The translations under genes and the position numbers were made by a program. A stretch of DNA of 64,000 nucleotides from Paraphysomonas bandaiensis (Eukaryota > Protista > Chrysophyceae): NCBI GenBank assembly GCA_965644295.1, contig CBFFRP010000324.1, forward strand, positions 186,001 through 250,000, written 5' to 3'. The notes beneath the pieces are model-generated. The model worked only from the letters and a program-made list of their open reading frames with translations, ran no database searches and was not told where the DNA came from. Shown here piece by piece: positions 1 to 64,000 of this stretch. Within the stretch, counting starts at the first letter, position 1; the number at the start of each line of letters is the position of its first letter.

Positions 1-2250
1 ATTTTAAAGTTATGTATATGGTATATTCTATATATGAAAGTACAGTATAGAGCAGTACACAATTGTGTAACAACAACAATACTTCATAGCCAGTCAATAT
101 GTGTTAGCTATGTATGATTGGCCTAAAAATCTACACTACATATCCACATGCTGCTACTGTGCACACGAAGAGGTGAAGCTAATGCAGGCCTGGTCAGTGT
201 CGAAGTGCTATTTATTCCACACTTTTTGCTTTCGTTGACTGATGTTAAGCATGCGACTACATTCAGACGACTATAATTATATACTGCTCTTTGTAGCGCC
301 TGATTCCACGACACTCTAACTCTTATATGGTTGTAGTGTATATACCACAATCATATCCTCGTTTGAATGGAATGATGTCATCAGTACCCGAGTATCAATT
401 GAAGAAACCTTTAGACACGTATATGCTGATGAATAACTTCCTTTTGTTAATGGTTTACATAGAATTTTGTTAGCTGTGGAGTTGGTATATTCGGGATCCA
501 CTTCCTAGAAATCATGTTCCAAGAGAAATCCAGCGGAGGGGGTAGGGGTACTGCGACGGATTCTTAAAATAGAAGTCGAAAATTACTTGTTTTAGTAGTC
601 GTTTACATACTGTACGGACACAAATATGACGATCGTCCAAATTAAGGCTCCTGATCTTTACCACGAAACCCTCCTGACATCTCCACAGCACTCTACGCTG
701 TGCTTAAAATATTGTTATAATCACTATACTAATGAATGCGTAAATACTGATATCCCTGCAAATTATGTCGGAATTCACTAGAAAGACCTACCGGCGTCTG
801 TATCATCAATTCTATTTCACCACACTTGCATGTTACTTTTTCACTATTTCACATACAACGAGAGCCCCACTCCATATCCATAAAATTTCTCAACGACTAC
901 GTAATGTTCATCACACCCATGGAACTTTTAAAGGTCTATACTAATTTGAAGTTAAACGTCAAGTGTTAGTATAAACGTATAAACTTCTTGTGTAGCTATG
1001 ATGTTTACATACATGTGAACGAGTGATATATGCATTGCTTATTGGGCATGGTTGGATTTTTTAAAGAGCAAATAACACTGAAGAGAGTAGAGGTCATTGA
1101 CACTGTAGAAATGAGTTGGTAGTTGCTTAGCCAATAGCCAGGTCATCTTACAACTGCTGAATGCTCCCATAGAGCCTAAACTCGATTCGTGAGTGCAATA
1201 ACATATTATACTGTCACAGAAATACAACAGCATATAGACTGTACACGAGCGCAGTTACCCAACATCTGCTGATTAGTATAATTACAACCACTTCTTCAAT
1301 TTCAGAACGAGTTGTAGCAAAGTACATCATATGCTTCGAATCAACTTCATAATGTTGGATCGAAATATAGTACCAGAGGACAATGCATAAAAAGAATAGG
1401 GAATAACAATTTAATTCGATATTTACGAGTACACGAGTAATAATGAATGTAGAAGTAGTGCAAACCACACCACTGGAACGAATAATTCGTAACACTAATA
1501 CGACGAGGTGCAATACGAAAGCGACAACTGATAAGTGGTACTATAATACTAAGTGTCATTATTCAAACTCCTGCAAAGTCTTAGTTGCTACCGTGACCAT
1601 ATCAAAAAAAGACGATAATGCTACTCGAAGAATTTTGACATCCGCTGCATAGAATTTTCTGAGTGAAAACCAAATTAAGAATACTCTACTTTCGTTCATT
1701 CAACTTACATTACTAATAGTGAGTCAGATATTATCAGCTCTTTACTGACTCGTTCAGGTTGTAGTTCATCGTCCACAGATAAACACTGCTGTACCATTCT
1801 CGCATGGGCTTCACTTTTGTATGCAATTTTTAGAGTTGCATTATATTCCCTCTGAGAGTCCATCTAAACGAGATAAAAAGACTTAACTTGCTAGGCCTGA
1901 GGCTAAAAGATGACTGAATGTGGATATATATCGGGTGGAAATGTACAGCAGTGGAGATTGTGAGGGATGTACAATGCATGAGCGTGAGTCCCATGCAATA
2001 TGCCCCTTGCTATCACTGTACTGCTGCAAACGATAGAGTATGCTACTTTTCCCTAAAACCCGGCTATTTTTGATTTCACAGATACAAAATACTCGAATAT
2101 GGCGTTTTCAATATTACGATACCATAAAATACAGTGAACAGATATAGAGTACTTCTATACAGCTATGCCATAGCTGTGAGTTGATAGAGAGAGTGGAACC
2201 ATCATAAACACAGCTCAAGAGACCATTAACTTGAGAGGATATCCTGTGTT

Positions 2251-3774
2251 ATGCAATCCAATGAATCCATTGAGCCCCCCTCGAAGAGAGGTAAAGTAGA
2301 GGATGCAGAATGTGTTAATATCACAGACACGAAAGCAGTTTGTGAGATTAAGTTTTCGAATGGATATCGTGAAAGAGGAAAAGATTTTAAATTATTTGAA
2401 GTTCCAAAAGAATTTGCAGAAGAGTTTAATGGTAGCAGTTGTCGTGTCGTTGGTGACGACACTAATGATGCAGTCCTCTGCTCATCTCGCAAGACATATG
2501 CAATAAAGCAGGTCGAAACTTCCAATAGCGGTAACTGTGTATAAGCGTCTTGATTGTGTTCATTGTTTCTTTTAGTATTCTTAGTACCGCCGAGCGCAAC
2601 GAATAGCTTCGAGGTGCATTCATTGCATGGATTATACTATGAGGTGCAGCTATGCTTTTATATCGACTAAATAATGACATCACTACAGGTCGTCCCAACT
2701 CCGCCACGACTAGAAAAACTGGAACAGTGGTTGAAATCAACTGCATATACTGGGAAAAGTGTGGATGAGGAAAGTACTTATGTGAAATCGAACTTAGTGA
2801 AAATGTCTGATATAAGAAACCGTATCCAAGCGAGCGATGCTGAACTGGATGACGCTTTACGCAGCATGGGCGCTTCTGAAATTGACGGTACAAGAGTGTT
2901 ATGTAACATAGTTTACAGCTTCGCTAGGCACTGTTAACTATCATGTTATATGATGCAGGATATGTGCGCGTTGTGGATAAACAGGCATTACAAGATGTTG
3001 TCGGCCAGATACTTGACACAGTGATGGAGCAGCGCTGGAGCCTTGATAACATAACAGTTCAGGCTTGTCTAGAGCAAATGTCAGGGGTGGACGAGCGTAT
3101 TCTTGTTCATGCCTTGCGTTGTCTTTCGGGCAAGAGATATGATCAAGAAGATCCGATAAAGTGGCAGCTAGATCACAAACAGGTCGCTCGAAGTGTGGCA
3201 CAGAAGCTTTTCCGCACACGACTGGCTGAGACAGGGAGTGTGAGTAGCACCTATATACCTCTTTATTAATTGTGATTCTACTTGTTTATAAGAATCGATG
3301 GGACGTAACCGATTTTCACCTGAACTGGGCAGTGCATATGCCTATATCCTCAGACAGTGGTAGCTCTGCCTGCTCCAGTCCATCAGAAGAGTATCTACAG
3401 GTTGCTCTACGTTTAAGCAACCACACACGAACTTATATGCTTTGAAAACAGGGAATTGCTATCAAAGAGAGTGTTGAGGAGGTTGGAAACGTCAAAGGGG
3501 ATGCTCCTCGAGCTGTGTATTTGTTTTTACCTATCGATGATATGTCGTCATCCCCGCAGGTTGACCCAAGGACATCAGTTAAACTCGTTCTAAAGTAATG
3601 TTGATATAGGCGAGATTTCGGCAGCTTTTCAATGCAAAATCAAGATATTCATTGGAGGAGATTGAACCGTATTTAACGGACTTGTATGGGAAAAGTGGTC
3701 AACCTAAGTCATGTGCAGAGTTGCTGCTAGCACACGCTAACCTCATTGACGGATACTATGTCCCGAAATTGTAG
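2251..3774 (+). CDS. DCC1: Sister chromatid cohesion protein DCC1 (about 7 exons)
   Basis: N-terminal DAVLCSSRKTYAIKQVETSNS and C-terminal LPIDDMSSSPQARFRQLFNAKSRYSLEEIEPYLTDL match the Dcc1 pattern. Exons are joined by short GT-AG introns (e.g. 2531-2575, 2644-2688). TAG at 3772-3774. Confidence 0.85.
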
Positions 3775-4066
3775 ATTATTTTCCCGTATATATACTAGCA
3801 TCATAGAGGTTAGGCGTATGCTATGTGCTATTGAATTAGTTGGTCAGTGTTTAGATCTGTTAGTAACGTACCTTGCCTAATATCAATTATCTGATTTGGT
3901 GGCGAACCGCGACGTCGTATTGTAGTTTTGCGTGCAAATGCTAGAGTTGAATTGGTATAATGTGTGACGCAACCACCTTGTATATTGAATATAGCCGGGT
4001 TTTGTTGCACATGCTGTAGCAATAGCACTTGTGACAACATGGTTTATTGCTTGTCTGAGTAACATG

Positions 4067-4213
4067 GGGAAATATTATTCAACCTAGTCGATTTCGTTGA
4101 AATACCTAGTCACACGAATATTATCAATGTAAAGTGTAATAAGTTATTCAACTTAGCGTATTTTAATTATAAACCTAGTCATATATTGTGCTCGCATTTC
4201 GCTTCGCATTACA
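4067..4213 (+). mobile_element. Solo left end of the Mutator-like family seen at 7752-8512
   Basis: gggaaatattattcaacctagtc ... aaacctagtcatatattgtgctcgcat aligns with 7752-7884 and has repeated ACCTAGTC motifs. No matching right end found. Confidence 0.7.
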
Positions 4214-5726
4214 AAATAATGAAGTCGCGGAGCAAGTAAACTAGAACCAAGAGCCAATGCAGCGTAGACAAGTTCAAAACGAAGTTAGATGATATAGCAG
4301 CGTCCACAAATTTAGTAGGAACAAATGACAAATGACACTATCTAGTTTAGTAGGAACGCCTGTGAAATTTATTAGGGACGTAGAGCCTTTGTTCTCTCAG
4401 CACAGTCTTCACGTAAGTTCTCTTTGATAGCGTCATGAAACTTTCTATCTAGGGGCTACTAGAATCCCTTATGCTTGTATCAATTAAAATGTACCAATAT
4501 GACAACAACCGCGCTATATCCTACTGAAGTTGGGAGACATAGGTTTACATTGACTCACTCTCAGAAGCTGATAGAAAGCTCGTTGAAGTGATACACTAGT
4601 TTTTCAAATAAATCTTGAGTGGATAATTACAAGTACCCCATTTCTAGTAAAGTGGAACATGGTTTCCGCAGGGACTGCTCGCAGAACTTCCAGAATACTT
4701 ACTGATGCAAACACAATGCTTTCCGCTCTGTGTCTGCAAATGTTTATTGAAGTAAGCATACAGGTTCTCGGGATGGTGGTAATCGCCGCTGCCTTCAGAG
4801 AATCAGTTGTTTTACAAGTGATGTTGTCGTATTGCTTAGATCATGTGCAGTCACGTGTATATTATCAAGAGGTGCCACTGTACGTGTTGTTTCCTGCTCG
4901 ACCGCGGAAGTTTGAATTGTAATGCTAGTTGGGAGAATAGAGGTATACATATACTGGCTGCAATCAGAAAGACTCTGCCCCACATGGGAAAGTGCGAAGC
5001 TGTATGCGTAACTCATTGGATCAACTACGTCAAATTGTGATGAACTGCATCTTGAATCGTTATCAGAATCAGATGATATGATTATAGAGTTGTGAACAAT
5101 ATCCGTGACATCTCCCTCTCTTCTCCATCATATATCACTACACGGATATATATGTCGACATCTCCACACTCACTCACGATGATTCCAACTCCACACTCAA
5201 CACTCAACTCATAGAGAGGTCAGTTCAGATGAGTGTATCTACAGTATGTTTATACTGAAACAGAAAGTGACTGACGATATCTTGAAACTCCACATACATC
5301 TCCACTGATGTGATAGATGTGTGTGTATTGTGATGTTCCATTCATCTCTTAATAGTATAAGGAACGACCATATGAATATCTAGCTAGATATTAGATACAG
5401 TATTAGCTTCAAATATCCCAAAATATATGTAGAAATCCTAATATATAGATATTGTAAAACATTTTCTTCAAACTTTTTCATAAAACCATTCCTTTTTCAT
5501 GTAAATACTGCATTTCGTATTTTTAGATTTTCAAAATCTGGAAATCCCATCACAACAATTGACCCACAGTAAAAACCCATACTTGGTACTGCCATATACA
5601 GGCATACCATGCTAATATCGATATGTGTATATGTGTTAAGAGCAGGAGTATATACATATATAGATATATGAGTATGCGCAGAGGGCATTAAGAACTCATA
5701 GAGAAGTATATATAAGCCGTTATATT

Positions 5727-7256
5727 ATGGCTGATGCATTTACAAGACGTCAAAAACAATTACGCAAGAGCACCAATCCTTGCACAACAACAACCAGCAT
5801 TGTGAAAGGGTTTGTTATCCTGATATTGTGTGTATGGATGGGGTTTATGGTGATGCATGTTATATCATTGAATCAACCATCAAAAGTAGATCATACAGGC
5901 ACGGTAGCAGTAGCCACTTCATACACGAATGATCCGATTACCGTGAAGTCCACTTCTCACTTAAGAGCCACTCGAAATGATATTCCATTTGAGGAAACTG
6001 ACGACTCGTACCATATCGTATTCTCAACAGGATGTTCTGAGTTCCAGGACTGGCAATCTATAGGTGTGTACTCTTCTGCCGAGGCTGTAGGACAGAGGGG
6101 CATAATCACCAGAATTGCCAGTGGGTGCACACCTTCCCAAGAAGCCTCTCTTCGACACGCAATGTCACATTTGCCAAAGCGGTGCCGTATTCACTTTGCC
6201 CCAGATACAGATGTTAAGGACCACAATGGCCATTTCTATAAATATGCTAATAAACCCCTTGGAATGATGCACTGGCTACAACATGCAGAGCCTAAGATAC
6301 CCCCAGAAGCTACAGTTGCGCTTGTGGATCCGGATTTCTTTTTCTTGCGGCCACTATGGCATGATTCCTTCGATTCTCCTGACAAATACATTGCTACAGG
6401 CCGTGCTAAGAAGACCCCCATGCCTAGGGACCCTGTTACTGGTAAGGTACGTGTAACGAAAGGCTCCATGATCGCTCAGCGATATGGCATTGGTGGAAAG
6501 CCGTGGACGAAAGCTCCCGGTAAGAACGGACAAAAGGCATGGGCATTAGATGAATACTTTTCAAGCATCGGCCGTTCGAACTCTCCTGCTCTTGCTCCTG
6601 ACCTGCTTGGACATGAGGACAGGGCTGGGGACTTCTACTCCATTGGGGCACCCTATATTGCGCTTGCCTCAGACTGGCTGCCGATCGCCACGAATTGGAC
6701 GGCACTTATGTATATGGCAGTTGAGAGAAACTTTGGAAATCTTGCAGAGATGTATGCTATGGTTATTGCTGTGGCCGATTACGGTATTCGACCCACTATG
6801 ATTGACTCGATGATGGTGTCCAATGTTGGCGCCGGAGATGAGGGTTGGCCGTGGATAGATGCCTTGCCGATGGACCGCGGATGTGACCCAAGCTTACTTA
6901 CGGACATGAGCACCCCGCTCCCGACGTTTTTACACTATTGTCAAACCTATCGTCACCCAGACCTTACAGCTAGCCATAGCCCAGGATCGTTGTTTTCGAA
7001 GTACCAGGTGCCAGCGGATATTCTCACTTGTCCAGAGGGAAGTGAAACTGTGGAGGGAGGGAAACGCAAGAGCAAGCCGACGAAAATGACACTAGACTCG
7101 AATGGATTTCTTCCGGAACCAGATATACATACTGTTGCCAAGACTAGAGATGATCTTCGACATACTTTCTCACATTGCTTTGCCACCCGTGGCACGAATC
7201 GTGCTGCCCGTGACTACAGGCGCTGGTTTTGCTCTGAAAAACGGAACTCTTCTTAA
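5727..7256 (+). CDS. Peptidyl-serine alpha-galactosyltransferase / hydroxyproline arabinosyltransferase-like type II membrane glycosyltransferase
   Basis: Intronless 509 aa. N-terminal TM helix, then YHIVFSTGCSEFQDWQ, ITRIASGC, YANKPLGMMHWL, a DPD (DxD) motif, GAPYI and AEMYA, as in the SGT1/HPAT families. Confidence 0.8.
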   Translation: MADAFTRRQKQLRKSTNPCTTTTSIVKGFVILILCVWMGFMVMHVISLNQPSKVDHTGTVAVATSYTNDPITVKSTSHLRATRNDIPFEETDDSYHIVFSTGCSEFQDWQSIGVYSSAEAVGQRGIITRIASGCTPSQEASLRHAMSHLPKRCRIHFAPDTDVKDHNGHFYKYANKPLGMMHWLQHAEPKIPPEATVALVDPDFFFLRPLWHDSFDSPDKYIATGRAKKTPMPRDPVTGKVRVTKGSMIAQRYGIGGKPWTKAPGKNGQKAWALDEYFSSIGRSNSPALAPDLLGHEDRAGDFYSIGAPYIALASDWLPIATNWTALMYMAVERNFGNLAEMYAMVIAVADYGIRPTMIDSMMVSNVGAGDEGWPWIDALPMDRGCDPSLLTDMSTPLPTFLHYCQTYRHPDLTASHSPGSLFSKYQVPADILTCPEGSETVEGGKRKSKPTKMTLDSNGFLPEPDIHTVAKTRDDLRHTFSHCFATRGTNRAARDYRRWFCSEKRNSS

Positions 7257-7705
7257 CCCAAGGAAAATATTAATTGATAGCATAGATGTTGCAGTTGTTT
7301 CAATATGCACCTCTAGTAACGAGATGTTACTGTTGCTGCATTAGACCAAAATGGATCGCCCTGATTCTACCGTTTCCCGGCAGTTGACGCAATTGTTTGT
7401 ATTATTGTTTCGACTATTTCGATTGTGTTATGTGAATAAACGAGAATAAAGTGTAATACCGTAATACATGAAATGTTGAGCATGAAAAATATTATTGTTT
7501 TCACAGCTGCGCTGATACATCTGACTACTTTTGAAAAAGAAGCGAAATTGCTAAATATGTGTGGATACTTGAATCAATTTTGTCAAGTAAAATTTAGGCT
7601 CGCAGTTTCGCATGTCAGAAAGAGGTTCACAAAACAGCAAGACTCTTTTATGTGGACACAGTACTATACAGTGATATACTGTTAACTTTACAAGATACGA
7701 TATAC

Positions 7706-8526
7706 CAGGGCTAGGAAACAGTATATTGCAATTCAATATATTGTCTCCTAGGGGATATATTATTCAACCTAGTCAATTTGGTGGACTTTCCTAGTCACTC
7801 CAAAATTGGTGTAATAACCTAGTCAAAGCCAATTATAGTAATAAACCTAGTCATGAATTGTACTCGCATATAGCTACGAATTACAGAAGCATGAGGTCAT
7901 AGAAGGTGAATTAAAATCAATACAACATAGATCACTGAGGCGAACACAAAGCTAAAGAGCAGTAATATAGTAAGATATAACAGCATGGGCAGGACTCCAT
8001 CGCTCTCTCCAATGCTCAAGTAGGATTTTGTACACCATTCTTTCTCAACACAATCTCCATAGATGTCCTTCAGTACCTGAATGGTATGTTCGTGGATTAC
8101 CGCGTGGTGCCGAACCACAGAAATAAAAAAATTCTTCGCTGGCAGTGTCGGTTTTCTGATGCTCCAGATGACATCCTTGCTCATCCGAAGATTGTGGGGT
8201 TCGATGCCCATGAAATGAATATTGCTGTGGAGCTACACCGAACTTGGTCATCAGAAACAGCCCAATTTGCATTCGACTGTGAAGACGAAGTGTGAGGCAT
8301 ATAGAATTTTAATTTATGGCTATAGTATGCTCCCCTGTTTGACTAGGTGAATACTCAATTCCACCTAGTCAACCTAGTCAACCTAGTCATTGTAAAGTTA
8401 AAAATCTAATTATTTAATGACTAGGTTTTTACACCTTTTGACTATGTTATTACACCAATTTTGGTGTGACTAGGAAATTCCACCAAATTGACTAGGTCGA
8501 AAAATACATCCCGTCTCCTAGCCCTG
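7706..8526. mobile_element. Miniature hAT-like element (51 bp once the nested insert is removed)
   Basis: Termini CAGGGCTAGGA...TCCTAGCCCTG are flanked by the perfect 8-bp duplication CGATATAC (7698-7705 and 8527-8534). Confidence 0.85.
7752..8512. mobile_element. Non-autonomous Mutator-like element (MULE) with about 75-bp TIRs
   Basis: TIR gggatatattattcaacctagtcaatttggtgga... is mirrored at 8437-8512. Perfect 9-bp duplication GTCTCCTAG at 7743-7751 and 8513-8521. About 12 (A)CCTAGTC motifs near the ends. Confidence 0.85.
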
Positions 8527-9287
8527 CGATATACTAACTTTAGAAGCAATACGTGCTTCTAATAATTTTGCGTTGTTAATATTTTTATATACTGGTGTGA
8601 CACACTCATTGGAAATAATGCATCTAAATTTTATATATCGTTATATATAAATCTCCAGTTTGCTTTTAAAATTGTAACCTAAAATACTTAAAACTCATAT
8701 TGAAATAGCCATTAAGATTAAAATGGGAAAACAACAGTACTACTTGCAGTACTAGTATAGTACTATACGTATATTGTAATTAGAAAAGTAGTAGATGAAA
8801 ATATCTGACCATCACTGAAACGGTGTCTGTTCAAGATCTAGAAAAGCTGCATGGTTTGACAAGGTGATTGATTATATGTAATACATTAAGTACGATATTT
8901 GCTAGCAGAAACCTCACAACACCAATATCTCGGCTATAATAATGGTATAATGGTTACTATCCCGAAATAACTTGGGTCAATGAGTTATGTATAGAAATAG
9001 GAAACACGCAGGTATAATATATACAACATTGCTATTCGACTTCTCTACCATATAAAATAGCAGCACAGACTTACCACAACATTAATCTTAGCACCTTGCT
9101 GAATGCACGAAGGTCTTACCGTAAAAAGTCTTGATGTTTTCAAGAAACAATCTCTTGTCGTGAAAGGTGTATTTAGTTTCTAGAATATAGATTCCCAATT
9201 TCAAGTTGCCAACTGCTTCCATAATATTAATTACGAAAAGAATATTAATTTTACAGCATAGTCTATCACAGGATTCTTTATCAGCAT

Positions 9288-9990
9288 TTAAATGGTGGGT
9301 ATCATTTCTTTACATTTAGCCTCATATTCCTCCGTAGACATATGACCACAGTCTAGAGCATCTCTCAATTGCGACACACGGTCGGAGAGACTGAGTGCAC
9401 TGATCGGACGACTGGTATTTGTAGGTGATAATACAGAACTCAATGATAGTTGTTCCATCGCAGAGTCCAAATATGTACGGCAACAAGGAGTGTATGAACA
9501 CTGCGAATGTTCCAACACTACAATGGGTTCTAAATGAACAAAAGATGTACCGCGAAGCACCACTGGCGTTAGACTGTGACGCTCTTTATCAACTATAATA
9601 TGTATAACTCCGATGCCTCCAACCATCATCAAAAATTTCACCAGGTTTTACATCAAAAGCCAGGTTTTGGTATTACCTCGACTTTTCGCTCGGGTGAACT
9701 GCTTCATCAATTGCGGATGCCTGACAAAAATTAACCACTAGAAGCTCGCGTAACTCTTGTTGCTGCTTGTAGGTCACGGCTTGCTCATTGACATGACTCT
9801 CAAGTTTGGCCTCCTCCGCCAATAGCGCGATATGCCAACTCGGTGTCCATTGGATGTTATAAGAATGTCCATGCGCCGGATAGTTCCTGCCACTTGACAA
9901 TTTCTGCTTTCTCCGACAATCCGCCACCCCTCGTCCGAACCACGGGACAGAAGAATACTGCAAAATTGGAAGTGGTACGCAAATACGCAT
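9288..9990 (-). pseudogene. Possible decayed gene ending in a SHOCT-like C-terminal motif
   Basis: Two adjacent ORF fragments. The second ends LSDRVSQLRDALDCGHMSTEEYEAKCKEMI, resembling SHOCT (L..L...G.IS.EEYE.KK). No clean gene model. Confidence 0.3.
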
Positions 9991-11061
9991 GGTCTACCAG
10001 ATGATATCTAAACTACTAGTCATAGCCATCCACCATAATAAAATTAATCGGGCGCGACAAGACATAACCAGGAGCAACGAAAAAGAAGTGTATGACTATG
10101 CTTACACTAAGTTGCTACACAACCTTTACGATGTCTATCCTAAAAGACCGGCTACAATAAATATAAATACAATAGCAAACAAAAAAAACAAGAAGGTAAA
10201 ATAACAATAAGCTCCCATGAATGTGAAAAAAGTAATAATAATACACCACATCAAACAGTATTATAAGCTGCACAATACCCATACACCTTACACTCTCACT
10301 ACTGTACTGCAATATATTCTGGCAGTACATTTCACCCTCTGGCGTGCTAGCCGATTTATTAAGTTTCTAAAACAACACATAGTGTTGTTACTTGAGCAAT
10401 TGCTGTCGCTGTTCACAGCTTGTGTTTAGTCAGTGCAAAGAAAATATCTCCGTCATTGGCCACACAGATGCCGTATAATGTGGACTCATATTGGTCATCA
10501 ATCACCCAAAGCTAACTCAATGAGCAAGCAAAATGTTGATATAGCTGATGTGGAACGGAAATGTATCGACTGTAAAAGGGAGTGATGATCTGAGATCGAA
10601 CGCAGAATCGCAGAATGACTGGTGGTTAGAATAACATGAAATTGGTGAATTAGTGAATAAAATAGTTTACATGTTTTTCATGAAAACACACAATTGTGTA
10701 TGCAATATAATAAAGAGTCTATCTAGTTTGATTAACGATCTTACTCGGGTTACCAGGCCCTGATTAAAATGACCATTAGTCAATACTATACGCCACTAAC
10801 AGCGTTACTTCCGTTCTTTTTCCTTGTTGCGCACCACGAACTCCTCGCAATTGCATTATGTCTGATATATCACCATAAAATGGAACCCAACAGCATTCAC
10901 AGCACCATATAACTAGTAATTCAATGGTGATTAAAAAACTGCTGTGATATATTACATTCATCCACGTGATTTACTGCACATAAACAACATACTCTGATGT
11001 AAACAATAATCTTTTGCTCCTAAAGCACGATACAAACAGATATGAATAATAACAAGTACGA

Positions 11062-13635
11062 CTATGCTACAACAAAAGGGCTCCATCCTATTTCATCATC
11101 ATCATCGTCGTCATCATCATCATCACCGTCATCATCCACACCACTGTTTTGTTCACGAGTACTACCCAGCTTGCTGCTTAACGAGAAAGACACATTTTTA
11201 ACAATTTTCTCTGGTAACTTCGGACCTTTCGTGGGAGATCTGAGTCCCCCATTTCTGCTATTATCCACTGGTGCTCGAGGCGGTAATCCCACACCACCAT
11301 CGTATTGTTTTTTACGTTGTTGAGTTAGATAGGTTGGAACAAGTGGTGGTAGAGTGCTTTCCGATCTCGAGGAGTCCATATCTCGAGATGAAGCAATCAA
11401 GTCCTCGTTATCCTTTCCACATGGCCTGAAAACAGGTTCGCTATTCATTCTACTGGGAGCTTGATGTTTCCCTGATTGAATTGAGTCCGACGTAACGTCT
11501 TCATTTCCTGTCTCACCTCGCTTGAGGGCTTCGAAGTACCGCTGATATGGGTGAAGAAGTCTCTCAGAATTAAATTTCTTCTTTGGAGCAACTTTCTCTT
11601 GTCGTTTACGCTGTTTATTGCCTGCAGATTTAGATTTCTCCGCGTTTTCATAGTGGCTTTGTATTGTGCGCCTCCAGTCAAAAGAAGGATCCACCCCTAC
11701 GCCGTCTTGGTCTACCCCATAATTTTCCCTTTCTAAAAGCTTGTTTCGACGGGCTGCATCATTAGCAATGCGCTGTGCCTTGTTGTGAATTCCCTTAATG
11801 AATGAGCTTCCTTGCTGTTGGTACTCGTGACGTTTATTATCTTCTCTGAGTTGCCAGGGCATAGGTGGCAACACCCCTTTCGGCGCACCAGCTCTGCTAT
11901 GTGATGATGAAGTGGTTGTGGAGTCCTGTTGAAGTTCCTCGCCCTTTTTGCGCCTCATATTCTTACTTTTAGCCAAACGAAAGTTCGTCACTCTCTGATT
12001 TGCCAATTTGTTAACATTGTCGATCCTCTCAGCGAGGTATAGGGCATCTGATTGCGACCTCTCCATCGCTTCCAATTTTTTGTTTTTCATGGCCACGCGA
12101 AAATCTTCCTTTCTTAGTCTGTCAAGCTCTTTGTACACGGTATAACACCTTTCACACACAGATGTGGTTGAGTAATACCTTCCCAAATGCTTGCAGCTCG
12201 CCGTCTCACTGTTATGATATGGATTCTCACTGAGGTCGAATGGAACTTCATGACCCAGTGTACTACTCGGATTTACCAGCCCATTTCGCATAGCCCGCAG
12301 TACATCAGAAGTAAGTTCCGCTGTAGATAACGTGGGGCTGTTTGGAGAGGCTTGAGATACTTCTTCTGAGCCTTCAGCAATCTGAAGCATGGCCTTCCCA
12401 ATGCGGTGCCCGCATGATGCGGGAATGACCGGTAAACTCTTCTGTACCAATGCATGGCCGGTACGGTGGTACCAAGATATGAGTAATGGCCACCAATGTG
12501 GAGCATTCGCGCTGGACTTCTCCAACTTATCTGAAGTTTCCCTTTCAACATCAAGCAATTTCATTTCGTTACGAGCAAGCAACAAAGACTTTACAGGTAC
12601 TTTGTAGGACTGGGATGGAGCCACGGCATGTTGAGCTCCAGGTGTACCATCCCCAATAACTTCGACATTAGTGGTCGCAGCCAGTACAGTTGCCCTATGA
12701 ATATCAATATTTGCTTCGTCCTCATCGTCTACATCATCAACTTCCTCGCTTCCCTCCACTCGCTGGTGACGCTTCCTCGCCTTGTCCCGCTCAACTGCTA
12801 TGTTAAAGTTAAGCTCCTCCTGCATCTGCGCCAATGCCCCCTCATCTTGCTCGCTGTAAGTGCAGAAATCACCAGCACAACGGCTTCGCCGCACGCACCC
12901 ATGGGAAAGGTTAGTAACCTCAGATATTTCAGACCGTGTCTCACTTATAGTCGACGGTCCTTTGTTCCTCCCGCCTTTGTGCCGCGGTGGTCCAGCCTCT
13001 ACCTCACGGGTATGGTGGAGCCTGGCCTTGTACTCGCCACCGCCTAAGTCTTCAACTACGAAAACACAGCATAAGCGAATGATCTCATGACGTGATCGCT
13101 GCTCAATTATATGAACTAGCTGCGCCATCTTCTCGCGCATAACCTCTACAATGTTCTTGTTAGAACATACCAGGCGCTGTGTTGGAAATGCCTTTTGCGT
13201 GGTTTCTTCACTGGGAATGACCTGGCCCTTCACACTCGCGTCACAGAGGCGATAAGTAGTCATCTTTGGTCTCACTATTCCCTGCTGTTTCTCAAATATT
13301 TGCTCAATGAATAGAAAAGAATGTGACATTTGGGCAGTGGAGGTTATGCACACAGATCTGGGGGCTATCGCAAATTCATCCCCAGAAATATGACTCCATA
13401 TGTCATCAGTGAGAACTTGAGCAGAAACAGCACCTTCATAATTAGTGCATCTATCAATAACAGAGTCCATTTTCCATCGAGATTTGGCTTTGCTTTTAAT
13501 TTTACCATCACTCATCGTGAAGAGCCAACCCGTTACAGTTGAGTCCGAGATAGTTATCACATCAACGATATCAAAGCTTGAGTGGGGCAGATCACTTCTC
13601 CATAAGTTTTTCCATATCCAGAATGAAGCTATCAA
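11062..13635 (-). CDS. Hypothetical protein, at least 857 aa (additional short 5' exons likely near 13680-13870)
   Basis: Long uninterrupted ORF with Cys motifs (CAGDFC, SVCERCYTVY), coiled-coil segments and an acidic C-terminal tail. An AG acceptor near 13628 suggests upstream exons. Confidence 0.75.
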   Translation of the reverse strand: MIASFWIWKNLWRSDLPHSSFDIVDVITISDSTVTGWLFTMSDGKIKSKAKSRWKMDSVIDRCTNYEGAVSAQVLTDDIWSHISGDEFAIAPRSVCITSTAQMSHSFLFIEQIFEKQQGIVRPKMTTYRLCDASVKGQVIPSEETTQKAFPTQRLVCSNKNIVEVMREKMAQLVHIIEQRSRHEIIRLCCVFVVEDLGGGEYKARLHHTREVEAGPPRHKGGRNKGPSTISETRSEISEVTNLSHGCVRRSRCAGDFCTYSEQDEGALAQMQEELNFNIAVERDKARKRHQRVEGSEEVDDVDDEDEANIDIHRATVLAATTNVEVIGDGTPGAQHAVAPSQSYKVPVKSLLLARNEMKLLDVERETSDKLEKSSANAPHWWPLLISWYHRTGHALVQKSLPVIPASCGHRIGKAMLQIAEGSEEVSQASPNSPTLSTAELTSDVLRAMRNGLVNPSSTLGHEVPFDLSENPYHNSETASCKHLGRYYSTTSVCERCYTVYKELDRLRKEDFRVAMKNKKLEAMERSQSDALYLAERIDNVNKLANQRVTNFRLAKSKNMRRKKGEELQQDSTTTSSSHSRAGAPKGVLPPMPWQLREDNKRHEYQQQGSSFIKGIHNKAQRIANDAARRNKLLERENYGVDQDGVGVDPSFDWRRTIQSHYENAEKSKSAGNKQRKRQEKVAPKKKFNSERLLHPYQRYFEALKRGETGNEDVTSDSIQSGKHQAPSRMNSEPVFRPCGKDNEDLIASSRDMDSSRSESTLPPLVPTYLTQQRKKQYDGGVGLPPRAPVDNSRNGGLRSPTKGPKLPEKIVKNVSFSLSSKLGSTREQNSGVDDDGDDDDDDDDDDEIGWSPFVVA

Positions 13636-13994
13636 TAATAATATTAATTATAGTCATAACACTGAAGAGTATGATGGTACCGTCTGTGATGGTCGTGTGC
13701 TTGATAGTAGAGGGCATGCTACCCTGTACAATGCTCCTATGGGTATACGTGTATTGTATTGACCTTCTCAGTGATTATGATGCTCCTTGTATTGAATCTG
13801 AGAATAAATACATGCACAGATATCAGTATAGTGTTCTCACGGCTCTCACTGTGAGCTTCATATGCATGTTACTGTTAATATACTCTACATACATATTGCT
13901 GTATAACAGATCCATATACAGCAGAATACTGAACAACTACAAGCACACCGACGCGAACTTATGTACCTACCTACATACTGTACCTACCTACAAG

Positions 13995-14133
13995 TACATA
14001 CATACATACATACATACATACATACATACATACATACATACATACATACATACATACATACATACATACATACATACATACATACATACATACATACATA
14101 CATACATACATACATACATACATACATACATAC
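13995..14133. repeat. (TACA)n microsatellite, about 35 perfect units
   Basis: Direct reading of the sequence. Confidence 0.99.
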
Positions 14134-14347
14134 CTATACAGCAGTATTCTACGGTTAGATCTGGATCTGGTTGGTCGATTCAGGTCATTCTTGTAGAGAC
14201 CCACACTTGTGACTTGAATCAAAGCGATTACGTTACCACTATTCTAATTTTACAATGACTCTCTTGTGAAATCCCGTGTACCAGATGATACTAATGTAAA
14301 CTGGTGATTAGATTGCCCACTATTATCTTATACATAGCTCATAAGGG

Positions 14348-15286
14348 ATGGATATGGAGCCGTCTCTTGCTCACGCGGTACGAATATAGTAGTTAAGCGC
14401 TGAGAAGGCTTGGTAACATTAGATTTTTGCATGCATTGGACCTGAATCAGACAGAGAAGGTGATACCGAGGAATGATATGGCCCTCTCACAGCTTTCACT
14501 TCCACAGGCCTCGTCTTCATGTGACACTGACCCCGGTACAAAGGCACTGACAAGTTTTGTACCTTATATGATTGATGTAGGCATGCGTTATTCTTCGATG
14601 TACATTGATTGCAAGCTAAACACTTCAGAAATTTTCTCCCCAGAGGAAGCCGCGTTCATTTCAATCTCCAATTGTTATTTAATTTCCACAGACAATTCTC
14701 TCCAGTGTGAAATGCGGAAACTCGAGCTTGAAGAAGAGATGCAGTTCTTAGCACACTATGTAAGCTGAATATGAACTTGAACTTCCAGCTCAGTTATGAG
14801 CGTATTATAGGGAGTTTCTATGAAAGATCAGCGATTAGATTCTCCATCTGCGGTTGCTGACTGCATCCAAGATTTACTGAGCTCGGTACCTAGACCGGAA
14901 GTGCACCTGCTTCTTTCCAATGGTGGAGAAGAAGACAAAAATTTCATATCAGAGACCAAGTATAAGTGTACTTCTAGTACTGAACGGTGGGTTCGTGTTT
15001 TCCCGTCAGAAAACCCGCTTGTAGATTGCATGGGTTTCCCTGACAAATGGTAGCCAATTCATCTTAATAGAAGATGCATGTAACATATATATGGAGCAGG
15101 GAAATAGATTTTACACGCCCTACAGAAGAAGACTTATGTGATACTATTGGTACACAATATAGTAGTGACTTCGTTGTGACTCCAACAGATTCTCATGATT
15201 GTTGTGACAGTGGAGAGCTGTATAGTGGTGACCGAACGCGAGCTGAAGTCGACGATGCCCTACTTCAGTGGTTGCTGCAGGAATGA
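14348..15286 (+). CDS. Hypothetical multi-exon protein (start uncertain)
   Basis: Consecutive ORFs 14427-14768, 14820-15053 and 15074-15286 are separated by short GT...AG segments and end DDALLQWLLQE*. Confidence 0.5.
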
Positions 15287-16508
15287 GTGTATATGTTTGT
15301 TTCTGGGGATTGAAAAGCGATAAAATAGTTCCGTCACTATAGTGAAATCCACGTATTCAATATCCCAATTTGTTAAGTTTGCACATTTGTGTTCAATGTC
15401 ACGCTGTATTTCACGAGTTGACTGTTACAGTATTATATCACAAAGCGCAAAAACTGTTTGAAACTCTTTAAAGCGTAGCTTGTTAATCCTGACAGTCTCA
15501 TTGCATTCGTATGGAGAGTTTCAAACCTACTTAAACTTTCATACATAAACTACTGAAATTTTCTGCAGTTCATCGGAGTAATTCCACTGTAATTTTTTCA
15601 TGAGTTCACAAACAAATCTGAAATTAATAGTAGTTTCTATGTACTATATTATATTGCAAACTTAATATATGGGTAGGTATATTAGTTCTAACGGTAAACA
15701 AAACAATTTTATAACTATTATGACAACATAATACAATACACTATAGTTTCCTAGTCTAAATATAATGTACTGGCTGTCGTTGGAGTAAACGATTGACTTC
15801 TAATATAAACAGAATAATTTTAATACATTGTGCATTGCTCTTCATTGTTGAGTGCTTAACGTTCTGTGTGTTCCCTCTTAATCGCACGGCAACGACTCTC
15901 GCAATTAAGTTATTGTCAGCAGTCGCTAATCGCACTTATTTACTAGGAATAGTACCATGAATGAGGTCATGAAACCTCAAGGGGAGGGTGGAATCCCACT
16001 GATAACAGTTCACTGGTAGGACATGTTCATTAACGAGATGCCTCTTCATTGTTACGCATATAGTCAAGTCTGTTCCATAGAGAGCTCAAGTGTAGTCTAT
16101 GAGTGCAGTCTTATCCACCCACAACATACAATCTACGACATTAGATGTAGAGACATGACAACAGAGGTGCAACCCAGCCCTAGTTGTGCTGCAACACCAT
16201 TGCAACGATATGAGTGCAGTGGTTTGGTGGATTAGATACTACGAAATTATCCGAAATATGTATAAAATAGAGGTTTTAAGTCTCTTATTTCCGGGTTTTC
16301 AGACCATTATATTAGATATAGGTATAGATATGAAGCCTACGGAATATGTATCTTATATTCAGTGAGATTTTTCTGTGAGAATTTTCGGAAATGCTATTTG
16401 AGAGGTATGCATTGTATGAGGCTGTATACAGAGTGTGTATATGGGCACAATTACATACATATCACACACAGCATACAGTCATCCACATATACCATAATCT
16501 TCATCGAT

Positions 16509-19278
16509 ATGGCTCTGTATACTTGGGGAAGCAATAAATTTGGTGAACTTGGAGGGGAGAATACTTCATGGAGTCCACAGAGTCTTTGTTTACCTGATGG
16601 TCAGCTTCCTGTGTCAGTGGCAGCAGGAGAGGGTCACTCTTTATTCGCCACAGGTGCTGTGATCTAATAATAGTAATAGTAATAATGATTGTATGCGTGT
16701 AGAATCTGGAGATGTGTTTACATTTGGTAGAGGACGAGAAGGGCAGTTGGGTCTAGGAAGTGAGAAGAGGGATGTGAACACCCCAACTCTTGTGCAAGAG
16801 TTGCAGCATGAGAGTGTCATAAAGGTAGTGGCAGGGGCCATATCCTCTTATGCCATTACTGCTACTGGTAGAGTATACCATTGGTGCGCTAATGCATGCA
16901 AACTTTAAGTACTTCATTTTAACTGGTTGGTGATAGGGGACTTGTGCACATACCTTGTGACGGTTCAGCTGAAGAGGAAAGTGAGCCACAGACTACTGCT
17001 GGAGAGCTCACAGGGTTGGCAGAAGACCAGGATTCAGTAATGGTAGAAGTAGATATTGAAGCCCGGGAGGAGTCATATCGCATCACTGGAACGGGTGGGA
17101 CACGCAGTCAGCAAGGTGCCCGCCAACTCCGCAGTATTGTGCAGCATAGCACAGAGCGCTGGATGCTTGCCAATGATGATGCCGATGAAGAGTACTACCG
17201 AGAACTTTCAAGTATGGGGTATGAAAAGGAGGAGGTTGAAGAAAGAATGCAGAACAGGGGCAGGGAGTATCATGGTATGATGCGTCTCCAGTGCCGTCGT
17301 GTCTTCCTGGTACGTATACTGCCAACCGTTGCCCGATATGCGAACATTTATGTTAATATCTGCAGACAACTCCTGAGGTCATATCATCATTGTCTCATAT
17401 TCGAGTAGCTTCAGTTGCTGCTGGTTATGCGCATTGTATTGTGGTCACAGAGAGTGGTCACATGTTTAGCGTCGGCTACAATGATCGCGGTCAGCTTGGT
17501 CTTGGACATCGCATTAGCACCAGTGAGTTCAAGCCTGTTGACTACATGGATGGAAGATTCGTTGTGCAAGTGGTGTGTGGACAACAGCATTCTATGTGTC
17601 GTGCAGTTGAGCGGAATAATTCCGCTGGCCTTCGGGTTGGATCTGGTTCTAGTAGGGTTGGGTGCTCGGTGTATGTATGGGGGAATGGAATGTTGGGACA
17701 GCTTGGTCTGGGGTTGAAAGGAACTTCAAAGGGGCGTTTGCTTCCAACTCTACTTTCTACGCTTGTAGATGAGTGCCCGCTTGGCGTGATAGATATATCA
17801 GCTGGGAGCAACTTTTCCGCAGCGCTATCATTCGAAGGGGCTGTTTTCTCCTGGTATAACTGCTGCATGAGTGCTGTTAGTATAATAATAGTACTGTTGA
17901 TAGGGGGCATGCAGAGTATAACCAACATGGAACAGGAACAGTCGGTGGGTCTGATTACGTGAACAACTTTCATTACTTTGTGCCGCGTCGTGTGCGCATT
18001 TTGTCGGAGAGTGGTGAGCCTGAGAGAATATCAGCTATTAGCTGTGGATCGACCTTCACAATTGCCGTATCTGAGGACAGCGATGTCTATAGCTGGGGAT
18101 GGAATGCCTACGGAGTGCTCGGTCATGGAAAAGGTCATTTCCCCCAAGAACCCACTAAGATTGCTAATTTAGGGAAACAACACGTGGACAGAAAAGTATC
18201 CACGGTTAGTGCTGGGGCGAACCACGTGCTTGCAATTACATCTTCCTCCGGGAACCCTTGGGCCAAGACGTTCCAATCCTTTCTTAATGACGATTCTTAC
18301 GCTGACGCAGAGATTATTGACGAGACTAGTGGTGAGAGTTTTGCTTGCCATAGAGTAATCCTCAGTGCCCGAAGTACTTATTTTAAGGGCTTTTTCCGTG
18401 TTGCACAGCGAGTGAGGGACTCGCAAAACTCAGTCAATGACTGCCAATATCGAGAGGCTGTCTACCTATCATGCGACGTGGCAACATCAGCTAACATCAA
18501 GTATCTTCTTGAGTACATATACACGGACACACTTTCCGCTCCTATGCACAGACGCAAGCAGTTAGCACTACTAGCTGATTTTGTGGCGATTCCTCGGTTA
18601 GCGCAGCTATGTCGCCAGCATGGGTCGTATGCCGTAAGGAGGTGTGAGGGTGATGATATCATTGCAAGCTCGTCATTCGAGAGTGATATGCTTGATATGG
18701 TTGCATCGCCGCTTTTTTCTGATGTTAGGTTTGTATATAGAGCTGGCCTTGAATTCTACCACAATGTGGAGCGCTCATCTACGAATATGCCAACATCTCT
18801 CGAATATAATCCCGATTCTCACTGCATCCCTGGACATCGGGTATTACTGAGCAAGCTACCGTACTTTCAAAACATATTTTCAGGCCAGTATAAGGATGGA
18901 CAGATTGGAACGGATGGGGTAATGGAGTTGGACATGTGTGGGCTAGAACTTGACGGCGTAGATGAGGAAACGTTCCGGCACATCCTAATGTATGCCTACT
19001 GTGGCACATGTTCAGTGCTGGATGATAACAACTCTAACGCACTTATGTCGCTTATTGTCGCTGCCAATCGTGTTGGTTTGCTTCAGCTTGCCCAACTGTG
19101 TGAGAAGTTACTATCTCTGCACTTAGGTGACTTCCCTGAAAATATAGAAAACTGTTACGACTTTGCCCAAATGTACAACATATCACGATTGGGACGCCAA
19201 TGTGAAGAGCTGTTATATCATCGCAATATGAGGCATAAACAGGAGGTTTCTGGTGATGAAGAGAAGCTATCTTTGTAG
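16509..19278 (+). CDS. RCC1-repeat plus tandem BTB/POZ domain protein (5 exons)
   Basis: Repeated RCC1 blades (YTWGSNKFGELG, FTFGRGREGQLGLG, VGYNDRGQLGLG, YSWGWNAYGVLGHG), then two BTB motifs (FACHRVILSARSTYF, PGHRVLLSKLPYF). Four short GT-AG introns. Confidence 0.9.
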
Positions 19279-20416
19279 TATACTATCTGTAAGAATAAAG
19301 CTATCACATTGTACATGAAGTACGTGCTATCACGTCAGCGTTATAGATCTGGCTATTAGAGCGAAAAATTTCAACACTAATTAAGAATGCACTAAAAGTA
19401 CACTCCTCTGTATCCTACATAAAGGTATTGATATGCTAGTAATTCAGAGATTCGAGTAAGTTAGATGCTCCGTCACTTTCACAATAATCAATTCGTATGA
19501 ATTTTAAATTAGAATTCACTAGTGTAGGAGGTGTAGTCTACTTTATTAGTTTCAGATACATCTACTTGTAAATATATAGCAACAATATTGTAGCACCGTC
19601 ATATTGCTGAACCTATTATATTGCATAATATACCCTGGATAGAAATTCATTATAAGGTTATAAGTCTTCGTAGTAAGTAACAGAAGTTAGACCCTAAACG
19701 GTGTACATAGTGAAAAATACTGTATAGCTATATGACTGTGCAAATGAAGTAATATGACGATTCAAGATGCGGATGTTTACCAGTGACTTCTGTCAGAATG
19801 CTAAAATTATGTCGGTGATGAGTTTTAAGCGAAATGACACAAATGTGTATGCAATTATAATAATCGATCTAGTCTGACGGCTTTCCTTTTCTATTACGAT
19901 CTACGGTATAAAATGGTAGCGGGTGGTAGTTACGTAGTTACTGAGATAACTCAGATATAGCACTACATATTTGCTGGGATATTACACGAAGCATTTGTGA
20001 AACTTAGTAATAAGTACGTACTCAATGAATAGATTATTGCTAGTAGGTAACAAGTCAGCAGGCTACAAATACTCGTAGCAAGACTATATATCCAGTATTG
20101 CTAAATATTTTTAGAGATTATCGTTATTTATTATTTCGGAAATAGATATTGATAAAGTTTTAAAAAAAAAAGGACTCTGCCTATCGTGCTACAAATATCG
20201 TATCGCTGATGAAACAATCGCATCTGCAGTATGCACTCAATATTCACTACTGCAAATTCATCGTAACACTGTGGTAAAACTAGTACTGTGCACATTGGAA
20301 ATTTAAGTCAAATATTATAGAACAATGAATAGCCATTGTTCGGGTTAGGTACTTACGATAGTATAGCAATATTATGTGTATCATCAAGAGCCACGTGGTC
20401 ATGATACTCCATTCCC

Positions 20417-20869
20417 TTAGATTAAAACAGCCGATTCGCAACATACCTCAAGAGGAGGTTGACCGGGATACATAACCTTTTCACTTAGATCGCGTAAAAG
20501 AGTGTCTTTTTTGTATGATTGTAGAACGATGCGTACGGTAGCAGATCCATCGAGTACACACGCCCCATCTTGAATCGTATATCCAAGCTTAGCACATGAG
20601 ACGTGTCCATAGGGCTCAAAGAGATCACAAAGATACTTCACACTGCATTTTGATGATAAGTTTTTAACCTTGAAGCAAACTTCTTCTTTATCAGTTACAA
20701 TGTCAGTGTGGACCTCAGATGACAGATGAGAGTTAATTGTATTTGGCATCTCATCCACTGGATTTGCAACACTATCAGGTGTAAATGAAAAATAAATCGG
20801 ATGTTTGTGATGAGGGTCTGAGATGAATGTTTCATTGTGCACCTGATTTTGAGTTGGAGGGTATGACAT
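20417..20869 (-). CDS. Small single-RRM protein
   Basis: FKVKNLSSKCSVKYLCDLFEPYGHV resembles RNP2 plus helix 1 of an RRM; RNP1 is degenerate (GSATVRI). Confidence 0.6.
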   Translation of the reverse strand: MSYPPTQNQVHNETFISDPHHKHPIYFSFTPDSVANPVDEMPNTINSHLSSEVHTDIVTDKEEVCFKVKNLSSKCSVKYLCDLFEPYGHVSCAKLGYTIQDGACVLDGSATVRIVLQSYKKDTLLRDLSEKVMYPGQPPLEVCCESAVLI

Positions 20870-21374
20870 TCTGGAATGTTAAGCTTCGAATATGGGAGAT
20901 GGCCATGTCAATGTGCCCGCATGACACAATTAGGGCAGACACAGTTTGAGTTTTTTGGGGGGAAGTGACGAGAAATTTATCCCATACCATACTGATGACG
21001 TACTTGATAAGGATATGAGGACTGATCGGACGGTATACGTTGTGTACGGCAGATGGAAAAACAGATGGGTATACTGTTGTGTATACCGTGTATACCTAAA
21101 ACCCTTCTAGCGATTGGAAATACGGTTACAATATACGGCTAGGCTACACAACAGAGAACGAAGTTGGAAGGAGCGAAGTGTTTAAAGAGCGTGTCATATA
21201 AAGCACTTTTATAGTATAGATGCGTGTGGTCATGACGAAGTGAGTTAATGCCTATGCATTAACTGTATAGTACATCTACATGTACATGTACGTGTACGTG
21301 TACGTGTGTTAGCGTGTGTATATGTATCATTGATAACAAGTCTATATGTATAAACACAAGTTGGTATTCCATAC

Positions 21375-22963
21375 ATGTTGACATCTAAAGCATCCAAAAT
21401 AATTCCTTATGAGGATAGAACTGTTTGTATTAATGACTGCTTGAAGGTGAAGGAGATAACAAGAAATAATGTTCGTACCAAACTGAAATCAACAAAATCT
21501 AAAATTAAAAATTTGGATGCGTTATTTTCATCTCTTCAAATAGAGAATATTCCATCATATGCCAGGCCCATTGCGAGTAGTTCATCTTCACCAAGCATTA
21601 GTTTTACTCCACCAGTATGTGAAAGTCCCAAACCTAAGATCAGTAAACAGAAGAAACAGCGCCCATCAACCGCTAATCAGACTCTTTCATCTCGCTATGA
21701 TAAAGGGGTCCGAGAGCAGAAAAACGAATCCTCACCACAGACTACGTCGCCAAAACGTCCAACAGCATCTGCAAAGCGGCAAACTGCCTGGCTTAGGCGA
21801 ATTGAACACAAGAACAGAGATGACGAGTGTCCACCTATCCGTAACGATGGGGCTGTTAAAGAGGTATGCTATATATTTTTATCGGGTGGATTTGTTAAGT
21901 ATTTTTTGGCAGCTTTTAGATAGTCAACAGCTTCGAGTGACCAAGGAGAGTTGGTTCCGCGCCCAGCGTGAAAGTTCTCGTGTTCTTATAAAGCAGAAAG
22001 AAAACTCAGCGAATCGTGAGGTCAGTGGTTTCACGTATGTGTTTGTGATCAATGAATAACGGTCACATGCTTTAGCAAGCACAACAGCGCCTTAAAATGA
22101 AGAAACTTGAGAAAACCGAGCAACAGCTGCTGGAAGCGGCCAAATGGAATTCCTCTGTTATTCCTACACTTCGGCAGGTTCAGAACGAACTCCACTATAT
22201 TCGCACAGGGCAACGTCGCCCACCTAGTGTTAGATCCTCAAGAGGGCGATCACCAACCTCTGAAAAGAAGGAAAGGTCAAGAGAGAGTAGTGACCAAGGG
22301 CCGAATTTTACACAACCTGCTGAAATACAGAGGCAATCAAGCAATAAATCATTAGTGCGGTGGGCGGAAGAAGTATGTGGTGCTGATCAAACTGGACGCA
22401 TACGACCAGGCGATTCTCCATCTCCCTCGACTGAAACTCCACATTCTTCAGAGTCTTTAAATACTTCCAGTAATCAATATAATGATATGGAAAGGGAGAT
22501 TGCTCGTTTGGAACTTGAGGAGAAGCGCAAAAGAGAGGAGTGGGAAATAGCGGAAGAGCAGAAACGACTACAGATTTTAGCTGCAGAAGAGGGTATTGAG
22601 ACTATACCAGTTGTAGAAATGGACCAAGACGGCAGAGTCATATCTTATGGCCATGGCCATAGGGTGTATTTTCCAGACATGGATATTGACTCTCCTAGAG
22701 AGGAGTACGAATCCCATTACGGTATTGATTTGCCAAGTTCTGAACATTCGGTCGTGACTGGTACCAGTACGGTACCTCCAGTTGACATCGTGACGTTTCT
22801 TACTCGTCAGAACAGGCGCTCTGTGGAAAACCGTGCCAGTCCTAATGTGAAATATCAGAAAAAGTCCAGTCATGTGTTGGATAGTATCGACGAGTTTGAA
22901 TCGTACAGTCCACGAAGCGTGCACACTGAAGATGAATATACGGATGACGATTCTGAATATTAG
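21375..22963 (+). CDS. Hypothetical low-complexity/coiled-coil protein (3 exons)
   Basis: ORF segments 21375-21863, about 21920-22020 and about 22076-22963 are linked by short GT-AG introns. Ser/Arg-rich and EK-rich. Confidence 0.7.
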
Positions 22964-23582
22964 CCTAATTCTTGAGACAGTATTGTCTTAGCCTGAATAA
23001 ATGACTTGGTGTGACACAACAATGTGCATAGTACTGTAACTTACGTTAAGCTGTATATTGACCAGATTTGATAATTGTTGTAATATACTATCAGAGAGTT
23101 AAGTGGGTGTACTAGCCTAGTTTTAGTTGGTGTGTTATGACACAATTTAGAATATACAATGTTTCTGCCGTAGCTATTTGTAGTAGTACACCAACTGATT
23201 CATACAAAAAACAGATTTACTGTGTGAAATAATTAATGTTCTCTATTCTATTTGCGTGCATGTAAACAGTGCTAGCTACATCGGTACTGTAGAGTAGAAA
23301 ATTGCTATTGTCGTAATCATTTATCATTTGTCAAATGCTACTTTGTAATCTTGACATTATATTTACATAGTTGATCTTTCGGCCAAATAAATCAATTAAT
23401 ATTTTTTATAACACTGAATAGCAAAAGATATTATGTTTCTCTTTGTGCGAAACTAAGTCGAGTCAAACCTTGCAAAAGAACGAAACTTCTTGAACGTTTT
23501 TAAGGTGAGCTTAAAATATAATTATCTAGGCGTTTTTCGTGATACCTTATGTATGTAGTATGACAATTCATGTTTATCAATG

Positions 23583-23858
23583 ATTGCCCAAAGCCACTCC
23601 ATGGAGACGGGAAGTCAAAGAGCCTACCTTTATATGAAGGCTAATGCCAAACTAGTACAGTTTGGTCATTAACCGCATGGCTCTAGACAAACGCATTTAG
23701 AGGCGACTAATGCTTATGACGGATTGCAATATCTGGTAGGCCGAGAGTATATTGATGACGATAACTTCCTAAAATATGAGATTTGTAGTTTGGCATTAGC
23801 CTTCATGTAAAGGGCAGGCTCTTTGACTCCCCGTCTCCATGGAGTGGCTTTGGGCAAT
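23583..23858. repeat. Inverted repeat with about 72-bp arms and a 131-bp spacer
   Basis: attgcccaaagccactccatggagacgggaagtcaaagagcc...aaacta (23583-23654) is reverse-complementary to 23786-23858 with few mismatches. Confidence 0.95.
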
Positions 23859-24017
23859 GTAAGGAAATCCTTTACCACTAGAATATAACTGAAACCACTT
23901 TTTGTTTTCACCTATCTTCCTGTCAAATCATGTGCTCGAGGACACAGTAGTGTTACAGTAGCAACGTAGCAACACACACCAGAGACCTGTTATTGTACGT
24001 AATGCATGTGCTTTGAT

Positions 24018-24371
24018 CTAATAATAGGCTGTTTGCTTCGGAATTCTCCACGCTGGTGTGTGTGTTAGAAGTGTGGTCGCTCTTTTTAGCGGAACGGGCT
24101 CCAGGCGTATCTCCGAGTCAGAGTAAGGGGCTTGATCATCGGTGAGAAATAATAGCTCATCCCTTTTCAAGTGCATCCTGTTTGGTAGAATGAGGTCTGA
24201 AGGATACCTCTCCTCCTCTCCTTGTTGTAGTTAGAGCATATTAACTGCTATTGATATCAATAGACTCTAAGTGGGTTTAATATTCTGCCCATTGTACTGC
24301 TATACGTTCAGATGTACAGATCTGTGCTTGGGAACACAGACATCGAGCTGCTGTTGATAGAGCAGTGGCAT
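24018..24371 (-). CDS. Possible small two-exon gene (about 89 aa)
   Basis: MPLLYQQQLDVCVPKHRSVHLN, then a GT...AG intron, then GEEERYPSDLILPNRMHLKRDELL...TAYY*. No homology recognised. Confidence 0.25.
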
Positions 24372-24425
24372 AGACTAGAGGATACTATGCGGTACAGCAG
24401 TATCATATGCGCTTCACATACGTAC

Positions 24426-24476
24426 GGAGTGTACTGCTGGAGTGTACTGCTGGAGTGTACTGCTGGAGTGTACTCC
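24426..24476. repeat. 13-bp tandem repeat GGAGTGTACTGCT, about 3.8 copies
   Basis: Direct reading. Confidence 0.95.
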
Positions 24477-24655
24477 ATATTGTCACAACACTCTTTTATG
24501 TACTTTTATGCCTGTATGTACTACAGCACTGCCTGGATATACACAGTGAGATATAGTCGACATAAGTGTATGCGGTATGAGTGTATGTATGTGCAGATCA
24601 TTCATAGGAAACAATCACACATCCTTAACAGCAAACATTCATACTTTTCAACACT

Positions 24656-25226
24656 ATGGCAATCGGATGGTATGAAAGATGTACAGGCTATAACTGGCAG
24701 AGAGCTGCTGATATATCCGGACAAGTGGCTACAGGTAACAGCCGTTAGATCATATGCAGTGGTGTGGTGATCATATGGTTGAATATACAGTATGCTGTAT
24801 CGGGTTTGCAATCATCAACTGGATATTCAAATACAATATTGGAATAGGCGTTTATACGTTTTTTATTGGTCTCATTATGACCATATGGGAAATGCCGTTC
24901 CTGTATGCATGTATCGGTCCGGTGAGTGGAATATGCGTCACCATTTGTGTCATAACATCAAGACAATGCAGTGCACTAAATTATATCAAGCCTTCCAGGA
25001 GAAGCTGTATTTTAAGAAACCCATTGTACGAACAATTTTGTATATCGGATTGTCTATTGTTACCTTCATTCGAGAAACACCATGCATTGGCGCTGGTATG
25101 CTTCTTCTAGTTGCTGCCATTTTTAATGTGCTTGCTCAAATGAATCAAATATCGGATGCTGCAGATGAAGAGGCTGCCTCAAGAAGGAGCTCTAACAAGG
25201 CTAGCCTTGTAGGCAACACTGTATGA
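24656..25226 (+). CDS. TVP18 / calcium channel Flower-like small multi-pass membrane protein (3 exons)
   Basis: Spliced product MAIGWYERC...GVYTFFIGLIMTIWEMPFLYACIGP|CTKLYQAFQEKLYFKKPIVRTILYIGLS has the E.P and R..LY hallmarks of the TVP18/Cg6151 family. Confidence 0.65.
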
Positions 25227-25726
25227 GCAGATGAGATCGCCAAAATATTACAACCGTGAAATTCTTTTTTAGTGTATGAAGTTTTGAATCTACTTACTAT
25301 TGATAACCATATGCCTGTTAAGTTCTGCCGTGGCGGCGTGGTATTGCAAGTTTCTAGTTACATATACTTTTACAAAGAGGCAGGAAGAAATTGTGTCCAT
25401 TAAATCGAATTGTAAATTATATACAATAATTTTTCCCATTTTACAAAATAATTAGAATAAAATACATATCACTTTGGGACTAGAGAAGGTCATTAGCATT
25501 ATTTCTGGGAATGCGAAAGAATTGTAATTGTAATCCTTATCTGTCTATTGTATATGTACACATGTACACCAACCACCTTCACATTGCTTACAACAGTTAC
25601 TGAATTATCATTCTTAGTGACTTGGTTCACCATTTTCTAATTTATATGTACTATAATATTCTCTGCCCTACGATGGCAAATACAGTCCAACATAAAGTTT
25701 CACCCTATTAACCAGCTCCAAGCCCA

Positions 25727-27135
25727 ATGTCTCTATTGAGACCGTGGCTGAGTCACATCAGTGTGCCCAGGGCCATTTACACTCCCTTACTGCTGCATTT
25801 TGTTGACCACCACGCTTCCGACAAATTACCTGTCACACCATGTTGTACACGCTCCAAGCCCCCCTGCCTGGCCTTGCAACCTTCACCCTACTCAACTACT
25901 TCAGTTAAACAACGTGCCTGCACCAATGCAGCGCTGACCGCATGCATATGCTATCACCTAAGGAGACACCTTCGTCTCCTACACGGTTCTCTACGGATAC
26001 AACCACTTACAGCATGGCTCGTGCGAGCAGATCCACGCAAACGGCCCCCATGTACCTTCTCTGCAACCCCTGTCTCCTCTCGACACCTCTCCACTGCACA
26101 ACAGGGCCGTCTCCTGACGACAACCCAGCCCAACCCAACATGGTTTGTCTGTGGTCCATCCACCCAGCAGCCTACCCCCTCACCCTGTTCACCTATCACC
26201 CCCACAGCCCATCCATCTCATTGGATAGACACTGTATTCCGCATACGGTATACTCGACTACTGTACTACTGTGTCCTACAGGATGTATACCATTCCGTGT
26301 ATACCTCTACTGCTGTTGGACACATCACCATGTCCATGTACCTGTATACCTGTACTGTTGGACACATCACCAGCTCTCTCTCTCTGTCCAACACACTCAT
26401 AACACCACTGCAGTGTCATACACACACACAGTACACTCTACCTCCTCCTAGAAAACCCCCAGACAAACTATCGCCTCTCCCTTCGTCTCTGATACCTTGC
26501 CGTCATCTTCCTTCCACACACTCTCTATGCCTCAGCCTGTACCCCCCTGCACCAACACAGACACTAACAAGAGCAGCTGAGGACGTCCGAGTGTCTCCTC
26601 CAGACCATCATCATCATCACGATCATCTCGTGCATAGGTCTATCAGAGTACTCGACCTCAGTGACTCTTGTTCTGTTGCGCAGTCTCACTCTCCTCAATC
26701 AGATGTTGCCTCTCTTGCACCATCACACTCCCTCTCGACTCCCTGTAGCTGGACACACCGGATGACCCTCACATCCCACCCCTGTACAGCTATACACCCT
26801 CTTGCATGTGTTCTCTACCGCTGGCTAAGACAGCAAAAGAGCCGATTTCGACGCTTCTTCACAGTAGGCCATAACCTTTTGCAAGACCTTCATCCACATA
26901 CCTCCGAGCCACTTGGAACAATGCCTAAAGGAAGGCCACCAGATCGCCAATCTCAGAAGGGCATATTACTGTTTCCCCTAACTGCCATAAGGCTAATAAG
27001 TCAGTCCCCGTGAGGTACAAAAGGCTATCTATCATATAGCGAGTGGAGTCTCATCCCAAGAGGAGACCTCCAGATCACACGCGCCGGTGAGTCCCAGGAC
27101 ACACGATCATGGCGAGCCTCATAACACACACTAAG
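25727..27135 (+). other. C-rich, strand-skewed 1.4-kb segment, probably the decayed body of a mobile element
   Basis: Composition differs sharply from flanks. It has an internal duplication of about 30 bp (ctgttggacacatcacca), recurring xPPD-coding motifs, and runs directly into the dispersed repeat at 27136. Confidence 0.45.
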
Positions 27136-27320
27136 AACGGAAGTGGTTGCACCTTGGTGCTTGCGGCGACGCACAAGCAGCTTCTGTAGCGTTAAATAGT
27201 AGGATAAAAGAGTTTGTATTGATTAGTTACGGGTAGTAGTCTAACTAGTATGACTAGCATTCTTCTAGCCACTAATTGGTGCAGGCTTTCAACGCCTATT
27301 GCTAAATAATCAGACATTCA
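27136..27320 (+). repeat. Dispersed repeat family X, copy 1
   Basis: gaacggaagtggttgcaccttggtgcttgcggcgacgcacaagcagcttctgtagcgttaaatagtaggata...acgcctattgctaaataatcagacattc. Confidence 0.85.
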
Positions 27321-27489
27321 ATATATGTACTATACGCACGTCTGATCTATTTACATTGTTTTAATAGCGCAATGTGTAACCTGTCGGAGGGAAGGCTTAA
27401 ACACTCCCACTCAATATACAATGTACCTCACCATTATCGGATGAGCAACCACCACTTAAATTCCGATGCACACAGTACATAGTAGCATA

Positions 27490-27980
27490 GTAGTAGCGAA
27501 TGTCTTATTATTAGAAATAGGCGTGTAGAGTCAGAACTAATGTAGCATTGTAATTTAACTAACTAGTGCTTAACTCCTCAACTGATATTGTTGATTTCTG
27601 CAATATGATGTATGTGATATTATATATTGTGCAATTGGAGTGAGTTAATAGTGTGCAATAGGTGAAGTCAACTCATAGGTGTAACGGGTGATTATAGGTA
27701 CAAAGGAATTAAATTCAGTTACTGATGTGTGACTATACAAGATATAGAACTGACTGATGAACATATGATAAACAGTAAACAGATGTTACTGAGTATATGT
27801 AGTGAAGTACTTAAGGACAGTGAGCAAAAGTGGTTGAACCTCGGTGCTTATGGTGACGCACAAGCAGCTTTTGTAGCGCCAAGTGGTATGATATCAGAGT
27901 TAAGCACTAGTTAGTTAAATTCTTTTGCTACACTTTCTGAGTCTTACACGCCCATTGCTAATAATCATATTAGCTACTAG
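27490..27980. repeat. Family X inverted pair (minus copy 27490-27576, plus copy about 27697-27980)
   Basis: tagtagcgaatgtc...actagtgcttaactc mirrors gagttaagcactagttagttaaat...tagctactag. Confidence 0.85.
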
Positions 27981-28253
27981 GGACGAGACAATTCAACCAA
28001 TCTGACTTGATTCAATAAAAATATACACTTTTTGTAGGAATACGACTTGTTGATTCATAATATGTAGATATGCTACTATCATTCGGCATGACTTACTAAG
28101 ATATAGGTTATAGATCAATTAACACAGAGTGGAAATGTTACCAACGCTATAACTTTCATAGTACAAATGGGATCAACTGAAAGCTGAAAACATCATAATA
28201 TCAATTACTATCTAATACTATGGCTTTTTATTGCTGCCTATTTTTCAGTTCAG

Positions 28254-31200
28254 CTATTCCAATGAAGGGTACTCCAAACGCTCCTTTGCCACCAACAACG
28301 AATCAATATTCCAAAAGGCTTCGTCTGTACCAGTACCGGACTTAAATAATTCGTCTGCATTTTCTGCGAAATCAGAGGGCACACAGTGTCGGTGAGCATC
28401 GGAGCATATCATCATCAATACCGCTCGCCTAGTGTCCTGGTTGAATAGCCATTCATCCGCTGCACTCAGAAGCCCTTCACATGTCATATTTCTCAGTTCA
28501 TGTATCAACTGAACACAAAACAATTATATATAATACATAAGGCTGAGTTGCTTAAGCACCTGTTGTCTGTAATCGAGTGGCACACCGTATATTAATCTGC
28601 TCCAGTTAGTGGATGCTTCCGTAATATAAGAAGACGGAGGCTCTTCAAGATTAGAAACCAATATTCCCGTTCTTTTGCGAAGCTGAATTCACATTACTAA
28701 TAGAGCGCATGATACACGTTGCATCATATACCTCATCATTAGTCATGTCGGAAAACAAACATCTCTGTGTGGCTAAATATTTTCCCAATGCACTCTGAGC
28801 ATATGTCAACCCTTTCCATACGAATAACGCTATAATACCTTCAGAAAATGGGGGTGATATTTATTGGAGAGAATACGAACAGTTAGGCCGCTGGTTTTGT
28901 ACACCCCTCTGCAATGCGAATAAGATAATACCAGAGTTTATAGCCACTCCTATTTACCTGCCATATCTGGTGTCTGTTAAAGACACAATATATCCCAGCT
29001 GTTGCTTTGTTCTTAACGTCGTGAAGGTAGGCTCCTTCAGTAACTGATGTATGACCATAACTGTTGCATCAATCCGTGGATTCGAAACTTTACTGCCAGC
29101 CTGATTGTATCAAAGTTAGAACGTTATTGAGCTACACAACTACACTTAAATAATAGCTGTTCTCACCTGAAAGTGACAAACGAGAGCAGAGTTCTTGTCA
29201 CTCGGATTCATAGCTTCGAACATAAAACTGGAATCTACACCGGCAGGAGCTAAGCGTGCACGCTGAGTATTGACGGTATCGTTGCTTGAGTACTCAGTGG
29301 ACTCATTGTCAGGCCAAACTGATGCCATCAAATCCATGCTGATTTCACGTGCTTTCGATGCATTAAAATCTCCATGAGAGTATGTGACAAATCTATCTAC
29401 AGATCCAAACATTTGTTTCGTATGCACAGCAAGCGATTCAATAGACAGCGTCTCTGCGTAGGAAATTTTTTGAGGTGCTAGCCATACGTAGTCTTGAAGA
29501 TAGTATCTAAGCAGGTCTTCACAAATAGAATCTGGACGTCCCTTGGTCCCTGCATACAATACTTACCAACGTGTCTTGGTTGAGCTACTAAAACCACTGA
29601 CATGACTTTAAAGACCGAATATACTTCTCCCGAACAACTTCAAAGAGTGAAGAATTTTTACATGAGGACCTGGGGTCAAAGTACTTTACCTGTCCAACCA
29701 CATCCTGTATTAGAATGGGCAGTTCATGTGAATATCCACAGCATGTAATCTCAATACCCCTAACAGAACTAAGTAATCGCGTTGAAGTATAGTATAATAA
29801 CGTACCGATGAGACCAACTGACACTGTTGTGTAATCCTGCAATGGTCGCAGGATAGAATACGGTAGCCGTGAGCTGAGAAAATAACCGTTGAGAAAGCGT
29901 ACTCGCCACAGTGTCTCGACAGGTGGGTTTAGTAAATGGTGGTTCTAGGAGAATATAAAATGCAGAACGGGGATGGCGAAATATTATATCTTCCGTCCAC
30001 CAACATACACCTCGACTCCCATGTAAATCTAACTCAACCGGAATGTTTCTCAAAATTCGAGATCTACTTATGTCACTGGAGTCCGAAGGCCTGCATTCTA
30101 TCCATACAACCATTTCGTCACCTATATAGAGTCCGCAGAGTACGGCCTACCTGCATCAACAAGTGACCGAGGTGTGTATTTGTTCGGGTTGGGTATATGC
30201 GTGTGCTGGTCTAGACTCGGATTTTTATTGGACCAGCGCAATATGGCTTCCTCATCAGTATGCTCGTGAAAATAATGCACGCCATACCTGTTCAAGTGAG
30301 CGGCTTTCATCATCCTTGCAACAAAGCACAAATCAAACGTAAAGCATACTCACCATGGCTCAACGCGATTCGCACAGATGTTGAACTTCGCATCTGGGAT
30401 GCAAACTAATTGTGGTCGGTCCTTGTGCGGAAGTACATCATCGTCGGATATCCATGAAAACTCCTACACTCAGTTGGTAAGTCAATCATCGGCGGACAAT
30501 CAATCGCAACACACCTTGCTGGACAGTATACAGACTTCGTTCCCAGGTATCATACGCGACAGAAAATTTCTTAGCAGTGATATATCCATATGCTCGTCGT
30601 GGATATAGTTACAGCTTATTACATGTTCCTGACGAATATCCGTAAGACGATCTAATAACAACATGCCACCAATGGGTCCATACCTTCGGATATCGCAGTG
30701 TGCGTTCGGCGATACTAGCTGCTAATTCCCTTGAAGGACCCTTCATTTTGAACCTAAAGTTAACTGCGTCACACAGGCGCTCTTCTTCCCACACGGCAGC
30801 TATCTGTTCGTCGGTCATCTACGAACTGGTCAGAAAACATAAAAATTCAAAGGATACCTCACCGTTTGCATGGTACGTATATACGAATATATAGCCTCGA
30901 CAACCTCCTTCCAACGACCCAAACCTTCAGGAGAGAGAGAAATCGATACCTGCACCACGATCACAAAAACTTTGTGCAGCACACGCACATACTTGGAATA
31001 TAGTAAATTCTTTAAAAGTTGTTCGAGTTCCTGCGGAGAGGGCAGTAATCCAGCCTTTGTTCTGTTAAAATAACTTAAGCAGAAAAACAAAACTATAAGA
31101 TATATCATGCCTGCAAGTATTCAAAAGTGCTTCCTTCACCCTCATGGCCTAACAAATGCCCAAGAAAACGGCATGGATTACTGCGATAATAGATCCTGAG

Positions 31201-32390
31201 AAATACATTGTAAAAGAAGTTGCAAGATATTAAATGACGAATGTACCGGGTTGGAGGTAGCCCCCACATAATATTGAGCTGGTTAATATCTTTAACCGGG
31301 TTAATATAAACAGTTATTCCTCCTTGCTTAAACGGGTAGACGTTCGTGTCAGCCTGCCCGATAGTGTTGTCAGATGTATTGTACTTTTCCTCCTTAGAGG
31401 TAGGATTCGTTTGATGTGGGATAGCAGAAAACATTTCTTCAGCTAGGCCCTTCAGTTCACAGAGTGATTGAGGACCGATAAGAGCTACTGCCATCATCTC
31501 ACTGCGGTACCACTTGAAATAAAATTCTTTCATTGCTTTCGCAGTACTTGGACTGTTAACGTCAGCATCACCAGAGGCTAAGGTAAATATATTTCCAGTA
31601 GAGTACTTAGAGTAAGTGGACGATTCAACTATAAGAGATTTAAGTATTTGTAGCGTTCTTCGTCCGTCATTTGTGCGATTCTTGGAGTCCTAAAATATTT
31701 CTGTTCAATGATTCATGGAGTCACAAAACATGTTCCAACCTCTGCATCAACAGCTCTAACTTCGCGCGATGCTGAATTTTCACACAAAAGTGGATTCCTA
31801 AAGAACTGACTGAATATATCCAGCGCCTCGGCAAACTTCGCGCTATTAACATCAAATTTATACACTGTAGATTCCATGCTTGTCGAAGCGTTGCTCGTAC
31901 CACCATTCTTGCTAAGGAAATTCTTGTAGTAGTTTTCTTCAGGATACTTTTCAGTTCCCATGAACAGCATGTGCTACAGTAACGTTTAGATGGATATACA
32001 TTGCTATAAACATTAATCGATTTCAATATAGAAAGTTTCATGCAACACAGCTAGTACCTCTGTAAAATGTGCCAGTCCCGGATACTCCTGGGGGTCAGCA
32101 GATGCACCTACATCCACTGCAAGAGCACAACTAGACCGTTCCAGAGTAGGGTCATGTATTAATGTCGCAACCATTCCATTCTGTAGAGTCACTTGCCCGT
32201 ACTCTCTATCGTCAAATTCAGGGGATTCAATAGACTGTATCGCCTGGGACATGGGTGGTATAGAAGATAAATTCCGATTAATACAAACGTTCGAATTGAA
32301 AGAGTGATGGCGGTGTTGGTTATGGTGGAGTGTATCTTGTAGTAGTCTTCTAGTTCTAACAATACGCCCACTGAGACGCTTTATTAGCAT
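28254..32390 (-). CDS. IDE: Insulysin/pitrilysin-family M16A zinc metallopeptidase (many exons)
   Basis: DDREY, GLAHFTE|HMLFMGTEKYPEENYY (HxxEH), LGHLLGHEGEGS and EPTFTTLRTKQQLGYIV motifs. First ATG at 32390 gives an Arg-rich N-terminal extension. Confidence 0.9.
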
Positions 32391-33134
32391 GTGATCCACT
32401 ACTTGACATCATGTGAAGTTAACATACTCAACTTTCATCTCGGACTTCACTCACTTTGATAACAATATATAGGATTTTATCTTCCAAAAATACGACATAA
32501 AAACATAAGATTTTTTGGACAAATCAATGAAACTACTGTATATGTAATTTAGTCTTTAATTCCTTTTTTTTAATATTTTGAGCACAAATTCAAGGCTCTC
32601 TAAAAAACGAGGCTTTTTTCCCTTAACGAAACACATATACCAACAATGTCCACTGGTCCAAATAATCCAACCATGTGGACTTATAGGAGTATAATCCAGA
32701 AAAATATTCAAATTAAAACAATTACCATTCAATCAAAATTCTATCAATCAAAAGTGCTACAAAATGATAGTAGCTGTATCGGCGATTATAGTTAATACTG
32801 GTGGATATCTAGACAAGAAAGTGTACCTGTTCTATATAGAAAAAGGGACGCAAATGTGGCCACGTTTTTTGGATAAACAAAACCAAGCGTATACCGGTAT
32901 ACCGTATATACAGGTCATACAAATACAGCCTATTATACCACACTCTCTTGTAGATAAAAATAAAACCGCTAAACGGTGCAGAGTATAGCGTATATATATG
33001 TACACACACAGCCATAACATACTACAGCCTCGTGCCCCTGTTTCGCTCAACTGTGATATTATTAGGCTTAACGTGCCTTTAAAAAGGATTATGGAATTCG
33101 TACATTGATAGAGAATCATTAAACTATTGTTACT

Positions 33135-34256
33135 ATGCCACAAAAGAGCAAACTCTCACGACCGGATCAACTAACGGCACATTTTGATAGGGACTGGGCA
33201 ACTCAGAAGAGCCATATTCGAAGTGTTCGGACAGAGCGTATGAATTACTCTCCAACATATTCGTGGGATGCTAAAAGTGACAACCCTGTAAGCTTTTCAA
33301 AGTTAAATGCTGATCAGCTTCCAACCCAACCGTGCAGACCGTGTACACTGTCCGGTAATAGGGTGATTGAACTCGAAACTCCAGGCGGTATGGCTGTACT
33401 TAATGTTACTGAACGACCTATGCCACGTTCACAGCTCCCACTTTCTGCTCATCAAGTTGATGCTGGTATGACTGGCAATGATTTAAGTGGTACCATTCCA
33501 ATGGTGTCCCAAGCTAGTGCAGAGGGAAAGACCATTGTAATGAAAAAGAATTATGCGTATAGTAACTACGATGTACATCCCCCTCAATTTGTTGCTGAGG
33601 AAATTCCCCAATTTTATATGGAAGCTGGTAAAAATGGCGATCAGAAGCTCCTTACCCCAGCACAACGTCGTAAGATGATGGAAATTGATGCCCAGCAGCG
33701 TGAGGCGAAAGGGCACTTGAAACAAGCCGTCAGTGAACGCCAAAAGCTTAAGGATTCCCTCGTTGGGCCAGTATATCATCGAGGTGTATTGATGTATGAC
33801 AGTAATGACAACAAGGACTCGGAAGTGTACGCTCTCAAAGCTCGGACCTTTGAGCAGAAACAAGAGAAAGCTAAGAAAACTGCGGCCCAGCGCCAAGAAG
33901 CTTTACGTAAATGCGGAAGTTCATTGGCGACAGGAGATTTCAGTAATTTAGTTCCTGAAACCGCCCCACAGTATGATATATTTCAATCTAAGAAGTCTGT
34001 GCCGGGTCGTCTATCTTATGAAGAAACTCAGCATCGAATATTTCAAAAGCCAGACGAAAGGTCTGCCCGACCAGAACGGACGCAGCGGCTGAGGAACGAG
34101 GATTTACTCGGGAAGAACTACAACATCATTTCTAACACACAGGTGACTCACTGGCCGTCTTCCATTCCTGAAGTGAAGGATCACCGTATGGCGCACCCTT
34201 CGCAGAATAGTCTCTCGGGAACGAGAAACATGCAGGGATCCCTGCGACTAGGTTAA
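33135..34256 (+). CDS. Hypothetical protein, 373 aa
   Basis: Intronless ORF with coding-like composition and a C-terminal GKNYNIISN motif. No family confidently recognised. Confidence 0.75.
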   Translation: MPQKSKLSRPDQLTAHFDRDWATQKSHIRSVRTERMNYSPTYSWDAKSDNPVSFSKLNADQLPTQPCRPCTLSGNRVIELETPGGMAVLNVTERPMPRSQLPLSAHQVDAGMTGNDLSGTIPMVSQASAEGKTIVMKKNYAYSNYDVHPPQFVAEEIPQFYMEAGKNGDQKLLTPAQRRKMMEIDAQQREAKGHLKQAVSERQKLKDSLVGPVYHRGVLMYDSNDNKDSEVYALKARTFEQKQEKAKKTAAQRQEALRKCGSSLATGDFSNLVPETAPQYDIFQSKKSVPGRLSYEETQHRIFQKPDERSARPERTQRLRNEDLLGKNYNIISNTQVTHWPSSIPEVKDHRMAHPSQNSLSGTRNMQGSLRLG

Positions 34257-34890
34257 TATTACTGAGTTTTTGGATGGTATCTATTGTGTTTTATGGAAGT
34301 AAGTTTGGTATGTAGTACTGTATCTAATAAGGAAGTTATTTTCTGTGCTAATCTTTCTAAACTTTATGTGTAATATGAAATACAAGTATTCGAGCGTTCA
34401 GTTTTGGGGTAGGAAAGTGTTGAAAGTCGTCATATACACATACACACAGCATACAAGCTCTCCAATAATACAACTAACCCGATAAACCTCATCTACGATC
34501 TGTAGCGAATTCAGTGCTACACACAAGAAAGTACCCAACACCTAACATAGAGAACATACCATGATCCAAGGACTCGCTAAAACACCAAATTTTCCTCTGA
34601 GATCACCATGGTCTAATATCGTTCACCACTGAACAAATCCGAGCAAAAAACGCTTAGACACTAGCTAGTAGGTTAAATAGCTAGATTCAACTATAAGTTA
34701 AACAACTTACACATCCTAATTAATATCTACCAACAGACAAAAATTTCTACTTTGCAATGTAATGCAACATAGTATATTATTCTATATTTACAAAGTAATA
34801 AAAACAAATCAAAGTATGGCAAAATCGACTGAACTAATATCAATGGCAGCTATATTACATCAAACACGTAGGGTTATATGCAGAACACAA

Positions 34891-35811
34891 TTAGCTGTAA
34901 GAAACATCAGTAATTGGCACCCAACTCAGCTTCCGCTTAACAAATTTTCCATTTCGTCTTTCCCTCTTCGCTGTTGCTTCCTGTCTGGCATCCCGGCGAC
35001 CGCTAGCAATACGAGCATCCCTTTTTTTCCGCCACCGGGCAATGGCCAGAGAGCGGTTAGCCTTGGTCGCCCTCTCCACAGGTCCACCATGCTGACTGTA
35101 GCGTGATGAGGGAGATACACGGCTTTTCGCATGGTGACTGTATTGTTGTCGTTCCATTGACGTGCAATATTTACCCACGGCAAAACTACCGTCTGCCGGG
35201 TTCCACAACTTAATATCCTGCTCTTCTTCAGGGGCAGATTTTACAATACTTTCACCTTGACAATCAACTGGGTTGTATTTCACCTCCTTCTCCTTGTATA
35301 AGTTGCTACTATCCAAGTCTTCTGACGCTATATCAGCTATGATTTCAGCGAAAATTAAACTGTCCGTGTCAGACATACTGTCTGAGTGAGAAAGTTGAAC
35401 CGTATGGGATTGTGGCTCATCAACGATTTTACCAGTTATACTGAGATCACACATATGGGCTACTTTAGATTCGTATTCATCACTTATACATTCAGCCTGA
35501 GCAATCTCTGGAAAGAAATCAGGGCCAATAAATGGGATAGAAGAGTGGGATTGAAGCACATCAGGCGACACTTCCGCCATATTCCACCACGATTCTGCAT
35601 CATCATCGCATACGGTCACATTCTCTGCCTCTATGTATTGCACCGTATAATTCGTATCATTTCCGGCATTATCACTGATTAATCGACACTCTACTGTGGG
35701 AACAGGCATTGCTGCTGCATAGGGGATGTGTGACGCTGAGTCCATAGAGTTTACAGGGATTGATGAAACCGGATATTCAGAGCATGAATACAGAGGTTTC
35801 GATAACGACAT
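34891..35811 (-). CDS. CCT-motif protein
   Basis: C-terminal RSLAIARWRKKR...ARQEATAKRERRNGKFVK is a CCT motif, preceded by an acidic region. Likely start MSLSKPL at 35811. Confidence 0.8.
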   Translation of the reverse strand: MSLSKPLYSCSEYPVSSIPVNSMDSASHIPYAAAMPVPTVECRLISDNAGNDTNYTVQYIEAENVTVCDDDAESWWNMAEVSPDVLQSHSSIPFIGPDFFPEIAQAECISDEYESKVAHMCDLSITGKIVDEPQSHTVQLSHSDSMSDTDSLIFAEIIADIASEDLDSSNLYKEKEVKYNPVDCQGESIVKSAPEEEQDIKLWNPADGSFAVGKYCTSMERQQYSHHAKSRVSPSSRYSQHGGPVERATKANRSLAIARWRKKRDARIASGRRDARQEATAKRERRNGKFVKRKLSWVPITDVSYS

Positions 35812-35822
35812 TTTATAGTATG

Positions 35823-35854
35823 GAAGAACAAGAAGAAGAAGAAGAAGAAGAAGA
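35823..35854. repeat. (AAG)n microsatellite just upstream of the CCT gene start
   Basis: Direct reading; it explains the poly-Leu in the ORF-track extension. Confidence 0.9.
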
Positions 35855-36396
35855 AATATATTATAATTAGATGACTTGATATCGTCCTTCAACAAGTACA
35901 TGAACTAGCTCTTAATACATACCCCTCTACATCATAGAGGTACCATAGCTATAGATACATACACCAAAGGCTTCTGTACTCTGTACAAATACGCATCTTC
36001 ACATGAAGGTAAAAAAACTCACCAGAAGCAATATCCTGGAAAATGCTGAAAAATACATGGACTACCCAGAATACAGTGCTAATACGTTTTCGTTTTTCTG
36101 ATGATGATGTTTTTCCTCAAGCAACTCCATTAAAAGCCTATTTTTTCCTACACTCCTCCGATTTTGTATTTTGTAATAGAGCTTCATATACAGCAGTGTG
36201 CAGCAGTATCATGTATTCGTTGTGGGGTTTTGTGACTGCCTCAAATAAACACACTCGCATCAGTTATCTGATTGATGTATATGTATATCTAGAGCCCTGG
36301 TTAACAACATCTGGCCCGTGATATCTCATGGTATGGCCCCCTGGTGTCATTGAGAGTTAAGGAATCTGTTGCATCTCATCAGGAGTTCTTATTAAA

Positions 36397-38301
36397 ATGA
36401 TTAGTGCTCAAGTGTCGTTTCAAGACTACCACATATCTCACAGCGATGAGGAAGAAGCTAATGAACCCATTGAAGAGAAACGTGTACTCACATTAGAAGA
36501 TGATGAGATGTGGTCTGATGAGGAGAGTGACTACTTGGTACATGTTGACCGGTCAGAAAAGAAAATGATCCCTGCTGTTATTGATAGAACAAAAGGAGAT
36601 AAGAATGCATGCAAGTTGTTTTCTGGAAATGCAAAGACGGAGTATAATATGCATGATTTTGATAAATCTAGTTTTCTTGCTGAACCTAAGGAAGAGATTG
36701 AGTTCGATATTCCGCTGCCGTACGTAGCTCCACATCTCGTCAGCGCACTTGGTGAAGGTGTTGTGAAGCTAATATGGAAAGAGTTTTTAGATCACGGTTC
36801 AGATGAGTCCGAACTGGTTCTAACTGAGCATATTGCGTCTATTTCCGAGAACATTCACAGTGCACTTGGCTATGTATTACCTTTCAGTGAACTGACGTTT
36901 ACGTATGGCGAAGAGGATTATACAGACTTTCAGTATGTTATCAGCGGTTTGGCAAGTGTGAAGAACAGGCCTGGCGAAGTTAAGAACATTGAACGACCAA
37001 TACAACTTCCTCCGTGTTGCACGAATAAGTACTGTGCAGTTCATGCTCGCATGGACAGGAAAGTATCATCAGGGTCTGAAAAACGGCCAGATTTTCGTCT
37101 AGATGTAATATATCGACGCTGGGTATTGGATCGGCGTGGGATTGTACGTGTGCGACACATTCCAGAGATTCTCGCTGAAGCTGATATTGCTCACCGCTCT
37201 GATTTACTGCCGGAGTCATTTTGGCAGAATCAGGGTGATTTCTTGGTTATCACGTACGAGATGTTGGCTGATATAGCTGATAAAATTCGAGAAGACGTCG
37301 AGGATAGGGAAGCGCAGATGGACATCTACCGATTACCAAAATGGTTAACAAACGAGTTTACGCCTTCAGAGATCGCGATGTTTAAGCACCACTTCATGAT
37401 GATAGATATCGATTGTGGGGGTACCATTGATGCCGAGGAACTTATGCTTCTTGGTGATTCCCTCGGCAACAAGATGAGCTATGAAGAAGCTGCTCATCTT
37501 ATCAGTGAACACGATGAGGATGGGTCTGGTAGCATTGATTTCGAAGAGTTTATGGGCTTGATGTTCAAAATGATGCACGGGACAGTAGACGTCGAAGATG
37601 ATGCACTCGCAAAAGCCATGATGGAGTCGCGATCGCAGATCCGGATATTTGAAGAGATTGAGGGAATAAAGAATGATCCACCTGAGTCTGTGTCGGTGTA
37701 TCACTATGGTGGTAACCCGGTGGAGTGTGAGTTCTTGTTGGACGGGCCTCTTGATACTCCATATGAAGGTGGGAAGTTTATTCTTCATGTGGTATATAAC
37801 AACGGATACCCCTTCAACTGTCCTCAAGTGTGTTTTAAAACTCGACTCGTTCACATCAATTTGATCTCGCAGATAAATGGGTCTGTCATATTTCCCCACA
37901 TGAAAAACATATGGGAATCATCATGGACCTCTAGACATATTGTGAAGCATGCGCTTGAGTTAATGGCTTTTCCAAGCCCGAGTTTGCTCCCTCCGACAAT
38001 GATAGACGTATATAACGCGTTTGTGATAGAAAACTTTGAGGTAGAAGACGAAAGCGTGTTCATCAAGTCTCAATTTTCCGAAAAACTTGATATTGTTCAG
38101 CAACATTCGGGGGTGAAGAACTCATTCAAGTTGAAGCTTGACAAACTTGCTCGATTGGAACAGATGCATATGAATATAGTTGTTAAATATTTTACGGATC
38201 CTGAAACTTATGAAAGTTTAGCACGGCAGTTCGTCCAGCAGTATTCTTTCAGGAAAGGAGGCGTTGGAGATAGTGTAGACCAAGATGATCACGGAGACTG
38301 A
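36397..38301 (+). CDS. EF-hand plus ubiquitin-conjugating-fold (UEV-like) fusion protein
   Basis: Canonical EF loops DIDCGGTIDAEE and DEDGSGSIDFEE, then GPLDTPYEGGKF...YPFNCPQVCFKTRLVHIN (UBC fold). Confidence 0.88.
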   Translation: MISAQVSFQDYHISHSDEEEANEPIEEKRVLTLEDDEMWSDEESDYLVHVDRSEKKMIPAVIDRTKGDKNACKLFSGNAKTEYNMHDFDKSSFLAEPKEEIEFDIPLPYVAPHLVSALGEGVVKLIWKEFLDHGSDESELVLTEHIASISENIHSALGYVLPFSELTFTYGEEDYTDFQYVISGLASVKNRPGEVKNIERPIQLPPCCTNKYCAVHARMDRKVSSGSEKRPDFRLDVIYRRWVLDRRGIVRVRHIPEILAEADIAHRSDLLPESFWQNQGDFLVITYEMLADIADKIREDVEDREAQMDIYRLPKWLTNEFTPSEIAMFKHHFMMIDIDCGGTIDAEELMLLGDSLGNKMSYEEAAHLISEHDEDGSGSIDFEEFMGLMFKMMHGTVDVEDDALAKAMMESRSQIRIFEEIEGIKNDPPESVSVYHYGGNPVECEFLLDGPLDTPYEGGKFILHVVYNNGYPFNCPQVCFKTRLVHINLISQINGSVIFPHMKNIWESSWTSRHIVKHALELMAFPSPSLLPPTMIDVYNAFVIENFEVEDESVFIKSQFSEKLDIVQQHSGVKNSFKLKLDKLARLEQMHMNIVVKYFTDPETYESLARQFVQQYSFRKGGVGDSVDQDDHGD

Positions 38302-38496
38302 TAGTTCAATATATTGTTGTAGTGAGTGTTGGAAAATAGAATGATTGAACTCTTTACGTTAAAAGGATACGGCTTAATACGTTATGATTTTGACGAATAT
38401 TGTTAGTTGTTTATCGCTACATTTATTTGTGCTGCCGCAATCAACCTATAATGTACGGTATTAGGAAGGCACAACTTTATATTATACAATTACCAG

Positions 38497-38678
38497 TAGG
38501 AAAAATGGAATATACTCATGCTTCTAGTTGCTGATTAATGATACTAACTATTACCAATAGCCTATTGCTTTCATAATATGTAGTATTGTGTATTGTTCGG
38601 CCGGTTATAAGAAAGTATCTAACAATTGATTAGACGCTATCTAACAATAATCTTGCAATATGTTGTTCTATAGCCCTG
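38497..38678 (-). mobile_element. Diverged end fragment of the CAGGGCTA hAT-like family
   Basis: Reverse complement reads cagggctatagaacaacatattgcaagattattgttagatagcgt...attccattttt and aligns to 46362 onward. Confidence 0.7.
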
Positions 38679-39242
38679 TAATAAATATAATAGACACAGA
38701 TGCTTGTGATTGGATGAAAATGTGAAGGACGTTAAATTAAATAGTGGAATAGTAGGCGCTATTGGCCCCAATCTCTAGCCGTACATCACTTGTGAGTGCT
38801 AATAACTGTATTTTTCAGGCATCACAGTATTAAGAGCAAACCCAATATTATTTGTGAGGTTTGCGAAAAACATTTCTAGCTCTCTTTATATCTTAATTAT
38901 ATTACACCAAATTGTCTTTGTTGAATAATAGATCCCCGTTGAATATGTAATACACATGTTCTCAACATTTAAAAGCAAGAAAGGTTATTAGAAAAACAAA
39001 AATTCTTAATAAATTACAGTAAATATCGTCATATACTGAAGTTTGAGATAAATCTCTACATCATATAAAGATTTATGCCAATGAACAAAATTAAGCAGTA
39101 AAAAACATATATGATATAACTTGATGATTCTAAAGTATAAAAGCTATAGTGCTCGTTTCTTCATAGTAACTGGTGCAACGTGACACGCCCTGCATCATAC
39201 TATGGTGACATGAAAAATAATGTTATCTACACATCGGCTAGT

Positions 39243-40175
39243 TCAATATAGCGCGGAGAGCTTTGGCGATCTCATCGTTGGACATGACATGGATTTGGTC
39301 ATTCCGTTGAGCAGTAGAGGTGGAACGATCTCCGCTTGGTTGTCGGAGTCCTGCAGTATACGTGTTGTGCACCGAGACATAGGTCGCTGATACGAGGAGT
39401 CCTGGTATTTAGAAATAATTCTATATGCCCATGGTTCAATCTCTGCCTCCGAAGACACGGCAGTGGATCGTCCAGTATTAGCACGCCCGGAACTCATTCC
39501 TGATGTGGCACCACGGGAAAGCGATGACCCAGAGTGATGGCTCCGTGGTGAGTTTTCCAGATCCGAACTCTGAATTGAATTAGCTACAGAACAAGGGGAT
39601 GGAGAAATCTCACGAGTGTAATTAGAGTCACGGGCGGAATTCGGTTGACGTTGGGAATTGGTGCTGCGGTTAAAAATTTGCTTAGGCTCACTGCGTTTAC
39701 GTCCCTCTGTTAGTCCGGGAAGAGTGTTCGCGGCGCGGGAAGAAGGAACGGAGGTTGCACCTCTTCCAAAGAATTCTGTATCCCACTTGGGTCCAGGTGT
39801 AACTTCTCCATACATCGGGGATATTGGGATCGACACCAGTTTCTCAGAATGGTCTTGGTTATTATTCTCAAAAAACATTGTTGAGCTCGTGCTTATAAAC
39901 AGGCGATCATTCTCAGATGTTTGAAAGTCACAAAAGCCTCCCTTTAGCTTTGCTGCTTTCTCTCTCTTTGATTTCATGTCATGTCTTGGATTCGAATACT
40001 CGTCAACACTATTCTTACATGGTCCTAATCGGTCCCGTCCCTTCGACACTGGTCGAGACTTCCTTCCAGTTGTTTTCGGTCGACTCTGTGTACTCTCTTT
40101 GACCTTCTTATTCGTACTAGATGCTGTACCAGATAGCAATCTGGTTGTCATGTTAGGATTTCCTCTGGAAGGCAT
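39243..40175 (-). CDS. Hypothetical Ser/Arg-rich protein, 310 aa
   Basis: Intronless ORF with higher GC than flanks; predicted largely disordered. Confidence 0.65.
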   Translation of the reverse strand: MPSRGNPNMTTRLLSGTASSTNKKVKESTQSRPKTTGRKSRPVSKGRDRLGPCKNSVDEYSNPRHDMKSKREKAAKLKGGFCDFQTSENDRLFISTSSTMFFENNNQDHSEKLVSIPISPMYGEVTPGPKWDTEFFGRGATSVPSSRAANTLPGLTEGRKRSEPKQIFNRSTNSQRQPNSARDSNYTREISPSPCSVANSIQSSDLENSPRSHHSGSSLSRGATSGMSSGRANTGRSTAVSSEAEIEPWAYRIISKYQDSSYQRPMSRCTTRILQDSDNQAEIVPPLLLNGMTKSMSCPTMRSPKLSALY

Positions 40176-40988
40176 AATTACACGATATCAATGTTGTGAA
40201 TAGACTCTTTGATATGTACTATAACATATATCAGGAATCTAAAGTAATCTCAGCCAACAAGTGGAATAAATCGTACTGCGATTCTATATATTTACGAGCC
40301 CACAGGCGACTAAGAGATCTGGATGTACAGTATGTGGTCGTAACTTTGATGTACGATAAAATGATGCATCGATCCCTTCAAGATGGTTTTTTTCTAAGAA
40401 CGCATGTACGCACGCACGTCGGTCTAGATATCTAGTGTATGGACTGGTAATTGGTGTCAGTCTGTGACAGTGGATGGAAAAAAGTACGTACGTGATGCAA
40501 AAAATGACCCTGTAGCTAAAAAGCGATGGTTTTTATGTCGATTTTCATTGAAACATACATAAATTGTAAGGAGAGACCGAGGGCATATACATCTGTACAG
40601 GTATTCATATAAATTATGGTCATAACAGCAACTACGAATCACTCAGGCATCATTGCAATAGAGTGAATAGAGGTTTATGACTGTAATTGTTGTTGTATGG
40701 CGATAATAGATATGGGTATGTGACTATTGCAGGATATCTGTCTGTCTCGTGTGGACTTGTTTTTTGTAAGTAACATAAAAGTAGGGTATTTTGTAATTTA
40801 CTGGGATTTTACTACCCCCATTTGACAGTACTGTGTATACAGTAGTGGTGTCGTAGTATCTACGATAGCCTAGCTATGCATCTATCTCTAGACTGGCTCA
40901 TTAACAACCACCTCACATTAACCTCATATTGGAATATATTTGTTGCATAATGATAGATAACTTAACATAATACTTTAATGGTTACAAG

Positions 40989-42228
40989 ATGCCATATAAA
41001 GTTGAATGTGTGGTTGCTGGGGCTGGTTGTATTGGGCTTGCGATAGCTAGAAGATTATCAAGGACGCGTGAGGTGCTCTTAATGGAGAGTTGTAAGACTA
41101 TAGGGTCACAAACAAGTAGTAGGAACTCAGAGGTACTTCATGCTGGAATTTACTATAAAAAAGGGTCATTGAAAGCACGCTCTTGTGTTGAGGGTGTGAA
41201 TAAGCTCTATGAGTATGTTAAAGCGAAGCATATACCACATAAGATGTGCGGTAAACTCATCGTCGCTACTTCAAACGAAGAGTTGCCTGGATTGAAGTTA
41301 ATTATGGAGAAAGCTCTTTCGAATGGAGTGACATCACTAGAACTTATATCCGGTCAGGAAGCAGTTGCAATGGAGCCTGTTGTACATTGTATCCAAGCTC
41401 TCTGGTCACCAACAACAGGTGTATTTGACAGCCACATGTATATGCAGAGTCTTCTTGGAGACGCCGAGGACAACGGTGCATGTCTAGTACGTGAATGTGA
41501 AGTCTTACGCGTGGATTGTTCTCCTGGATCATCCCGTTTTTTGGTGGAAACAAGTCAAGGAGTGGTTCATTGTGACATGTTCATAAATGCGTGTGGACTT
41601 CACGCACAGCGTCTCGCAAGAGAGGGTATGGCTGACATCCACCCCGTCGACCGTGTACCTGAACTGCATTATCTTAAAGGGAGCTACTTTAAATATATAG
41701 GTACTTCTCGAGCATATGCGCACGCCTCTGTCACCTACTATGCAGGTGCAAAGATGCCATTTTCTCGGCTAGTATATCCCCTGCCAGACCCTGCTACTGG
41801 CGCTCTGGGTATGCATGCGACGGTAGATTTAACTGGTGCCGTAAGGTTTGGTCCGGATGCGGAGTGGGTACAAGAGCCAGGGGATCTGGGCGTGAATGAG
41901 GACCGGGCATCATTCTTTGAGAGGGAGATTCGAAGGTGAGATGCAGTACTCACATTTTTTATAAAGGTATTACCAATTTGTATATAGGTATTACCCTGGG
42001 CTACCTGATAATTCCCTTTCTCCGGATTATGCTGGCGTGAGGCCGCGATTGCTTGGACCAAATTCAAAGGCTGGTAGGGACAAGAGAGCCCTTACTGACT
42101 TCTTAGTCGAAGGTCCAGGTTGTCATGGAGTAGCGGGGCTAGTTAACCTGTACGGCATTGAGTCACCAGGGCTGACTTCTTCGCTGCACATTGCTGATTA
42201 CGTAGAGAAACTTCTCGTTGACTCCTAA
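40989..42228 (+). CDS. L2HGDH: L-2-hydroxyglutarate dehydrogenase-like FAD oxidoreductase (3 exons)
   Basis: VAGAGCIGLA, TSSRNSEVLHAGIYY, CGKLIVAT, FGPDAEW, YAGVRP and LYGIESPGLTSSL motifs. Introns at about 41701-41745 and 41936-41987. Confidence 0.92.
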
Positions 42229-43215
42229 GTAGTATACCTTTGTTTATTGCAGTATAGATTATAGATGACGCGGTTGCATTGTAGAGAATGTGCATACTTA
42301 AATATAGTAATTACAAATGTTAGTAAGCAGCTATTGGTATCTGGGTCTATTTGAAGTAGCTATTCGTAACTGCCGTTGGATGAGAGCGTAGGTATTTGCA
42401 AATTAATTTTTATGTTTCCTGAATTGCTCTGCACACTGTCGTGAGGCATACTGTGAATGATACTCTTTACTGTCAATCATTTCCTACGATCTTATATATT
42501 CAATATATTTCAGTTTCAACAATTTATTAAATACTGTTTTCTTCATGTAACAGTCGTATTTCAAAAGCCTATCTACAGCTTTTAATTGATTAATTAAATA
42601 AAAGGGCACAACAACAGATGTTTTACTTGAGAGTATTTCACATGAAGACATGAAGTATATGTAAACTGAGACATCCTCATCTCGAAACCGGTATGTCTAC
42701 TAATGCAGTGCTGTGAATCCGGCTGAGACCTGTTACACTTAGAAATAATGTGCTGGATTTTAAACGCGTTACGAATTACGAACAGCATGACAAATAACGA
42801 TGGGATCTGCAATCATCCATGTCCTGTATCCAACACTCCTTGATGTTCATTCCTACATCCTACGTAGATTATAGTTTTATTTGAGAGAATATGTATGCTT
42901 TCACAGAATTGAATAGACAATAAGTAGAACAACGTACACGACTGTTTGGTCCCACTGCATGACTGCATTGCAAGGCTATGTAATTTTTTCTAAAACTATT
43001 ATTATGTGACAACTTCAAAAATCCTATTACTTATCCAATGGTGCTGTAAACAATATTGGTGTTGTTAAAATTAAAATGATGTCATTGCTCAATATGCAGT
43101 CACACAGCACGACAGGTTATACTACCCTCGTGTAACACATTTCGATAAGAAAGAGGCTTCAATCAATAACCAAAAACCCAACGGATTACAGAATTATTCA
43201 TGAGCACAGCAACTT

Positions 43216-44987
43216 CTATAGAGAAGAACGGGTGTCAGCTGAAGCCAGGTGTCTTTGGGCAGGACCACCAACGCTTTCGTCCATTTCAGAAGGCATAACC
43301 TCAGGAACAGAGTAAACAGTAGGGTGTTGACTGTCGTCAGAGACAGGTTTGTAACCATTCATGCTATGTGAGAGAATACCCACAAAGGCAAAGAACGCTA
43401 CAGCGAGGCCTCCGAAGAAAAGAGAGAGAGTGGTGTAATTGTACTTGGATGCGTGTACACTGGTCTTGCCCCAGTAGTTGGTATCTTCATAGCTGGGGAG
43501 AGTACTCTCTTGCATAGCCTCAACACCCTCGTAGACGATTGACTCAAGCTCAAGAGAGACCAACTCTGCGGCCCGAACCTGGCTAAGCGTAGAAGCACCA
43601 GAGAGACGGGCAGCACCATTTAAAGCGCTAACAAAGTTAGAAGATGATAGTCGTGAATCTAGCTTGTCTTCAAGACTGGAAATCAAGTTCTCCACCTTTC
43701 TGAAATCTCTACCATCCACACCGTAAGTGGTCTCAGCTACGAAAGATACCTCAAACGAAACATCAAATGTGAACTCAGAAAGACGTCTATCCGAAGTGGC
43801 AAGTTCACGAGTATCCAAAGCAGTGGAAACAACTGACAGGTCATCAGCATTCCAGCCGTTAACGAAGTCTGCAAGTACTTGTGATACAATGGCTGAGTCA
43901 GCAGAGTTAAATATCTCTGAGTTGAACCCTCCCAAAGCAATGATACCGGTGAGAGTTACAGTCGATGTAACAGTTCCGAAACAATCAGTTTCCAGAGACA
44001 CTAAGCTGTCTGGAATACATTTACCCTTTTTCACATGGAATGTAAGCTCATGAGCGTATCCACCAGTGATGCCACAGAAGTCCCATGCAGTGAAATCATC
44101 AGCGTCACCACTGAAGCGCATCGTATAAGATCCGTCACCGAGACACAGGTTGCAAAACCCACTATCACCATCACAGAGGGTGCCGGTATAAAACAGCTCT
44201 GTCCTGGTGTCATCGGCAAGGTACCAGCTAGCTCCGTGGTAGTCGTTGCGCCACCATCCATCACCCTCTTCATCCCACATGGTAACTCTAACATTGACAG
44301 CGGGAGGACCATAACGGGGTTTTGATTTACCAGTGTTGGTCGTATTAGTAGTGGAAGACGTAGATGTTGTGTTGGTTGTTGAGGTCGAAGTAGTGTCGCC
44401 CTTCATAGGACCCTTCTTTGAATTCTTCTTAGAACTCTTCTTAGACTTCTTCTTGGACTTCTTCTTGGGCTTAGGCTTACAGGCTTTAGCATCTCCGCAA
44501 GCATCACACTCCTTCTCATTGGGCCATAGGTTCTCCCAGTAAACAAGAGACCACTCATCTCCATCAGCATCATAGTCCCAAATCATGGTGGTGTTGAAGC
44601 CACCAGTGTAGTATACACCAGTGGTATTGCATCCCACAGCAGTAACCTTCCAGTACGCCTACACAGAGTGTTAACAACAATTGAAAGTACAAGACGTTTA
44701 CTGACCTCCCAGTAGTTGCGAGGTGTGTAAGAGCTGTTCTGGTGAGACAACACCATAGGGAACAGACCACTTGTATCAGAGCATAGAGTCTCAGTAACAG
44801 GATTCATATCACAAGTAGGAGCAGCCGAGTAGATATCATCCCAAGGAGTCTCGACGTAAACTTCAGCACCATCCCATCCATCTCCATAGAAATCAAGCAT
44901 ATATATTTCCAAACATGTCCTATTCGAATTACAGTTCGCACTTACACTGGCAACAAACGCCGCTACCAAGGCAAGAGATCTAATCAT
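43216..44987 (-). CDS. Type I cell-surface protein with two DxxGDGW modules (2 exons)
   Basis: Signal peptide MIRSLALVAAFVASVSA, motifs MLDFYGDGWDG and MWDEEGDGW, a Lys- and Thr-rich linker, and a TM helix near the C-terminus. Confidence 0.8.
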
Positions 44988-46361
44988 CTGCCTCTTATAG
45001 TCGTATATTATCTGGGATGTCAATGTATATATTAATGGTTTACTGATGGATGGGTTATGTATGGTAGATCACTGATGGTGGCTCCTCTCCGGGGGGTACC
45101 CATATGTAGGTCGAGGGTCCCCTTTGGGGTAGAAATTTTTGAACATCTATTGAGGGGAACGATGTACGTCATAGCAAAAAAAAACGATCCATTATAGTTC
45201 AACTTACTATACATATGGATCCTATTGTGCGGTCGACAGTGGCTTTGTTGTTTTCGTAGGGGTTTTTATACTTACAAAGCTGAAAACCCCTAATATTTTA
45301 TCTACCAAAAGTATACTCTCTCACCAATTCCCCAGATTTCCAAAAGAATTCTGAAGTAACACTCCTATGAATGTGCTCTCGATACTGAGGAAGATTTGCA
45401 TGCAATGGAAGTCAAGCCTTAACGGTGACCATCACTGCTTTTGTCGCATACTGAACAGATTATGGTGGGACTAACCTACTTTATATTGGTAAGGTATATG
45501 TGTATGTTGTGTGAGATGGTCAGCCTCTTCTTCGTATCATTACCAGTGATCTTAAGCTGAGGGATGTGGGTAAGTGGAGTTACTAAAGTAAAGGGGTTGA
45601 TGATAGGATAATATCCTTTGTTTTGGTTTTGGATGAGAAGTGCTTGACGATGCGGTACCTAGGGGGGTGATGTAATAAACTCCAACGTGCTACAGTGGGG
45701 ATATGTTCGACCCTACATCTTGGCTGCCATTGTTAATATGGCAGAGGAAAAATTCTTAGAAAATCCATGCAGCGAACACTCTCAATGTTAGTAGCAGTAG
45801 ACACTGAACTGGGCAGATAATAAGATTGAACGATTCTATTTATCCCTACGTTACTAACCTACACTTGGTCTAAGAATACACCAATAACAATTCAATCTCG
45901 CCAAATGTATGAAACTCCTCCTCGAAACGTAATTGCTGATATGAGTTCAATAAATTATTGATATGATATGATGTTGTTCGCAGTTAACTAAAATATATAT
46001 GTTGTATTCTCCACTGGACTGCACACTGCACACAATACAAAATATGACTATACAATATGGTTTCGCGAATATGTGAAGATGAGGCCCTTTTCGGACGCTC
46101 ACTTTTTTGATAGCTTTTACTTTTACTGATAATAGATTAAACGGCAGAAAAGGATCACGTATTTCCACTACTTTAGTCGTAGTTCTATGCATCTATCAGA
46201 AGTTGACATTATTTGCTAAGGTTTACTATTCTCAATTGATAAGATGAAATTATAATATTATAATCATTACATAATAAAGAACCTAAGTTGTATTCGATGT
46301 GTTCAACACCATACATTTACTACTATAGTGTACAAACCACACACTCAGTGATCGTATCCTG

Positions 46362-46672
46362 CAGGGCTAGGAAACAATATATTGCAATATACTATTGTTA
46401 GATAGCGTTCCAACAATACTATTGATGGAGATTTTATACAGGCTCAACAATACAATTACAATATATTGCAGTATATTGACAATATATTGAAATATATTAG
46501 TATGACGAATCAGTAAGTAAACACATCCGTAGATTCCATTTTTAGTATTAGTCATTAAGATCATATGGCAACCAAACCCACAACTGCTTATAGCTCATAA
46601 AAATCCACCTCGTTCTCATCCTCTGAGCCATCATCACTGACGTCAACATCACCATATTCATCCAAAATTAAT
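46362..46672 (+). mobile_element. End fragment of the CAGGGCTA hAT-like family
   Basis: Begins cagggctaggaaacaatatattgcaat, near-identical to the terminus at 7706; collinear with 49297-49612. Confidence 0.75.
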
Positions 46673-47122
46673 TCTTAGGATACTATCCTGTATAGTCACT
46701 AATCTTCTACTTCAGTTTCAGACTACACAATATAATGTACTAATTACATATACAGTATATCTTTCGATCCTTGCATCTCACATAATACTTCACTCAATTG
46801 CAAGTATATAGAATCTTCAGATCTCAACAGCATCGATATATCGATGTCGAAGTGCATTGTTATTGTATTTGCTTTAGATTCTTACAAATATTATATTTGC
46901 ACAAGTCACAACTGTACACACCATAGCTGCGCTGGAAATATATTTCCTAATTTCAGAGGTAGGCAGAGCAGAATTATAGCGTAAAAACTGCAAGAAGTAG
47001 GCAATGATATTTATTAACAGGATCTTGCTTAGGAGCGTCTGATAAAATAACAGCTGCTTCATACGGCGAACGATACGGTGTACTCTACACTAAAGCTTCA
47101 TAAACTGGTGCAAAAAATGCAT

Positions 47123-47771
47123 CTAGTCATCCTCAGTGTGCTTCTCATAAGCAACCTCATCCATTAACTCCTGATACTGACTTTTTCCAGTTTCGTCCAC
47201 CTTCAAAAAGAATAAGTGCATATAAATTATATTCTTCACTCTCACACCTTGATCCGAACAAACCATCCACTCTCCACGGGTGACTCATTAACCTGCTCGG
47301 GACTTCCTTCCAGGGCCTTGAGGTAATTACAAAATTAAAAATGTCTGGACCATGTACTGTCCTCTTACATTATTCACTTCAACAATTTCTCCTTTGATTG
47401 GCATGTACACGTCACTCGCAGCCTTAACAGACTCGACAGCTCCGAAGCTCTCACTGCAAAAGATCGTTATATTCATGGAGAAAACAGTGTAAGCACGTAC
47501 CCAGCTTCGAAACTATCTCCAACATTGGGCAACTCTACGAAGACAACGTCGCCAAGAGCATCGCATGCATGCTTAGAAATTCCCACTGTTCCAATATCAC
47601 CATCCATCTACAGAATTTAAATTAATGCACTCAGGTATCATATTGCTTTGCTTAAACCTTGACATACTCGTGACTGGCAGCGAACCTGATAGAAGAAAAC
47701 AATTTCGTCTGAGTGGAACGTGTAACTGTTCGTTGAATCAATGGTGCAAACTTCAGTGCTCTTCCAAACAT
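47123..47771 (-). CDS. GCSH: Glycine cleavage system H protein, mitochondrial (5 exons)
   Basis: [28 protein letters not shown], lipoyl-Lys motif [11 protein letters not shown] and [11 protein letters not shown]; Arg-rich presequence. Confidence 0.95.
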
Positions 47772-48260
47772 TTTTCTTTTGTGATTTGTGATGGATAGTG
47801 GGATGCAATTGCCTAAACTATGTGAATTCAAGTTTATTGTGACAGAAAGCTATAAAGGAACATGTTACGCATGTTGCTTCGAGTATACGTATATGGTATA
47901 CATGCAACCACCTCTCAACCCCCAAAAAACATCCCTTTCATATGAATTTCTTCTAAAACATCTGTCGAATCTTAGTCCTCACCAGCAGCAACTAACTTTT
48001 ACCAGCCATTCAACGTCAAAAAACCCTCATATCCATTGCTTGGCTCTCTCCTGTGGACCGTATATAGAGAACCAGCACCTAACTATGTAGAGCGGTAGAT
48101 AACATCCAGTAAGAGTGGAGTGGAGTTGACATCATCAAATAAACTCTTTCTCTATACACAGTTTTCAAGGGGTGTTCTATTAACAACCTCAATTCATTGT
48201 AAAGACATTTTATTAATTGATATTTATATCAAACTTGTTTAGTTCTATCTCTACTGAACA

Positions 48261-49117
48261 ATGCCACGATCAAAGAGGAATAAGATAGGTGAGATAGACC
48301 AGATGTTACATCTATAGCTTCTAATGTAATAGTGTACAGTGTCTTTGACAAAGACACAAGCAAAAGGTCGTGAACAGAAAAGCAAATATGTGGAGTCTAT
48401 TAGAAGCGCTTTAGATGAATTCGAACATGTATACGTTTTTTCATATGAGAATATGAGAGCAGGAGCCTTTAAAGATGTGCGAATGGACTGGCGTGATAGC
48501 AGGTACCAGCTATGCCGTGTAAAAGAGAGACTATTAATAATCTCTTCAAATTTGTTAGAATATTTTTGGGGAAAAATTCTATATCTCGAATTGCTTTGGG
48601 TAGATCACCGGAAGACGAATACAAAGATAACTTGAGACATGTCAGCGAGGTATGTCACCTAATGTAACATTTATTTTGTCGTAATCTGTCGATTTTTAGA
48701 GAATAGATGGAAATGTGGGCCTTTTGTTCACAAACAGAGATAAAAAAGAGACATTAGAGTAAGTCGTTCTAATTTGTTGCTAGTGGTGATGTGATGTATA
48801 CAATGAACAGTTATTTCCACGGCTACGTGAAAGCAGAATTTGGCAAGGCTGGTACTGTACCTAACGAAGATATAATTCTCAGCCCAGGACCATTGCAGTT
48901 CCCAATTGCAATGATAGACCAGCTTCGAAAACTAGGGCTCGTGGTAGAAGCTGATAATGGTGTTCTGGTATTGAGGGAGAGATATGTTGCTGCGAAGAAT
49001 GGTGTGCCATTGACACCGGAACAAGCTAAGGTGCTGGCTCATCTGGATAAACCTGTTGACGAGTTCAAGTTACAAGTGTTGTGTGCATGGCATGATGGAG
49101 AGTTTGAAGAATTATAA
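48261..49117 (+). CDS. MRT4: Ribosome assembly factor Mrt4 (5 exons)
   Basis: MPRSKRNKI|[39 protein letters not shown] and LTPEQAKVL motifs. Confidence 0.95.
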
Positions 49118-49296
49118 ATTCGTATCGTAGCCGCATAAACAAATAATATTATATGAATTTGCGCATCGAAACATATATAAAGAAGTTTGATTTTCTCTAA
49201 AACAGCAGTCTATGCTACATAATAGCCACAGTGAAGAATAACATTACATACATTCACTTGTTCTTTATTATGAGTCACAGGAGGTGTAGTTTCTAT

Positions 49297-49612
49297 TAGG
49301 GATAAGGAACAATATGTTGCAATTCTATTATTGTTACAAAGCGTCCCATCATTAATATTGATGGATTCATTTAAACCTTCCCAATAATACTATTGGTATA
49401 TATTAATGTCATTAATCAGTAATTAACATGCGTAAATTCTATATTTAGTACTTTCCATTGCGAATTGCGATCACATTATAATCTAACCATCTAACCCACT
49501 ACGCTGGCAAGCAAAGACTGTCTACTTCTTCGCTAATTACAATTTTTCTCCTACTTATTCTCTGAGCCATCATCGGTGACGTTATCATCATCACATTCAT
49601 TCAAAATTAACT
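49297..49612 (+). mobile_element. Diverged end fragment of the CAGGGCTA hAT-like family
   Basis: tagggataaggaacaatatgttgcaat...ctctgagccatcatc...tgacgt...attcattcaaaatt is collinear with 46362-46672. Confidence 0.7.
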
Positions 49613-49689
49613 GAAATATGCATGCATCCGGCCACAATTGTTGATTAGTTTTCAGAAACAGCATCACATTAAGTGTAGTGCACATCTAA

Positions 49690-50629
49690 TTAATTAGCAA
49701 TAGGCGTGTGGCGTGTGAAAGTCAGAACTAATCTAGAAAAACAATTTAACTTACTAGTGCTTAACTCTGATATCCTACTATTTGGCGCTACTAAAGCTGC
49801 TTGTGCGTCACCGCAAGCACCAAGGTGCAATCACTTTCGCTCTTTGTCCGCGGTGAACAGCCCGGATGCTAGACTTCAGTAGGTAGCCCAATACCCCGGA
49901 TGCCCTTGAGGTGGGACCACTCGCGGATGACTGTTTATTCGTCAATATACCCAATGACGTCTACACGAGTGACACTAATTATAGTGTCCTTTGTACCACA
50001 CACAAACAATTGGCTATGAGTGGGCAGAACAATATCTGCTGACTATATATATTATGCGGCTCACGTTAGTTTCCCGGCGAAATATATCCGGTACTTATCT
50101 ACTAACCAACATGAGATTCGTCATCTTCTTTTTGTCGCTACTATTGCTGTCAGAACGGAGATATATTCTAACAGTATCTTTCTCACATACACATTGTCAA
50201 AATTTTATTTAATTTTGGTATTTGATTTAATCAAATTCTCTGTTTCCTGGATTTTTGCAATTCCATTCTCGAAATTCGGACCATTAGCAATGGAACTGTT
50301 TCTCGTTAAAAAGAGATAGGGGATATCTAGCCCTGAAGTTTCTGAACAAACCAAACGCTTGTGGGACATTAATATAAGTGTCACTTGTGTAAACGTGTGC
50401 GGGCCCTGACGAATGAACAGATATCCGGGAATGGGCCCACCTGGGTTTGGATTGAGCGATAGCGAAAGTGGTTGTATTTTGGTGCTGGTGTGGCGACGCA
50501 AAAGCAGCTTCCGTAGCGTTAAATAGTAGGATATTATCAGAGTTAAGCACTAGTTAGTTGAATAATGCAATGCTAAATTAGTTCTGACTCTTATACGTGT
50601 ATTGCTGATAATAAGACATTCTCGCTACT
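49690..50629. repeat. Family X inverted pair (minus copy about 49690-50005, plus copy about 50360-50629)
   Basis: Both arms share gtgtcactYgtgta...tgacgaat.aacag...cccacct...gcgaaagtg...gacgca...gtagcg..aaatagtaggata..tcagagttaagcactagt. Confidence 0.88.
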
Positions 50630-51187
50630 ATATTCAATTTCTATATTGTCGACGGACCACTGTTATGAACTGTTGTGTTTTGGTTGATCTGCTGGTATCG
50701 ACATCATCTTCCCAATCAACAGTAGTTGGGGTATTGTGTTTTTCATGTGTTCAACAGGGTAAGTAGAGCAGCTTGACATGCACCATCATATATATATATG
50801 TAGGTATTGTATTGACAGTGTAGTATATCTTTACCACATTCGCAGTGTGTGGTCTCGCATTCACTTTAAAAGGAATGATAAGGCTATTCTAGTTTTCTTT
50901 TGATCTCTCCCTCTTCAGACTTCTTGTAACGTTGAGGTGTACAGAGTACAGATATACTGGCCTTGTATCGTTTCGTCCTCTCCTGCAGTAGTTGAAGATC
51001 ACAATATTTTTTCGTTATCACGCCGTCAGATGTAGTGGAATATGGCTTTATACTCGTTTAACAGTGCGAGTAGTATGTGATTCATGCTGATGCATACCAG
51101 CATACCGTGAATAGACTATATGTAGTTGAAGTAGATTGTGGGTAATACGCTTGCTGTAGTCCAGCTGCTGAACACTTGATTGTATAT

Positions 51188-51330
51188 AGCTTTCGTAGCG
51201 TTATAAGAATATGAGCTCTAGTTAGTTGTGTTTGACTATCTATCTAGAAGAAGTCTATCTAGCTTGACTAGTGTCCATCCAGCTACTCATCTGATACTGA
51301 TGCTAGACGCCTATTGCTCATATTAAGACT
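51188..51330 (+). repeat. Highly decayed family X copy
   Basis: agctttcgtagcgtta...ctagttagttg...acgcctattgctcatattaagac. Confidence 0.5.
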
Positions 51331-51660
51331 TTCACACTGAACACTTGATAAAACCTGTATGTTTTTTTCTATACCACTATTATTTTCAGTAAAAGCTTAA
51401 GATCAAACGTAAGCATTAATACCTTTTTAATAGCAACAATTACGCCGAATAAAACTACGGGCTATACATAAAAATATAGATTCGATAAATCTAAAACCTA
51501 TAAATTAAAATCTTTTATTTAAGAAATTGTTGCGCTGTATGTTATCAGGTAAAGGTTGAGGTTAATTCATACATTACATTTCAAACCATTTCTGCCATAC
51601 GCACCAAAATAAAGTACTAGTAGTATGATAGTTTTGTTTATACTTGTTTACTATTACAGT

Positions 51661-54600
51661 CTAGTCCAGGCTTGTTGCAACCCAACGTCCATTGCTGAAC
51701 GTCGCCACTCTTCGAAGCATCTCTCTAAATACAGGAGCAAATTGATCAGGCAAATCGCGGAAGTTCTCCAGTATAGCTTCTGTTGTCAAACCCTGGGCTG
51801 CAGCGGGTTGACGGAACACTCGCTGTAGCCTTGCAAGAATCGATACTGTGCTTCCATCTCCAGTCTGAATCGGAATCGTACTATTTGTGTGTGGAGGGGG
51901 CTCACTGCCAGCAGACGATCGACCGTTCACACGACGTAGACCAGCAAGCATTGATGCAGCTCCCCTGCCACGGCCTCGTCCACGGCTGCTCGCTCGGAAT
52001 GCACTAGACTCAGGTGGTACATTATCGGGGTAAATGTTGTTGGAGTTTCGCAGATGAACGAGGGCATCGTCAACTGCCTTTCTAGCAAGTTCAGATACTC
52101 TGGCATCCTGTGCTCGTCCTTGTCCACGACGTGAACGACTTGATCCACCTTCGAAATACCCGTGGTCATAAACAGCGGAGATTGCTTCGCCGTTGAACAG
52201 CGCTTGCAAGAGGCGTCTATCACGATCGTCAGTGCCGCTGGAGGTATCAGCAGGTGATTGGGCTGTTGGATTTTCAACAGGAGCAATAACGTACCCACCA
52301 TCACTGGTTTCATCGCCTCGGTGGTGGATACCATTCCCCTGTGTAACATCGGTGTCTTCACGATCGTCCTCATCCTGTTCTAAGTCTACCTCACCCTCCA
52401 TGGGCAAATCTAAATACTTCTCCACAGGGTTATCATCAGAACCACCCAGCTCAAACAACTCGCGTATATCCGAATGAGAGAAGAAACGCTTTTGCCGTGG
52501 ATTATCTAGAATCCGATTAGTCAGGAGAAGTTTAAATATCTGCCGCTGATAAATCTTCTCTTCTATGGTGCCCTTGGTAACAAGGCGGTAAACAGTAACT
52601 TCACGCTTCTGACCAATCCTCCACGCCCGCTCCCTAGCCTGTATATCAGTCTGTGGGTTCCAATCGGGGTCCACAACAACAACTCGATTAGCGGCAGTTA
52701 ACGATATTCCTACCCCTCCAGTACGTGTTGTAAGTAGAAGGGCAAAAACGGAATCATCGGTATTGAACTTCCTCACGATTCCGTCTCGTTTCGACACAGG
52801 GGTTAGTCCATCTAGCCTCATATATGAGAGGCCGAGTTGCCCCAACATGACGTCGATCATATGCATCATCCCATGCATCTGACAAAATATTAATACCTTG
52901 TGATTCTCAGACTTCCACAGAGGGAGAATTTTCTGAAGAACTAGAAGCTTTCCTGACTCTTCCCATGGAATATCCCCAGTTCTAAGTCGGGCGACATCAG
53001 GATCCTCGTCACAATCACCACTAGAAATTGAGTCGGATTTGTGCCACTTAATGCTTCCCTGTTGGTACGCAAGAAGAGGGTGATTGCACAGCTTCCGGAG
53101 GGTCATGATGGCCTTAAACGCGGGTCCCATACGACGAATTGCCCTTTCCACTTCTGGAGAAGAAATAACTTCTTTGTAAATTTCCCGCTGCTGTGGTGAT
53201 AGCACGCAAAATATAACCTATACAAACAGAATACACACAAGAAGTAACGATTAGTATATTCCTAGTACTGTAAGATTCAAACCTGTTCAGTTTTGTTCGG
53301 TAAACTAACATGACCGATAACATCATCCTTTCGCCGGCGCAATAGAAACGGGCGAATCATAGCCTGCAGTGTTGTGGCGGTGCGAATAGCTATCTCCGAT
53401 TGCAGATGTGTGGCAGTACTATAACCACCAATTCTAATCGGATCAGCAAATTCAATTTCGAAAGCTGTGAGTGTACCAAGCCGCCCAGGAAATACAAAAT
53501 CGAAGAGACTCCAGAGCTCTTTCAAGGAATTTTGGATGGGAGTCCCTGAAAGGATGAGTCGATGATAAGATGGAAGCGCCTTACATACTGATGTAATCTC
53601 CGCATCGGGGTTTTTAATTTTCTGGCCCTCGTCCAGGCAAACTGCCGCCCACCTGGTGTTAAGGAGTAAACCCTTCATTCTCCTTAAACCCTCGTATGAT
53701 ACAACAACAACAACGCCATCTGGGGCGGGATGGTTAGCCGTGGGAGAAGATATGCGTTGTAAAGCCCTCCCTATGGCCTTCGTACTAACAGACTGAATAG
53801 CAGCGAATGATGGACTAATGGAATGCATGATCACCGTTCGCAGCTCCGGTGCCCAGCGATGCATCTCACGGAGCCAATGGTTCTGTACAGTAGCCGGACA
53901 AACAATCAGAAGCATCGGACTTTGCCGTTGTCCAGCCTGGACATATCGCTCTTTCTCCGCCCACGCTACTGCAGAATAATGTACACATAGCTGAGCCGTT
54001 TTTCCTAAAAGTAAGAAAAAGACAACACAAGGACTTTAATACAACAATGACACTTTTCACATTTACAGGCACTAACCGAGTCCCATCTCGTCACCTGGGT
54101 GCATTATCATTAGTTCTAGGCGAATGAGTATTATTTTACACTTACCCAGAATTCCTCCAGACCCACCACCACTCCGATACAGATTCCACATCCACTCAGT
54201 TCCTTCTCTCTGATATACATATAGGTTCTCCCAGGCCTTTCCGTCTACCCAAGCACCATGGGGAGTCAGCACTGCTCCTTCATTGGGGGGACGCGGCGGT
54301 TCCGAGAGACCACTACCTTGTTGAGATTCTAAGTTCGTGCTATGAGATGCAGAGAGAAGGTTCGTTATTCCCTCTCTATGAGACTGTAGGCGAGCCAAAT
54401 ATACCTCTAGCTCCCAGTCGTCGACAACTGTCACTGTATCACCTTTCACCCGGCTTCCAGCATTACTTTTTCTGGTCGACGATGCAGTGGTACCTTTGTG
54501 CTCTAATTCATCATCATCATCACTGACGGCAGAGCAAGTACCACTTCGAGGACTGCTGTTCCACTCATACTCCACATCCCCATCAACAGACTCCTCTTCC

Positions 54601-55562
54601 TCCGCGTCAGCGAAATCTATTTCATCATGAGCAATCAATCGTTTGTTCGGCCGACATCTATCCGCAGAGGACGACGACAATGTAGAGGAGCGACGAGAAC
54701 ATCTGTCAAGATGGCGGTCCATCACACTATCTGCTGAGCTACCTGGTTGAATTGCCACCATACACATGCATAAAGGACACTGCACTTCTTGCACATTACT
54801 GCTCGCTCCTTGGGATCCGCAGTCTGCTGTTGCACGACGGCGTTGGCTTCGACGCGAAACTACTGGTGTCATGTCGGGCGTACGCTCAGCCGTCGTGCGC
54901 AGAGAAGAGCGTGTACTCGGAACTGGCACACTCATACCACCACTAGGAGGGATTCTAGTATCACTCTTACTGCTCTCAACAGTGGAGCCTCTCTGTCTAT
55001 CATCTGATTGCTTAGCTTCTTCGTGTAGCTGCGATATACTCAACTCCATTGCATTTCTTTTGGCTTTAGTAATCTCACTATCACGCACTTTAGCCATTCT
55101 ATCACGTGTTCTGGGCCGATGAAATGTAACCCGCATATCCCTATTGGCCTCAAGACGAGATACATCCTCATCATTCACAGTCTGTGTAGCCCGAACCTCT
55201 GGACGATCCGGCTGTATTGTATTGTTTCTCGGAGCCATCTGAACAGATAGCATGTCCTCTGGATCCAATTCAACCGCATCAGCAGATTGTTTCCTACATA
55301 CATTCTGTAGGAAACGATATTTTAATAATAAAAGATTGTAATCTCCTCCTGTGGAAGGTTCATATGTATCGATCTCATTCCTTAATTTATGTAGTAGATT
55401 ATTCAGTGATACACTCGAGAGTTGTGGAAGATCTCGTACAGTAGGTTGAAGAATTGGATTACTTGAAGTGATTGACTTCACAATTTTTTCACGTAAAATT
55501 CTTTGTTGAACAACTTTTTCATCTACTAAATTCACACCCATTTCACTTAATAATGTATCCAT
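51661..55562 (-). CDS. ERCC6: DNA excision repair protein ERCC6/CSB/Rad26 (SNF2 ATPase)
   Basis: LYVYQREG, GGILGDEMGLGKT, LDEGQKIKNPDA, LSGTPIQNSLKELWSLFDFVFPGRLGTL, DPDWNPQTDIQARERAWRIGQ and a CSB-type C-terminal winged helix (FREMLRRVATF...W). Confidence 0.95.
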
Positions 55563-55745
55563 GATGTTGATAGTAATCGAATAACTTCACCTCTTAATGT
55601 CTTATCGGACTATGCATATGATGACTCACTCGAGCAGTGATATGATACATATCAACATGCATCATCACACTGAATGAATAGAAGTCCATGAAGTCAGTCA
55701 TTCTTCATATAGAGTGAGTGTCAAATACGGATGTAGTCAAAACTA

Positions 55746-56536
55746 CAGTGGACAGTGGACGACTTCCAAAACCCCCTCTGCCTGTAGTTTTCGAAAATAC
55801 ATGTATACCATGGTAAACTACAAGCGTGACCTCCAAAACTATTATTGTATCGGCCGTCAGCATCTCATTTTTCGGGAATAAATTGAAGCAAAACTTGACT
55901 ATATTACTGATATTCAACTACGTATGGAATACAGATAATTGTTGTCTCAATATTAGAGGCATCTTGGAACAAAAATATACAAAGGATGCCAATTCTACTC
56001 ATGCACATAAATTGCACTACACAAATGACTATTCATAGAGGAGATACATCGTGCTATTGAAAATAAGCAAGGTGTGGAGTGCTTTGGAGGGGATGGTGAA
56101 GACGAAGTTGATGGGGACAGCGAGATGGACGATTGCGGTTACACATTACTTGATTCAGCTTCTTCTTCGAATACGAATGACTCTACGGGAGAGAACTACT
56201 TAAACTCTCCGATTTTTCTTCATTAAGCGATCCAATGTCGGAAGCCTAATCAAGTAATGTGTAACCGCAATCGTTCATCTCCTCGCTGTCCCCATCAACT
56301 TCGTCTTCACCATCCCCTCCAAAGCACTCCACACCTTGCTTATTTTCAATAGCACGGTGAATCACCTCTATGAATAGTCATTTGTGTAGTGCAATTTATG
56401 TGCATAGTTTTGGAGGTCACACTTGTAGTATATGGTGGTAGTATACATGATTTTCGAACATTTGTTACACACTTTGTGACGGACTTTGTGACACGTCACA
56501 AAAAACTACAGAGGGGTTTTTGGAAGTCGTCCAGTG
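55746..56536. mobile_element. Fold-back (almost fully palindromic) non-autonomous DNA transposon with TA flanks
   Basis: Ends TA-cagtggac..gacttccaaaacccc and ggggtttttggaagtcgtccagtg-TA. Inner arms 56001-56160 and 56241-56405 are near-perfect reverse complements. Confidence 0.85.
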
Positions 56537-58190
56537 TATAGCACGACGAACCTGGTACTTGTATGTCGTATCCAGTACTGTATGTATGTGTGCGGAGAGT
56601 ATCATACAGCAGTAGGCAGCAGGAGCAATGATGGATCTTATTGTATCAGCAGATCACTAATCACAGCTACTGTATGAACCATTGAGAGAAGTATATGTGA
56701 GTTGTTCTTTCCTATTAGGCACTTCATTTCGTCTGCATATGGTACTCAACAGTGTGGTTGATAATGTTCAGAGACAACAAAACAATACCAACAAAGAGGT
56801 ACAACCCATACGACGATAGAATAAGGCATATACAGGGGGATTAATCTACCACATATGCCAGTATAGCTAACAGAATGTAAACTGTGTGTTGCACAGTGTT
56901 CCGTTATATGTCTCATCGGTTATCATCAGTTCATGTGTACAAGACAGCTTTCTACACACCTAAGAGATCAATAGATACATAAGAGGAATATTATATTCCA
57001 TTTTATTGCCGTTTCTGCTGTATTTAAACTATGGGAACGAAGTTATCGAAGAACTCGTCTCAATCTGCATCACACTCCTCGATGTCTTCGTATCAAATAC
57101 CCAATACCGGCTTTCATTGACCTTATCATAGCCCCCCTCAGTGAGCTGAAGACCAAACTCAAGTGTGATACTGTTTCGCATTATAGTGATGCCATTGAAT
57201 ACTCTCTTTTTTGAGAAATGTAGTCAACTGAAATAGGTTTTCTGTTTCACTGAAGAGAGAGGACGGACAATCTATAAGTTTAAGTCTTACTTGATACATT
57301 CACTGATTAATTACTTTAGTTCTCTTTAGCTTGTTGCAATATGTTACGCATAATATTTCAGCTAGTTTACTAGACACACCATGATTTCTGCTAATTGTGG
57401 ACGCAAAGCACGTAACATATTTCGCCTTGCAGTAATTTGCATTTTGACGTGATTGTATAGAATCTGTTGTATAGAACAAAACTTTCATTCTATGATGAGA
57501 TTATTAATTTTAATCAACGTCACTTATCATTCATTGTCAACCGCGAATCTATCAACCATTCTCATACTTTATATCACGATGTTATATCTTATAGATCCAA
57601 AGACCCTGATTATGACAAAATCGACCCTACTATAGACCAACTGCGGAAAATATCACATCTACTTGCGGACGCGATCTCGAATAACAGCTACAACTTAAAC
57701 CCTTTCAAGCTTTCTCTTATGTTTGTCACTCACACTATCGTCTCTTATAAACGCAACTTAACCGCTGGGACAAATCAGAATGACTGCAGCATGGTATATG
57801 CTGTATAGGCGTATCACTGCGTGATATACCCTTCCATACTTCACAAGTGTTACCCCACACTCCCTTTGGATCTAATTAGGTTATTACACTTCAATTTCAA
57901 AATGATGTTTCGACTAGTTCTATTTCACTTTTGTCGCGAGTAATTCCTGTCAGTCATCAGAAACACCTCGTAGTCCTCTACCAACATAACTCCCCTATCA
58001 TAAGTAGTTAAGTTGTATGCGTAGAGATTCAAGATTGATGATATACACATTACATGTGTATTGTGACTACAAGTCTCCTTTTACTTTAAAAAAAGTGTAA
58101 ACAAAAACTCACAGTTTCTACATATTTACATATACATGGGTTAGGAATAAATAAAATCAGAAATATAAACGTGAAATTAAGTCGCTGTTT

Positions 58191-61100
58191 TCACGGCTCT
58201 ACTCTTGGGGCTAATATTTCGGTTGGAGGACCACGACTGCCACTGCCATCCGAATTCGCTGCTCCCATTCTAGGTACTCGTAGTAACCGACCAGCAGGTC
58301 TCTGTTTCTGAATGGAATCTAGTTTACCATTAGCACTACGTAATGACTCACGGAGAGATTGGAGTGTGTTTTGAAGAGATGAAACCTTTCCACGAATAAC
58401 TTCCTCAACGCCTTCCTCTACCGTTGCATCTACTGTGTCAGTAGATACTGATACTTGGCGTGATATGGTGCCTTTCCTGTGCGGAGCTACTTTCTGATTA
58501 GAATCCAGAACAGACAATGTGTCTTGAATTAAGCTCAGTCTTTTCTCGATAACAGTGCTTCGATGTTCAGAATGCCCCCCATGGCTTGCGGTGTCCTCAC
58601 TGCTTCGACGTATGATTAGATCACCAGATACATCTGTTTCAAGTGCATGCTCTGACTCTACTTTCTCTTGTAGACCAAGCAATCCAATAGGAATCCAACT
58701 GACATCGCCATTCTCCATGCATTGGCGGACATACATCTCCAGGCTGGTGTCTTGACTACGGGGTTGTTGCCAAATCCTCATTACAAAATATAGATAATTC
58801 CACATATTGTGTGTCACAGTTCTGTGCGAATAGAAGTCCACCGTCTCTCTGGTTTTTCGTTTGTCGAATTCGTGCCTGTCAATTCCACATATGAAGCATC
58901 GGTTGGAAATATGCTCTTCTCTTTCCTCCTTGATATTACGGAGCTCCCCGAAAGTATTGATGATAATACCAAAAAATATATTCCTCAGAATTACAACTAT
59001 TATGAAGTAAATCCCTACATCAAGAATCATTCTATTGCTGGTTGTGTCGACCATGTACTGCCCAAGACCTTCAGTTGCTCTGATGCCATAGTTGAAGGCC
59101 AGCAACACACTATGATACATACTTGTATTTTCTTCAGCAAACTGATAATAGTCAGTTCGAAAAAATAGGAATATGACTGCGGCTGTTATGTAAAGAGCAA
59201 TAACCATTATGATAAAAGTTGAAAACAACTGCCGAGCTGGAATCACAACAGCGTATAGAACATCTCTACTCGTTGAATCAAGAACAATGTAGTCTAGCAG
59301 CAACACAGACAAAAACAAGTAATGCTTCCACAAAGCAAGAACTGTTACTCCCAGGTAACAAAAATACCAAAGCGGTAATATGTCTGTTATAGCACATGCA
59401 AAGGACATCAGCATACTGTGACCTGATGATATATTTGTATTGAATGACACAGGAACACGGACGACCAAAGACACCAAAAATATTACAGCTGAAAATACTA
59501 CGTGAACGATATTTAATCCATATAGGACGCGTCGAATTTCATCTGGTAGGCGAATATTACCCGTGGATCTTTCTTCCACGTAGTACACTGTCAAAAGGAT
59601 ATTCATAGCAATAACATTGGCGAACATTATTCTAGAGAGAGTTCCAATGAAGTGCCACACATTACCAACACCATAAGATTTAAGAGTTTGTTGGTGAACC
59701 GCTTCACGGTGTAAGCCCTCGGCATGTTTCATAAAATCTTTTAATTTCAACTCTTGGCTCACACAATTCATGTGCTCAATAATTTTTCCTTTACTACTCT
59801 CAGATAGGTCCTTCGCAAGTTCCGGAATGTGAAAATAGTGCCTATGTAGGTGTTGGTCCCAAACTACTTCCACAGAAGAGATATCACTGTCTATACATTT
59901 CTGAGCATTTGAAGGCATTTCGACATTCTTGTCATTGAGGGATTTCAAAAACACAAGATATTTGGCCTGAAGTCGAGTTAACTTTTCAACATCTGTAGTG
60001 AGACCAAATTCGTCAGTGATACTTGGAACAATTAAAACGTTTAAGACGTTGACTTCTATAGCTGTTTGAACTCGTTCCAGAACGACTGAGTCGCTGGGAA
60101 GGCCTTCTATAGAAGCCCGCAGCACATCAATTACAAATTCTTTCAAAGTTTCGGAATCAGAACCCCATTCTACAGTATAATTGTACGATGGGCGGGCACT
60201 TCTCATCAGTCTGTTCATCGCAACGAGCATGTCAGTGTGCAGAACAAAATGCTCTTGACATCCTTTGCTGGGGCCATGTAGAATACCCAATATCGTGTGT
60301 ATCACACGAATGGCAACCTTTGTGCAAGTGTGTCCTTCGAGCCTACTCAACACATCAATAAAATTGGCAAGAATATCCAATATGTTGACAAAGCGGGTAT
60401 TTCCCTCCTGTTCTCTTAGAATATCTTTGTTACTCATAAAATTTCCATCACACATCGCCCTCAAGAGAGTCAACATAACCATACAATCTGGTAGAGGAGA
60501 AGAAAAATCGGAGTTCTCCGAGGCACCTTCAAGTTCCGCATAGCGCTTCTGCATTTCAATTATCTCTTTCGTTTGCTCAAAAAAGAGAGTCGAATCCTTC
60601 TCAGATAAATATGTGTTTATTGTTTTTTGCACATTAATGTTTCCTCCACGCCTCACAAGTATAACAGTGAGCAACTTCGCAGCTTCGATGCTGAGCTTAA
60701 CGTCTATACCTATGGCAATGAGATCAAGGCACATGAACGTAACACCGCAATTGTCAAAGACATCGTGAAACCAAGAAGTGTCGGACACCTCAACACCTTG
60801 AAGAGGATCCGAAATTTCTTCGATTTTATATCCGATTTGCTTTTCAAGAATGTACCGCAATGTACGCACAAACCACATTGCAGATGTTGCCACATTTTTC
60901 TGGAGCGAGCAGGTAGTTGACGTCTTTTCAACTTGTGTCCGCATGTAGTTAGTAAGTTTAAGAATAAAAGGTTCTAATCGAATGTCTGACACACTTTGCT
61001 CCGCAATCATGGGTATTCTTGTGAATGTTTGAATGGATGCCTCTTGAAGATACTCATCCGGAACTTTAATCTTTTCCAAGAATGCTTGAAATTGACGGCG

Positions 61101-64000
61101 ATAAAAAATCTGCTGTATTTCATCGGATAGAGATTTCTGGCGATTGACTTGGCTCCTCCGCTTAGCTCTTTGCTGTGCCACATTATTGTCGACATTAGTA
61201 TTCACTTCATCCATTGCAAAATCGCTGTGAACTCCACATAAACAAGCGATGGTATCCGATAATGACTCGATGCACTGAGACCCAAGAAAATCCCGCTTCT
61301 TTTCCAAAAGTTCACGAATAGAACAGCCAAATCTGTATATAATAGCATTGATATCAGATTCCGTTCGTTGCGTGCCCTCAAATGATAATTCGCTTTCATA
61401 CGCCGTCGCATCATAAAATGCAGCAAAATCGAATTCATTGAAAAACTTAATCGCAACCTTGGTGCATATGTGCATCCAATCCGTGTTTTGCTGTCTAAAG
61501 TTTGATACAGGACTGCTTTTGCGGAGCCAAAGTGGAAGTTGCGCTTGTGCTTGCTCAAAGAATAGAGTGGCCTCCTCAATAAATCGCCACATTAACTCAG
61601 AAGCTTCGATTAATTCAGGCTTTGAATCAAGTGCTTCTGAAAGAACAAGACCGAGAGCTTTCTTCACGCAAAATATAGTTCCAGGATCTAATATTGCAGC
61701 TACTACGTCGTCCAAAGGGTATACAGCCTGCAATTTCGGTCCCAACTTACAGCCAGCAAGTAGAGTGATAAGATTGACATGATATCGTAGCTCTGGTGAC
61801 AACTCGTCCTCATTCGGGCACTTCTCAGCATTCAAATAAGGTGCCATCGCAGCAGCACGTTCTCTGTACTCATTTGACTCAGGTGAACAACACCATAATA
61901 AAATATGGGGAGCCCTATCAGCATTTGTTAAGTGTTTGGCAATCTCACTTCGAACCGCTGCTATGCCGCTGTCACTGGTATCTGCCAGATCAGTCATGCC
62001 AACAAACAGATCCAAGTACTCGGGCTTGCGTCCATTGGTTACTATCTTTTGCATAAACTCCGCCAAGTACCTCCTTTGGCATTGCTTTATCAGAAACCTA
62101 TTTCCAGAGAGTATAGAGCGAACAACATTCGAACTACGGACATCATCATCAACTCTATCCAAGAACCAAGTTAGATACGTGAAAACAATTTCTTGGTTCG
62201 TCTCATTGTTTCTGACGAAGTTACTTAGTAAATCATTACATGCGCGAATGATTTTCTTAATAACAACATGAGGTTCCCCCAAACTCGCATCAAGCAGAGC
62301 CACCTGAACGGCCATAATGTTGTCAATTGCACCCATGTTCGCCAATATTTTCTGAACTTCTGGGTCCTCTGTGTGCGGTGGTTCAAATTCAATTATTTTG
62401 GTAGGCGCATTAACCTTTAGAAGGTCTGTCAATTCTACCATTATGTCATGAAGCTGATCCGCAACCCTGTTATCTTCAGCAGTCTTCAATTCCCCCCATA
62501 TTTCAAAGTTCTCAGCAAACTTTTTCATCAATTTCAACTGCGACGATATGGAAAGGAACTTATCCTCAACTTTCGGATTTGATATTATTTGAATGTTTTC
62601 CATTGCTTCACGTAAGCGTTGCTTTTCACTTTTATGTATCATAAGCAAATATAACGCCTCCTGTACTAAATTGGGATCCGAATACATAACAATATCCAAT
62701 AGCGCATCATCGAACTTTGCAGGAATAAAGGCTGCACAGCTGTCGTCTGCATCCATGGTTCTCATGTAGATATCAACAGCATCACGACTTTTCCCATCAC
62801 TTTCGGCATTATACCATTGCACGAACGCGTGAAATGATGACGACAGTTTTCTATCTTGAATTCTGTCGTGAACAATAGACAAAACACGCAAAATTCCGGC
62901 AATAGTTCTGACTTCGCTCTCCGTTGTCGTTTTGTATCGTGCTGGCATTGTCCACGGTTTAACTACCTGTGCACCCTCAGCTATCTTTTTCAGCAACCTG
63001 GCTGCTCGAATCACTCTTATCAGTCTAAGTATACGAACCGTTTTTAGCGTTTTGGCAAAATTTGCAGCTCTTCCCAAGCCGGGAGAATCTATAGAAAGAA
63101 GAACGATATCCAAAGTGACGACGGCGATATCAATAAGATTAAATGGTGACTGGCAAAACGTGTGGACGTTTTCATACACAGCAGCGTAGCAGTACATTCG
63201 AATCGTCAATTCCAATATGAAAACAATGGAAACAGATAAATCAAAGGCATACAACCCAGCAAACGTTTCGGAGGGGTAAAACACTTGGACAGCAGAGAAA
63301 ACAGTCGTTACAACAACCAATGTGAGCACAAATGTCAAAAATTTCATCGACTCGAACACTCGCAAAAGCTTCAATTCGAATTTGTCACTGAGTTCAACTC
63401 CACCTCCTTCGTCCTTAAATCGCATGGATTTATGACTTTTTCCACGAGACAGGTTATTCGACGAAAGAGTCAGCTTCTTCGATCTCGCTCTATGTATCGC
63501 ATCACTCTTCTCCGACGGCATCACTTTTCGAGAGGCACGAAACGACTTTCCCACTGACGATAGCGATGACATGACTTGTCCTTTCACACTAGCACTTTTA
63601 CTAGCACGCGCCTTCGCAGCAGCTGCAGCAACGACGGATTCCAACGTCATGTACTCATCATTATCTTCATCATCCTCATCATCACTTGCAGCAACATCCT
63701 CCACTACAGTAGAGTACAGACGATGGTCATCAAGAGCATCCACGAGTGGGTTTATTATGTCTTGGAGTTGTTCAGGTGTACTGTAGTAGCCAAACCGAAC
63801 CAAATCAAGTAGTAGATCCATCATTTCTGCGGACAACTCATCGCACTTAGTTGTATCAAAGCTACTATGCAAGTAATCAGATATAATTTGTTGTAGCAAT
63901 CCGAAGCAGTACGGGCTACCCGAATGGTATTTATTAAAACTGCTGTGATGGCCTCCCTCTAAATCTGACGAAGTCTTAATAAGACGAGGAAATCTGGCCT
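58191..64000 (-). CDS. IP3-receptor/RyR-family channel with an inserted voltage-sensor domain; 5' end lies beyond the window
   Basis: Frame is open to base 64000. IP3R-like motifs LVRFGYY, FVRNNETNQ and LRAMCDGN...LREQ, six C-terminal TMs, NIFFGIIINTFGELR, zinc finger CFICG...H....HNMWNYLYF, and an additional S1-S4 bundle at about 62980-63360. Confidence 0.92.
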   Translation of the reverse strand, partial: ARFPRLIKTSSDLEGGHHSSFNKYHSGSPYCFGLLQQIISDYLHSSFDTTKCDELSAEMMDLLLDLVRFGYYSTPEQLQDIINPLVDALDDHRLYSTVVEDVAASDDEDDEDNDEYMTLESVVAAAAAKARASKSASVKGQVMSSLSSVGKSFRASRKVMPSEKSDAIHRARSKKLTLSSNNLSRGKSHKSMRFKDEGGGVELSDKFELKLLRVFESMKFLTFVLTLVVVTTVFSAVQVFYPSETFAGLYAFDLSVSIVFILELTIRMYCYAAVYENVHTFCQSPFNLIDIAVVTLDIVLLSIDSPGLGRAANFAKTLKTVRILRLIRVIRAARLLKKIAEGAQVVKPWTMPARYKTTTESEVRTIAGILRVLSIVHDRIQDRKLSSSFHAFVQWYNAESDGKSRDAVDIYMRTMDADDSCAAFIPAKFDDALLDIVMYSDPNLVQEALYLLMIHKSEKQRLREAMENIQIISNPKVEDKFLSISSQLKLMKKFAENFEIWGELKTAEDNRVADQLHDIMVELTDLLKVNAPTKIIEFEPPHTEDPEVQKILANMGAIDNIMAVQVALLDASLGEPHVVIKKIIRACNDLLSNFVRNNETNQEIVFTYLTWFLDRVDDDVRSSNVVRSILSGNRFLIKQCQRRYLAEFMQKIVTNGRKPEYLDLFVGMTDLADTSDSGIAAVRSEIAKHLTNADRAPHILLWCCSPESNEYRERAAAMAPYLNAEKCPNEDELSPELRYHVNLITLLAGCKLGPKLQAVYPLDDVVAAILDPGTIFCVKKALGLVLSEALDSKPELIEASELMWRFIEEATLFFEQAQAQLPLWLRKSSPVSNFRQQNTDWMHICTKVAIKFFNEFDFAAFYDATAYESELSFEGTQRTESDINAIIYRFGCSIRELLEKKRDFLGSQCIESLSDTIACLCGVHSDFAMDEVNTNVDNNVAQQRAKRRSQVNRQKSLSDEIQQIFYRRQFQAFLEKIKVPDEYLQEASIQTFTRIPMIAEQSVSDIRLEPFILKLTNYMRTQVEKTSTTCSLQKNVATSAMWFVRTLRYILEKQIGYKIEEISDPLQGVEVSDTSWFHDVFDNCGVTFMCLDLIAIGIDVKLSIEAAKLLTVILVRRGGNINVQKTINTYLSEKDSTLFFEQTKEIIEMQKRYAELEGASENSDFSSPLPDCMVMLTLLRAMCDGNFMSNKDILREQEGNTRFVNILDILANFIDVLSRLEGHTCTKVAIRVIHTILGILHGPSKGCQEHFVLHTDMLVAMNRLMRSARPSYNYTVEWGSDSETLKEFVIDVLRASIEGLPSDSVVLERVQTAIEVNVLNVLIVPSITDEFGLTTDVEKLTRLQAKYLVFLKSLNDKNVEMPSNAQKCIDSDISSVEVVWDQHLHRHYFHIPELAKDLSESSKGKIIEHMNCVSQELKLKDFMKHAEGLHREAVHQQTLKSYGVGNVWHFIGTLSRIMFANVIAMNILLTVYYVEERSTGNIRLPDEIRRVLYGLNIVHVVFSAVIFLVSLVVRVPVSFNTNISSGHSMLMSFACAITDILPLWYFCYLGVTVLALWKHYLFLSVLLLDYIVLDSTSRDVLYAVVIPARQLFSTFIIMVIALYITAAVIFLFFRTDYYQFAEENTSMYHSVLLAFNYGIRATEGLGQYMVDTTSNRMILDVGIYFIIVVILRNIFFGIIINTFGELRNIKEEREEHISNRCFICGIDRHEFDKRKTRETVDFYSHRTVTHNMWNYLYFVMRIWQQPRSQDTSLEMYVRQCMENGDVSWIPIGLLGLQEKVESEHALETDVSGDLIIRRSSEDTASHGGHSEHRSTVIEKRLSLIQDTLSVLDSNQKVAPHRKGTISRQVSVSTDTVDATVEEGVEEVIRGKVSSLQNTLQSLRESLRSANGKLDSIQKQRPAGRLLRVPRMGAANSDGSGSRGPPTEILAPRVEP

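What the first reader, a model, noticed from the sequence alone, without database searches (positions are those of the whole stretch)
62980..63360. Complete voltage-sensor domain inserted into an IP3-receptor-family channel: candidate single-polypeptide voltage-coupled release channel
Seen: four extra hydrophobic helices lie in-frame, with no intron, between two conserved IP3R solenoid motifs, LLDLVRFGYY...LVDALD and EVRTIAGILRVLSIVHDRIQD. These correspond to LIYFGFY...LLAILD and KLKIIEILQFILNVRLD of animal IP3Rs, which flank a variable cytosolic loop. The helices are S1 (FLTFVLTLVVVTTVFSAVQV), S2 with the F..E...R charge-transfer motif (SIVFILELTIRMY), S3 with N.ID (PFNLIDIAVVTLDIV), and S4 KTLKTVRILRLIRVIRAARLLK with eight basic residues at every third position. 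The normal six-TM IP3R pore is still present about 1100 residues downstream. Established: canonical IP3Rs and RyRs are ligand-gated and have no charged S4; in skeletal muscle RyR1 borrows voltage sensing from CaV1.1 in trans. Inference: S4 joins the next solenoid helix by a linker of only about 20 aa, so sensor movement could gate the channel. The sensor could sit in the same membrane or in an apposed plasma membrane, a fused analogue of excitation-release coupling. I do not know a described channel with this architecture but cannot verify novelty.
Basis: partly seen in the sequence, partly recalled or inferred. Interest (0 to 1): 0.95.

Follow-up and report, generated by a model that had tools for sequence, protein, structure and literature searches.

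The report
IP3-receptor channel with built-in voltage sensor
A marine single-celled eukaryote expresses a family of IP3-receptor-type calcium-release channels that carry a complete, strongly conserved voltage-sensor domain spliced into their cytosolic scaffold, an architecture I could not find described and which may let one protein turn membrane voltage directly into calcium release.

Summary
On the minus strand, window 62967-63347 encodes a canonical S1-S4 voltage-sensor domain (VSD). Pfam Ion_trans matches S1-S4 only (E 1e-13 to 1e-15). S4 has eight basic residues, one at every third position, and the F..E...R / N..D charge-transfer motifs are present. The VSD lies in-frame inside a 2244-codon exon of an IP3R-family gene that has Ins145_P3_rec, MIR, RIH, RIH_assoc and a 6-TM pore.

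It is not an artefact. Spliced transcript contigs remove three tiny upstream introns but run uninterrupted across the VSD. The genome holds 8 paralogues with the same insert. About 74 diverged relatives share it; one is from the chrysophyte Epipyxis and the rest are environmental. Seven S4 charges are 82-96% conserved, the S2/S3 counter-charges 92-100%.

The insert sits in a loop of the helical (HD/CLD) domain. AlphaFold flanks align to human IP3R3 781-1366 (Z 21) and the VSD to NaV/CatSper sensors (Z 13-14). The sampled IP3-contact residues are lost.

Best reading: a voltage-modulated release channel in which S4 pulls on the HD through a short conserved linker. Function, and the membrane that holds the VSD, are untested. 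The plasma-membrane/ER "fused excitation-coupling" version is unlikely on biogenesis grounds. Eight literature searches found no description. The scan had already flagged paralogues elsewhere in this genome.

The parts
58191..64000 (-). In-window part of the large exon of the IP3R-family gene. The open frame continues to G000:C324:250920, outside the window. Stop codon at 58191-58193.
   Evidence: ORF list; Pfam Ion_trans, RIH and RIH_assoc; transcript contigs collinear over L003 4500-7920.
63726..63812 (-). HD-domain helices just before the insert (LLDLVRFGYY...LVDALD; ORF 372-400).
   Evidence: Aligns to IP3R2 868-878, weakly; helical in the AF2 model.
63381..63725 (-). Acidic, low-complexity N-terminal linker of the insert (ORF 401-515). 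Mostly disordered and variable in length among relatives.
   Evidence: pLDDT below 50 for model residues 143-213; gappy alignment columns; in-frame 3-nt length polymorphism here.
63351..63380 (-). Pre-S1 (S0) helix, ORF 516-525.
   Evidence: AF2 helix 217-226; E525 acidic in 85% of relatives.
63279..63347 (-). S1 transmembrane helix, ORF 527-549.
   Evidence: AF2 helix; hydropathy peak 2.16; Pfam Ion_trans.
63174..63260 (-). S2, ORF 556-584, with outer acid D562 and charge-transfer residues F569, E572 and R576.
   Evidence: Across 74 relatives: F569 96%, E572 100% D/E, R576 96%.
63090..63164 (-). S3, ORF 588-612, with N596, D599 and D606.
   Evidence: N596 81%, D599 100%, D606 92% conserved.
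62967..63065 (-). S4, ORF 621-653, with eight basic residues at every third position.
   Evidence: Translation; seven of the positions are 82-96% basic in 74 relatives, and 57 of 74 carry 7-8 of the 8.
62922..62966 (-). Short conserved S4-to-HD linker, ORF 654-668 (W658, P661, R663, Y664).
   Evidence: P661 89%, R663 99%, Y664 88% conserved. R631 to R663 spans 32-36 residues in 66 of 74 relatives. pLDDT 70-88.
62799..62921 (-). 41-residue HD helix that resumes the IP3R solenoid (EVRTIAGILRVLSIVHDRIQD...), ORF 669-709.
   Evidence: AF2 helix 370-410; conserved D691, F701 and W704; the solenoid aligns to hIP3R3 across the insert.
62004..62354 (-). RIH domain (ORF 858-974).
   Evidence: Pfam PF01365, E 1.8e-9.
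60213..60476 (-). RIH_assoc domain (ORF 1484-1571).
   Evidence: Pfam PF08454, E 1.8e-7.
58941..59657 (-). IP3R-type six-helix pore module (ORF 1757-1995). The selectivity-filter position (59058-59075) reads TEGLGQ instead of GGGVGD.
   Evidence: phmmer to IP3R3 at E 1e-36, with the alignment shown; hydropathy; weak Ion_trans match to profile positions 28-238.

Best explanation
This is a genuine, expressed gene for a tetrameric IP3R-family cation-release channel. Its central helical domain (HD/CLD) carries an inserted, fully canonical S1-S4 voltage-sensor domain of the CaV/NaV type.

Proposed mechanism (inferred, not shown): both ends of the four-helix sensor face the cytosol, so it can sit in a membrane while interrupting a cytosolic loop. 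Changes in the potential across that membrane move the seven or eight S4 charges through the F569/E572/D599 transfer centre. The displacement passes through the short, conserved linker of nearly fixed length (W..P.RY) to the long HD helix. From there it travels along the HD-ARM3 route that animal IP3Rs use to carry ligand-binding signals to the S6 gate. Voltage would thus replace or bias IP3 as the stimulus; the sampled IP3-contact residues are lost.

Both transmembrane modules of one polypeptide are inserted co-translationally. The sensor therefore most likely sits in the same membrane system as the pore: an electrically polarised store, or the cell surface if the whole channel traffics there.
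For: Shown:
- Pfam finds an S1-S4-only Ion_trans match inside an Ins145_P3_rec-MIR-RIH-RIH_assoc-pore protein.
- The AF2 model (pLDDT 79) gives four helices plus S0. The flanks align to hIP3R3 781-1366 (Z 21.3). The insert aligns to NaV1.7 VSD-IV/III and CatSper (Z 13.4-14.2).
- The best sequence match in the PDB is the CaV1.1 repeat-III sensor (E 1.7e-12).
- Transcript contigs from two runs splice out three GT..AG introns of 46-54 nt upstream, yet are collinear across the VSD. A DNA run keeps those introns.
- Eight paralogues in this genome keep the motifs.
- A profile search found 52 hits at E<=1e-30. About 74 representatives cover both the VSD and the IP3R-specific linker.
- Of 46 family pieces, 45 have Ion_trans and 43 have RIH.
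- Gating charges and counter-charges are 82-100% conserved, and linker length is nearly constant.
- IP3R1 R265/T266/T267/G268/R269 are replaced by S/N/S/I/Q.

From the literature: the HD (E693-L1102) moves during gating, and the change propagates to the HD-ARM3 interface (PMC9663519).
Against: - There are no functional data of any kind.
- In animal IP3Rs the HD lies well above the membrane (my recollection of the structures, not measured here). A 15-residue linker may therefore be too short for a same-membrane arrangement without a changed quaternary architecture.
- The ER membrane is usually thought to carry little potential, so a sensor there would have little to sense.
- A test for contact between the VSD and the pore module gave no answer.
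- The filter Asp is replaced (TEGLGQ), so Ca2+ selectivity is unproven.
Confidence: 0.6

Rival explanations
1. Two-membrane (trans) coupling. The pore sits in a store membrane and the four VSDs sit in an apposed membrane: the plasma membrane, or a neighbouring cisterna of the same organelle. One polypeptide then spans a contact site, as a fused analogue of CaV1.1-RyR1 voltage-induced Ca2+ release.
For: The C-terminal linker is short, conserved and confidently modelled, which suggests the VSD is held close to the HD rather than dangling towards the pore's membrane. The HD is distant from the pore's membrane in animal IP3Rs (recollection). The nearest PDB sequence relative of the sensor is a CaV1.1 VSD. 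Voltage-induced release via two proteins exists in vertebrate muscle and in C. elegans muscle (PMC11087772, listed).
Against: No known pathway inserts two transmembrane modules of one chain into different organelles. SRP/Sec61 would place both in the ER, and they would traffic together. No single polypeptide with helical bundles in two bilayers is known to me. Only the version with two sheets of the same membrane system escapes this objection. The geometry was not testable here.
Confidence: 0.15
2. The VSD fold is kept mainly as a membrane anchor, assembly module or lipid-interaction module. It would tether the cytosolic scaffold to the membrane or fix the channel at particular sites, without voltage controlling gating.
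For: The function is untested. VSD-like folds with non-sensing roles exist, such as the uncharged S1-S4 bundles of IP3R/RyR/TRP channels (established knowledge). The complex test gave no information.
Against: An anchor would not need seven basic S4 positions at 82-96% conservation, nor a 96-100% conserved F/E/D charge-transfer centre, across ~74 relatives that are often under 40% identical overall. Buried charges are costly, and they decay in pseudo-sensors.
Confidence: 0.15
3. The inserted VSD is itself a conduction pathway (Hv1-like proton path or omega-type cation path) that supplies counter-current or pH coupling during release.
For: Some stand-alone VSDs conduct ions (reviewed in PMC10651576, cited within). 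Release channels need counter-ion flux (established knowledge).
Against: There is no Hv1 signature: no acidic selectivity residue in mid-S1 and no RxWRxxR in S4. An uninterrupted ladder of seven or eight charges with an intact Phe gap is the pattern of non-conducting sensors.
Confidence: 0.05
4. Artefact: an assembly chimera, a mis-joined contig, or a segment that is removed from the mRNA.
For: None found.
Against: An independent DNA run and two spliced RNA assemblies are collinear across it. There are eight paralogues on different contigs. A relative encodes the whole architecture in one 3041-codon frame on a 446-kb contig. Dozens of further relatives share it.
Confidence: 0.01

Closest known systems
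Animal IP3 receptors (ITPR1-3)
   Same: Same domain order: N-terminal suppressor/beta-trefoil, MIR, RIH, HD, RIH, RIH_assoc, six-helix pore with conserved S6, and a C-terminal CxxC...H...H motif. The solenoid around the insert superposes on hIP3R3 781-1366 (Z 21.3). The pore aligns at E 1e-36.
   Different: A ~270-residue insert (disordered linker plus full VSD) replaces a variable HD loop. The five beta-trefoil IP3-contact residues are all substituted. The filter reads TEGLGQ, not GGGVGD. Animal IP3Rs have no charged S4.
CaV1.1-RyR1 voltage-induced Ca2+ release (excitation-contraction coupling)
   Same: Same logic: a CaV-type voltage sensor controlling a channel of the RyR/IP3R superfamily through protein mechanics rather than Ca2+ entry. 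The inserted VSD's best PDB sequence match is CaV1.1 repeat III.
   Different: That system uses two proteins in two membranes plus adaptors. Here it is one polypeptide, an IP3R-type channel rather than a RyR-type (no SPRY or RyR-repeat hits), and probably one membrane system.
Voltage-sensing phosphatases (Ci-VSP/TPTE)
   Same: Closest mechanistic analogue: a stand-alone S1-S4 sensor whose S4 is joined by a short linker to a cytosolic effector domain, not to a pore (established knowledge).
   Different: There the effector is an enzyme at the C-terminus. Here the sensor is inserted internally in a solenoid, so both ends are tied to the effector, and the effector is a channel scaffold.
Two-pore channels (TPC1/TPC3) of endomembranes
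   Same: Precedent for working voltage sensors in intracellular Ca2+-store membranes (established knowledge; PMC12839299, listed).
   Different: TPC sensors are the canonical S1-S4 adjacent to their own pore (S5-S6), coupled by an S4-S5 linker. Here the pore module keeps its own uncharged S1-S4, and the charged sensor lies about 1100 residues away in the sequence.
Protist IP3R/RyR-like release channels (Paramecium CRCs; oomycete ITPR homologues)
   Same: Divergent protist members of the superfamily, several lacking a recognisable IP3-binding site (PMC4820453; PMC3213138, listed).
   Different: None of the papers read mentions an extra voltage sensor. The oomycete speciality described there is PKD-RyR-domain fusions.

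Membership tests
IP3R/RyR superfamily (RIR-CaC) | N-terminal Ins145_P3_rec (suppressor/beta-trefoil) and MIR domains | tested here: met
   The upstream exon ORF has PF08709 at E 1.3e-18 and PF02815 at E 9.3e-8. phmmer to the IP3R1 N-terminus gives E 7.8e-19.
IP3R/RyR superfamily (RIR-CaC) | RIH and RIH_assoc domains | tested here: met
   PF01365 at E 1.8e-9 and PF08454 at E 1.8e-7, both above the curated cut-offs.
IP3R/RyR superfamily (RIR-CaC) | C-terminal six-helix pore with conserved S6 and a post-S6 Cys/His motif | tested here: met
   phmmer to IP3R3 at E 1e-36 and to RyR1 at E 2e-23, with the alignment shown; six hydropathy peaks.
IP3-gated IP3R in the strict sense | IP3-coordinating residues of beta-trefoil 2 (R265, T266, T267, G268, R269 of IP3R1; T267 and R269 are listed as contacts in PMC9663519) | tested here: not met
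   The aligned residues are S, N, S, I and Q. The ARM1-side contacts (K508, R511, Y567-K569) were not aligned here.
IP3-gated IP3R in the strict sense | GGGVGD selectivity filter | tested here: not met
   The aligned filter reads TEGLGQ.
Ryanodine receptor | SPRY domains and RyR repeats | tested here: not met
   No such Pfam hits on the 2244-aa ORF or the upstream ORF at E<=0.1.
Voltage-sensor domain of the voltage-gated cation channel superfamily | Four-helix S1-S4 bundle | tested here: met
   AF2 helices S1-S4. VIA-align to NaV1.7 VSD-IV (Z 14.2, rmsd 3.7 over 132 residues) and to CatSper (Z 13.4, rmsd 2.3). For helical bundles, Z near 13 is only moderately specific, but Pfam and phmmer agree.
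Voltage-sensor domain of the voltage-gated cation channel superfamily | S4 with at least four Arg/Lys at every third position | tested here: met
   Eight in this protein. 57 of 74 relatives have 7-8.
Voltage-sensor domain of the voltage-gated cation channel superfamily | Gating-charge transfer centre (S2 Phe and acid three residues later, S3 Asp) plus an outer S2 acid | tested here: met
   F569 96%, E572 100%, D599 100% conserved; D562 acidic in 69%.
Voltage-sensor domain of the voltage-gated cation channel superfamily | Voltage-driven charge movement | not testable with these tools
   Needs electrophysiology or voltage-clamp fluorometry.
Canonical voltage-gated channel (VSD coupled to its own pore) | S4-S5 linker leading directly into S5-P-S6 | tested here: not met
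   The Ion_trans match stops at profile position 112-113 of 241. S4 is followed by the HD solenoid, and the pore is about 1100 residues away.

The most novel reading that the evidence does not exclude
These proteins form a previously unrecognised class of voltage-gated intracellular release channel. A CaV-type sensor embedded in the cytosolic scaffold of an IP3R gates the distant pore allosterically. Possibly it does so while spanning two apposed membranes, which would make it a one-protein version of excitation-release coupling and the first polypeptide with helical bundles in two bilayers.
Probability: 0.45. Interest if true: 0.95.

Novelty: new variant of a known kind. Interest (0 to 1): 0.85.

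Why it matters
Voltage control of the RyR/IP3R superfamily is known only through a separate CaV protein, in muscle of animals.

A single-chain version would show that coupling of voltage to store release evolved independently in protists. It would offer a minimal, genetically tractable system for asking how a voltage sensor can drive a large allosteric scaffold. It would also raise a sharp structural question: how does a membrane domain fit into a loop that in animal receptors is cytosolic and lies far from the bilayer?

The family is large, old and expressed in marine plankton. It may therefore underlie fast Ca2+ responses, such as feeding, flagellar or scale-secretion behaviour, in abundant heterotrophic flagellates. 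It could also inspire engineered voltage-controlled release channels.

Tried and rejected
1. Complex prediction of the VSD piece against the pore module returned "no answer" (score 0.00). It is not evidence either way.

2. Naming more species failed. All three cluster look-ups gave only one named member, Epipyxis. Word-indexed searches with a distant member and with the family alignment found almost nothing new. The ESM Atlas feature search gave only generic IP3R C-terminal clusters below 0.8.

3. The Ca2+-activation site in the RIH_assoc region could not be aligned to solved IP3Rs with a single sequence (no hit at E<=0.01), so I make no claim about it.

4. Model coordinates are not exposed. 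I could not measure the angle or distance between the VSD and the solenoid, nor the height of the insertion loop in solved IP3Rs.

5. Assembly chimera or spliced-out segment: rejected.

6. Hv1-like proton channel: rejected as the main reading for lack of signature residues.

7. The upstream exons were searched one by one, by reference.

8. Eight literature searches and five papers searched for key terms gave no description of this architecture (searches; papers). Subscription journals are not covered, so prior description is not excluded.
Full report
WHAT IS THERE

The finding lies on the minus strand, inside a very long open frame. In the window it runs from the stop codon at 58191 to the window end. 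The window is G000:C324:186001-250000. Fetching the neighbouring DNA (L003 = C324:243000-252999) shows a 2244-codon open frame (L003 1192-7926). A second frame of 587 codons lies upstream.

Pfam places these domains on the large frame:
- Ion_trans at residues 529-648, matching only profile positions 4-112 of 241, i.e. S1-S4 (E 1e-15)
- RIH at 858-974
- RIH_assoc at 1484-1571

On the upstream frame it places Ins145_P3_rec, MIR and a weak RIH. The C-terminal 545 residues align to human IP3R3 at E 1e-36 and to RyR1 at E 2e-23. S6 and the Cys/His motif after it are conserved. The gene is therefore an IP3R-family channel with an extra S1-S4 module.

S4 has basic residues at K625, K628, R631, R634, R637, R640, R643 and K646.

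IS IT REAL?

Transcript evidence. Two runs (X1, X2) contain contigs of 8.3 and 8.9 kb that skip three tiny introns with GT..AG ends on the coding strand. The introns are 46, 54 and 50 nt long, at L003 7921-7966, 8046-8099 and 8175-8224, just beyond the window end. The same contigs are collinear from L003 4500 to 7920, which covers the VSD (L003 5968-6348). A DNA contig from run X9 retains the introns. The contigs are thus spliced RNA, and the sensor is kept in the message. A marine plankton metatranscriptome (X4) also holds a 269-nt identical piece over S4 and the linker.

Paralogues. Searching the whole assembly with the VSD-plus-linker peptide finds eight loci on different contigs, each inside an open frame of 1600-2500 codons. 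All eight keep the S2, S3 and S4 motifs; only C409 has lost the second S3 acid. RIH_assoc hits fall on the same eight loci and on two more genes (C395, C144) that show no VSD.

Relatives elsewhere. The first homology search gave nine long proteins with the same Pfam set. One of them (P0003) encodes Ins145_P3_rec-RIH-VSD-RIH-RIH_assoc in a single 3041-codon frame on a 446-kb contig. A profile of the region, scored against 1.84 billion representative proteins, gave 52 hits at E<=1e-30 and 484 at E<=1e-10. Four-domain CaV/NaV-like proteins appear only from about E 1e-20. About 74 representatives cover both the sensor and the IP3R-specific stretch after S4. Of 46 long pieces centred on the sensor, 45 have Ion_trans and 43 have RIH. 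Assembly or annotation artefact is excluded.

CONSERVATION

Across those 74 sequences, many of which are under 40% identical to the query over the wider region, the functional residues of a voltage sensor are the best conserved positions:

| Element | Residue (conservation) |
|---|---|
| S2 | F569 (96%), E572 (100% acidic), R576 (96%) |
| S3 | N596 (81%), D599 (100%), D606 (92%) |
| S4 basic positions | K625 82%, K628 96%, R631 96%, R634 93%, R637 96%, R640 88%, R643 88% |
| Post-S4 linker | P661 (89%), R663 (99%), Y664 (88%) |

Fifty-seven of 74 carry seven or eight charges at the eight S4 positions. The distance from R631 to the conserved R663 is 32-36 residues in 66 of 74. The linker before S1, by contrast, is gappy and of variable length.

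A quick, unrooted tree puts this genome's eight paralogues into at least four supported clades, interleaved with environmental sequences. The subfamilies are therefore older than the species sampled.

STRUCTURE AND INSERTION SITE

AlphaFold2, with a 46-sequence alignment of ORF residues 300-1030, gave mean pLDDT 79 and pTM 0.64. The model's segments, in ORF numbering:

| Segment | ORF residues | Note |
|---|---|---|
| N-terminal linker | 442-512 | disordered |
| S0 | 516-525 | |
| S1 | 527-549 | |
| S2 | 556-584 | |
| S3 | 588-612 | |
| S4 | 621-653 | |
| Linker | 654-668 | pLDDT 70-88 |
| HD helix | 669-709 | 41 residues |

The whole model aligns to human IP3R3 781-1366 (Z 21.3, rmsd 3.7 A over 423 residues). 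The solenoid therefore continues across the insert. The insert itself aligns to NaV1.7 VSD-IV (Z 14.2), NaV1.7 VSD-III and a CatSper sensor (Z 13.4, rmsd 2.3 A).

By sequence, the motif before the insert aligns, weakly, to IP3R2 868-878. The region after it aligns to IP3R1 1062-1133. The best PDB match of the sensor is CaV1.1 repeat III (E 1.7e-12).

The host is therefore the helical domain, HD (IP3R1 E693-L1102), also called CLD, not ARM1. That domain shows pronounced motion on activation, and the change propagates to the HD-ARM3 interface (PMC9663519, read). From memory, the equivalent animal loop is disordered and contains the SIII splice site; I did not verify this.

OTHER FEATURES OF THE CHANNEL

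The five beta-trefoil residues that contact IP3 in IP3R1 (R265, T266, T267, G268, R269) align to S, N, S, I and Q. This agrees with an earlier scan note (s1-442409), which also says that sensor-less cousins share the loss; I did not test that part. The filter GGGVGD is replaced by TEGLGQ. No SPRY or RyR repeats were found.

THE ORGANISM

The assembly is 62.6 Mb with about 41% G+C. It has no light-harvesting-complex hit but several silicon-transporter loci. Near-identical fragments occur in marine metatranscriptomes. The one named relative comes from the chrysophyte Epipyxis.

I infer a colourless, silica-forming, marine stramenopile of chrysophyte type. Other agents of the scan reached similar views. 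This is an inference, not an identification.

MECHANISM

Shown: the architecture, its expression and its conservation.

Inferred: a four-helix sensor has both ends on the cytosolic side, so it can interrupt a cytosolic loop without any topological conflict. The pattern of selection falls on the charges, the transfer centre and the length and sequence of the S4-HD linker, not on the N-terminal linker. That is what one expects if S4 movement is transmitted mechanically to the HD helix and onward to ARM3 and the gate. The nearest mechanistic analogue is the voltage-sensing phosphatase, where S4 drives a cytosolic domain through a short linker.

Which membrane holds the sensor is open. Co-translational insertion argues that sensor and pore share one membrane system. 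In that case the channel would report the potential of a polarised store (as TPC1 does in plant vacuoles) or of the cell surface.

Against a simple coplanar arrangement: the HD of animal IP3Rs lies well above the bilayer (recollection, not measured), and the linker has only 15 residues. That seems feasible only for two sheets of the same compartment.

NOVELTY

Eight full-text searches, and term searches within five papers, found no mention of a voltage sensor inside an IP3R/RyR-family protein (searches; papers). The papers included reviews of oomycete Ca2+ channels, a survey of ER Ca2+ machinery and a 623-species survey of voltage-gated-like channels. All family members but one come from unnamed metagenomic or run-derived assemblies. 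Subscription literature is not covered, so this is absence of evidence within the corpus searched.

The scan's own first readers flagged the same architecture in two other pieces of this genome (s1-450056 and s1-450059). These correspond to the paralogues found.

PROCEDURE NOTE

The gene model is spliced. I searched the exons separately, by reference, and did not build or submit a joined protein.

VERDICT

Noticed in passing
window 63507 (L003 6508), in the low-complexity linker before S1: All three organism-A runs laid, RNA and DNA (X1, X2, X9), carry an extra in-frame TTG relative to the assembly, plus four single-base differences across the 5.5-kb stretch laid (L003 4816, 4986, 6124 and 9847). 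This looks like strain or allele variation, or a small assembly error.
   Followed up: no
G000:C324:250920-251223 (L003 7921-8224), just beyond the window end: Three very short introns (46, 54 and 50 nt, GT..AG) separate two mini-exons of 79 and 75 nt, between the N-terminal exon and the 2244-codon exon. Paralogue C426 seems to have a ~40-nt intron, with an in-frame TAA, inside the S3-S4 loop.
   Followed up: partly
window 59058-59075: The selectivity-filter position reads TEGLGQ where IP3Rs have GGGVGD. The Asp needed for Ca2+ permeation in animal IP3Rs (recollection) is Gln, and a Glu appears three residues earlier.
   Followed up: partly
L003 8215-9975 (upstream exon, outside the window): IP3-contact residues R265, T266, T267, G268 and R269 of IP3R1 align to S, N, S, I and Q, so classical IP3 binding is unlikely.
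   Followed up: partly
G000 contigs C348, C406, C398, C150, C405, C298, C149: There are many silicon-transporter (PF03842) loci, most as tandem half-repeats within one frame, in a genome with no light-harvesting-complex hit. This fits a colourless silica-forming protist.
   Followed up: no
alignment A2 (one of the 46 family pieces): One relative carries an EF-hand pair (E 2.6e-13) within the 871-residue piece around its voltage sensor. That would be a possible Ca2+ input added next to the sensor. I did not identify which member it is.
   Followed up: no
G000:C395:122081-130120 (L016) and G000:C144 (L017): Two further RIH_assoc-bearing genes have no detectable voltage sensor and no other Pfam hit. 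The first is a 2679-codon frame. They are very divergent members of the superfamily.
   Followed up: partly
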